Below the pieces are notes generated by a model. That model was not told the DNA's origin and ran no database searches. It saw only the letters and a list, made by a program, of their open reading frames with translations. A stretch of DNA of 62,554 nucleotides, filler included, from Choristocarpus tenellus KU-1152 (taxonomy: Eukaryota > Protista > Phaeophyceae): the NCBI GenBank assembly GCA_964200185.2. It is 13 parts of 13 records of this genome, joined end to end, with 100 filler letters (N's around TTAATTAATTAA, not from the genome) between each part and the next. Parts side by side here need not be neighbours in the genome. Positions count along the whole stretch, not along the records: positions 37,231 to 45,428 come from CAXNAD020005010.1; 12 more parts are not named here. One strand, written 5' to 3'. Shown piece after piece: positions 1-62,554 of this stretch. A program made the translations under genes and the position numbers. Numbering within the stretch: position 1 is the first letter of the stretch; each line of letters opens with the position of its first letter.

Positions 1-594
1 GTGCTAGAAGCGATACCTTACTGAATGGACCATCTCAACCTTTTGCTTATTCACAGGTATGTAAATCGCCACAGCCCATTAGCAAGGCTAGAGAGAACAC
101 GGCCTTGCTTGACAAGAGTACTGATACATCTATTGCATGTAACTAGTGACGAGCGCTTCACCTGCATATGAGAGAGAGAAACAGCCTGCATTGAGAGTGC
201 GTCACACGAGATAATAGGATAAGGATAACCTTGTCTTGGTAATAGAGGAAGTGAAAGTTTGAGCTCCAAAGCCAAGCCCTTTGCTCTGTTCAACAAGGAT
301 ACTCCCTGATTGGTGGATGTTAGCAATTACTGACTGTTCAGATTCAGGGTTCAGAAGGAAATCAGGACCAGCCGTATCTTTTGCTTTTCAAAAGTGTAAT
401 ACACTCAGTACGCAGCTATATCTGGTTTAGGTTTTGAGAAACAAATTTTGATGTTGATGTCACTCTTTGCTGCATCCTAGAGAAGAAAGGTGTTGGGACT
501 AGGGGTAGAATTGAAGCATGGGGGTATCTGACGATGGTTGCAATATCCATGGTTTTGCGTCTATGTTCAAAGCTGTTGCTTCTAAAACATTTTG

Positions 595-743
595 CTGACC
601 AACAGGAACTCCATGTCGTGATTTTTGGATGCTTTGGTTGCATGTTTCGGATGGGTAATGTAAGTTTACTTCTCCTGGTCAGAGTCCAAATGGACACCCT
701 TGTGTAGACCCCCCCTGCCTTCGCCCCCCAGATACTTTGGGCC
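595..743. mobile_element. Partial MITE, family B, ending in TIR CCCCCAGATACTTTGGGCC
   Basis: Closely similar to 45529-45666 and, as reverse complement, to 3073-3224 and 10975-11128; ends in the shared AGATACTTT TIR core. Confidence 0.7.
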
Positions 744-750
744 TTTCAAC

Positions 751-876
751 AGTAGTACCAACCACTCCTTAGTACTTTTTGACAATAATCATAGTAGTAA
801 CAACCACTCCTTAGTACATTTTGACAATGATCAGAGTAGTACCAACCTCTCCTTAGTACATTTTGACAATAATCAG
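751..876. repeat. 42-bp tandem repeat, 3 copies
   Basis: AGTAGTAMCAACCWCTCCTTAGTACWTTTTGACAATRATCAK three times in a row. Confidence 0.9.
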
Positions 877-2031
877 ATATTTGCAATTCACAAAAAGTGG
901 GTTATTTTGATGCTCATGTTAAGGTGAGTCATGGAACCTTTGCAAAGGACCAATGCTCACGTATGGCATAAATTGCAAGTGTTCTAGAGCAGTCTAGGTG
1001 TACACAAAGTTTGAGTTGCTAGGGAGGGCCAGCCGAAATTGATCACACGTGCAAGATCTGCTACGCAGCTGTGTGTACTCTCTATTAACTTTGGGTGAAA
1101 TGGGAGAAGTTAAGACACAGGGTGTGGTATGATTATGGCTCCATGTTATCAAGAAAGCTCTAATCTGTAACAATCTTGTTGGGCATTTCTCTTGATTACA
1201 AATCAAACAATATATTATATAACCTACACTATGATACTTCACTGTCGACATAACATATTTAATCAAAGGTTTTATGCATTTCATACTCCGTGTTCTCTGA
1301 ATAGTTTGTTGTATCCAGAGGGTGGCCATAAGTAGCGTGCCCTATATAACCAAACACTTTCAAATCACCTTTTCTTGGCATTTCGATCAATGTTATGGGC
1401 AATGCCTGTATGTATTTCGGACTGGAGTGCTATGGGACAAGATATATCTAGGTCTTCGTCTTGTGTGTTAGAGGGCACAAGATATGCTTTACGTTTGTTT
1501 TGAGCTAGGGTGAAGAACCTGCCGGCAGCCTCACCCCCTGCTCGCCGGTCCGTTCAGGAATCTCCATCCTTCAATATCACTATTNNNNNNNNNNAAGATA
1601 TGCTTTACGTTTGTTTTGAGCTAGGGTGAAGACCCCCCCCCCCCCCACCCCAGATACTTTGGGTCTTTTTGTCTCCTTGATACCCTCCACAATTCCTATT
1701 ATGGTGTACTACTATTACGAAATATTATGAACAAAAGTAAACACGGTGTACCTGCTAGGGTATGGCAAACACCATAGAATGTACCTGTGTGCACCTTTCT
1801 TACGTTGAGTCGGAAGGGGTACCCCCCTCCGTATCGTGTTGTCCATACACCCTCGAGCATTAGGCAGCAATTTAACCGTAACGTTTTTCAGCATTATTTG
1901 TTGTCCACGAGGATGTACGATTTTTCACAATAGTTGCGAGATTCTTTTATTGTTGTGTACTTGTATGAATCTGTAATCCTCCTCCAAAATAGACCTCATT
2001 CCACACTTCTACTGTTTGGTGTGCACAACAG

Positions 2032-3238
2032 CCGTTCACTTTCACCTTACGTTGTGGTACCACCACCATCACGGCTGACATATTGCCTGAAGACAAGTCG
2101 CCTTCAGCGTGGAGCTGGACCCAAAAGATTCACAAACCCGTTAACTACACTAGCCTCGATACCATACACACAGGCTTTGATGAAGCTTGGGTATATCTAC
2201 CACTCAATATTGAACATATTTTCGCCCTATATATGCGTTGGAGGTTTGTTCCGGATTCCGATATATTGTTGTTGTTGTGGACTTAAACTAAGGCTTATGT
2301 AAGCACCAGGGCGCAAGGTGAGCCCTCGTCACCTTGTTCGTCTATGCTATGCCAATGCTGAAGGGGTACATAGAGTAGGAGAGCCTTCCCTTCTCGTGAA
2401 TGCAACCCTGGTTTGGATTGGCTTGGGGCCCATGCACTAAGTGACAGAGATCGATTCATTGTCACCCTCTTGCAATGCATTCAAACATTTATTCCCCATA
2501 GATGTGTAAAAGGTTGGTCACACACAAGTTCCCGTGTACTCCAAATATTACGCAGCTTTCACATCTTCGAAGTATTACTCTCACACACACTCTTCACGCC
2601 CGGGTAGGTCTATATTATTGTCGCCATACTGTAACACCGAATCGCCAACCCTTGCAACATTTCTTGATTTTAAGATATTTTGAATTGAAAAAAGACCAAG
2701 GAAGCTACGCTGTGAGGGATACTCTATGATGTTTCCAACAATGTACAGGCCTTCAAAGGCTCGTCAACAACCAACCCATACCAGCATCTTCTCCCAAGCT
2801 TTAGGTCCCTCAAAAATCCCAGGCAAGGTAATCTGTCTTGGATGCTAGGGAGAGGAAGTACAATCTGCAATGGCACCAGGGCTGAGATGGACACAGGCTC
2901 AAAGTAACTGGGGGGGGGGGGGGGGGGGGGCCAACACCAGGGAGATTTGTGCCCGCTTTTGACAAAACGATTATAAATATTTTTCGACACACCNNNNNNN
3001 NNNAATGAACACAGGAGAGGGGGAGGGAAGAAGAGAGAGAACACAGGAGGGTGGGGGGGGGGGCGGGGGGAGGGGGGTCTACACCAGGGTGATTCGGTCC
3101 CTGATCAGGAAAAGTGCACTTAAATTATCCATCCGACGCATGCAACAAAATCACCCAAAAATCATGACATGGAAAAATGAACCCTGAATGGGCAGCCATC
3201 ACCCTCCCCCAGATACTTTGAGTCATAGTATTGGTTCG

Positions 3239-3282
<44 letters not shown>

Positions 3283-4896
3283 GTGCTTCTGATTCTAAAC
3301 CCATGAACCTCTTGTTTTCTATCTCATTGATCCGCCGCCAATATAGTGTCGTTACTGTTCTAAATCCTGACGTGTATCATATTGCTCAACTGATAGACAC
3401 ACTCTTACTCTTATTGTTGTTGTTTGTGTATGTGTACATATTTGTTAAACGTTTGATGGGCGGTGCAAGGGTGCATATTTCAATTGTTTCTTTTACAATG
3501 TTATGTGCTTTTCTCACCCTCTTGACAAGACAATGACCCCCCTGGCTAGCCAATATTACCTTCCACCAATGGGTGACATACACCTATGCCTCCAATGTCA
3601 AGTTTTGTAAATGGGCGTCCAGAGAGGTGGTGAGGATTGCTGTCATCCTCCCAACTGGCCTTCAGGTGAGTCTCTACATGCTAGACTCTCTGCAAAGATG
3701 GCGCACCACAAGAGTATTATTTTGAGTACATGGTTGATGCGGTAGTATATTACTGTGAATGGACTCATAATAGGTTAGTATGTCCCTGGACAATGGTGCC
3801 ATGAAGGAGGCTTTACAGGAGATAAAACCATACTACAAGTAATTAAATTTATACATACTCCAGAGCGTATGTAATTAAGGCGATCCTGCACGTAACACCA
3901 TTCTCCAACATCAATTCACTATCTTATCAAGCCCCACACACCCCTTCCTACCTGGGCACTTGGTTAATCCACAAGTATCAATTTCAGCCAACCTCCTCAA
4001 TATTGTAGGCAAAATGAGGCACCTTGTGGATAAAGCCTTCAGAAAGGCTGGGCATGCCAGAACAGGGCATGTGTCAGGATGCAGACGGTCACTGATCAAC
4101 AATGGGAGAGAGCTTCCTGACACTCAGGTCCTTTGGTACTGTGATAGAAGGGATCGAAGCAACCTTATCATTAGCTACCGCTGGTAAGAGAACAGACTTT
4201 GCATTCTTGATGTCTGAGGGCAATCAAACCACTAGTAGAGTGAGAAAAAGACTAGCACCATTGCTAGTGATTTCGTTAGAGGGGGAGGAAAGTGACTCCA
4301 TCTGGTCACCTCATGATGAGGTTGTGGCTAGTCAAGGTGCCCGAAAAAGGTACACATCTCATCTTGGAACACTGACAAAGAGGATCGACTTTGGATAGTT
4401 ATCTATCCAGCATGTGTCTCTGCTCCTTAGGTTGAACAGTCAATAACACACTTTTGAAGTAGTGCTACAGGCACAATATGAACAACCCTATGGCAATCTC
4501 TCGATACCCCTTACCCACAATTGCAACATCACTAGATGTACATCACCTCCTGAGCTATCCTTTCTTAGAGGGGGATGTCGTTGAGTATTTGGGGTCCTTC
4601 CGACTCCCTTCTGGTGCATGTGCTTCCACCACCCTGAAGAGCAATTTTGCACTCGGGTGGACAAACGTTTTGTCTCCTCATCTACAGCCACGACCTCCTA
4701 CAAGGGGAGTCAAATACATTTCAGCTATGGGAATGGGGTGTCAGATGGGAGGTTGAAGTTAAAAAATTTCAGAATTGACCAAAATGGACTCCCCTCTTTT
4801 ACAGAGTGGCTCACTTATGATATGGATCATTTCTTTAGTACCCAGGCACAGTATTGGAACATAGACATTTCTGACACTGAGATGCTTGGTGTGTGA
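2032..4896 (+). CDS. Putative spliced gene of unknown function (3' part)
   Basis: Open segments with plausible AG/GT boundaries at ~2032-2190 (PFTFTLRCG...GFDEAW), ~2720-2825, ~3530-3665 (NDPPWLANITF...PTGLQ|gtgagt) and ~4689-4896 (…WNIDISDTEMLGV*). No domain recognised. Confidence 0.35.
2896..3224. mobile_element. MITE family B/C ends spanning a gap
   Basis: GGCTCAAAGTAACTGGGGG at 2896 and CCCCCAGATACTTTGAGTC ending at 3224; the body 3073-3224 matches 10975-11128. Confidence 0.7.
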
Positions 4897-5262
4897 TGCC
4901 CTGGGTATTGGAGGGCAGGAAGGTAAGCTTGTATACGCCTATTGGAGTAGGGGTTGTTGCAATGGAGTGTATCACATCATCATTTCCAGTTACCAAACAA
5001 ATCGATTTCTACTATGTACCGGTACAACACACTAAGGATCATCCATAACTATTCCTTCACCCATCATCCTACTTGTTATAAAAGGCATAGTGTCAGTATT
5101 TGCAAATTACATGCGATCTTACTCAAAGGGTGTCCAACGAATACATGTAGGAGAAAGTGCACCAGTACTAAAGCAGCTATGGCTCCATCTCCTGCTAGTG
5201 TGTCACCCCTTGTTGCAGTCTCATGCTGTTGCCTCTGAGTTTGTCGCACACTAAAGGTTGAG

Positions 5263-7527
5263 TTACCTCCTTGATGTGCTGTCATCTCCCTCCGTGAGAC
5301 ACAATACAACATACCAAGGCCCGCACCCTACTGTGGAAGCCCTCCACTTTGAGTCTCCACTCCCTTTGCTTGCATGGACACTGTTGACACTGTCCTTGGG
5401 AAGTCCAACTGCGTTCTTCATTGCGACCCTCCCCCCCCCTCCTCCTTTACAAGGATGCAACTCTTCACCCTCCATCATGCTGAGATTGGCAAGCCGCCTC
5501 AAGTCCACTTCAAATGGTGGCATCTGCGCCCCCCCCCTACCTGCTTCCCGTTCACCACCCAGTCCGCTCGATTCAATTGGGGAAATCTTTCCCCACACGA
5601 ACACCCGACCCTCCTGGGACAGTGCCAGAGTGTACCGAGCACCACAGCCTGTCCACACCAATTGGTCACTCAACTCAGGGTCAAGGAGACTGCTGAGCCC
5701 CTTTGCAAGTCCAGGATAAGGGGAAATCTCTGAGTCCAAGCTTATCTGACTGGACTCCATTACCTTCTCTTTTTCTTTATTGAGTGGGACAAGATCGTTG
5801 TTTGAAGCAAGGATGGCATCATGCCCCATGGTATGGAGTGCCTCCCTACCAGAAGAAACGATAGTAGGAGGGGTAAGACTGGAGGAGGCTGCCGGGGATG
5901 GGACAATGTGTTGACCAAGAGCCCTTTTGAGCGCGGTGGTGGTGGAGGAAAGAGAGAGGACAACAATAAAGGGGTTAAGACTTGAATTGGTATTCTTTTG
6001 AGTCTTCTTCGGGTGGGCTAGAGAGGACCGGTGCCAGGGACTGACCACCTGTTACAAATGCCTGTCCTCGGCATACCACTTCACTGTTGGCATTGTGCGC
6101 TAGAAGAGAGTGGGGGGTGTCCAACACAACACCGGCATACTAAGAGGAAAAGTGGTCGATCCTGTTCACAATGTCACCACGTGCATTGCTTCTACAAACA
6201 GTTCCCAATAGATGCCTGATTCACCGTTGCAAATCACCTCTGAAGTCAGCACATAGGAGTGTGGAAGGGACTGAAAACATGTAAGAGCTTTAGCCTTAGA
6301 AACTGATTGAAGATTGACTACTGTCTGTTGACTGACCCGAATCGAGTCCACCCCCATGTGTACAGGTCCCCGGTGGTGGACACAGCTGCAGTGTGCCAGG
6401 AACCACAAGCAACAGAGCACATTCCAGTGAACCTGCCATCCGGGAGCATAGTACCAACCCCTTCCAAGGCATTTACTAGTGTTGGAACCCATGCCCTTTC
6501 CCCAACCATGCCAATGCCCAACTAATAGGGAGGAAGGGGTGGCGTGGAGCTTTGAGGGACGATGAGGGTGAACGTGTGGGTTGAAATTCCTGACCGGTTG
6601 GGATGTTTACTCTGGATCTGCACCCAGTCAAGGGTATGAGTGCCTTCTTGTTTGCACAACAACAGGTAGCAATAGAAAGACACAACAGCAAGGGATTGCA
6701 ATTGCTATGTTTCTTCCTACACATATGTCACAAGTTCATTGGGGAGTTGGAAACCTTTGGTCCTGGGAATGGTGAAAATATAAATCAGCACAACCCCATG
6801 CTTACCACGCACACTCCTTAGCACGTTACTGTCAGGTCTCAATTTTTTCTTTACCATCACTCTATGATGGGGATACAGAACAAAAAATGTGGGTCAGCTA
6901 TTCTTCCAGCACACAACAGCAGCAAAGGAGGTTTTAATACATATAATCTCTATCAGCTTTGATCCATGCATAACTCAGATAGAAAGACGAAAATATGCCC
7001 ACTGGGGACAGGGAGGTCGTGTTTATTGAGTTCACCTGCCCGTGTAGTCCACTCCCGAAAGTGAACACCTGCCCATCGTCACTCAGCAGTGCTGAATGGT
7101 CCCTCCCGCATGTAGCACCAGATATCACCAACGACCGTAGACTAACTACCCCACAAACCTTTCCTCTGTTCGACAAGTCGACTTCTGTAGGACAGCAGCT
7201 CCCTTGCCACTTCCTCTCGACTTTGCTGAGGTCGCCAATGCCGAGTTGACCGCAGTCCCCTCTCCCCCAGGCCCAAACTTTCAAGCCACCCCTTTCGACG
7301 ACCACCACATGATCATCACCAGCTGCTACGATACTAACCTGTGAACCACGTTCGCCCAGCGGACCATGTACCCAATTAGGCCTGGACTCATTGCTATCGC
7401 ACCCTGCTAAATTACTTCCACGTTTGTTCGATACCCCGCCAGGAGAACAGGACCAACAGACACCACAGTTCCCCCTCCCCCTTGCTCGATTGTCGCCCCC
7501 ACCTCCCCAGCTTCTAACCCCACCCAC
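5263..7527 (-). CDS. RCC1-repeat (beta-propeller) protein, spliced, 5' end missing
   Basis: RCC1 motifs VAAGDDHVVV, WAWGRGDCGQLG, TCGRDHSALLSDDGQVFTFGSGLHGQ, VACGSWHTAAVSTTGDLYTWG, GCGARYTLALSQEGRVFVWG. Confidence 0.85.
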
Positions 7528-7557
7528 TGCACCAGCTGCGACAACAAAATGTGAACC

Positions 7558-7657
7558 NNNNNNNNNNNNNNNNNNNNNNNNNNNNNNNNNNNNNNNNNNN
7601 NTTAATTAATTAANNNNNNNNNNNNNNNNNNNNNNNNNNNNNNNNNNNNNNNNNNNN
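7558..7657. other. Artificial scaffold linker N-TTAATTAATTAA-N (first of 12)
   Basis: Same 100-bp spacer also at 10820, 18398, 21035, 25305, 30534, 33152, 37131, 45429, 50775, 55408 and 58924; the core gives stops in all six frames. Confidence 0.97.
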
Positions 7658-9238
7658 TCTTGAGTGTGTCACATCATGGAACTGTTCTGTGTGGATAAGT
7701 GTTTGGGAGGGGCTCCCCTCCCCCCCCCCCTGCCTCCCTGAGGCTTTTGTGGGAACAGAGACGCTAAGTCTGTCCTAATGGTTTGTGTAGGAAGTAGTGT
7801 TGTTTATGTCAACCTGGATGCAAAAGTGGAAAAGGCGTGTCACTTCTTTCTTTTGATGCATTCATGCACCTTCAAAATATATTATTTTTTTGGTGTGTCA
7901 TTTGTTTTAAAAAAAAAATGCTTTTAGTTAAAAATAGATGTGCTTGGGGACTGGATTATTGAACAGTTGGTATAGGTGTGGATGGATAGATGCATGTGAG
8001 GTTTGGTAGGGTATGGAATTCAATGAGATTGGAAAACCCATAGAACTTTTAAAATAAAATTGTTTGTCGCTGTCAGCATGGGTTGAAATAAATAAATGAT
8101 CAGATGCATGATTTGTGTATGTGCAACTATCAATGGATGATATTTTTGATTTGTGGTTGGTATATTGATGCGGTAGAACAACTCACACAAAGTTGGGGCT
8201 AATTTGGGGATTTCCACTAGAATGTGTGTGGCGTTATGCTGGTACTATGTGATACTTCTTCTGTTGAGCAACATTTTGATGATGCAGGCTATGTGTATAT
8301 GCACAAGATGATCTTGTATTAGTTTGTTACATTTTTTGTGCAAGCCTTGCCAACACTCAATAATGAGGTTACTCAATACTACCCTAAATTGTCAACAAAA
8401 TTTGACTTATGTCTACACATTTTACACTGCCTATGGTGAAGCCGCAAGAAACACCTTTCTGCTGTACTATGTACGCTGTTTGAAGAGACTGTTGGTGTTT
8501 ACAGAAGAGGTACAGTACAATGTATTCAAAGATAATAGTTGAATCGAAATATCATGAGCTATTGTACTCAGTCGTGTGTCATCTTCTTTTGTTGAATGAA
8601 GCTGTTTTCTGTAGTTTGTGTACTAGAATAAGATAAACAAATTGGTAGGTCTTAGAGCCAGGTTTTGTTCATGTTTGAAGGGAGGTAGAAGGTGAAGACC
8701 AGATTATGTTTGAAGTGGGAGTTGTGTATGCCCCACTATATGTTGAAACCTGAAATTGGACATGGTTCTGATTGCTGAGATCAAAGGAAGAGGTGATGCG
8801 ATGTGATTTGAAGTATTTTTGCTCTGTTTGAATTAGTTTTTTTTTCTGCAATGGACTGCCAAGCTCTAGATCTACCTCCTCCAAGTCCCCCTCTGTTATC
8901 TCAGCATGCTAGGTCTTGGCAAGGTACAATCTGTGGGAACTTTGCTAAGGTTTTTAATTCCCCTGACAAGAAATGAAGTGAACTTTGAACTCTTTGTATC
9001 TTCATGAGAAAAATACTGTGCTTGGCAAATGGATTCCTCCTTGTATTATCTCCATCTTGCATATAAGAGTAAAGCTTGTTCATTTCTCTGCATTTTTTTT
9101 GTGTGTAAATGCCCTGACTTCACCACACACCACCCAGGAAATTTCATGCAAGGCACGTAACATGTAGAATAGCTCTGCATTAATTTAAAAGCTTGTGTAC
9201 TAAAAGCTTGTGTACTCATCGAAAAACGCCTTGCAAAG

Positions 9239-10292
9239 GTGGTGGAGTCGCTTCCTTACAATGAGAAGGTGGATGTGTATGCCTTTGGACTACTCCTTTG
9301 GGAGATGCTGGAGTACCGGAGAGTGTTTGATGGTATGGGTGTGTCAGACTTCTATCAGAGGGTGGTCAATGGGGGGGCGAGGCCCCCACTGGACCCTTCT
9401 TGGCCACAGGTAGGACTTGTGTTTTTTTGTTTGTGAATGAACATATATGAACATACATATGCGTGCGTAAGGATTGTGTTTTTTTGATTGTGAGTAACAT
9501 ATATATGTGTATGTAAGGGTTGTGATTTTTGCTTACTTGAATTGGAGGTATAGGGCGGTAATAGCCTAGTCTTTGTGTTGATGTGTAGTGTGCAAGTACG
9601 TGCTTCTGAACAGTAGCACTTTTATGTTCTGCTCTGATTGGATCTGATTGGTATTGATGTGTTGTTAAGTCTTAAGCTGTTCTTCGATGAGATATCATTC
9701 CCCGGGCCTGGTGTTGACATCAAATAGTACTATTACAAGGGGTGTTGTACAGGAATTTACTGTCATATATTTGTATTTTGTTTCTTTAGTTTAATTTTTT
9801 TATGTTCCTTTGTGGAACCGTAGTGTCACATCCACTCACCACCCCCTAGAAGCATTCATCTCCCCCTCCCCCATCATCAAGGCCAAGCATGATACCTCAC
9901 TTTTGCCATACTTGTCAACACCAATGTACAACTATATATATACATATATCCCACACTGCCGTATACATAGATTGCTTGAATGAATTGGTGTTCTGTTCTA
10001 TTCTATTCTATTCTATACTGTTCTATTTTGTTCTATTGCCTGACAGGACCTACGCAAGTTGATCACGCAGTGTTGGCATGCAGACGTCGACCGTCGACCC
10101 AACTTTAAGGTTATCACAGAACGCCTCTCCGCCCTGTACAATGGAGAGAAGCACTCATCAAAGCTGTGCCTTAGTGCGCTGAATGTTACGGAGGATGAAA
10201 CGGGAAGGCTTCATGGGGGTGAGAAAGAGGGTACTGTACCCTTGAAGTGTTTTGTGATTAGGGCGAGGATGGGTGCGTCGATGGAAAGATGA
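9239..10292 (+). CDS. Protein kinase (TKL-like), last two exons 9239-9409 and 10047-10292
   Basis: Subdomains IX-XI: YNEKVDVYAFGLLLWEM, RPPLDPSWP, LITQCWHADVDRRPNF; canonical splice sites. Confidence 0.9.
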
Positions 10293-10944
10293 GGAACGAT
10301 CTTGGCACTCTCTTTTTTGTTTGTTTGAATTTTTTTAATAGTTGTGTCTCATCATGTGTAGTGCATGTGCTACGATGGCTCCTTGATGGAACCACTACTG
10401 TGCCTTTTAGTATGCTCTAGGTTTAGGTTTGTCAAGGTAAAGTGGTGTTTTGGATTGGGTTGTGGTACAGTTTTCAATTTGGTGTGTCAGTGCGAGACAC
10501 TATTGATGGTGTGTGCCAAATGAATTCATCTCTTTGAGTAAAATGTCATAACATTGTACCACTTTGTTTAACCTCCATTTTCCTCCAATTATTTCTTGAC
10601 CAATGGGAAAATGGGAGGTACTTACTCATTTGGCGGCTTGTCACGCTGCCAAAGAGGCCCCATTTATACCTCTGGTTAAATGGGTTTTAATCAAATAGGT
10701 TGGAGATAACCACTATAAGAAGAATCTATAATGATTAAAAAAAAAATGCCATCTACCAAGTAATTACTCTATCGTGCTTTTAAGTATTCTGGAAGTGATG
10801 AGAGGGGGAGGGGGGGGGGNNNNNNNNNNNNNNNNNNNNNNNNNNNNNNNNNNNNNNNNNNNNTTAATTAATTAANNNNNNNNNNNNNNNNNNNNNNNNN
10901 NNNNNNNNNNNNNNNNNNNCTCAATATCCAGTAGAGGGAAAAGA

Positions 10945-10974
<30 letters not shown>

Positions 10975-10975
<1 letters not shown>

Positions 10976-11128
10976 GCTCTACTCCAGGGTGTCCGTTGGA
11001 TCAAACCAGGAAAAGTGCACTAACATTATCCATCCGACATAATATGCAACCAAATCAACCAAAAATCACGACATGAAAAAATTGACCCCAAATGGACAGC
11101 CGCCCACACCCCCCAGATACTTTGAGTC
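10975..11128. mobile_element. MITE family B copy (poly-G to TIR)
   Basis: Similar to 3073-3224; ends CCCCCAGATACTTTGAGTC. Confidence 0.75.
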
Positions 11129-12967
11129 CGATATTCAAATATAAAAAGTGTGCGGAGAGGTATCTTTCCCATTTACGACAACTTACTTTTACAGGGGTCC
11201 TTGTGATGTTGGTTTGGGTTCTTCCGCAGCACATCTGTAGAACGCCAGAGGGTATAGTAGCATATATACCGATATTTGTCGTAACACTCAACCATCGATG
11301 AAATGTGTACAAATAGTTGTACTTACCTCTTTTCTCCTGCCTGCTATAGAGGAACAAACGGTTCCCTCGCAACTATGAATATATTTGAATTCTCCGCATC
11401 AATCTTCCCTCGTGACCACAGGTTGTGCAAATCATTGTGTTGTCGTCAACATTTGATTATGTTATCGGAAGAATTATCCCACATGACTAGAAGAAATATA
11501 TGAATAGATATTCCACACTTCCTCGCCTACCTTCATAGGGCTAAGTCAGGTTAGAGGCAAATTAGTAGCACACACAACAGTATACCCTATAGAAACGAAG
11601 GGTGCGTCAGAGGTACACCTTGGAGTGAAAAGTAACCATCACACAGAAAATGAACCGACACAGGCAATGCAAGCATGTGGTTGGTGGCGCAATGAGCTTC
11701 ACGACCCAGTGGCATTCCAAGGAAGCTATTTGTGATAACTGTTCATCATTATAAAGCAGTATCTAAGGCAGCCCCAAGCAACCGCCACCACTGCCTACTG
11801 AATGCTGCCCTTCTCATCGGTTTTAAGTTATTTTGTACTCCTTCACTCTACCTTTGACCTCTAAGACTCAGGGAGCTGCTATATCCTTACCTATGTTGAA
11901 GTCATCCACATACTCAGCAGTAATGTTGTGGCTTTCAATTCTCAGCAGCATGCAAACGCTTAAGGTTTTCGTCCCAGGAGTTCTTGGTTCATACGAAGTG
12001 AAGTAGTATGTCCTTACCACTTCTAGCGACTGAGTTAGATTCTTACATATCTCCAGTGAGTGAAAAAAAATAAATCAAAATGGTCTTAAAACAAGGTATT
12101 TATGAGACAACGGCATTCCTACTCCTACTATTATTACAACTACGAGTGTAAACAGTGGTGATTCTACCTGCTGCGCTAGAAAAAATGCTTTAAAGCCTCA
12201 TGCACGAACACACACAAAATACAATAGAAACAGAGGCAATGCTCTACAATGGGAAACAGGTCAAATTTAGTAGTTTCGATAAGTAAAAGGTAAACACAGC
12301 CCAGTACAATCAATAAAAGGACACAATCTCCCTATGCACACGGTTGGATTTCCTCCAACCTGGGGAAAATGTACAACCATTAGAAGTTTACGCGCAGTAT
12401 TGCAGCCTGTAACACAAACATGAACAGTTGCCTGTTCCATCTGACATAGACACTACTAGAAAACCGTAGTTCTTCCACAAAACAGTTTACAGGCTTGCTT
12501 GTCACTGTCTAGAGAGAAGCTCAACATAAACCTCCATATAAATCCACACACATTCCCCCAAGTTCTCCTGAACCTAAGTCTCAACACCTGGCACCAAGTA
12601 TTCGGAGTGCAGATCTCATTCATGCACACACCAAATAAAGGAACGGTCTGCTTCAAAATAGCACTGTATCCCTGAAGCTTGCATGCAGTTTCTCGCTGCT
12701 TAGAGTACTAAACCGTTTTACTCCACCTGATGCAAAAATTTGTTCACCCCATCTTTGAGTGACGACTCATTCATACTGCAGTTTTACTCTGAAGGTTTAA
12801 ACAAAGTAATTTTCAATGTTACACGTCAGGTTGCAATTACAACCCACTCGACACATACAAGATCTTCAGCATACATTACTCCTCAAGGTATACGTTCTCA
12901 ACACACCCATGAAAAATTCTACTCAATCCCGGACGTGGTCAATTCTTGAGCAAGCTAAGACCTTTCC

Positions 12968-15900
12968 TCAGTATATCACAGAGACAGCATAGCGGCTAAA
13001 CACCAGGGCAATGAGGAAGAAGGCAGCCTGCTGTACTGGGCGAGTTACTAAATTTGTCAGAAAACTGACCATAGTAGTACGATGCTTGCGCAAGCCTTTG
13101 ACACACAATTTCACCTCCATGCTCCCAGGCCCACGAGTGCACAATGCCACCAAGGCAGTCCACAACTTGAGCATCTCCAGAACATAGTAGATCTGACCGA
13201 CCAGGCATAGTAACATGGTGAATTAGGCATGAATGTGGCCAGCTAGCCCTTTTCTGAGAAAGATGCGAGGTTGAGTTTATTTCAGTAAGAACAAGGTGTA
13301 CCTGGATGATCCACTCACAATATTATATAGTTTTTATCATTTCTCTGCATCTGCGTTTGCAACAAGGAGTGTAGTCCTTTTACCACCAATTAAGTAGATG
13401 GGGGGGAGGGTGGTAGACAGGACTGTGTGTGAGTGAGACATCCCCAACTTACCGCGTGTCCACCTCTGTCCCATAAGCCTGATGCTGGCTTGAGAGCATG
13501 TCGATTCTTACACTCTTTTCCCTTCAAGGTGCGGGAAGATCTGATATTATTACCAGTGGAGTCAGTGCAAACGCCGAAAAGGAATGGTTGGGCTTGGTGG
13601 TGAAAGGGGTGAACGAGTCCATCGATGAGGACTACCTCCAACCTGCTCACAGTTTTTCTGTGTTGACCCTTGAATAGAAATTAATCACTTTCTATTTACT
13701 TGCATACATTGGACAAATACAGACAGAAATCTGATTGACAAGATTTGAAGAAACCCCGATCTCAGAGTTGCTACATTACAAGCAGCAAGATCTGGAAGGC
13801 ATTGAAGGTCATTGTTGCCAAGACACACACATACTCTAGTTTTTCTGTACCACAAGCCTTGTAAAAAGCTATTCCTGTGTAGTTGTCTGATACCTATCGT
13901 CCTTCTCACATACTGATTTTGACACAAAACCAATAGTGCATACCTGTAATTTTCTACCATCCTCTCGTTTGTCTCGCAGTCGCTTCTTTTCAACGCCATC
14001 GCCCTTCCAGTTGAGCCCATCTGCAGGTATGTAACAGAGGGTGGCAAGAGTAACATCAAAGGGTTCAGAACAGGAGGTGCTGTCACGAAAGAAAAACACA
14101 ACTATATTTCTGCTCCCCCTTCAGACACACTCACACCAAATAAGTAATGTTTAAGGCAATAGGCACTGCAATAAAAAAACATTCCTCATTCACACATTTA
14201 AATACAAGAAGACATGCAATTCACCAAACGAGGCCAAACCTTCTCCCTAAGCAGCCCGTCCTGCACCAGTTCCCACAATCTCCATCCATACTTGTCCACT
14301 TCTGCTCCAGAGAGGGTAAACCCATTTTCCCCATCCTGAGAAGGGCAGTAGCATCAGGTGCATCTTTTTGTCAGCAGTCACTGCAATGGTTAATTGAATA
14401 GATGGAAGGGCATTCCGGAAATAAGTCAATGTAAAACTAACTGTACAGTCTCCTATTCTGTGGTGTTGGGGTATTGGCCACATCAACGCACCTGCACCAA
14501 ATGATCTCCGCATTCCCGGTTGACCAAGCATGGCAGTCCACTGGCCATGGCCTCCAAGGTAACCTTGCCAAATGTCTCGATCTGAGGCGCGCATTGGTAG
14601 ATAGGAAGGTAGTTTGGTCGAGCATTCTTTTAAGCAGCAGATGTTTGAAGAGGCAACGATAGGAAAAGAGGGTCAGAGGTCATCAAGAAAAAACAAGAAA
14701 AATACCTTGATCTAGATACATAATTCAATTCATGAAAAAACGTTTGTGTATCTAAGTTGTCTTGCTTGAGTTCAGGCAGACAGTGTGTGGAAGTCAATCG
14801 TTTTACAACTTAAAACAAGAAATGCACACTACATAACTACCAACCCCAAAACAAACGTGACCAACGATCTGGCCCCTGATTTCATTACCTACTCTCTTAC
14901 TTTGCTGGGGAACATGAACACATCGCATGATGCTATTAACGTTGCCAGCTCCTCTCCAGACTTCCATCCCATGTACATGACGCCCTCAACTCTTTCGAAC
15001 ATATGTCTTGCCTCTCCATCTCCCACACAGACTCCCACAACCTTACCCACCCTACCCCCACTTTCTGCCTTAGACGTTGCTGTTGCAAGACGCCCCTGCA
15101 CCTTCTTCAATGCCTGAGATCGATAATTGAGTGGGCCTCAGTTGTACGTGTGATGTATCATAGTAAGTGAAAAGCAAATTAAGTAATAGAAAGAACTATC
15201 GAAGGAGTAAGAGGCGTTACGGAAGGTTTTTCATTTATTCACAAACTTGCACTTTACAAACTCAGGCGATACAAAAAAACGTAAGGTTTACCTGAGACCG
15301 ATGATCCATCAAACTTGACCATTAAGAGCTCAAACACAGTAGTGTATGAAGGGTTATGTAATAAATAGTAGCTTCAAAAATCTTCAAAAACTCAACGAAA
15401 GATGGTGAGACTGCAGGCACAATTCTTGAGTGTCCTTAATCCTCTGGTGTAGGATTACTTTCTGTTAAGTTCTCATCCAGAGAGAAGTATTTGGACTACA
15501 CTAAACAGCCATTAAAATTAAGAAAACTATGCTGTCATTTGTTCTGAAATTCCTTGACATAACCTTCAATGTCACAACATGGTAGGAGTCCAAAGGTGAC
15601 CCAGAACCTCAACCTACGTAATATAATGTATCTGAGCCAAAGTATCTTAGAGGGTAGAGCCGCATCCATTTGAGGGTCAAAATCCAATGTTGCAATTTGA
15701 TGTAATTTTAGACACCATGTTTGTTAGTAAGTGTCAATATCTATATTTCGGACACACCTTTTCACAACATATACATTTTACCTACTCGGAAACATTTCGG
15801 AGTAGGAAAATGTCATAAAAACCCTATGGGAAACCAAGCCCCAAATGGACAAACAGGGCAAATCTCGTACCCTCTAAGATACTTTCACTCATCCCCAACC

Positions 15901-18100
15901 CCTAACCCCAACATCTCTTCTCCCATTACAAATCCACATTTCGTAAGCGCATGTGAACACACTTACCCGAAGCCACACATCAGGTCGCTTCTCTGCAACA
16001 AGGCGGCCAAGCCAGAGCACCGCCACATCTTGGGGAGCTAGACCCATCTTGACTCGAAGAGATTCATCTCGATTTTCCGGGGAGAAAAGACAGGCATCTA
16101 CCCCCCTTCCCCACACACCCAACTCTGTGTCCCAGTTCTCTTTCAGCAACTTAGTCCTCATAAACTCAGTCTGAGTTTGTGCAGCAGCAGCCAATCGGGA
16201 ACAGGGTTGAGCACTAGGGGTTTAAGATCTAATAAAGGAGGAGATACATTAAAGCCATGGACGACCGGAAAGGATTGCATAACTTGGGTTGTGTAGAGGG
16301 CATGATGAAACAAGGAGCAGGTTGACGCATTTAGTCTGATTCTAGATTAGAGTTTTTTCCAGGAAGGACAGCATGTGGCCGTAGGTATGGGAGCACGGAT
16401 AAATCAGTTCACTAAAAGAACAATTTCCATCAAGAACCTTGCAGAAGATCACCCCTTCTGGCACCAATGTTACGAAAAATGATACGAGGCTGATGAGAGC
16501 ATAGCCAACCTATAGACCACGTGATTGGTTATGTAGCCTTGGTTTTGCTGCACTGCACATAGTTTCGTGTGCACTTCTGCCAAATTTAGTGTCCAATAAT
16601 AAGACCAGCAACCGAATTGCGACAGATATTGTCCTTTGAAGTAATGTAAGTTCCGATTTTCCAGTTGTAGTACTCATTAGGCGATACGGCAACAATACTA
16701 TTCCACTATAAATGTTCAAAAAAGAATTGTACCCTGCCAGGGCAAAATGACGTATGACATAAGGAGTAAGGGAAGGTGCCCACTTACCGGCACGTACACG
16801 GTAGGACACAAGCCGTACAGGTATCTCTGAAAAGACGATGCAAGCCATGTTGCCTGTGACCGACTGAGAGAATCCGTAGGGAGATGGGAATGGGTAGACT
16901 TGAGGCCGGCAACAGGTTCAGGAGTGATGTCGTGGGTGATTGGAGAAGAGCTAAGGGATTCAAGGGGTGTGGTCGGGCTTGTTCGAAAGGAAAAAGAGTA
17001 TTTCGAGTCATTGCATTTGTTTACTTCTGCGACTGGATTTACTTGGTACTGAACTACGAATTGAGCAGTATGAATAGAGGGCTGGGAAGAGCATGCCCAT
17101 TTTTGCCACAACTACCAACATCGCATAGTAGAATCTTTATGGTGTTTATGCAAGGCAAAACCCTGAATAGAAAGTTGCTTCTCTCCAACATATCCATTTT
17201 TGACGTTTCTAAGCACAATTCTGAAGGACAAATTGTTCGTAAGAAACTGCTGCTGATACACTGTATACACCTCCAGTCATTCAACATGAATTTCAGTGTG
17301 GGATTACCTTTTGCGAAAACACCGCGCTTTTAGGTCGAATCAAACGTACAGTAAGAATTACACCTATGCTTCGCGCGCCGGTCAATGCTTGCACTTAGAC
17401 CGATGCTAAACTCACGCTGACTGACTGTAGAAGTCTAGCAGCTCCTCGAAGTTGGTGTGGAGTGTAGCGGTCAGCACACACTCCGGCTGTTCCCACAGAG
17501 CCCATCTAATTATCTGTTGGAAGAAACCGACATGAACACCGTCGAGGAAAGGGTACTAGGGCGAGTGGGGATGGAGACTGAGGGCGTGATACGAAAGTTT
17601 TCTCTCGGTAAATAATCAAGGATTGATAGAGACATTTTCATACCTTGTCGCGACTGTACACTTGTGGTGACTGGGTTTCTACGTAATGAGTTTTCAACAC
17701 AGGGGGGCTTCAAAACCGTCTGTGTGTTACGTGTGAGACTTACCGACAACGCAGCCATGTCGGGGTTGGTAATGTGCACCACAGTTGGCTTAAACGAATC
17801 CATTGCTCTCCTCGTTTCCTCATTCAAGAATAGCCCCATGTAATAATCGGACCCAGGTACAGGCACAAGGCCACCTGTCGTCCTTAAAATGCGCGTCCCA
17901 TCGTGAGCCTTCTCGAACGAGTTCACCTTTACCTGCGAAGGAGAGTCTGATGTGACGATTATCACAGAACCACCATCTCCGAGCAAATGCCGAACGAGTC
18001 CTCGTATCGTCAGGGTAACTCCATCAATCTTGAAAAACGAGGCGCAATAGAACACAACCCTCTCCCCATTCCCCTTACGCACACGATCGAGGGCTGACAT
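12968..18100 (-). CDS. GT4 family glycosyltransferase (SQD2/PimB/MgtA-like), multi-exon
   Basis: Exons give IDGVTLTI, FKPTVVHITNPD, ATLHTNF (17416-17513), WGRGVD..LFSP, LWLGRLVAEKRPD, VGDGEAR, ASCDVFMFPS and IETFGKVTLEAMASGLP (EX7E motif, ~14492-14581). The last two exons (~13453-13642, 12968-13191) are less certain. Confidence 0.88.
15634..15890 (+). mobile_element. Full-length MITE family A (257 bp) inside a GT4 intron
   Basis: TIRs GAGCCAAAGTATCTTAGAGGGTA / TACCCTCTAAGATACTTTCACTC; flanks ATCT/ATCC; homologous to 33520-33781 and 49212-49465. Confidence 0.88.
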
Positions 18101-18263
18101 GGCACTTGCAACCTGCAGTAGTGGGTGACCCAGTAGGTCGAAAGTTAGATAATATGCCAGTACTCGTTCGAAGGTTGGATGCCTTTTATAATTATTATTA
18201 TCTGATAACTGTCGTAGTGTAGAACTTCTCTAATATATCTGGTGTATCTAATAACATTTTAAA

Positions 18264-18397
18264 AATGAATCTTCGCCTCATCCATCAATGAATCCTCGCC
18301 TCATCCATCAATGAATCCTCGCCTCATCCATCAATGAATCCTCGCCTCATCCATCAATGAATCCTCGCCTCATCCATCAATGAATCCTCGCCTCATC
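18264..18397. repeat. 23-bp minisatellite AATGAATCCTCGCCTCATCCATC, at least 5.8 copies, running into the scaffold end
   Basis: Direct head-to-tail repeats with no spacers. Confidence 0.95.
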
Positions 18398-19074
18398 NNN
18401 NNNNNNNNNNNNNNNNNNNNNNNNNNNNNNNNNNNNNNNNNTTAATTAATTAANNNNNNNNNNNNNNNNNNNNNNNNNNNNNNNNNNNNNNNNNNNNCAC
18501 CCCCCCCACACCACCACCATCCAGTATCCCCCATATGCAAGTGAATTTATAGGCACACAAGCAAGTTCATGGTGCAGAAATGATCCAATATTATGGGATT
18601 GCAAGGAAATTTCCAGAGAAATGTAGTGGATATATATATATGTAAAGGATAGATGTGCACAGGCAAGGAGGTGTTGTTGTCATTTGTCATAGCTGTGACG
18701 CAGATGAAGTCATCCCTCCTAAAATCCAACGTATCTTCTCTTGTGAAAAAAACACTCCTCTATTATGGAACAGTCCTAGAGAGTGACAGTCACTTCTATC
18801 ATAACCTATCTTGTTGCAAGGTCGTTACAACTGCAACAGCCTGACTCAATCGATTGCACGAGGGCAAGGTGCACTGAAAACCATATTGCAACATAGGAGG
18901 CACTGTGAACGAGACTGCCAATAAAAAAACAAAAAAAGGTCAAATCACCAACAGCTAATGTACAACTATATTTCAAATATAGAAACACTACTTACACCCC
19001 AAACCCACGCCACCCCCAACACATATCAAATATTTTACCTGATGAAATACTCACTCGCCTTCCTCTATTTGGCA

Positions 19075-19186
19075 ACACACACATACACACACACACATCC
19101 ATACATACACACATGCACACACACATACACACACACACATCCATCCATACACACATGCACACACACATACACACAGTCACACACAC
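19075..19186. repeat. (CA)n-like microsatellite in an intron
   Basis: ACACACACATACACAC… tract directly next to the LRR exon donor. Confidence 0.85.
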
Positions 19187-21034
19187 CTCAAGGTTAGTAA
19201 GGGCAGCCAGCGCCCTCATGCCCACATCTCCAACCTCACAAGAGTCGAGATTCAGGGAAGTGAGTCCCCCTGCCAATTGCGCTATTTGACTAACCTGTAC
19301 AATTCGGAGGTGGCATCGTGAAATGTGGTTGGAGAGCAATACAGGTGCCAGATAGGGGGTTGGAAATAGCATGTATTAGACACATCAATACAGCTCAGAG
19401 AGGGGCCTGATACTGGGCACGTGTAGGGACTCACTCCATCAGTCCAAGAGGAAGGGGATAGACCAAAGAAACTTTACACAAACAAACACACAACACAGAC
19501 TCGAGAGGACAGAGCATTTCGTTTTCAAAGCAGAAAGCTGGGAAATCTTCTATGAACTCTCATGTTTTGTAGGGGATGGTAAAAGTCCAGAAAGCAACTG
19601 TCTTTCACAATGGCAAGCTCCTATAGGTCTATTTGAATCCATTGTAAAGGTCCTGGGAAGATCTTTTGACGGCCTATTTGAATGGAACTATCAAACACAG
19701 TACACCGTAGTGCATTGTAGTTGAGGTAATAACAAACACAACTCTCCTTCACAAAAATCAATATATATATATATATACAAAATCGTAATTAAATCATAAT
19801 TAAATCATAATTAAATCATATAATTAAACAATAATTAAATCCACAGCGAAAACAACAAAATCACCTTACCGGGGATGAATTATCCTGGTATAGTGCATAC
19901 CACTGCACTAGCAACTTCTCAGCAAAATCCTGTGAGTGTGTTCACCCACCAAACCCAAGCGCCCAAGCACCCAATCCAAACTTCCAGCTCAGGCCACAAC
20001 CTCTGAAATGTCATCCAAACTGAATTCACTTTATGCATAGACTGCTCTGTTCAAAATAGTTCTAGGCAGTCATACGCTAACACACACAGGGTAAATGGGC
20101 TGCACACCAACAAATCAACCCCAACTCCCCTTCCTCCTCTCCTCCATACTACTACCTTCTGTCTCGCCGCAATCACAACCAGCAGGTATGTAGGGAGTGG
20201 AAGGGGACATACCACAGGAGGCATGAAAGCTCACCTTCTGTTTTTTTACAAGCAGGGAAAATATCTCTAGCCCTAACCCTAAGCCCGGTTGCGGAAATGG
20301 TGAGACAAAATAACCCCACCTAATCCACTCCACACACGCCCTTCCACCTCTACAAACTCCATCCACAACTACAACTCTGTTGGATGATATAATTCGCAAA
20401 CAAATAAGAACTAGCAAAAAATACACAACCCTAACCCTTACACACACAGGCTATCAACACTTGCTCCTCCTATATACCCTCTGAAGCAAAAATACCTACA
20501 AACATGTTCATATCTATGTATAGGTATATGATGTACTACCAGACTATAAAAAGGTCCTTGTACGTATGACAAATTCTCACTCACTGCACATGTTAACCCC
20601 TCCCAACCTGTTGGCAAACCCTATTTTAGAGCCAGTTTCCTCTCATGCCGCAAAGAGTAGGGCGGGCACAAGAGAACGCCTGCAATCTCACCAATCCCAT
20701 GGTTTCACATCTATACCCACCTGGGTGCCAGACTGGTTCAATCTCACCTACTATACCTACTATACCTACATACACAGGTGAGTGTCGCAAGTTCAACCCC
20801 TTCGCCTGCACCCGACCTTGGAAGGAGTTTCTCATGTGTGCTGCCTTTGAAAACACCATTTGATACTGAAAACACCGACCTGCTATGTGGAAAATTAATT
20901 GCCTCTTCCTAAAATAAAAATGCCTTGGCTTCCACCATTCCACGAACGCAGATACAACACACACCCTCCCCCCTCCCCCCCGCCCTCCGCATCTCTTAAT
21001 GGACTCACCACGGCATCAGACACCCTTGTGCATG
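19187..21034 (-). CDS. Leucine-rich-repeat protein, internal exons (19187-19294 and ~21009-21034)
   Basis: VSQIAQLAGGLTSLNLDSCEVGDVGMRALAALTNLE bounded by cag/gt; CTRVSDAV|gtgagt at the scaffold edge. Confidence 0.7.
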
Positions 21035-22064
21035 NNNNNNNNNNNNNNNNNNNNNNNNNNNNNNNNNNNNNNNNNNNNTTAATTAATTAANNNNNNNNNN
21101 NNNNNNNNNNNNNNNNNNNNNNNNNNNNNNNNNNCTGTCCTCCTGTGGGTCTTCCCGCTCCCCTTCATTACGAAGAACCTGTCGGCTGTTTCCACCTGTT
21201 TCACGATCGGACATTTTACCGATCGGACATTTTTAGTTGCAATCAATTTTCTTCAAAAAATACGATTGATAAGTACATGTTTTTTTGAAGAGGACTGTTC
21301 CTACAAAAAAAATGACCTATCCTTAATTTCTTCTTGAGCATATATATTCAAACATATCAGCGTTGAATAAAATTTGTCTATATTCCAAATACTAAATTTA
21401 TCGGTAGCTCTGTTTTCTCTAGTCTTATTCCAATAGTTATGCCATAAAGATTATGGGATTTCAGGATTGTGACAAATTGTACTTTCTCCATTCTTTCCTA
21501 GCTTGGTTCATTGTTGTAGTTCTTGAATTCACCACCCCCACCACTGCTCCCTCCATGTCGTCCCTCCAATCATATCTTTGACCCTCCTCAAAGTGTCTAC
21601 ATTATTATTATTATCTACATTGATCTTGCCCCAACGTTTAGGTGGTATTAGTGCAGAAAGAAAAATGAAGGATAGTAGAGGACTAAAATAGTAGAGGACC
21701 ATCTGAACTAGCGTTCTGTGAAAAGAAGTCCATGTGACGTTTTTATCCAATGAACGGTATGATATTCGTTTCACATGTCAGATAAGGGTTCCAATTGTTT
21801 GGATGAATTATTGCGTCGGCAATAGCATAACATGAAGAAACAGAAAAATTCATATCCAAAGTTTTTGTTCTACGTGAAATATGGACAAATGTACGATAAT
21901 TTTACAGTGAAAACCAGTCTATATGTGTGATCATATTGTTACACATCCAAGTCATTGTTCATGACGTTGTCCCTTTTTTGTCTGAAGTGATTTTTTGAAA
22001 TAGCCAAATATTAGCTATGGTATAGAAGATAGAAGTGACGAATTCCAATACAAACTTCTTGACA

Positions 22065-23117
22065 ATGAATGTTGACTTTCAACCACCCTTCAAACTCATC
22101 ATGGACTTGGCGTCAGACCGAAAGCGGTGGGTGGATGATAATGTGACACCCTTTCGCACTGCTGAGTACTGCCTCCAACGTAATCACGATGCGTTGCGGT
22201 ACGTCATCGATCACACTTCGCCTAGTTCATTCATCTTCGTGGCAGGAGTATCTCGACGATGGAAACAGACCTGGCTTGAGAGTCGCTCTGCCACGACTAG
22301 CATAGTCTCTGCTTCTCAGTCAGTATCCCGCTTAGCTTGGGCAAAGAACTGCGGTTGTCCCTGGAATGAGGCTATATGTGCCAAGGCAGCCGAGAGGGGT
22401 GACCTGGGGGTACTGGCCTACGCAAGGGCAAATAATTGCCCATGGAATGCACTGACCTGTTCTAATGCCGCCAAGGAGGGGCACCTGGATACCTTGAAGT
22501 GGGCCAAAGCAAAAGGTTGTCCGTGGGATGCGAGGACATGTTCCTTTGCTGCAGGAGGAGGGCACCTTGAGATACTGAAGTGGGCGAAGGCCAACAATTG
22601 CTCATGGGGTACAGGCACGTGTTCCCGTGCTGCACGAGGGGGGCACCTGGATGCCTTGAAATGGGCGAGGGCAAAGGATTGTCCTTGGGATGGAATGACC
22701 TATTGCTTTGCAGCTTTTGGGGGACATCTGGACACTTTGAGATGGGCCAAGGCCAACGGATGTCCATGGGATGGTGGGCCTTGGAACGGAGGAATATGCG
22801 CACATGCTGCGGAAGGAGGGCACTTGGAAATATTAAAGTGGGCAAGGACGAATGGTTGCTCGTGGGATGCGAGAACCTGCGCAGCTGCTGCTTTGAATGG
22901 GCATCTGGAAATACTGATCTGGGCGTGGATCAATAAGTGTCCGTGGGATCCAAGAACCTGTCAATGTGCTGCTATAGGGGGCCACCTCCAAATTTTAAAG
23001 TGGGCCAGGGCCAATGGCTGCCCTTGGGATAGGTGGACCTGTTCATCTGCCGTTGATAATGGTCATCTAGACATCTTACAATGGGCAAGGTCCAACAACT
23101 GCCCTTGCTTGATTTGA
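22065..23117 (+). CDS. Intronless ankyrin-repeat protein of the GHLEILKWARANGCPWD type
   Basis: About nine ~27-aa repeats (CxxAAxGGHLExLKWARANGCPWD) after an N-terminal segment FIFVAGVSRRWKQTW; first in-frame ATG at 22065. Confidence 0.92.
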   Translation: MNVDFQPPFKLIMDLASDRKRWVDDNVTPFRTAEYCLQRNHDALRYVIDHTSPSSFIFVAGVSRRWKQTWLESRSATTSIVSASQSVSRLAWAKNCGCPWNEAICAKAAERGDLGVLAYARANNCPWNALTCSNAAKEGHLDTLKWAKAKGCPWDARTCSFAAGGGHLEILKWAKANNCSWGTGTCSRAARGGHLDALKWARAKDCPWDGMTYCFAAFGGHLDTLRWAKANGCPWDGGPWNGGICAHAAEGGHLEILKWARTNGCSWDARTCAAAALNGHLEILIWAWINKCPWDPRTCQCAAIGGHLQILKWARANGCPWDRWTCSSAVDNGHLDILQWARSNNCPCLI

Positions 23118-24339
23118 TGTGTACGTTTAACTCTCAAAATGGAGCTTATGATGCCCTCTTTCCACTGGAGGTGTCGCACGTAGATTGTCGTGATGTTGCC
23201 CAGTCATTGCCATGATAGGTTGACTTGTTTCTGAGTTTAACGTGTTATACTTCGTCTATTTTGGGCGGGGGAATTTGTAGCAAGTATTCACCTTGAGTAT
23301 GGCCGTACTACAGGTAGATTACCATACGTACGCACATTTCTCTGGGTGTCCTCTTTTCTTCCGACATCCCCTTCAGTAGCGAACATCTGGTCAAAAACCC
23401 TGGGATGTATATTTACACATCTCTTGATCCCCCGAATTTGTCACATTTGATGACCGAATAATATTTTCCCCACCCTAGTATTGATGATGTTGACAAGTCG
23501 ACATACTACAGGGAATGATGGATTTCGCAGCGACCTACTTCTTGTTGCAGGACTGAGCTTGAGAGTTTCTGGCTTATGGTGACTGCAGTGTTGTAGCACC
23601 ACCCAGGCCATTTTAGTTGAGGCGTCCATGTTCGACCTCTCCTGTATGTATCAAAATACAAGGTGGTGTGGTCAGGGCAACAATCGCACAATGTCCCTTT
23701 TCCTACATCCTACTAACTCAGTCTAGGTTGTATGCATGGAGTTTTGAGTGCTTGAGTAATGTGCAGTTGATGGTAATGATACGATTTTGATCTCCTTTCT
23801 ACGTTTGCTTCATACTCGAATTACATCATTTCTATCAAGATTACCCAAGAGAATTAACACTATTTTGCAGTCCTCGAGTTATTGAATCTTTCACTAAGTG
23901 AATGTGCAGCACCAATCCCCTTTCATTTCTTGCCTGTGACCAAGGATCTTCAAAGCCAACAATTGATGCAACAGACTGACTTGTTGAAACATATATTTCG
24001 ACAGGGTGGGGGAAGGTTGGGGACAAAACGCTAAGGTAATGGCTTCTTTGCATCGTTGTTGTACTTCTCAATTAACCCATCCAATTCCACTGCGAGAAAC
24101 ATCTCCTAGTTTCGATGTTCATATTGAAAGCAATCACCAGAGATTGAGCTCTCTAAGAGTATTTTTTTGAACGGAATCTTTTGTTCAGGTAAGGGGTGAT
24201 GCGTTGCTCACAGCAGGAAAGTGCCCGAAAATATTTATGCTCAAAGATGCTGTATAGGGTTTTTTATTTGTTCAAATCACAACAGAGTACAACGTAATAT
24301 ATTTAGCACAATTTGAAGGGTACTTTGAGCAGTAGTAGT

Positions 24340-24990
24340 GTTGAATATTATTGACCAGCATGCCTCCCCCATCTATCCAATTGTTTAAAGTTTTTTTTTG
24401 GACAGAAATAATCTTGATCTCAGTTTGGATTGTCGGGGTACTGTCCAACACTTTCAAACAGTTGAGAGAGTCATCAACAAACGAAGAGATTCTTACTAGT
24501 GGCATAGATGTTCTGGCTTATTGTTTAGGGAAGTATTACTATTGTGGGAACGGTGCAGGATGAATTAAAAAAACTTAATTGTTATCGATCGAGGATCTAC
24601 CTTATATGTATCAAAAGTATATTGGAGAGGTACCATGACTTGTCCAGGTATTAAAGGACTCGGACTTACTTGCCAGTGCACACGCTCAGCTGGATATCAA
24701 ACACAGATAGATATTGTAGAAAGTCTATTAAAATTTAGTATATATTTATTGTCGGGAAATGTATACATTCCGCAAGGTCAGAACTCAGATGACCAAGAAG
24801 ACCCGACCACATTTTACCTTTAAAATTAGGAAAGTGTGTAGATAGAAAACGATGTCTTAAGAGAGTTAAGGTAAATGAGAGTTGCCCAGAGTTCATTTCA
24901 ATGATGACGCCAACTATGTGCCAAATTCGGGTTCATAACAAACGCGTATATGACATTTTCTGAGTTGTGAGGAAAATATTGAAAAACCGG
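24340..24990 (+). pseudogene. Possible highly decayed PIF/Harbinger transposase
   Basis: Ordered but interrupted look-alikes of Harbinger motifs: VGVLSNTF (FGVSxST), NGAG*IKKT (CIGAIDGT), ERYHD (PGxxHD), LSGNVY (LGDSAY), HFN…MCQIRVHNKRVYDI…RKIL (FN…RxxVExAFG…RxxIL). Weak. Confidence 0.3.
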
Positions 24991-27430
24991 CTTGTAATGC
25001 AAAACAGCCAGACCTGGTTACCTCTCTCTTACCTTGGCTCGGACACAAATCTGACCCCTGTCTATACTATGAGAATTAAACATCAACTGAAAACAAAAAA
25101 ATCACCATGAGAAGTGAGGAATCAACTCAAATTGTTACCCAAAGAACTCATCATAAAAACGAGGATGGCATAAACTCGAAGACAAGAAACATAACATCAT
25201 AGAATAAAGGATACAAGCCATGTATACACTGTTCGATTAGAATCTTGCAACTCTATCGGACAGTTACGGTAAAATATGTATGGAGTAATGGAACAATCAA
25301 TTAGNNNNNNNNNNNNNNNNNNNNNNNNNNNNNNNNNNNNNNNNNNNNTTAATTAATTAANNNNNNNNNNNNNNNNNNNNNNNNNNNNNNNNNNNNNNNN
25401 NNNNCCCCGCCCCAGATACTTTGGGTCAATGCCAAGACTGAGTTTGGTTCCATATGTCCCTCCTATCCCACCTGTGTACGCACCAAAGTTACCAAACAAA
25501 CCACTGACTTGAATCAAGAGTACTACAAGGTTGGATTGCTTCACACAGAAAAATTGAAGAAAAAAACAAGAAGGCGTTATCGTTTGAGGTTATCTATGTT
25601 AGAAGGATGGATGGAATCCAAGATTCCTACATTATGTAGTAACTGACAGGCAGATTGAGTCTCCCATTCCATCTATACAAAGTTTCATGTTTGTATAGTG
25701 TACTGTATAGTGTACTGTACCCTGGTGGATAGTGTGTCTCGTGTGGGCATTCACCAAAACAGATGGGTTTCAACATATTTTACAGGTGTTTTCGTAACAG
25801 GCAAGGCCCACAGCCATGCCCTTCCTTTATCTGCTCAGCAAGCAGGCGAAAAAAGGGTCAGGCATGCTGAAGCCTGACGTACTTACTGCAACTCCCCTAA
25901 GATGCACACGTTCAAACACACACACACACACACACACACAAAGCATACATCTAGAATACTTGCATCAATCCCACTCTGCAGTGGACTTTTGTCCCTTTCC
26001 CCTCACCCTATAGACACTCTCTCCTTCGTTACCTCTGTGTTAAATTCCGCCATATGTACGTATGCATGTGAGGCATCAAGCTTCAAAATAACACTCAGGC
26101 GATACAATATACAATATACAGTACCTGCCACCCTAATCTCTCCATCACCACTCTGCGGTGTGCGGACGAGGACCCCAGCACAACCGGTAGCGAGCTCGGT
26201 GAAGGTCGGGGTGAAACCGTCAGCTCCGGCCAGGCGCTGAAGAAGGCCCTTTTATCACCCTGAGTACCCTCTGTCTGCTCCGAGGCAGTGCCATTTTCAC
26301 AATTTAACTGCTGTGTGAGTGGCTTGTTTGCCGAAGGAAAAGAGAGTCATCGATCACCCATGCGAGGTCAGAAAGGAGGTCAGGACGGGGAATGTTCAGT
26401 TGGTCTGAAAAAAGTAACACTTGAGTGTACTGAGTTATCTGTATTGCCCAGTTGTAACCGTGGACATTCCTCGATCCTGGCCATGATATTCAAATACCGA
26501 GAAGTGTAATCAGTGGGACAAACATGACAATCCTGGGACAGACATGACAATCCTGGCCATGATAACCACTCATGAACGAGCGAACAGATGCAAAATCTGT
26601 GATTGCAAGAATTTAAAGCAGAGAGAGGTGCACAGTGTGAAAATAACCAGCGGTATTGTTGTCCCACCCACATTGCACATCGCTTCTACAGGCCGCCCAT
26701 TCGAGGCCCACCCTCCAAAAACAGTAGTCCCCAAAGATATTAAAAACCATAAAATAGCATGAAATTAGGGCGTAAGAGTCCTCGTGAAGATGAGGTACAT
26801 ACCCATGCCCGGGAATGTTAATGTTTTATTCCCTTCTTGAAACACATTTTGGCAAACAAACATGACATTGGTGTATTCCCCATGCTCTGGTCCATAAAGC
26901 CCAAGAACATTCAGCGCCTGTTGTTTGGAGAGTATGCATCAACAGCCATCACAGTCCTCTAGATTTAGGAAATTTCAGTGCACAAAGCCTTACGTTGAAT
27001 ATTCTTTGTGCTCACCCCTTCATCACTCTCTACTGAAGATCCACCCGAAAGGTCATCTTCACATACCTCCTCCTGAGCAATATCCATTTTTTGCCATGCT
27101 CGTGGTTGGTGAGTCTGCAAGTTGAAGTAAGATTTGAGATAGGATTGGCAGGAGTTGATCTTGCAACACGGGTAGAAATCTGCATTGAACAGATTTGCTG
27201 TCTAATCTAGTCAATGTACAAAAAATAAAGGCTATGAAGAGAAGTGCATTGCTGTAATCAAGCAGGATGAAAGTAGAGTCCAATTCTACGGCAAAGGTTG
27301 GATTACATCATATTTTTGATGGTTCATTTCGCACTGTAATTGCTCATAAAGCATCACCCGCAGCAAGATGGTTCCTATCACTAATCACACCCCCACTCCA
27401 GCACTAGTCAGAGATACTTGTCTGTTTTCT

Positions 27431-27685
27431 CTACCTAGAACGCGTAAAAGTACCACCATTTTCGCATAGACTAACCGGTCGACGTCCTGTGGTATTGGAA
27501 TCTGAGTGAGACCGTATCTTCGTTCCCAACTTTTTGGAGCATGGGCTCAAGATGGTGTCCGTCGGCGACACTGGAATGACTGGAGGAGGCTTCACCACTT
27601 CTGCTACATTAGGGTCCTGGCTAAGGTGCAAGTGCTTTCCACGTGTATCTGTATTGGAAGCTCTATGCTGTAGAAACGACGTCAT
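27431..27685 (-). CDS. Small protein or exon with a Spo12-family motif
   Basis: SPTDTILSPCSKKL at 27527-27568 matches the Spo12 signature SP(T/S)DxxxSPC(S/T)xKL. Start and end are uncertain; it may splice onward at 27435. Confidence 0.6.
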   Translation of the reverse strand: MTSFLQHRASNTDTRGKHLHLSQDPNVAEVVKPPPVIPVSPTDTILSPCSKKLGTKIRSHSDSNTTGRRPVSLCENGGTFTRSR

Positions 27686-28267
27686 CACTTGCACTCCCCC
27701 AGGTGTGTGCAATTCAGAACCCTCCTCCCCTCGCCGTACCAGTTCAACTATTATGTTGAGAGATCTCTTAATCAAGTTGACAGAGGTGTGTGCGTTGGAT
27801 GTTTGTTTTTGCCACCTGGGGCTGGTCTTTAGCTCAATTCTTTCTCTCCTCCCTACCTACATATCACACCCTTCCCCTCATTTTCAAGTCGGGATGCGAC
27901 ATCGTAGTCGTGCTGTGACCTGTGAATCTATATGAGGATGGTGGTGGTGAAGTATGTTGACCCGTTTCTTTTTTGGACAATTTTTTTTCGACCGTCCGTC
28001 AACCGACCGACTAAATACCCAATGTCACTACAAAACTCCCCAAAAACTAAAAAAGCTCACGAAATCAATCAGGGAGAAAGACGAAAGGGAAAAGGAGCCG
28101 AGAAAAGGAGTGTGGCGGGTGAGGATCGTCACTCCCTGACGATCTTCCAGAACGTTCGGCTGAGAAACGGGTAGGGGGAGGTGTTTGCTTCAATTGTGTG
28201 CTTCACCTTTCCTTCTTGAAGAAAGGTATAATTCTCGTTTCAGGAGAGGCCTGCGTAAGTCGCATTG

Positions 28268-30391
28268 ATGGCTGAGGTAGTCAGCTCGTCACCATGTACC
28301 CTCGGTAAGCGTGGGGGTGATGTGCTGAGCCCCCATCACCATCAAATTTGTGGGCAGCTCGATTTCTCTTCGAAGAAGAGGCGACTAGTATGTGGGTCCC
28401 ATGTTGGTGAGTCAATCTGCACATATCCGACTGGGCGGAGATGTAGACTGTTCCCCTGGAACTCCTACCCTCATGTTCGCATTACCGTATTCTCGCTGTT
28501 TGTTTGCTGAACACTTCTTTTGTGGTAGGCTTTGGTTACATTATTTTTGATCCACACCTTAGGGGTGCTCCGTTACCAACCCCATAATACGCCTAGCCCT
28601 CATTTATGGTACTAATTGGCTGTTTATGGTTTTTTTAATAATGGTTCAGGTGCGACCGAAGCCCACCTTACTCAATCTCCGATTCACACGGCAAAACGGG
28701 CTCGCGCATCATCTCCTGGCCCGACGTCTGGTTCTGGTAGCTTTGATGGGAGAGATCTACCCGCGTTCACTCACCGCCAATTCGAAGCCTTTGCACGAGA
28801 GAAGGATGTGGAACTGGTAGCAGCCAGGAGAGAGGCAAGAGATCCTTCTTCAAGAGTGCACCACTGTGTGCTATCCTTAGTTGGCCTAGATGATGTGCAA
28901 TTATTCGCCATCATAGAGGTTGTTTGGCACTCTTTCGGACTTTCATGGCGAAATGTGTGTTAATTGTCCGAACGTGCGAGTGGTATGGTACCTTAATCTC
29001 ACCTATGATATGGCCGTCTCCAATAGCATCAACTTCACCTTCGTATCCATCCAACAGGTAGGAGCTATGCGTGATCACTTAGGAGAGAAGGAAGGGGAAC
29101 TTCAGAAGTTGCGGAATGAAAACACGAGATTAGGGGGGGGACTGGGAGCTTGCCAAAAAGAGGTGGAGCGCCTGCAGGGAGAGAATCGTATTCTAAAACG
29201 TGGTATGACAATCCAGAACAACAAGTGCAGAGAGGTATGATGTCCCTGGGATGTGGAAGGAGAGGATCAAGCTGATTGTATGTGATGTTGAGTCTTCGAT
29301 GAGTGATAGTTCTATGGATGCTGCTCTAGTCAGCGTTGTGTTCTTACTCTTTTTATTTGTAAATTAGTCTGAAGGGTTTCAGACCTGTGGTCTAAAGAAG
29401 TGTAGAAGGAAAGCAATAGAAAAAATCAGAAGAAAATGGAAGTACCAAATACAAAATATATAGCGTTCTATTTATGAGGTGTATATGATCTGTTAACCTT
29501 GCTATCATCCTCTCTCTATTATTGAGTTTATAGGCTTTGGTGCACGTTGGGATTTCTGTTCAAATAAATGGACTAAGACTTACGGGAACGCATACATGTT
29601 ATAATATTTTGTTCTGATACTGATGACAGTCAAGGAAACATTCAACAGGGTTATTAGCACAAACTTTCTCAGTTTGCTTGATCTCTCCTGTTTGGTTGAA
29701 TGATGCTGCCACGCTCAGTATTGTCTTCTTGTAGCTCGGAATTGGGTTACAGGGATGGTTGCATCTATCAAGTCCATTCAATACTCCCAATGTTAGTAGG
29801 GTGATACGTGTTTTTTGCGCACTATATGCTGCGCGCACATGTATATCTACAAATTCTGTGTCGGGGGTGCCAGTTACTCTGTGGCCATTGTACCAAGCAG
29901 AACAATGTTTGCGTCTAGAAGGTTTTTTAAGTCCTTTCATTTCACTCTGCACGGATCTCATTGATGTACCATTAAACCTCCCAAGACCCTTAAGGGAGCA
30001 ATCCTTACTTTCCAAGAATGATATTATAATGTTATGGTTCGATAAAGTGAGATCTGAAACACACAGGAAAAAATGTGATTTCAGCACAATGGGCTGCTTC
30101 TGTTTCCACCCTTTTTTTATTGCCTACTGTGATCAAATGCTCCAGTGATAGAATTGGCAGGTTGCCTTTTTTCTCGTGGTATGTTTTAATTTTTTACTCA
30201 TCTCTTGCTTCCCATGTGCCATACAGACTGAGGGGCAGCTTCATGCACTGCAGCAGGCAGCATTGCAGGCAGCAGAATACATGAAGCGCCTGGAGCAAAC
30301 CAATTATGCGCTATCGGTTCGCGTCCAGGCGATCGGCAACAGTGGTGCCAATGACTTCATGGGGGGACAGCGCCCACCAGACGTGTTCTAG
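28268..30391 (+). CDS. Conserved coiled-coil protein with C-terminal PPDVF, related to the C-terminus of plant CUE-domain proteins; 4 exons
   Basis: Exons ~28268-28406, ~28650-28835, 29058-29234 (ENRILKRGMTIQN), 30227-30391 (RLEQTNYALSVRVQ…RPPDVF*). Confidence 0.75.
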
Positions 30392-30654
30392 TCTGTTCCG
30401 ATCCCAAGAGGAGCTTCTGAATGAGGAGGGGGAGCGGGCAGAATTACGTGGGCAGGGAAGCTTGCTCCCCTGCTGTTGCAGTTTGCATGGTGTATCAAGT
30501 ATATGGGGAATATGCAGAAGGATGGGGTAGAAANNNNNNNNNNNNNNNNNNNNNNNNNNNNNNNNNNNNNNNNNNNNTTAATTAATTAANNNNNNNNNNN
30601 NNNNNNNNNNNNNNNNNNNNNNNNNNNNNNNNNCCCCCAAGATACTTTGACCCT

Positions 30655-31300
30655 TGGGGTGGTATTTGCTGAAGCACCGAGTGACCATAGTGTCTACAAT
30701 TGACCAGGTCCTGATTTCCCCATCAAATCATATCCTGTTGGAGAGTTTTCTAGGGTGGGCCAAAGCTGCAAGGAACATCACCTTCGTATTGTAACAATTA
30801 TTCTGTGCCCGCGGGGGGATGGGGGTGTTCTCAGCAGGTGCAGGTACACACCTTGCCGATCATTGGGGATGTAAAACCCACTTCTCGTCCACATACACCC
30901 ACTCATATAGATCGTCCACTAATACCCCAATTCCATCTGTCCTGTGTGTGTGGATGATGAAACCTACCCTGTTGACTTTCTGCTGGTCTGAGAGGACTGG
31001 CTCAATCCACCGCTTGAACTTCACCTTCTTGTGCTTTGCACAGATCCCACAACGAGGCAAGGGAAATCCCAGCTTTGCCCACCCATTTGCAGAAGAATAT
31101 GTGGTGTACCAATGGGACATTCCAAACGCCACAGATACTGGTCCGGCAGCCACATTACCCCTTGAGATGTCATACAAGGTCCATGCATTCACCCCATGCA
31201 ATCTGGGCTGCCATACTCCTTCAGATGATGGAACACTTCCGAAGTTCTACACAATGGCCATTGCCGTCCCCTGAGGCATCCGAAGTCTTGTGCCCTCTCA
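30655..31300 (-). mobile_element. Decayed mariner-like (plant-type, DD39D) transposase fragment
   Basis: IEPVLSDQQKVNRVGF, DDLYEWVYVDEKW, then after a frameshift TKVMFLAALAHPR and FDGEIRTWSIV, matching VHIDEKWF, KVMFLxAVARPR and FDGKIGIWPF. Confidence 0.8.
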
Positions 31301-32010
31301 CCTCCACGCATTGCACCACCATGCTGTCCTTGATTAGGGTGTTTGAGTTTTGACTCCAGAGATAGACTTTTGGGTCAAGGAATTAGGACCAACAGGCGAC
31401 GTTGGATGAGCAAGTCGCTCGAATGATGGGGGACTCAACAAATGCCCACTCTGACAATTTCACATAGATAGGTTTTTGAACCCTATCAAATGTGACTTGG
31501 TTGGCTTTGCACTGGTGATCCTCCACGGTCATGAAACCTCACCATCTCAAAGATTGTATGCCTCCCAATATTTATGAGAACTAAACCTTGTCCAAAGGGC
31601 TTAACACATGGGTCCTTCTCAGGTGAGAACACAACTTGGAAAAGCTAGTTCCATATAATTCCGAACGGGGAAAATACATACCAGAAACACTTACACTTGA
31701 ACTATCACTTCCTATTAAGGAGTAAGAGACGAAACCAATCCAAGCCAAGATGAGCAAATAGCTTGTATGGGGAGGGGGAGAGGGAGGGAAGGAAAGGGTG
31801 TAAGGAATACCACTATCCCAATGCTGATTGATAAACACTGGTTGGGAGGTACCATACAGTATTTGTGATGAGAAGGGGTATGGGGCAACTATGATTCACA
31901 TTGTGAAAATAACATATGTGTATACTATTTCAAATATCCCCTCTCCCTCAAGCAGCCCCTCCAGCTGTTGGGTAGATATCAGAACTTTATTGATCCAGAG
32001 AGGTGCACAC

Positions 32011-32788
32011 CTGAGAATCTAATTATAGCACGAGGCCTTTTCTCCTGAAGGCCAAGGGGAGACACAATTGCAGCTATCTCTTCAAGGTTGGCGCCCAAGA
32101 CAGACTGTGCATTGGGGAACTTTTTCAAGAACTCGACAAGCACTGGGTCAACCTGCGAAGATGGAGGGGATTCCAAGGGGTGCCGATCTGCCACTCTGCA
32201 GAGGGTTTTCTAGCCAAAAAACAACACAGAAACAGAGTCACCAACACAAACAATACAAAAATATCCAGAAGCAAACAGGTGGTCAGGTCTAAATGCATGT
32301 ACCTATGTGCATTCGTGCCCATGCAATAGATGCCCATACAAGTTCTTGGGACGTCAATTCATCCAACGCCCTTTCACATCCCACAGACAACGAATAACAA
32401 GCAAGGCAATGACGGGGAGTTGGTAGTAATACACACTCAAAGAACATGTGTACAATGCATTGCTCTTCCTCTTATGCACAAGGAATCTCTCTAGACAAAA
32501 AGAACCAGGTTTGAGGAGGACATTTTAGACTCACACCTGTGACCTTGTGGTCTGGTTGAGCATGATGCAGGACAGCAATAGCCGCCAAGGGTCATCTGTG
32601 AGTAACTCCTCAAGCAGGCCGAATGGACTCCAAAGTTTTGTCTCTCTTCCCAAGCCCTGCTTCTCCTTGTCCTTCACGGCCAGTTGCCTTTCCTCTCTCA
32701 GGAGGAACTTGGGCCCAGTGGTCAATGCTGCTCCCACCAAGGGAGCTAAATTGTGTTGAGGTGAAGACTTCGATGGAACAAACTTCAA
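32011..32788 (-). CDS. MBD4: MBD4-like HhH-GPD DNA glycosylase, internal exons (…-32537 and 32152-32011)
   Basis: SPFGLLEELLTDDPWRLLLSCIMLNQTTRSQ|VDPVLVEFLKKFP…SPLGLQEKRPRAIIRFS, the signature of the MBD4 glycosylase domain. Confidence 0.85.
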
Positions 32789-33251
32789 GCGATCTACTGG
32801 CCTGGAGAGCCGGGGTGAGCTCGTGTCCTTATTTACACTGCTGGATGATGCTGTAGTTGCAGTGGCAAGTCCAAGGACTCTAAGAACATAAGATACCCCT
32901 GCATGTGCTCTACCCTAATAGACGGGTAGGAGATGAGGTTGTGGTCAGCTGATAGGTTGGTCTCACGTGCATTGATCTTTGGGTATTTAGTGATCTTTCA
33001 GCATTATGCACTGCGAAACTATCCTAGGGGTACCATTGATTCTCTGCCCCACCTTGCACTCTAAGCAACACAGATATTGAATCCCTTCGTGATTAAATCT
33101 ATGGTGATGCATCAGGAGGGTGGGGGGTGGGGGCAATGGTTGAGTAGAGAANNNNNNNNNNNNNNNNNNNNNNNNNNNNNNNNNNNNNNNNNNNNTTAAT
33201 TAATTAANNNNNNNNNNNNNNNNNNNNNNNNNNNNNNNNNNNNNNNNNNNN

Positions 33252-33358
33252 CTCCAAAACAATTCGGAGTAGGTAAAATGTCAATAAAAACCCATGGGAA
33301 GCCAAGCCCCTAATGGACAAACAGGGAAAAACTCGTACCCTCTAAGATACTTTCATTC
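33252..33358 (+). mobile_element. MITE family A, right half
   Basis: Matches 15785-15890; ends TACCCTCTAAGATACTTTCATTC. Confidence 0.8.
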
Positions 33359-33519
33359 TATTGCAAAAATTAATTTACTAGAATTTTCTGTGACGCAATT
33401 TTGGCATGCCCAGCACAAGGGAAGGGAACGATCGCATAAGTTTTGAAAGAAGATGCAGGTGTTGCCAACACCACATATGTAGAAAAACCCTAACCCTCTT
33501 TCAAACAGCACACAGCACT

Positions 33520-33781
33520 GAGCCAAAGTATCTTAGAGGGTAGACCCTCGTCCATTTGGGGGGCAAAATCCAATGTTGTGATTTTGATATAATTTTGGCT
33601 GCTGTGTTTGTTAGGAAGTGTCAGTATCATTGTTCCGGACACACCTTTTCATAACATATACATTTTACCTAATCCGAAATATTTTGGACTAGGAAAATGT
33701 CATAAAAACCCCAAGGGAAGCCAAGCCCCAAACGGACAAACAGGGCAAAACTCGTACCCTAACCCTAACATACTTTCACTC
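33520..33781 (+). mobile_element. Full-length MITE family A; right TIR altered to telomere-like CCCTAACCCTAAC
   Basis: Homologous to 15634-15890; flanks CACT/AACT. Confidence 0.88.
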
Positions 33782-33804
33782 AACTCCCCCCTGTAGTTTC
33801 TCAC

Positions 33805-36099
33805 CAACTCTCTTGGCTGCCTAAATGAAGCAGCGGCACTAATTCCAGTGCCTGAAGTTTCCATCACTCTTCCCACTTCCTTTTTTATATGAAGCCGTTC
33901 CGTTAAACTCTCGAACTTGCCAAGGTGTCGGGCTTTCCTCCAGCTCGGATTCTGTGCAACGAAGAATATACCCCATCCCAAGAGCACATACTCTGCATGC
34001 ATTGTCCGAGGGTGTGTGCAACTGGCGTAAGATGTAAGTCAAGCAAGAAATTAGGTGTGGGGGATGTGGCATGAAAAGCATAACTCACATCACAAATCAA
34101 ATTTTCTCGTACAACAATACATTGTGCGAACACTTCACATAAAACAGTTTTAAATATTACTTTTCGTTCTATTGCTTTAAGTATCATATCTTGTAAATGT
34201 TCATATTTCTTTTTGCCGTCTTGATCAGGTTGATATATACGAAAATCGATTATCCAGTATCTATCTAGCTCAGGATTGTAATAAACACAATTTACAACAC
34301 CTATACCCATCACTGTATCATGTGTTGTGCCTGAATATTGCCACCTTGCTAGCTCTATTTTTTTACTGCTGCTTTTATCAAGAACTGAATATGTAATTAT
34401 TTTAAGCAACATATGATGGGCGGTCAGAACGTACTGGATTTCTCCAATCAATTGCTTCTATTAACATACTCAGCTGTGCTCTTGTTATTGACAATGATTT
34501 CTGCTCTGCTAATTTTGGCCAGGTGAATTTACCCCTGTCCAAGCATTTATAATATAAACAAAAACCTTGCGTATCCCACCATAATATTTTTATTTTATCT
34601 GCTCTTTTGCCGCGAAAGACAAACAAAGCTCCTGCACCATTCACCATGCAACATCCCCTTCCTCCTCAATGAATTGCACGTATTGGGTGGTTGATGATGA
34701 GCTTTGTGTGTGAAGGGTCAAAGTAACCCTAACCCTAACCCTAACCCTAACCCTGAAGTGTGACGATGAAACTGTAACTTCCCCGTAGAGGGGGCTCTCA
34801 GAGTGACAATAATGACTTAGTATTTGATTGAATGGAAGCAAGCTTCAATTTATAATCCGACTGGATTGTTGCTGCCAACAGGCGCAATTAATCCTTTCGG
34901 AACGCTACCTGAACAACCGGTAGCAAGGGTAAAACGTAGAATTGATACTTATTTCCGATGTGAAAGTTGTAAGTGTGAGAGTCAGCACTTACGCCAAAAG
35001 CCTCCGATGGAACCAATCACAGTTGGTACGTCCAGTGGATTGAGTTCCTCGACGCTCAGGAATGACAGATCATTCTCTTGAATGCTCAATGACATATATC
35101 CTGACGTCACCTGTGCACTAATGTTAAACGTGTCCTTTGCCTGAAACAGAATTTAGGATCAAAGTCGGTTGAGGTAGGAGTCGGCCAGGGGACTTTGACT
35201 TGGACGTAACAAACAGGAGAAAATCCTCACCACAGTAAATAGCAAGTTTACCACAATTGGCATACTACATTTGTTAGTTTGGTATGTAGTTGCAGGTGTA
35301 TTGGACAAACTCATATTCGCCTATGGATAAGCACTGGGTGGTGAGGAGGGTTTGGTGGCACAAAGGGAGAGATTGACTACATAACATTTTTTTTTTTTGT
35401 AGGAATACTGTTCGGTCAACTGCAATAAAAATCAAAGAGCACCCACTAGCACAAACCATTCAACCACTAACAACAAACTGAAGAGGGAACGAAGCCACTG
35501 GTAACAATTGCTGGGAAAGCGGGGCCATATTGAGAGGTAGCAGATATGGCACTAAAAGCAACACATACACAAATTGAATAGCCTTTCATGTTGAATCAAG
35601 CCAAAAGGTGCCAACCACGGGTAACCTCTCGTGCACCCTCTCAACCTTGAAGTATTGCTTAGTTCGAGAATATATCATGATGTACATACAATTCAACCTA
35701 GCTCTCGATCCTGAATCTTGTTACAGACCACGACAGGAAGAGGGAGAGGCTCAACAAAACCAATGTCGAAAACATTACAGCACGATAGCTTGAGCCCCTG
35801 AAAATGCAGTGTAGACATGTCGCTCATATGTTCAGAGCACCCATCCTCAGAGTGGACATGGGCGAGATTCACACATGTAGGATCCATTGTGTGAAGTCCT
35901 GATACCTGACAGACTAACCTGGTGCATCCCCCAAAGAAAAATCGGATGAGGACACACAAACCAGAACAACTGGGGCATACTTTCAACCTCAAACACAATG
36001 AAATGGCCTTACCTCTTTGGTAAAAGTACTGAGTGTATTCACATCAAAAGATGATGATGTAGATCCCTTCAAATCCTTGTATTGGGTTTTCTTGAGTGT
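33805..36099 (-). CDS. Spliced host membrane protein (IGGFW motif plus TM helix), partial
   Basis: Exons 36099-36013 (TLKKTQYKDLKG…), 35140-34993 (…EELNPLDVPTVIGSIGGFW) and 33992-33805 (QYVLLGWGIFFVA…KARHLGK) join in phase with canonical cag/gt sites. Confidence 0.65.
34139..34395 (-). mobile_element. Bacterial IS701-family transposase, internal fragment
   Basis: SVLDKSSSKKIELARWQYSGTTHDTVMGIGVVNCVYYNPELDRYWIIDFRIYQPDQDGKKK…FKTVL; AT-rich, truncated at both ends. Confidence 0.85.
34402..34641 (-). mobile_element. tnpB: Bacterial IS66 accessory protein TnpB (Orf2), 5'-truncated
   Basis: GALFVFRGKRADKIKILWWDTQGFCLYYKCLDRGKFTWP…QLSMLIEAIDW, the IS66 Orf2 signature (not the IS200/605 RNA-guided TnpB). 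Confidence 0.92.
34724..34753. repeat. Interstitial telomere-type repeat (TAACCC)5
   Basis: Five perfect units directly after GGGTCAAAG. Confidence 0.9.
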
Positions 36100-38254
36100 C
36101 TGGGAGGTGATTAAACAACCGGGTAAGGAATACGAGTCAGGGGCGGAAATAGGCCTATAAACCATCTTCGTACAGTTATCATAGTTTTAGCAAAAATTCA
36201 AGTATTTATAGTTGCCATCACTTGCTCGTAAAAGTGACAAATTTGCTCCCCCTAGAACATGTGACAGATATCTCTGGTACGGCTCTAATTTTGTGCAACA
36301 CATCCACATATTCTACATATCTCTGACAAATTTGTGGATGTTACTCATCCCTTCGTTAGATCTCATCCTCAAACCTTTCCGGTTCATCCCGTTGACTCAA
36401 CAGGACGAAATCAACTGGCTCACCCCTGTCTCCTCTTGTCTTAGGTAGTGAAGAAGGATGTGCGTAGTGCTTGTGATCTGTCCTCGGGAGCTACAAGGTG
36501 ACTCAACAATGTCAATGTACTATCAACAGATGGGGACTACTATGCTGTCCACCCATAGGAAACCAGCCGACAGTGGTCTCTATGTGATTTTTGCAGAGAT
36601 GGTCAAAAGGATCTGTGCTGTAATCCATCCTTCCAAGGTACACCGGAGCTCAAGCAGGACATTACCTTAGGTCTTCAAATATGTTACACATTCAAGGGTG
36701 TAGAGTAGAGTAGAGTATTAGCAATGCCAACAAACGGCATCCTTAGTACTCACGCCAATTTGCATAAAGTAAGGTCAACACAAATTTTGAGTGAGGTGTT
36801 GGATGCATACCTTCTGACACGCAGTAGAGGGAGTCAGTAAGTCAATGCCCGTGTACTCAAAGGGGCTAGAATTCCTCAAGAAGGAAACTAGAGTGGAAAC
36901 AACGGAGCACTCCGTGATGCAAGAGCTTCTAATTCAGTGTTATATATACTAGAGTACACAATTCACACCCTCCCTGAATTTCGAGGAACACAGTAGGTTG
37001 AAATTCATGAGGCAAAATAGTGTAACTATGGACAATTCTGACTTGAAAGTGTCAAATTTAGCATTCACTTAGAGGTGACTTGTAGATGTCTGGAACTGTT
37101 TCACATCTGGGTCAAAGTATCTTGGGGGGGNNNNNNNNNNNNNNNNNNNNNNNNNNNNNNNNNNNNNNNNNNNNTTAATTAATTAANNNNNNNNNNNNNN
37201 NNNNNNNNNNNNNNNNNNNNNNNNNNNNNNGTCCCAAGTCAATGGGATTGGTCACATGAAGAACTTCCATGGTTTCATTCTAACGGAAAAGTCCGTCAGT
37301 GAAATCATGGACTCTTGACCGGGAACCTCACTCGGTACCACGGTATAACGGTATAACAGTATATGGCATACGAGCAGTACGGTATAATAACAGACAAACA
37401 TGCTTTCCACAATTGTTGTCCTTTATGTCCTGGATTCCTTGTCTGGAGTATGGAGAAAGTTCGTCCTCTTTTTTAAGACAAGTCAAACACATTTAATGTA
37501 TGTTTGTGTAGGTAAGACAAGAGACACTTTATTATTTTTTTTGTCCTAGATGTTAACTATATCTTTCTATGATCATTTTTGTGCTAGATTCGAGTAACAG
37601 GGGGGTTTAGTTGAGGAGTGTGAAGAAGTACGTTTAGGTTTAGTTGAGGAGTGTGAAGAAGTACCATCGATCGTATTGGAATGAATTTAATCTGAATCGC
37701 AGATCTAAGTGAACTCCACAACATTGTGACTTGTACAACAAATGGGCTACGAATTCTCAGAATATCTCAAGTTGACGTTGATGTAGACGTCAATAATAAT
37801 TTGGAAATATGTTAGGAATATACTTGTGAGATGTACATGAGATCTGGTTAAACCTTACTTGTTATCGTTCATAAAATATAGGAAAAACATTTGTTTTCGT
37901 TCAAACATGTTCATTGAGAATCATTTTCATTTTATTTTTTCCAACAGAATTTCATTGATTGATGGATAGACTTTTGGACATATTGACGAAATTATTTTTA
38001 TGGTGTTAATATCTTCTATATATATGTCATTCAACTACAACAATAGTTTACAGTAGAAACTCATATCAGATCAACAATATATGAATGGTTCAACCAATCA
38101 GATTATCTTAAATCGACACTCCTTCCACTTCACCTGACACATGAAACTTGACATCATAGTGCACACATCAAAAACTTTGCATCAACCATAAAGCTCCTTC
38201 ACTAATCATCATTTCCTTCCTTTGTAGTAAGTTGACATTTCAGACTTGAGGATC

Positions 38255-41200
38255 ATGGATAGGAAATCCCTAAGAGGACAGAGGAGGGTAAGTGTTTGCA
38301 ACCACCTGCGTAGGGTTGTGGTATGGTGATTACTGACGTTTGCTCTCCTCATTCTCCTGTTGCCTCCCGTTCGAGATAGGGTAAAGTTGAAACTTCCCTT
38401 CCTCACTATATTGTACAATCTTTCCTCTCGCCCCCTTGCGCATCATATCAACAGCACCATAATGAGCAAACCGCACCATGCGACTCTCGCAAGCAACTAT
38501 TGGAGTTCGAATCATCTGAGCGTGTCGACCCTGAGCAAGATACAGGACATGTGTTTGTTCTCCAGTGTCAATGTGAGGGTGTTGCAGCCGATGCTTGTCT
38601 GACTGTGGCCCTAGAGAATGGAGAGATGGTTCCGTGCAACATCGATAGCACGGAAGACCAGGTCTGGCTAGCCCCAGAAAAGGAAGCGGAAGAAATCGAC
38701 GATGCATTGGTCACCCCCACGACAGTCGTATATGTGGGCAACCTTGGGGCACCAAATGGTGTCAAGAATCAAACAGAGGCTGCAAAGGCCGTCGTCAGCG
38801 TTGTAGAGAAGTTTTTCAAGCTCGTTGGTGACCAGTTCAAGGGCGAGTGGTCCAACTTCTCACGGAAGAAACCTTTGGTGAGCTATGTATGTTCGTAGAG
38901 CGTTCTTTCGAAGAATCAATCGTAAACTTTGTAGGAAGTCTACTCTGCTTTTCGGTGTTGCATGTAGAATGTTTCGCGCTGCAATATATTGTTATCGCGA
39001 AGCTTCGGGTGTCTCGTTCGACTTCGTATTAAACCATGTCTGATGGACCGTTTGTATCCCCTCGGACTTTTCCTTGTTTGTAAATTGATACCTCCAGGTG
39101 GCCATGCCGTTCCCGTGCAACGACGAAACACTCTCTGACGACATTGTGGTGACATTGCTACCGGTCATTTACCGTGCTGCCGAGACCTACCAACTGGACT
39201 TTGCTCTATGTACCCCAAACAAGGTCCACTACACTCTTCTCCAGATATTCAGGTACAAGCAACTGCGTTTCTTCACTGTTGCGATATGTATCACGTGAAG
39301 GTTACCTCTAGTGGCAGTAAATATCAGCTTTAATTAACATGCAGGTATAGCTTAGAGTACGAAAAAAAGATTTGGTGGCAACTGAAGGTGTGGGAAGAAG
39401 CAAGTTAGTTCGATCTTAGTCTTTCAATGTCGACACAATAGGTAATGTTGCAATGTACGGAGGCACTCGTATATACCCTTTAGAGCATTGCAATGTAGTT
39501 GGTTACTAGGTTCTCTGCTGAATTATACGTATGGTATATTCTTGGCAGAGGAATGCAGCCGTTACTCAGAGTACATAGTTTCTTCCTGTTCCACCAGCCA
39601 GCTGCCCATATCTCTTCCTACATTCACCATACAACATATTGCAACTGTTTATTTCTGTCCTACATCACTGGAATATCTCTTTATTATCTGCTAACCATAA
39701 ATGTGCTGCAGAGATGACCTGTGTCCATGGAATGATGGTCCATTTTGGATGGTCTCAGATGATCTTATGGAAGTTGCCAAGGATTTAGCAGCCATAGCAA
39801 AAGAGGGAATGCTTGTCACCTTCTTCGGTGCTGGTGTTAGCTATTGCGCTGGAGCTCCATCGTGGTCAGGACTTCTGCAGGTCAGAACAGTAAATGTTAT
39901 CTCACACTTTTGAGTGGTAAAACAAGTTACAAACATTGTTGGGTCGCTTAAATTTCTCATACACAGTATTCTTACGCCTTGGCAGTTACAGAGTATCAGT
40001 CTGGAGGTTGCTGAGTGCATTTTTTCTGAATCGTGGGTGGAAGGTGGACAGTCATTGAGGTAAAGGACACAGCAGTAGGAAGTCAAGCAACAGGGCCTAT
40101 GGTTGTTGGAGAGCATCAAATATGTAAGTGCATGATACGTATGACTTGCTCTGGTACCTTGCCAACCTTTTGATTTGTGTTGTGCTATAATGTACTTATA
40201 TATTGGATATATACAGTACTTGGCAAAGCAGGCAGGCTTCAGTGACACTCAATGTGAGGATCTGACTGGACTGGACTACCTGGACCAGGCCACTCTACTT
40301 GAGAAATCCTTCCCTGGTGACGAATTCAAGACCCAGGTCAGTAAGCAACTAAATGTGCCAGTTAGTAACTCAAATGAGCCAGCTCTTAAAATGAATAGGG
40401 ATGGCTGTATGGCCAGCGATTTTGCCAGCTGATATCTACATAAATATTTATCAGCTTCACATACATTGAATTGTTTATGGGTTTGGAATCTAGCTAGTGA
40501 GCTGGTTATTTAACACTTCTTGCATGCTTGAGAGTCTCATACATAAAAATTGTGTGCTAACGCCCTGAATAGCAACAGGATACAGTTGGCAATATGAGGC
40601 CGCTTGTGTGAAACTCGAGATCGGGACAGTGGGGCTTCCACAAGAGGGATTTGGACATCCTCTATACAGTGTGGATAAGTGATGAGTGTAGTTGCATAAC
40701 CCATCTCCACCACACAAGGCGAATACAAGCTTATCAAATACATTCAAAATCAGTAAATGACTTTAAAAAAAAACAGTCAAAAAATTGACAAAAGAACCAA
40801 GAGTGTAGGGTTTGAACTTGTGGCAGTATTGTTTGGTGTACAATATCTCTGTTGTGAGTCTCTGTTGTGAGTACCTGCTTACTGATCCAACCATATGTCA
40901 ACCTTCAGTACCCCCATGCTCTGTGCATCACCTTTCCTCTGCCACCTACAGATTGCTAATGCTGTAGATGCGGAACAATTTACTCCACACCACTCCTTGC
41001 TAGCTACCCTGGGTTGCCAATCTATCACAACAAACTACGATTCCTTGTTTGAGGCTGCTGCAAAGAGCGGTGGCGATGAGGTTATTGTCTTGCCACAGCA
41101 GGTTGAAAAGTGAGTTACTATATTTTGAACAAATTTTTATCTGCAGACCAACTTTGTGTGCGTTTGTGGAAAGATCATGATGCCTACATTGGATCATTAG

Positions 41201-43563
41201 ATAGAAACAGTAGCGTAAGGGCAGACCGAGTTATGACAAATGAACTGGACTTGTGAAGATCATTACATTAACTGCCATTATTACTCTATGTTCAGTTCAT
41301 CTGCATTGCTGAAATGCAGACAGGTCTGTACGCCTCAGTATATCACTTGTAAGAGTTTTAACCGCAAGGGGATTAAGGGACACATGTAATGCGTTAACAC
41401 TTTTTTGGGGGTTACATATATCTTACCTTAAAACATGCTTTTCTTTTCTTTTTCCTCAAGTAAAAAAACTTAGCAGACTAATTCACTGAATAAAGCTCAT
41501 TGACAGTACCACATCAAGCATGTCATCCATACTCCGTATCATTCATAGTCCGATTGTTTTTTCTTTTGTCAATTTACTCAAAAGGGCGGGGGTTCAACCT
41601 GAGACCTTGGAAGGAGAGGATTGCCCTACCTGGCTGCTCAAGGTTCATGGGACAGTTGAAGACCCACCAAGCATTGTTCTTTCAAGGGAGGACTACATGC
41701 GGTGAGACCTTGATTGAGTTAAACTAGGCACACTAACCCCTTCGTTTCCACTGTAAAATTATTTGACAGGGCTTTACAATTGAATCCACTATTTCCTTCA
41801 TTGCTGAAACTCTTCCTGTGAAACCTTAATTTGTTGTTTCAGTTGGTCGGAGATAACAAGTCAGCGCTATTTTCATGTTCCATTACATTACCTGGGGAAT
41901 GACCAAAAGAACCAACGTAGTGTACCATATCTCAATTTTTTTTCGTAATTACGGTAACTAGCATTTGTAATTTTTCCGCAGGTATTACGCCAACAAGTCT
42001 GCTCTTTTGGGAATGGTTGCACATGAGATGATCGTCAGCCACGTCCTCATCCTGGGCTTCAGTATGACGGATACACACCTTCATGAGTCCATTGACACAG
42101 TGCGGCGTATATTGCCTAATGTTTGTGAGAGGAAACTTGGGACAATTGTTATGCTCAAGGTGAGGTTTCTTTCTTTGTAAGTACCTGTTTTGGCCTTCTG
42201 CTAGGTTTTGCTGAAATGTCTCCTTATGGATGTGTGGTTCCAAGTTCACGATAATCGTAATGTAATGTAGAGGGAAATGTAAGTAGGGAAGCGTTGGAAT
42301 AGCATCTTCAAAGATGTGTAAAGTGATCTATTTTCTTCAAATCAGCAGAAATTTTTATTTTTTGACACAAAGAGAGTGAAAACATTTTCATTAAGTTACA
42401 CAGCATAAATTATAATCTTTTCACTTTATTTTTCTAGAATATTTTCAATGTGTTGTTTTTAATGGGGTTGATATTTTGAGTTTTGTTCGTGATAGTTGGT
42501 CACAGTTTTCCAGTTTGGAGGTAATTGTCCATGTTCTGTGGCAAAAAAGGTAGTCAAATTCTGAAAATGTTCCTACATCCCTACCTCCCTGTACTCTGCA
42601 CCTGGCTGCAGGAGAATGCCATGTTCACAGCTCTCTGGGAGAAAGAGTTCAACGTTGTCTATATGGTGGACAAAGATGGATCTTCTTCTACTGGAGCGTG
42701 GTACCTTGATGCATTCATTGACTGCTTTGTCAACATGGTGCAAAGAAAGAGTCAGAGGTGAGTAGGGTGAATAGCCTACAGAGACACATTCTCTCGGAAC
42801 CTTTAGGGATGATGGGATTCAAGTTCTTTTCTTGTGTCCATAAATAAACCCCCTCTATTTCCCCTCAATTGATATCTAGGAAAGAATGTCCAAAAGTGCA
42901 GTTTGTCCATTCCACCTCAAAGAAGCTGCCGCCTCTTTGGTACTAGGAATTCCACTTAACTACACAACACACATAAATTGAACTTTACTTGTAAATAAAA
43001 AAGAGGAAATATTTCTCCCCCCCCGCCTTGAAAAGATTGGGTACACACTTTGTACAGTTTTGTGATCTTGAATGGTGCACGACCTGTCTCTAACTCTCCA
43101 TTGTCCTCCACATGTAATACGGCTTCCTAACCGTGGGATAAAATACAGGGGGCTTATTATGCACCCAAAGATGAGGGAGTTCTTCACTCCTGCACAGGAC
43201 ACGATGTTCAACAGTGTGAAAGAAATGTTGGCAACCATTGGTGAGCGTCCATCTGATGAGGATGGTGCTGCCATGTGGGACAGGCTTTACAGATTTGGGA
43301 AGGTGAGAACGCTCTTCAATAACTTGTGCTGTCCTTTACTATTGTTCTGAAAGCCAGGTGTGCTGACTACCCAAAATCCTAGGGTTGAGTTGAGTGAAGG
43401 TATGATTTACTCTGTCAAGGCTTACGTTTCGGTATATAAAATCATCCCTGCACACCTTGCTCACCACCTTCCTTGGTTGTCTTAATGGCCTGGACTTGTT
43501 TCTTCTTCTTCATACCACCAGAAACTTGGACTGGAGAAGAGCCTTCTTCCTTCCTCAGGTTGA
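38255..43563 (+). CDS. Macro-like plus SIR2_2 (defence-type sirtuin) protein, 11 exons, ~564 aa
   Basis: Exons 38255-38287, 38455-38877, 39098-39252, 39712-39880, 40217-40336, 40952-41109, 41585-41701, 41982-42159, 42612-42757, 43149-43302, 43522-43563. All introns are GT-AG, phases match, total 1695 nt. Motifs FFGAGVS…PSW, ITTNYD, LLKVHG…IVLSREDY, LGFSMTD. Confidence 0.88.
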
Positions 43564-45528
43564 CCAGATGTCGTCAATGAAGCAACCTGCACAGCACATC
43601 AAATAAAGACATTTTTGTCAAGGGGCACTGAAGTATATTGCTGTGTTGAATGGTTGACAAGATACGACTGATTTACTCACTGGCAATCACAAATCAACCT
43701 AAACTTTTGTAGCTCAATAGTCTTATGTCTGCGCCACAACATTGTGGAGGATTAGTAGTGGACATTGGCTGGATCTACATCTCTGAAGATCATATTGCTT
43801 GTGGATATCTGGGTGGGTAGGCCATGGTTCGCCCAGTCTGTTGTAGTGAAAAGGACAGTTTCTATTACTCTATTTGGGGCTGAGAGTTTTTCTAGCTAGA
43901 ATAGTTTCCTGCTGGTGTGAGGGAGATGTGTTGCTCCCAATTTTCCCATTTTGGGAAGGAAGTTTGTTCATTCTGGGTTGAAATTCTTTGTTTCTGTGTC
44001 TTTCTTTTAACTATCTCACTTCTTCACTCCTTCACTTCTGCACTGTAGGGCTTCGCTTTTTTTTCGTGACCTACACCTTACGGGTATTTTATTAATTGCT
44101 ATCAACCTTTCTTACTTTCATTGTGGGGCAAGGGTGTTCGAAACTTGACCTGCTATTGTAGTATGTCAGTTTCGTGTTTTGGATCGATAATGAATCTACT
44201 GGTGTTGACTTTGCTTTGATTTTGCAACAGTATGCCAAGCGTTGAGCGTGGGACTGATCTTTCCTCTTTTTTTATAGCGTTTTTCACAGTCCTTCAAGTC
44301 GAGTGACTGTGTGAGTATTTTGGTGGTTGGAATATTTGAATGATGCGTGTAAGAATCTGAAAGAGGGTAAAAAATGATCAATTTCTCAACCTTTCATAGG
44401 TAATAGAGTTTGCAAATAAGAAGCAATTTGTATATCATGCCCTCTTCAACAGAAGAATTTCCATTCCAGTATTTTGTTGAGTTTGTACTAGGTACCCGCA
44501 ACATCATCTTTGGTCAAGAAACGTTCACGATCACACATAAGTATACAAATAGACCAGGTAGATTTGAATTACGTATCAAGAACAAGTGTCACACACACAT
44601 CTTAGTGCAAATCTAATTCGAGCAACGATTTTTTACGCTAAGAATATTCAGGGTGAGAGACATAAAAGAAACAACTTTCAATCTGCATCAGAGCTAGAAC
44701 AAAGGGAACAAAAATTACCCCAAAAATAGCCCTCCTGTTAATGTGTTGATTCTTTACAAAGCATCACCTCTTCTACACTCTATTTTATTGCCTTCGTTTC
44801 CCTACATCTCTAGTTCTTAACAATGAAGAGTCTTCAACGAAGCAAGATTAATTCCTATTGACAGAGAAGCCTCGTTACATTCCTATATCTGCGATTTTCG
44901 GCCAGTAATTTTTCCATTTCATTCTTGTTACATCCGGTTCGGAATTAAATGTGACACAACTATTGCCCTCCAAAGAAGCAAGTTTTATTTCACATGTTCA
45001 TATTTTATTAGTGTATTGCGCAGACACTAAAGGGTTGCCAATCAAAATCTCAAAACAAAATGGAGCAGGTTACACCTATCTATGGCCCCACTCCCGAAAC
45101 CCTCCAAAATTCCTTTCTAGTATGTTGTTCCGCCGTATCCACAGGGTATTTGAGGGAAATTTGTCCACCTTCTCAGTTTTTTCCTTGCTAAGATGAATTT
45201 TGGAGGTATTGTCACCCTTGCTTCCCAGAACTTCACCGTACACTGTGAAGAGGCTTCTGCTAGACACATACACATTGATCGTGTCCATTGTGGCCTCCAC
45301 CAGGTTCTCAGTTGCCATCCTCACGCCTTGCTTCATTTGTGATCTGGCTATCACGATTCTTTAGATAACAGGGGAATCTCAAAATTGAGGAAGGCGCGGG
45401 ACTATGAGGATTGTTTATTTGTTAAAACNNNNNNNNNNNNNNNNNNNNNNNNNNNNNNNNNNNNNNNNNNNNTTAATTAATTAANNNNNNNNNNNNNNNN
45501 NNNNNNNNNNNNNNNNNNNNNNNNNNNN

Positions 45529-45666
45529 GGTCAAATTGTTCATGTCGCGATTTTGGGGTGATTTGGTTGCATACGTCAAATGGATAAGGTAAATGCACTT
45601 TTCCTTATTTTGGCCCAAATAGACACCCTGATGGAGACTCCCCCACCCCCCCAGATACTTTGGGTC
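45529..45666. mobile_element. MITE family B, partial
   Basis: Similar to 595-743; ends CCCCCAGATACTTTGGGTC. Confidence 0.75.
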
Positions 45667-45775
45667 CCCTATGCTACAAAAAAAACACTACAAACCTTCG
45701 AACCATGACTCATTGTGTCCAGGTGAGTACTGCACAAGATTCGAGAGGGGGAGGTGGAGAACAAACAGTGAGATA

Positions 45776-46019
45776 GAGTCAAGCATTTAAGAGGGTAGGA
45801 GTTTCGCCCTGTTGTTCCATCCGGGGCTTGGCTTCCCACGGGGGTTATTTGCCCTTTTTCGGTTTTTCTGTGTGAACACAGTTACCTAAAATGTATACGA
45901 CTATGAAAGATGTGTTCAAGGATATTGACACTTCCTAACAAACACAACAGCCAAAATTAGTAAAATCACAACATTGGATTTATGATCCCGAATGCATGCG
46001 ACCCTACCCTCTTTGGGTC
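45776..46019 (-). mobile_element. Diverged MITE family A copy
   Basis: Colinear with 49212-49465 (GAGGGTAGGAG…GGCTTGGCTTCCC…GGATATTGACACTTCCTAACAAACA…ACATTGGATTT…CTACCCTCT). Confidence 0.75.
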
Positions 46020-46269
46020 ATGGCCAAAGATCACTCCTGAAGTGCAGCATGTAGAGTCTCTGACCACGAACCAGGGGTAGGTAGAGTCAAGTTAGTTCCT
46101 ATTCCCAGACTATAATGCATATAATAATGATGAAAATTATACCCCACTTATTTCAAAAAAAATTTATAGAGCAAGTAACTGGGTCACCATGCAATACAAC
46201 ATATAAAAAATTACTCCTATTACCACTTGACAAAGATGCTTCCATCCAGGTCATCCCCCTGATTAGGTA

Positions 46270-49200
46270 TGTTTGAACCTAGGATCATTAAAGAGTGTTT
46301 TGGCAGTACCGATACTACTGTGTGTAATTGCACCAGGATCTCTTGGGAGGGTTAGGATTATTAAATTGGTCCCACCAAACGCCTGCATACTTACAACACT
46401 GACCTGTCGATGTTTACCACTGCAAAAAGGAAAGTCAGTACCCCATGCACTGTCAACATGCACAGAAAAGGCAGGACAGAGTAAACCAAGCCCGGCCAGC
46501 GCCTTTTAGGTGAGCTAAGAAACCCCACCACAAGAGGAACCCCAATAACTCCCACAAGAATGAGAGGACTGACGACAACACTCATCCCAATGAGGACAAA
46601 GGCATTGAAGGCTATCCACAGGATAGATGTCACACGAAACCAGCACGCCAGCTCACTGGGGTGGTACCCGTTCAAGCAACACAGCAACAGAGAAGAGGAG
46701 GCGCTTGAGGAAACCTTCCTTGACTCTTTGGTGTATGTTTTGTATACCAGATTCAGGGTAGGCGGGTAAGGATACCAAGAGAATGCAGGTTGCGATAAGG
46801 ATATGGGTTTCCAATTTTAAAGACTCATGGACTGAAATAAGGATCTGTTCAATCGGTCGCAACAAGGACAGCATGCTATATGTTAGTAATACATCACTCA
46901 CTTGTGGGTGCGCTCTGTGTAGACAAGAATGTTGATAGCCAGGAAGAACCAGATGGCAACAAATGCTACCCACCTCACAGAGATCAAATGTCCAAAGATG
47001 TCGACCTCTAGTTCAGACTCAGAAGGCCTTACGGGTCATTATACAGAGAGAAGGGCACAACAAATATGGGGAGAGAGGACTATAACACAAGGAGGATGTC
47101 ACAAGAGTAAAATACTGTGTACTCATACGTAGTTGTGAGAACAAGAAGCTTTGTGTAACGGAAAGTAGGAAGAGAAGGGATGGCTATGTCCGCCCCCCAA
47201 CACCCTTTCGGGCCAGCATTTTAAGGCTATGGCACCTCTCAAAACATCATTATTTTGACCCAAAGTAATTGAAAGGTCGGCAGGATTTAGCCCTTTTACA
47301 CTCCCCGCCACATTTCTTGCCCTGTTCGATATACCCTGTTTCATTGCTTGATGTCCATGGTAGTGTACTCACGATTAAAATCTTTGAGCGAATGTACGAG
47401 AGTGACATCTTATATCCCTTCTTGAGACCCTTCAAATACAACTTTTCCTACCTCTCAGTTACTTTTGCTCACCTGTCAATTACTTCTTTGGGTGCCTGCA
47501 TTTCAAGACAAAGGTTGTTTGGCCTCCCCTACATTCTAAACTTTGACCTGATCCACAAATATAGATAATACCAGTAGTGAAATTGCATCGGATCAATCAA
47601 CTAAATTCAACACAAATACAATTGCAGCAATGTGCACGTGAGGATTGGCGTGAATGCCTCTATCGATGCAATTCGCAGGAGAAGGATGGTACAGACTTGA
47701 CTTCCGCTCAACAAGAAAGAAATGGGGCAAAAATCGTTGCGCCACACACCTTCCATAGAGACTCCCCACAATGAACCCTGTCCCATCTGCAAGGAGGGCC
47801 GGCATAAAGGCGACATTGGTGTGGAGAAAAATATTATATAGAAGTACATACAATCCCACACTGGATAGAAGCAGAAAGAAATGCAGAGGGTCGAGGGAAA
47901 AGGGGAGAGGAAGCACTGTTGGAGATGAGCAGATTGGTTTAACTGGGGTGTCAGAGGTGAATGAAAAACCTATACATGTAATCAACATTGTACTTTGAGC
48001 AGGCCATTGAAGTAGATTGCAGTAGATCATGCACATGCATAAAATGCATTACACCAAGTGTAGGAGGCACTTGGAATGTTACATTGCACTCACAGATCTG
48101 AACAAAAAATATCGCTAATAGAAGGAAAATCTCCGTCAAAAACACATATTGGTATACCAACCACCAAAGAGTGCCCACTCAACCAAAACGTTCAATTTAT
48201 GTCTCCAAAAAATAATGGCAGTAAATATATAAATTTGTAAATACTATTGGTACAGCAGTCAGGTGAGAGCGTTCCATATATGTAGTAGACCTAAATCCAC
48301 TCTCCCCAGGACAGCTCCCCCCCTATGTTTCCTCTGAGAGGCATGGGCTTGTACTTCCAGTTTAGATTGGCATTTGCTTGAGGACGCCCTCATCCAAACA
48401 CATATGATCATCCAGATAGTTTACCAACAAACCCCATGTTAAATCGATAAAATGTGTTCATTCCACTTTCATGTACGTCTGGAAAACGCAGGAAAATTCG
48501 GGGTTCTTTTGGATGTCGCTCGATAATTTCTCTTTCAGTATATGAAAAAGTAGTCATATCATGCATTACGTCTGTGTTGCCTAGGCGTTTGGTGTGTTTT
48601 AACTGGTTGGCAATGCCATGATACCAGTTGGGTTGAACATCTATACTCACATCCACCTGCCATTTCGAAGTTGAAAGAAGCTGTTCTTTCCAGTAAGATG
48701 AGACAATGTCCCAGCAATGGAACCTGCAGCCCACCGTCTGCAATCATCGTACAAAATGGTGTGCAGACCAATCAGAGTCGGTTCAGTTGAGTGGGCAAAT
48801 TTGTGCAACATGAAACGTAATACTCGCTAAGAACATTAATCCGAAATACTTGCATACACATCATAAATACGTTTCAGTGCAAGCAAAGCCATACTACTTC
48901 ACACGGCATCCACTTAAGTGCCTCATTCAAACAACCACTTTCGCACAGAGATCAGAGCTACACCATCTTTCCACAGGTAGTCATCTGTCCAGACTCTATT
49001 AGATGGAAGAATCGAAGTAACACATTCAAGTCCCAATAGTGACCACCAACCTCCGCTGACCATAGAACTCTGTCCACGTCTCTGGCACATGGGTGGTGGT
49101 GTCACACGTGCCACACGATCGACAGTCATACCCCCGTTCCCTCAACATGACTGCTATCCCTGTGTCCTCAGAGTTGTCCAAGAGACTATGGAGGACAGCG
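46270..49200 (-). pseudogene. Possible decayed multi-pass membrane protein gene
   Basis: Several long hydrophobic segments on the minus strand (TLWWLVYQYVFLTEIFLLLAIFF, RWVAFVAIWFFLAINILVY, ILWIAFNAFVLIGMSVVVSPLILVGVIGVPLVVGFL) broken by stops; family not recognised. Confidence 0.25.
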
Positions 49201-49211
49201 ATCAAATTAGG

Positions 49212-49465
49212 GAGTGAAAGTATCTTAGAGGGTACGAGTTTTTCTCTGTCCATTTGGGACTTGGCTTCCCGCAGGTTTTAATGGCATTTTACCTACTCCA
49301 AAACGTTTCGAAGTAGGTAAAATGTGTAAGTTATGAAAAGGTGTATCCAGAACAAGGATATTGACATCTCCTAACAAACATGATTGCCAAAATTACATCA
49401 AAATTGCAGCATTGGATTTTCGCCCCCAAATGGACGTTGCTCTACCCTCTAAGATACTTTAACTC
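49212..49465 (-). mobile_element. Full-length MITE family A (254 bp)
   Basis: GAGTGAAAGTATCTTAGAGGGTA…TACCCTCTAAGATACTTTAACTC; reverse-orientation homolog of 15634-15890. Confidence 0.88.
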
Positions 49466-50715
49466 AGGACTAGAGGATACTTTTGTGGTAAACAGGAAAT
49501 TTTAGGAATCATCAGTTTCTGAGGAGAGTAGTTACAGTCTTTCAGGTCTATCAGAGGAACATTTGCATGGAAAGAATGGCTAGGTGTTATACATCCAGTT
49601 GTTCCAAATAACTATTTTCCTGCCTAACGGATAATCTGTCTGTGGGGATCCAAAGTGCATCATTCTTCTTGCCCAAAAGATCTCAACCCCTGCTGTCACT
49701 TTACCCTTGCGATATGCTCCCTTGAGTAATTATCTCCAGTCTCAAGTGGATCGCTGAAGGACAGGTGGTGCTGACATTTGACGGATGGAGGGCTTTGTAC
49801 AGTGACACACAAGCCATTCCATTGGCACACAAGTCATGGTTTTCATACAATTCAATTTCCCCCGCCAACTCAATACCACTAAAAAGTTACCCTCATTCTC
49901 TGAACACTCTGCCCAAATATAGCCCAAATATACCATTGCTAGGGCAGATGAAGACTCGATATCTGTTATCTATTCACAACTTGGAGGAATAAGTGAGACA
50001 ACTATAATGAACTTCCTTAGGGTGAGGACTCTGGGCAGGAAATACTGAGTTGAATAACAAGTTGAGGGAGTCAACAGGTGTATACTCAATTTTGTGCTGA
50101 AGCAAGACGGATGAACATGGAACCAAAACATAGCACTTTTCTTGAACCCTGAATGCATGGCCTTTCATCTTTGGTGCCGTGTTGTCTTGATTGATCTCAC
50201 ATCATCTCAAAGAGTGTGGAAGGCTTGGTAGAAAAGGCTTCAAGGACAGGCGGTAATCCTTCCCGTTCCTCCACAAGGCAGCGGTACCTGACCATATTGG
50301 ACATGCCTCGGCATGTTGTTTGCACGCCATAATAAGACTCGCCAACAGCATCCCACACTGAACAATCTGCAAGCGCATATCCAAGTATTTCTTATTCAGA
50401 AACAGGAAACACTAGCGATGTCTTTGTCTGGATGGTATTAGGCAAGGAATATTGTCGAGAGAGACGTCAGGAAATTCCACACAGGGTCTACAACCCTACA
50501 TAGAGATATACAGGGTGAATATTTATTGTAGTTCAGGAAGGAAATGGCATCATGCAGGGAGGTATTATACATTAAGCAGGGACTCCTTTACATTTCATTA
50601 GGGCAAGGACAACGGCCAGAACATTTATTCAGCATAATCTTGATCGCTCACATGGGCAAGCTACAATGTTTCTTCACAATACAGTTGAAAAAATACATCA
50701 GATGAGATCATAGAG

Positions 50716-50774
50716 GGGTCAAAGTATCTGGGGGGGAGGTGTCGGCGTCCGTTTTTCACCCTTTCTTCGATTTT
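50716..50774. mobile_element. MITE family C end at a scaffold break
   Basis: GGGTCAAAGTATCTGGGGGGG…GGTGTCGGCGTCCGTTTTTC, shared with 58856-58923 and, as reverse complement, the window end. Confidence 0.75.
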
Positions 50775-51781
50775 NNNNNNNNNNNNNNNNNNNNNNNNNN
50801 NNNNNNNNNNNNNNNNNNTTAATTAATTAANNNNNNNNNNNNNNNNNNNNNNNNNNNNNNNNNNNNNNNNNNNNTTTTTTTTTTTTCTCCTCCCTTTTCC
50901 CCCCCCCCCCTCTCCATTCGCCCTACCCCCCCCCCCCCCCCCCCCCCCCCCCTACCTCCCATTCATGTACATCTCTATCAACTCATCGCATACCGCTCAC
51001 TCTTCCATTCGGATGAAAGCAAACCTCCCCCACCTTCTGCATCGAATGTCACACATACAACCCTTCAGCACAAGCAAAGCCACACTAAAGGATTAGTTAA
51101 CTTTGCCCCTGCTCCTGGATTTATCTTACACCGATTTTATCATCAGAATCATGTTCCGCTATGGTACCTGGCAAGCTAAACAGTGAATTCCCACCTTTCC
51201 GTCAGACTGTTTGTTTCACTCATACAAGGATGTGCTTGGCAAACAGAAATGCGATATGATTAGTACACAGTGATAGCAAGATAGTAGGTGATAGTTCGAG
51301 CTATTAGTGAGCCCTATATAGTGTACTGTATTGTCCTACATGTCCACCAATTAAGCTGACCTTCACCAGACATTCACTGCAAGTGGTAATCTTCTTGACT
51401 ACGCACCAAGTATGGCCAACAAACACAGAGAGACAAAGACACTGCACCCTGCGTAGGCAGACCATTGTGACGCAGCAACAGTCCATATGATGTAGAGAGG
51501 GACTCCACACAATGGACGAAGTCCGATTATTGTTTCAAAATTAGAAGCTCATACTTATTTAGCTTGTCTGACCTATGTTTCAACTTCTACTGCTAAAGTA
51601 TTATTCAGCAGACCACGCATTCACACAAGGATACAAACAGTGATATGTTGCTGTGTGCTTCAAAATAGGAGATATCGTCCGAGGAAATTTTGAATCGATA
51701 TGAAGTATGGGCTATAGGAGTCCCTAACTTGTTCAAGTGAGTGCTTGATGTGCTGACCCTTTTCCCTCTATATATGCTCTA

Positions 51782-53143
51782 ATGTTGAGGGTGCAGGTCT
51801 TATCCACAGCTGGAACTGGCATTGGCAACCGTGATAGCTCGAGTGATGACACTAACCCCCCCAGCGAGCAGGAGGCAGTGATAAGGGGCTTCTGGAGAGT
51901 AGGGTACAAGTCCAGCCCCTACAGTTCATACCTCAGCAGTCAGGTGAAAACTTGTTTAGCTCAATTATTCGAAACCAGCCGACGAGGGAGTAGAAAGGAG
52001 GGCAGGTTGGTACTATTGTTGTCTTCTGGAGATGTATTTACCACATATTCAAACCCTTTTTGACCCTCACACCACGTTATCTCTCAACATCTCCATTCCA
52101 AACTTATTGTGGAATAGCCATTGTATACATCACTCCTTGTCCTGCCCAGTAAACTACACATGCTCCATTACAACCCCCACTTCAACCCATCTGTTCCAGG
52201 CAACAGCTGCCGAGGTCAAATCTGCTCTGGAAAGCCTAGGAACATCATTAACCGGTCAAATTGGCGTTGACCGTAACCCAGCAGGCAGTGCTGGGTGGGC
52301 ATGGAGTGTGACTTTTTATGATGGTTTTACTGTCTCCCCTCCATCCCTCCTTCGGGTGGATGGTCATCTTCTGTACTCTACAGATGCTAATGCCAGCATC
52401 ACTGTCGCAATGGTAGAGGATCCAGGTGCATCTTTGTAGGAACCAATGACAGTTGTACCCTCAGCTCCATAGTGTGCGTGTTAAATGTGAATGAACAAAT
52501 GGGCCCTTTGATATCGTAGACACTTTCTACATCAACCTTCCAACAGTGAGGCTCTGAGACCATCTGGACGTGACCGACGCACACAAGCTAATCTCTAGAG
52601 ACCTTGGGTTTGCAATCACTTGTTCTGGTTGCTGTACGAAATCAACAGGCAATTGTTTGTCCACATTCTCGTGGCCTTTGTTGACGTTTTGTATACTTGA
52701 AAATGACACTTTAAAACTAGGAGTAGAAGCCGAAATACACAATACTATGTGGTGGGCTTGTCCTCATTGAGTCGCTATTGTCCCCCATGACCCTGCAGCC
52801 ATTGCCCATGCACGCATAAACACAGCAGTATAATCCATCCACTATATCCCCCTACCAAATCCTATGTGTGGCAGGCAATGGACCAATTGATGCACCCCTA
52901 GTATACAACTCTACAGAGGTGGATGCTATGGTGGAGGGAGGGCAGTCATTGGGTGCTGAATATGTAGGGGAGTGGCTGTCCCCATCACTAATGCGGATCA
53001 TGGTTACTGACAACCAGACAGCAGTAGCCCCAGCGACTGGGCAACTGCGTCTCACTCCACGAGGTTCACTTGCAAATATATCTGGGAATTGGTACCCTGT
53101 ATCTGACATACAGTCTCCTATGTTGACGGGGACTTGGGGCTAA
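51782..53143 (+). CDS. 3' exons of a large stramenopile-type repeat protein (VQ…ATAAEVKSALESL…WSVTF module)
   Basis: Exons ~51790-51943, 52200-52425 and ~52875-53143; the module xVQ…ATAAEVKxALExL…VxR…WxVTF is typical of giant FN3/titin-like algal and oomycete proteins. Confidence 0.6.
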
Positions 53144-55349
53144 GGTTTCATCCAACCTTTTTCACTGCAAGACATCAAACAGTGTAATATATCCAAACCT
53201 ACCACATTCCAGGCCTATCCTGTCAGGTGTACACTTTGCATTATGCACTTGGAAGTGCTCTGGAATACTTGGAATATAAAATATTAGAATGTTTGTGTTC
53301 CAAACATTTGTTGTTGAGAGGTGATTTTGGGCCAAACGAGCGCTTGATACATGACATTTATTTCCATGTAGAAATTAGGCCTAGATGTATCTATGACTCC
53401 CTTCAATGATAAGAGGTTGATCCAGCTCCGGCAGTGTAACAACAACTTTGTGCCTAGCTGCATGCACAAATAGGTTGCATTGAGTGTCTGAATGAATTAC
53501 TTGCTGTTTTTTAGGAGTATAGCTTAGGACCATTCGCATAGGGGCCGAAATTTGCAGGATGTTTAAGGTTAGGACAGGTCATTATGACAAACAAGCGTGC
53601 CAAAAATTTTGTAACTACTTTTCATGTCAATCACCCCACCAAAAAAGATGCATTTACCGTGGCAGCAGTCCTTCATAATGTGCACCCCAAGAAAAACCAA
53701 AAATCAGCAGATGAAGTAAGCATTGTTAATCGAAGTGATAACGAAGTGTCCCAAGAGGGGGTTGTTGTAGATAAGTAGTCTTGTATCTGTAACAGCTTTT
53801 GGTTTGCATCTTTACATCGCCATATCTTCCAATCAAATGAAAAATATCCATCCATCCACAGGGTCTTTTCCTCTGGATTCAGAGACTACCGATGAGGGTT
53901 ACCTGAGCTTTGATAATACAAATGGAGTGTCAGGCACATTTTTACGAGCCCCTTAACATCAAATTATGATCAAAATCTTCCCCCTCTACGATATTTTGGC
54001 TCTAAAGTGTTTCTCCTAAGAAAAGTTTGAATAGGGAAGTGGGTCTGCTTCTGAAGGACAAGATGAAAATACCGTGGATATGGTTGACTATTAATATGTC
54101 ATTTGTCTAACTTGTCTGGGAAAAGGCTCTCTGGGAACTCCTCCATCGATTCAATTTGCAATCCTACTACAAGGGGCTTAGATGTTGCTTGCGGCAGACC
54201 TACGAAATACGGTCACGGTAAGAGGATATTCTTGAGCTCCCGTGTCTCCACAGTAGTCAGCGCTTTTGCGCTTCCTGTAGTGCCTGGGGACCTTTCAATT
54301 GCTTTCTTAACGATCTTTCCCTGCAAAAAACGTAAGCAAGTAAAACCAAAGCTGAGAGATTGTTACTGTGTACAAGACTCGTATACAATATGAGAACAGC
54401 AGATGAAGTCAAGTTCTCCCAGGAGTCATTGCTTCTTATCCAATTCTTGTCCCCTGGAGCTTTGGAGTTCTGCCTATAAAATACTACAGTAGCATAAATT
54501 ATTAATGCAAATGGGTAATACATATTATGACCAAATGTCAAGAGGTTCTAGCATGAAAAAAGTGTCGTCTATTGCTTTGGCAACTCTACTCTTGCCCTTA
54601 TTGCCACCAGGTTCACCTGCTTAAAGGTTGATTCCTTCCCAATCGTGAATCCTCGACTGGCAGCAAGTGTGACCCTGGCCATCATCTTGAGCATGCATTG
54701 GTTGCCTTGCTGGACAGCAAGCATCTACGTTATAGTTGGTAGACAAGGATGGATGGTTATGTGTTCAAGAGGAGGGGGACTCTAGGTTGTAGCCTGTGGC
54801 TGATTATCACACATCAACAAAGCAATGTAGTTAGGTAGATCAAAGTAAACTACGTCGGGCTCACCCTTTTAGCTGTATGTCTGTTGCAGCAAGACTTGAA
54901 TGTTTTGTCACAGGTGGTGTGATATGAATATCAGTTGATGATATGATTGTGGTATAACCTAGGATGGACCTGTCTGTCTCCACTAGTCACCTGTTTTCCT
55001 TGGAAGGTCATCATCTTATTCATCATTGCTCTTGCTGAATCCACGGAGGCTTGCAGCTCTTTCTGCCCACAACCAAATTATTAATTTGTAGTAGAAAGTT
55101 ACTGGAAAGTGTTGCTATCATCGTGCACGAGTACAGACTATTTCCATTGTAATTGTAGGGCAGGATTGTCCCATTGCCAATTATCTGTGATAATATGGCT
55201 TACGGCTAGCTACCTCCTTGATGGAATGGACTTGTACGTTCAATTATATCACTTAGGAATATTGGTCAGTACTTCGGAAGACTTAGGAAATGTATCGGTG
55301 CAGTCTTGTGACGATCCTTCCTAACTTTGAGGCCCCACTACAAAACAAA

Positions 55350-55407
55350 GAGCCAAAGTATCTTAGAGGGTAGAGCCGCATCCATTTGGGGGTCAAAATC
55401 CAATGTT
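55350..55407 (+). mobile_element. MITE family A, left end at a scaffold break
   Basis: GAGCCAAAGTATCTTAGAGGGTAGAGCCGCATCCATTTG, nearly identical to the start at 15634. Confidence 0.85.
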
Positions 55408-57219
55408 NNNNNNNNNNNNNNNNNNNNNNNNNNNNNNNNNNNNNNNNNNNNTTAATTAATTAANNNNNNNNNNNNNNNNNNNNNNNNNNNNNNNNNNNNN
55501 NNNNNNNATTTTGCAGATGTGTCAGGGGGGAAATCACCTATCGAAAGTGTAACCCCCTTTCTTTCAGATCCACGTGAATATTTTTGGTAATATTGTGGAA
55601 AGCATGTCTGTCCATAATTATACCGCTATTGTTGTAGTTATATTCCATATACCGTCTACTTATCCTGTGCCCCCAATCAACCAGAATTCTCCCGCCCACA
55701 AAATTCAGTTTACTTCATAAACTCTCACATGTGACGGACAGGTCCCATCGGGAGCTGATCTTAGTCCAAATACACATCATCCGCGCACACACACAAATGT
55801 ACTGCGCGCACATTTCATTGTCATTGGTGACGTTCTCAACAACATCAAACACAGAAAAGTTGAGGACCCTCAAACAACGTTCGGTTGAACATTCACAAAG
55901 ATGTTATATCATCCACNNNNNNNNNNTAACTGAGAGAACTCGGGAAAGCACCCCACCATGACACACTGGTGATTCTAAACACCCCCCACGACTGATGGAC
56001 CCTGCCTAACACAATAGCTTTCATTTGTTTTTCCTTTGGCACATCTGGAAAATGACCGAGGGCATAGAATAAATACGGTTGGTTTATTGGACTGGTCGGT
56101 ATGGGTGAGCTCAAATGACGTGGTTGGCGCTCGCAATTGTATATACTGCGCGTCTCATGCACAAGTGTGTCTGTCAGAGATCCCAAAAAAGGAACCTGTC
56201 CCTGACAATTATTCATATAATAAGTAATTGAAAGCATTTAAGATCACACATCGTTCATATCTTAGCGGGATATTTGTATTAAGTGGACATATCTGTAAAA
56301 TGTCCCAGGGCATCATAATAATAAAATATAGAGAATTTAATTTTGGGTAAGGCAGTACTGTACAAATCTTTGAGACTTTTTGTTCTTGATAGAGTTTCCA
56401 TAGAACGTTGTTTGTAAGTGTTCTTTTTTGTCTTTTCAACTATATTTTCAGATATAGCAAGAGGGAATTGTATGAGGCTGCCATCTGATCTCTCTTCTTC
56501 CATACTCACACCACTAGCAATCTACATCTGTACAATGGAGTGTTATTTCGTGGTTCTGCCTGGAAAAAACGTGTTGACTTCAATCCGTTTCTTCCCCCGA
56601 TTTCTCCTATATATCCCATCCCTTCATCTCCTCCAAAATGCCCAGACATGGAAAAAGAAAATGACAATTTGTTGGAAGGACCAGTTCAGGAATGTTGGAG
56701 TGTGATTATACTGATTTTAAGTACTATTCTCTCCTACATAACATCGTACTATTCATCACTACTATAGATGAGGAGGGCATGACCAGGGCCATACTTCGAC
56801 AAACACAAGGCTGAACACCCACCAGAATACTCCATCCAGAAGGATAAAGGGTGAGGTCGATCCTACGTCGTAGACACGACGAATGAACAAGAGGAATCTC
56901 CTTGGTCAGCTAGTCTTGCCTGGTGCACTCTGTGTAGTTGCGGACACTACTGTGGTGTACCCATCTACATTTTCGTGTTGAACTATCATTCACATTTCAA
57001 CATCTTCTTGAGGAGGCATACTATCTGATTACCGACTTACTGAGAGTAAACAGATACAGCAACAGGATTGGCGCACCATGTGGTGAGTAGCGTTAACGTC
57101 GGCATTTATTGACACTACTAGTCGATGTGGCTTGGACAGTGAAGTAGCGGGACACCTTGCTGTATAGTAATAGTTAGTACATGCAGCACAGCCTCTATCC
57201 AATGCCCGTAATTTTCTAA

Positions 57220-58820
57220 TCAATACGGTATCAGACAGATACAGTCATGATAAGAGATTCAATGCAGAAGCTCCTATCTTCCCCCTTGTTGAAACTTTAG
57301 TAATATCTATGCTACAGAGAAGATAACCAGTTGACTATTCCTTCTATTGGAATTTTAGCAAATCCTTCAGCTAGCTAGGAGAAAGTAGTCAATAGGCCAT
57401 CTTCTTGGTAGCTCAAGGATTGATTTAAGTTTCAATACCCCTCAACTCAGAAGACACCTGACATACTTGACTGCAAGTGTAGGGTCTCACTATTCTTTCC
57501 AGTCAAGGAAATGATGGTAGTCCGAAATACTTGTGTGCAAACTGGTCACGTGGACATGACTGTTGATGGACGTCAGATCGTTAGAAAGTGCATACGCAGA
57601 TTCGGTTCAAACTGGATACTACTGACTCAGTAGAATCACAAGGTTGAGACAGCAGGTTTCCTACTTGTCTTCTCTCCTTACGAGCCCGTTCAGATATATG
57701 GTATTATTCGAGATAACACATAGTTACAGAGTCACTCTCATCAGTTTTTATCACGTCTTTGGTCAAGGAACAAGACTTTTCATGAAGTATTATGGGCATC
57801 ACCAGCATCATCAGACTGTGATAATAAGCCACACCATCCATCGAGAGATCACAGGGTCGCAACCTGGCAGGTTTATCACTAACGTTATGTCTACGTACGT
57901 TTTGCTCTCACAAAAGGCTGCCTCAACAAGTTGTGAGGGAGCACAAGCGACGCGCTACCGCTGTGTGGTTGATCCTTCTCCTTGGTTGGCTTAGCTTTGC
58001 GTTGTGGACAATAGTTAAGGCAGCTAAGGAGCGTGAAAATCCTCCTTCCAAGACTACGGTGGTGGTGAGTTAACCTTGTAAGTCCCTTTTTGCTCAACGG
58101 GAAAGGTTTTGCTCTGTTGCAATCGGTAGTGTGTGTCTCCGTATCTGTGACAGCAACACTGTTTCCATTCTGGTAATTACAATAACACCCGTCCACTTCT
58201 GTCACAACCCACACCCCCATCGCACAGAGAGAGGCCTTCAACTATCCAGATGTCATGTTCTGCTTTATTGACAGGATGGGGTGTTACAGTGAAGCTACTT
58301 GTGCAGATACAGCAAACGTGCTCGTCTACTATGAATTATACGATTACTGGGCAAGTGTTGTGTGGTAGAGAGTTAGCTTGAGACATTTCCCATTGTCATG
58401 ACGTGTTGTATGTAACGAGAAATGACTGGTGTGTTTCAGAGATGTTTTCCATCTTTGCTCTCAAGTTGTTGCATGGCAGTAGCTTCAACTTACAGTTGTG
58501 AAACAAGCTTGTAGATATTTTGATGTTGGTAGGATGGACCAGAGGGAGAGAGTGGGCAGAACAGGTACGCTGGTCAAGCTTGCTGGAAAATTGCTTCCTG
58601 TATATCCTTTGTCAATTATGCATTAGCGTTGTGACTCAATCGAGTAATCGTATGGTGTGGCCTTTGAAGTGTTGTAACTTCTCCAAAATACTACTCTGGT
58701 GTGTATCGCATGTCAAGAAATACTGTGACTTCGAAGTCAGGATGCGCACGATTGCCGACAGTGTTGAACATCTTCCCAAGTGCACTATGGACCCGCATGT
58801 TCTCAACGAACATGGTATCA
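57220..58820 (+). mobile_element. Possible degenerate copia-like LTR retrotransposon relic
   Basis: PBS-like CGGTATCAGA at ~57226 and AACA-TGGTATCA at ~58809; CVQTGH (knuckle-like) and ADSVQTG (protease DSG-like); many stops. Confidence 0.3.
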
Positions 58821-58855
58821 ACTTTCATAGCTGAATAAAAACATGCTTAACAGAG

Positions 58856-58923
58856 GGGTCAAAGTATCTGGGGGGGGGTGTCGGCGTCCGTTTTTCAACC
58901 TTTTTTCGATTTCCACTTTTTTG
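58856..58923. mobile_element. MITE family C end at a scaffold break
   Basis: Nearly identical to 50716-50774. Confidence 0.75.
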
Positions 58924-59075
58924 NNNNNNNNNNNNNNNNNNNNNNNNNNNNNNNNNNNNNNNNNNNNTTAATTAATTAANNNNNNNNNNNNNNNNNNNNN
59001 NNNNNNNNNNNNNNNNNNNNNNNCACCTGAAAGACTACATATATCTGGTACTGCTGTGCCAATTCACCTCTCAAG

Positions 59076-60364
59076 ATGGGCAACTTAACACGTTGGTACT
59101 TGTATTCATACTCACAATCCCATTCAAACTCGTTTCCCCAGCAGCCTCACATACCATCCTGCCATGTTCTAGTGGCACCTCTCCTCCTGGTAATCCCTTG
59201 TTGGATCACCACATTTCGCCTTCATTGCACTACCTTCTCAGGCAAATTGGCAAATTGCCAACATCGTTTCCTGTTGCACTTGCCTTGTTGTCACCTACGA
59301 ACAGTCCACACAGATGGCAGCGATCAACACCGAAAAAAACAAAAAAACACCGCACTCCCCCATGGCCATTGTCCCATAACTAGTGCACACAGAATATTGA
59401 AACGTTGGGATTTGTTACTAGAGGATGCTGTCAAAGAAATGTTCAGGAGCTATGAGCAAACTGTATTTCATGAACGCACCTACGGACAAAACACTAAACA
59501 CACACATGTATTTACAGACAATGACAGTACCATGAGTGCAGTCTCCAGCGATGAATTGGTAATGGCAATGAAGCGGCGGAGAAACTCACCCTGGAAACAC
59601 AGAATCACAGAAATCCTTCCTCCTCTTCATTGTCCTTTATTCTGCGTCATGCTCTTGGCAGAGCTGCACAGGTTCTCAAGGCACCGTGTGAAGGGTGTGA
59701 ATATTTTTCAGAAAATAAAAAATTGCCACTCTGCCAAATACTCCATACGGGTGCTAGACCAATGAAGAATGATATGTACAAGCGATACATATGGGCATGA
59801 GAGTAGGACATACCCAGTACATGCCAAAGGTTATAGTTGCTATGGCTAGATGCAATGCAGTGGATAATTTGTAACTATCACCAGGCACCCTGGGGCCCCG
59901 TTACCTTTTACTTATCCAACAATTTCTTGCTCAGTGCTATTGAGGGGACGGTTGACTCAGTTGCTTTTGTTACTATGCTATCTGGTCGGGCCCTGACCTA
60001 TGATACCTTCAATAGTTTTAGAAATCTCCCTTATCCACTGTGGAGGTCCAAGTTAGCAACAGACATCACTGTTGCACAATCAAATCGAGCTAGGTTATCT
60101 CCTTCAGTACGGGCAGTCGCAGACCCTTCCCTGCCCCTTCCGTCCTCTTGCTGTTGGAGAATTGTGGCTCATACCTTGTGGATCTCCTCGTCGCTTCCCC
60201 CCAGCACAGTCTCTTCAGGTTTAAATCGCCACACAAACCCCATCCGTTCCTCTCTACCTAGTGTTGCTGGGCCACTGGGGCTGCCAAGACTCTCGATGGA
60301 TAGTCCCTCCTTTACACCCCAGAACAGCAACTCCCTCATACCCTGGCACAGGTCTCTACTTTAG
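59076..60364 (+). pseudogene. Possible decayed LINE ORF2 relic
   Basis: VSSDELVMAMKRRRNSPWKHRITEIL resembles the pre-RT motif ITxxExxxAxKxxKxKSPGxDGIxxE; no clear YADD seen. Confidence 0.25.
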
Positions 60365-62397
60365 AGTACCTCATCCTTGTCGTTAAGACCTCTACACTTG
60401 TCCAAGAGCGGGATTATCGGGGACCAAATAGCGGCATTGATCTAACGACCTAACCGTCCACTAGTCCATTGTGGCGCGATCAGATATATCAGACAGACTG
60501 AAGCCGAGCATCCTTACTCTGCTACAGTGATGTCCCTCCAGTTCTCCATCCCCACGTCGTGGAAGGCGCGCAGTTACACAGTATGGTCTCGTGGGCGGGC
60601 GAGGAGGCCGTCGTTTGTCAGGATCATGCCGTCAGTAGATCAATAGACAGCCGCGTATGCCAACTAAAGACGACATTCTGGAAGAATCTTTGTCTGATTA
60701 GGTGCAATCCTATAGACAAGCTTGCTGTAAAGAAATGATAGTGAAGCGAGGTCGAAGGATATTGTTGCGAGTGATACGTAGAACAATCCTGTAGCATCAT
60801 CGCAACAACTTCGTCTCAGGACACAGATAGGCACACGATAACATAAATGGAGAGCAGACCATACTCCCATCTCGGCCCTTGTCGTTGCATTGATAAGAGC
60901 GTGGACATGATCGCTCTCGTAACCCAGGGGCTTCGACGTGTTGAAATGTCCGTCCACGAGGTGAATCCCTTACCCCCATGCTCCCACATACACCTCCTAT
61001 GACGCCCAGCAGTTGCCTGTCCATTTCAACTCCCAAAAACAAGATAGGAAATGTAATTTTCGTTAAGACGAAAGTCCACAAATTTCACCTCTTCTGGAAA
61101 TGATCTCACCATTTTGAAGGAATAGCCCAATAGCAATGATGAGTGCCAACACAGTAGGGGCATAAAGTAACAGATTGTAAAGGGACGTGATCAGCGACGG
61201 TACTTAGTCCAAATCGAACCAATCCTCCCCAGTGGTGTTCGCTTACCAGGGATGTTCGCTTACTAGTTTGTACGAGTAGGTGGGAACAGATGATTCTAGG
61301 ATATGGGTATAAGATCGCGCGACTCGCGGTCATGCTAGTTTCGCGCGAAAAGAGGGTTTCTTAGTAAGTATCATTATTTATAATATCCTCCGTTGTGATT
61401 TTTAAACATCACACCTATTTCCTATCTTGAATAATGTCTTCTCAACAGTACCAAAACCAAACTCCCACCACCACCAAAACGCTGGAAACAAGAATTAGGA
61501 CAATAAGAACACAAGAACCGCCACACAATAAGAAGGGGCAACAACTTGATGAACGCATCCATCTTTTCCATATCATTATCACTTGCCATGTATACCTCCC
61601 TCGTCATCGGAATATCAACACATTGTTCAAGAAAGGAAAAACAACCTGGTTACTACTATTTCAAACTACTATACTCCACACTGCAACAATGAAATAAAAA
61701 GTAACGCCCTAAACCTACCTTCAACCTTCTACACAATATTATATTATCTTCACTACTATTATTTTATCAATAATCACCCAAATTTATGTCACTATATATT
61801 TCAAGTACAGTTACCTTGAACTGGGGTCCTTGACACCGTTATTGCAGGAGGATGTCCAAATCCACTCAAAAACAAAACTGTTGCAGAACAACGACCCTGC
61901 CACCAATATTACGCATAACACAAGATGCAATAGTCGCATCACTCTATTGCTTGTACTGCTACTGCATGCAAACGAAAAAATATTAAGCCCAAAACTAGAC
62001 ATTTCATCGTGCAGTAACATCAGTACTGACATTATATTCCAGTTAGAGTTAGCCAGCTTTCACACACAACGATGTTTTTTGGAGGATTCAAGAGAGCCGG
62101 CAGACAACACTTTATTGAAAACAACGAACATCTCGAGAGACCAATAAAAATGTTGTTCTACTATCACATGGGCCTGATTGCTGGAGAATTTATAAAGAAA
62201 AAAGTAGAGGGTGTGAGATCGTTTCTGGTGATGGATAGAGTTATCCATTCACAGCATTGTTTCGAACTCTACCAGCATCAACTATTAGAAAGATGAAAAA
62301 CGAGATGAAGTCTAAGCAATAAAAGTATACCTTTGATATATTTTGGTTAGAAATACCATTTTGAAGTGGTCAGCAGCACCGTCTGCTGAATGTTCGT

Positions 62398-62554
62398 GCG
62401 GCAAAGTATCTTTGGGGGGGTGTGGTTTGTGAGGGGGCGTCCGTTTCGATCAAACAACTCTTTTTTTTGCTGACATTTCAAATCCAACATGTGCGACAAA
62501 ATCACACCAAAAAAGTGATAATAGAAAATAGGGCGAAAAACAGACGCCGACACC
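62398..62554. mobile_element. MITE family C, nearly complete
   Basis: Starts GCGGCAAAGTATCTTTGGGGGGG; ends AAAAACAGACGCCGACACC, the near reverse complement (one mismatch) of the subterminal GGTGTCGGCGTCCGTTTTT at 50738. Confidence 0.7.

Follow-up and report, generated by a model that had tools for sequence, protein, structure and literature searches.

A transcribed and spliced Macro+SIR2 gene in the brown alga Choristocarpus tenellus encodes a putative NADase effector

Gene structure and splicing

The window analyzed here is a stretch of 62,554 nucleotides of Choristocarpus tenellus DNA, and all coordinates count along it. Positions 38255-43563 on the + strand hold a gene of 11 exons with GT..AG borders throughout, which splice in phase into 1695 nt encoding 564 aa and a stop codon, with no internal stops. 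The gene had already been annotated as an unnamed public C. tenellus protein of 566 aa (P0001), which is identical to our spliced model over residues 1-551 and differs in the last exon. Splicing was read from the contigs and k-mer depth of an RNA-like public run (X3), in which depth reaches 500-870 over exons versus 2-50 over introns, and introns 2-10 (nine of the ten) are skipped in the contigs at exactly the predicted junctions. X3 depth is nil at 38200-38383, which leaves intron 1 and the start codon without supporting reads.

Exon 1 (38255..38287) carries the ATG and 11 codons (MDRKSLRGQRR) ahead of a GT donor that leads in phase 0 into exon 2; it is devoid of X3 reads and agrees with the N-terminal end of P0001. 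Exon 2 (38455..38877) supplies residues 12-152, comprising a disordered leader and most of a macro-like domain, including the GHVFV motif, with 100% identity to the same residues of P0001. The remainder of this domain lies in exon 3 (39098..39252), with the degenerate loop PFPCNDE followed by LLPVIYRAA and LDFALC. Both junctions of exon 3 (38877/39098 and 39252/39712) are found in X3 contigs.

The SIR2 domain begins after a linker in exon 4 (39712..39880), which holds the NAD-binding motif FFGAGVS (39827-39841); its junctions are found in X3 and, searched alone, it matches positions 8-44 of the PADLOC ThsA1 profile. Exon 5 (40217..40336) encodes a helical insert with LDYLDQA, and its junctions (39880/40217 and 40336/40952) are likewise present in X3. 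The SIR2 core spans exon 6 (40952..41109), with TTNYD at 41027-41041 and the catalytic Asn328; exon 7 (41585..41701; junction 41109/41585 in X3), with LLKVHG at 41640-41651, the catalytic His374 and IVLSREDY; and exon 8 (41982..42159; junctions in X3), with GFSMTD at 42055-42072. Exons 6 and 7 align to the TTNYD and KMHG motifs of ThsA, respectively, and exons 6, 7 and 8, searched singly, give collinear partial matches to Pfam SIR2_2 (PF13289) at profile positions 4-28, 37-63 and 67-111.

The domain ends in exon 9 (42612..42757), where a conserved C-terminal helical extension begins (LW...AWYLDAFID) and continues through exon 10 (43149..43302), the junctions of both being found in X3. This extension is kept in bacterial and algal homologues, and its modelled helices cover residues 476-557. 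Exon 11 (43522..43563) contributes the final 13 codons, KLGLEKSLLPSSG, and a TGA stop. The P0001 annotation runs through the last donor, and the spliced X3 contigs, which contain junction 43302/43522 at a depth of 751, favour a separate exon 11.

The locus is therefore an expressed, spliced nuclear gene of a brown alga. The original prediction, made from the DNA alone, had described a fully intronised algal gene whose 11 GT-AG exons form an uninterrupted protein of about 564 aa, and the in-phase join, the open frame and the nine junctions recovered at exactly the predicted sites in transcript contigs bear it out.

A SIR2_2 domain with intact catalytic residues

The protein consists of a macro-fold region (residues ~38-216), a SIR2_2 domain (~222-462) and the conserved helical C-terminal extension (463-551). 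Every motif quoted in advance was located in the spliced product: GHVFV (42-46), PLVAMP (151-156), LLPVIYRAA (172-180), GAGVS (243-247), LDYLDQA (279-285), HSLLATL (314-320), TTNYD (326-330), KVHG (372-375), IVLSREDY (383-390), GFSMTD (417-422) and AWYLDAFID (480-488).

Residues 325-461 match PF13289 with a score of 81.5 bits (curated cut-off 24.5; E 8.2e-23), and the PADLOC ThsA1 profile matches the protein at 5e-25. Sequence matches in the PDB are ThsA (7uxt, 5.8e-14; 6lhx), KomC and DSR2, and ThsA, KomC and DSR2 are also the top Foldseek matches of the full-length model. TTNYD and K[VM]HG align residue-for-residue with ThsA (7uxt, 6lhx). Across 30 family members N328, D330, H374, G243 and G245 are invariant, as are G417, D422 and D488.

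A classical sirtuin deacylase was considered and rejected: the Pfam search of the protein gave no match to SIR2 PF02146, and the zinc-binding module is absent, with no CxxC anywhere in the 564-aa model or the 566-aa P0001. On this evidence, the C-terminal half is a ThsA/DSR-type SIR2_2 ("SIRim") domain by sequence, with its catalytic Asn/His and NAD-binding motifs intact. This agrees with the expectation of a SIR2_2/ThsA-type C-terminal half that has both catalytic residues, here Asn328 and His374 aligned to the ThsA positions, and is free of zinc-finger CxxC pairs. By analogy with its solved relatives ThsA, DSR2 and KomC, the domain most likely cleaves NAD+.

An N-terminal macro fold with an eroded ligand loop

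The AF2 model of the N-terminal domain (pLDDT 83) has the three-layer alpha/beta/alpha architecture of a macro fold. Macrodomains, or constructs derived from them, make up nearly all of the listed Foldseek matches of this model, and VIA structural alignment to macrodomains gives a Z of 13.5 with an rmsd of 3.1-3.5 Å over 144-147 of 179 residues. The family profile matches macroH2A1.1 at 4e-5 and TTHA0132 at 4.5e-4. Pfam Macro (PF01661) matched neither the whole protein nor any single exon, and Pfam ThsA_Macro was touched weakly by one of the 29 family N-domains (E 0.03). The macro-like N-terminal domain anticipated from the DNA is thus upheld at the level of fold, the sequence-level matches being mixed; among the domain searches, PF13289 and the macro fold were recovered and PF01661 was not.

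In place of the diphosphate-binding loop P-x-x-G-T-G-x-G-G of bacterial members, the Choristocarpus protein has PFPCNDE with a 7-residue deletion, and the motif after the conserved Asp reads LTVA instead of L-P-T-D. The adenine-side Asp (D57) is retained, and the model shows a 30-residue low-confidence insert at residues 67-99. The N-terminal ~180 aa are, as modelled, a macro fold whose glycine-rich phosphate-binding loop has been lost in Choristocarpus. Because this loop and the PTD motif are degraded, ligand sensing may be lost or altered. Of the suggestion that the NADase is sensor-gated, the macro-fold domain stands, while the gating itself is weakened by the loss of the ligand loop.

Alternatively, the protein could be a deacylase, or an enzyme that ADP-ribosylates proteins, and carry its own macro "eraser"; it would then resemble the SirTM-macrodomain systems and not be a bulk NADase. 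Macro and sirtuin genes are said to be paired in SirTM systems of bacteria and fungi, and some SIR2-family enzymes transfer ADP-ribose instead of hydrolysing NAD+. A possible ADP-ribosyltransferase role of SIR2 domains in biological conflicts has also been proposed (PMC9503650). We nevertheless regard this alternative as improbable, given a domain of the SIR2_2 type that is not PF02146 and has no zinc CxxC module, and a macro domain that is devoid of the glycine-rich catalytic loop 1 in a family aligning to the non-hydrolytic macroH2A type. Eraser activity is unlikely because loop 1 is lacking from the macro domain and loop 2 is gone in Choristocarpus.

Algal relatives, clade C membership and origin

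The nearest relatives are algal proteins, and in our tree the Choristocarpus protein lies in an algal eukaryote clade with 100/100 support. A protein search found the gene in two brown-algal species only. The Discosporangium orthologue shares 61% identity and its exon boundaries with the Choristocarpus gene, and it adjoins ordinary nuclear genes, namely an RNA polymerase subunit and REX1B. Shared intron positions in two Discosporangiales genera indicate that the gene already bore introns in their ancestor.

That the sequence is a bacterial contaminant of the assembly, or entered it as a bacterial insertion very recently, would fit a contig of just 8.2 kb on which no other recognisable gene was found. 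It is refuted by the ten spliceosomal GT..AG introns and their removal in transcripts, and an exon GC of 0.50 with an intron GC of 0.40, unlike the high-GC bacterial relatives, the algal affinity of the closest relatives and the nuclear neighbours of the second-genus orthologue leave it a negligible probability.

Decay is a further alternative, in which the SIR2 domain was kept while the regulated function was lost in Discosporangiales and the gene is drifting; the eroded macro ligand loop, the low-confidence insert and the recovery of just two brown-algal species in the protein search could be read this way. A relic would not be expected to keep a frame open over 11 exons with every SIR2 invariant residue, to share its intron positions and 61% identity with the Discosporangium orthologue, or to yield spliced transcripts that are abundant among the RNA-like contigs, and we give this account a small probability.

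Bonhomme et al. (bioRxiv 10.1101/2024.09.18.613514) describe a eukaryotic clade C of SIRim + Macro proteins, which with 83 species is the broadest eukaryotic branch reported and branches with ThsA-like proteins. The diatom protein EP00574_Skeletonema_japonicum_P006793, assigned to clade C in their Table S4, forms one clade with the Choristocarpus protein (100/100). Our assignment to clade C rests on this shared clade, in our own tree rather than the authors', and on the architecture of a SIR2_2 match plus a macro fold. Clade C proteins combine Macro and SIR2_2 with the signatures GHVF[VIL]L, GPFWM and TTNYD, as does the Choristocarpus protein; clade C is known by computation only, and the Choristocarpus member differs in having lost the glycine-rich macro loop. 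The Bonhomme et al. table has 0 entries for Phaeophyceae, Ectocarpus, Choristocarpus and Saccharina, and the literature searched did not contain a Macro-SIR2 fusion by that name. The Choristocarpus gene is thus, as its placement and architecture indicate, a fresh member of a Macro+SIR2 family already in the literature. It opens no new category, and adds to clade C a brown-algal member with a transcript-checked gene model and a corrected last exon.

The original prediction placed the protein within bacteria; it branches instead with algal eukaryotes (100/100), inside published clade C. An old horizontal transfer, like its direction, is unsupported as stated: a topology in which bacteria form a clade of their own is not rejected by an AU test (p 0.785). 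A bacterial origin of the algal gene is a plausible hypothesis.

Bacterial relatives and their neighbourhoods

A relative matching the motif was found in 512 bacterial species representatives; of the best 80 among these, almost every one is full length. The bacterial homologues are collinear over residues ~40-550, in the order macro, SIR2 and C-terminal helical extension, at 25-31% identity, and have all catalytic and NAD-binding residues in common with the Choristocarpus protein. Examples annotated as "SIR2 family protein" occur in Serinibacter salmoneus, Arthrobacter sp., Polyangium spp., Gemmata and Rhodococcus. Additionally, in an ESM Atlas cluster of bacterial Macro-SIR2 proteins, 99% of the members carry Pfam Macro. 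The resemblance to bacterial single-gene macro-SIR2 proteins, put forward in the original prediction, is confirmed for the whole layout. The bacterial genes keep the glycine-rich loop, are intron-free and lie mostly in defence islands, whereas the Choristocarpus gene has lost the loop and carries ten introns. As these homologues indicate, the Macro+SIR2 family is widespread in bacteria as a stand-alone gene, and the survey helps in the choice of a tractable homologue.

In most of the bacterial loci inspected, the gene sits in a defence island, among restriction, helicase, toxin-antitoxin and Dnd genes; one homologue is found among housekeeping genes. We found no conserved partner gene: neighbour families recur in at most 9 of the 88 bacterial loci, and TIR was absent from the annotated recurrent neighbour families of these loci. 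NrtR, a Nudix-type regulator of NAD metabolism, is close by in 8 of the 88 loci and directly adjacent in 4; ADP-ribosylglycohydrolase (ARG) genes are nearby in 5, and NrtR, ARG or ARPP in 13.

These NrtR and ADP-ribosylglycohydrolase neighbours, the one housekeeping setting and the transcription of the algal gene in X3, a run with no known infection, would suit a metabolic or signalling enzyme of NAD/ADP-ribose that acts in NAD homeostasis and is no immune effector, its SIR2 domain turning over NAD+ or producing or consuming ADP-ribose derivatives and its macro-like domain binding the product for feedback. We consider this unlikely. Antiphage NADases account for all of its nearest relatives with a solved structure or a profile, the prevalence of defence islands argues against it, and the patchy spread over eukaryotes and bacteria is more in keeping with conflict genes than with core metabolism; the nearby ARG/ARPP/NrtR modules are themselves predicted to be antiviral (PMC9503650).

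Comparison with known systems and proposed function

Bacterial-type SIR2 NADases are recognised immune effectors in bacteria and, via FAM118B, in mammals, and FAM118 has a reported role in mammalian TLR signalling. FAM118A/B (SIRanc) are also non-canonical, zinc-module-free SIR2_2-type proteins related to antiphage SIR2. They are clade A SIRim proteins devoid of a macro domain, in contrast to the clade C Choristocarpus protein with its macro fold, and FAM118 was not among its sequence hits.

Type I Thoeris ThsA (SIR2-SLOG; 6lhx, 7uxt, 8bto) is the best solved SIR2 match (E 6e-14 to 4e-11). In type I ThsA, 3'cADPR is sensed by a SLOG domain at the C-terminus, and the protein acts together with ThsB, the product of an adjacent TIR gene. 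The Choristocarpus accessory domain is instead an N-terminal macro fold, a Pfam search gave no STALD/SLOG match in the protein, and bacterial Macro-SIR2 genes show no conserved TIR neighbour across the 88 loci. In eukaryotes, partner genes need not be linked.

Type II Thoeris ThsA combines transmembrane segments with a Macro domain and senses His-ADPR. Bonhomme et al. (bioRxiv 10.1101/2024.09.18.613514) drew the parallel between this protein and a macro domain joined to an effector. The effector of type II ThsA is a membrane-disrupting module, whereas that of Macro-SIR2 is the SIR2 domain, with no TIR partner, and the similarity of ThsA_Macro to Macro-SIR2 N-domains is not significant.

Taken as a whole, the evidence is probably best explained by an expressed clade C Macro+SIR2 gene that encodes a putative triggered NADase effector; we infer both the NADase activity and the immune role. 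The protein would probably be kept inactive until a trigger acts via its N-terminal domain or via oligomerisation; the SIR2 domain would then cleave NAD+, as in ThsA, DSR2 and KomC, and NAD+ depletion would halt the cell under infection or stress. With its glycine-rich loop intact, the macro domain of bacterial members could plausibly sense a ligand of the ADP-ribose type. Because the loop is eroded in Choristocarpus, its trigger may be something other than a canonical ADP-ribose ligand. The locus thus offers a contrast between intact effector residues and an eroded macro ligand loop.

A bolder version, which we put forward tentatively and as rather doubtful in its entirety, is that Macro-SIR2 constitutes a self-contained one-protein immune module from bacteria to algae. 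Its macro domain would sense an ADP-ribose-type cue and unleash the SIR2 NADase, and the Discosporangiales copy would be a working effector against viruses or other pathogens whose sensor loop has been re-tuned to another ligand or a protein trigger. Such a cue might be, for example, a product of ADP-ribosylation by a virus or a diffusible signal derived from ADPR.

Gene structure, splicing and public annotation

The Macro-SIR2 gene of Choristocarpus tenellus (38255-43563, + strand) is expressed and spliced, and in its product a macro fold is linked to a ThsA-type SIR2 domain whose catalytic centre is intact and to a helical tail that is conserved. Coding stretches recognised when the piece at 37231-45428 was read in three frames were joined into the gene model, giving 11 exons in one joined frame, all on the + strand: exon 1 (38255-38287) with a GT donor; exons 2 to 10 with GT..AG boundaries (38455-38877, 39098-39252, 39712-39880, 40217-40336, 40952-41109, 41585-41701, 41982-42159, 42612-42757 and 43149-43302); and exon 11 (43522-43563), which follows an AG acceptor and ends with TGA. 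All introns start with GT and end with AG, their phases in order are 0,0,2,0,0,2,2,0,2,0, and GC content is 0.50 in exons versus 0.40 in introns. The spliced frame of 1695 nt is open throughout its 564 codons and closes with TGA, in agreement with the original prediction of 11 in-phase GT-AG exons encoding about 564 residues. Every motif listed in that prediction is present in the protein and in the order stated, and CxxC pairs, which it had reported as missing, are absent from the whole protein.

A candidate extra exon of 60 nt (39344-39403) was dropped, as it breaks the frame with a stop and is contradicted by spliced contigs. A 28-nt sequence, GGTTTAGTTGAGGAGTGTGAAGAAGTAC, is repeated exactly and in direct orientation at 37604 and 37637 (37604-37664), about 600 nt before the start codon.

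DNA of the locus was found in one public study, whose sequencing runs (X1-X4) were compared as contigs, so that strand and expression level are not readable from them. Run X1 contains the locus in a single 8002-nt contig and is probably where the sequence came from. Run X3 is RNA-like: its contigs skip introns 2-10 at exactly the junctions of the gene model, which, after the cut shift stated by the tool, are 38877/39098, 39252/39712, 39880/40217, 40336/40952, 41109/41585, 41701/41982, 42159/42612, 42757/43149 and 43302/43522. In this run, exons have a k-mer depth of 500-870, against 2-50 for introns. The predicted junctions are therefore seen in transcribed form for nine of the ten introns, while intron 1 and the start codon lack X3 support, depth being zero at 38200-38383.

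Two minor features were noted in the remaining runs. One contig of the DNA run X2, at depth 2, has AGGGG for 48 nt of intron 9 (42774-42823), possibly an indel that is polymorphic between samples, or else an error of assembly. Run X4, labelled as another organism (B) of the same study, contains three short pieces at least 99% identical to the locus (40994-41144, 41236-41386 and 42185-42401), which could stem from cross-library carry-over or from a very close relative.

Exhaustive phmmer with exon 2 as the query led to a public 566-aa record, P0001, titled “unnamed protein product [Choristocarpus tenellus]” and derived from an 8198-nt contig that is the same piece as the gene. Its residues 1-551 are identical to our model, and the difference is confined to the C-terminal end, where the tail VRTLFNNLCCPLLLF comes from read-through of the donor at 43302 (43303-43563). 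Spliced X3 contigs (depth 751) join 43302 to 43522, giving the protein end KLGLEKSLLPSSG encoded by the last exon of the original prediction; the last exon of the public annotation, after 43302, looks wrong. P0001 served as the reference for every full-length analysis, and the exons of the gene model were searched singly.

The SIR2 domain

Searched singly, exons 6, 7 and 8 match positions 4-28, 37-63 and 67-111 of the Pfam SIR2_2 profile in collinear order, and the PADLOC ThsA1 model is similarly matched by exons 4, 6 and 7, each alone. At full length, P0001 scores 81.5 bits against SIR2_2 (8.2e-23; cut-off 24.5) and 5e-25 against ThsA1. Its closest solved relatives by sequence in the PDB are ThsA (7uxt, 5.8e-14; 6lhx, 3.5e-12), KomC and DSR2, and the same three proteins head the Foldseek results for the full-length AlphaFold model (30-sequence alignment; pLDDT 82, pTM 0.83). 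In the alignment to these relatives, TTNYD corresponds to TTNYD and KVHG to K[LM]HG, and no family member in the alignment deviates at G243, G245, N328, D330, H374, G417 or D422. By its profile, PDB and fold matches and its invariant residues, the SIR2 part is intact and belongs to the antiphage-type, zinc-less SIR2_2 group. The SIR2_2 score and the alignment of both motifs to ThsA also bear out the earlier assignment to the SIR2_2 clade with catalytic Asn and His. Matches of single short exons to repeat proteins in the PDB (TAL effectors, designed TIM barrels) were set aside as artefacts.

The macro-like domain

The N-terminal domain has no match in Pfam, PADLOC or single-sequence PDB searches. 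Exon 2 alone finds nothing in Pfam, PADLOC, PDB or ESM Atlas features, and its exhaustive phmmer search returns just its own record and one 209-aa fragment; similarly, a word-based search with the region finds only the Choristocarpus protein itself. Nevertheless, a model of residues 38-216, based on 29 homologous segments (pLDDT 83), retrieves in Foldseek almost solely macrodomains and macro-derived constructs, including alphavirus nsP3, YmdB, MACROD2 and PARP9/14, and VIA-align covers the whole domain (Z 13.5, rmsd 3.1-3.5 Å over 144-147 residues). A profile of the segments gives sequence matches to macroH2A1.1 (4e-5) and TTHA0132 (4.5e-4), in which 'GDLT..(A/C)DA..(P)T' corresponds to the macro strand and 'A.P..G.G.GG' to the macro phosphate loop. 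The description “macro-like” is therefore correct at the level of the fold.

The glycine-rich loop reads P-x-x-G-T-G-x-G-G in bacterial and amoebozoan members and is partly retained in several algal ones. In Choristocarpus it is PFPCNDE, with a seven-residue deletion, and the L-P-T-D stretch following the conserved Asp is also altered; diatom sequences have lost the loop as well. As judged from its sequence, the Choristocarpus protein combines an intact effector half with a diverged presumed sensor half.

Relatives, published family and origin

Full-length three-part relatives are sharply bounded, with at least 408 bits versus at most 172 bits for proteins sharing the SIR2 domain only. A whole-family profile search found no further full-length members, and a scan of IMG/VR yielded SIR2-domain matches without the Macro-SIR2 fusion. 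Named eukaryotes with the full layout are Discosporangium mesarthrocarpum (61% identity), the diatom Skeletonema japonicum and the amoebozoan Rhizamoeba saxonica. The Discosporangium locus (L013), which adjoins RNA-polymerase-subunit and REX1B genes, has the same exon boundaries as Choristocarpus. The annotated orthologue there has 446 aa and lacks the macro half; the missed macro exon lies upstream (L013:9442-9843) and is 36% identical to Choristocarpus residues 22-155, including GHVFIL. Among bacteria (one genome per species), 512 genomes carry a relative with [VI]TTNYDx[LA][FY]E, from Myxococcota, Actinomycetota, Planctomycetota, Chloroflexota and other phyla, nearly every one of the 80 best being full length. 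ESM Atlas neighbours agree, with Pfam Macro in 99% of the members of one actinobacterial cluster. The original prediction was right about architecture and family, namely a macro-like domain plus SIR2_2 in the layout of single-gene bacterial proteins.

Bonhomme et al. (bioRxiv 10.1101/2024.09.18.613514) defined “SIRim” as the immune-type domain and distinguished five clades in eukaryotes, of which clade C (SIRim plus Macro) is represented in their Table S4 by red and green algae, haptophytes, diatoms and many Amoebozoa. These clade C sequences bear the signatures of the Choristocarpus family, and the Skeletonema relative (P0008) is listed there as EP00574_Skeletonema_japonicum_P006793; brown algae are absent from the table. 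In the literature searched, we found neither a name for the Macro-SIR2 fusion nor an assay of one. The family having already been described computationally, the Choristocarpus gene is therefore a new brown-algal member of a functionally uncharacterised kind.

In a carefully built 40-row tree, the Choristocarpus and Discosporangium sequences are sisters with 100/100 support. The pair falls within a group of eight algal-type eukaryote sequences, Skeletonema among them, that likewise has 100/100 support; Rhizamoeba is placed elsewhere, and the backbone lacks resolution. The nearest relatives of the Choristocarpus protein are other eukaryotes. With 61 bacterial rows added in a quick tree, support for the algal clade is still 100, and it joins Actinomycetota at an SH-aLRT of only 91. 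An AU test (43 rows, LG+G4) did not reject an all-bacteria clade apart from the algal one (p 0.785). Eukaryotic kinship is therefore supported, whereas nesting of the eukaryotic clade in bacteria is not, and the old horizontal transfer first proposed was overstated. A bacterial origin is plausible, the case resting on the published tree and on the far wider bacterial spread of the fusion and its SIR2 relatives. In a 75-row tree, the branch bearing the family ORFs of bacterial loci L075 and L081 has a length of 9.25, which probably reflects frame or ORF-calling errors of crude ORF extraction, not biology.

Possible mechanism and bacterial gene neighbourhoods

By analogy with the solved ThsA, DSR2 and KomC, the SIR2 domain would hydrolyse NAD+ on activation, probably with oligomerisation, and the accessory macro-like domain would gate it. 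In bacterial members, an ADP-ribose-type ligand would be the obvious candidate trigger; in Choristocarpus, the eroded macro loop suggests that the ligand is altered, that a protein serves as the trigger or that gating has been lost. What suggests an immune role for the Choristocarpus protein is homology and bacterial context.

As for this context, the named bacterial genes lie mostly in defence islands, with restriction-modification, helicases, reverse transcriptase, PLD nucleases, toxin-antitoxin pairs and Dnd; one named locus has a housekeeping setting. Clustering all neighbours within 4 kb at 88 loci revealed no conserved partner gene and no TIR among the annotated clusters. A protein kinase forms the largest cluster, at 9 of 88 loci, and the remainder mostly reflect synteny among close relatives. 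Genes of ADP-ribose-centred systems, predicted to be antiviral by Iyer et al. (PMC9503650), are found near 13 of the 88 loci, although close relationships among some of them make the independent associations fewer. They encode NrtR at eight loci (L002, L022, L036, L039, L045, L065, L067 and L082; directly adjacent in four), ADP-ribosylglycohydrolase at five (L001, L002, L039, L040 and L067), ARPP-1 at five (L002, L029, L039, L040 and L047) and REase-ARP at one (L007).

At one metagenomic contig (L008; 2-1327, 2847-4070), in an operon-like arrangement that does not recur elsewhere among the bacterial loci, the Macro-SIR2 gene shares a few bases with each of its two neighbours; the downstream product lacks a Pfam match, and the upstream product carries Stig1-like cysteine-rich repeats.
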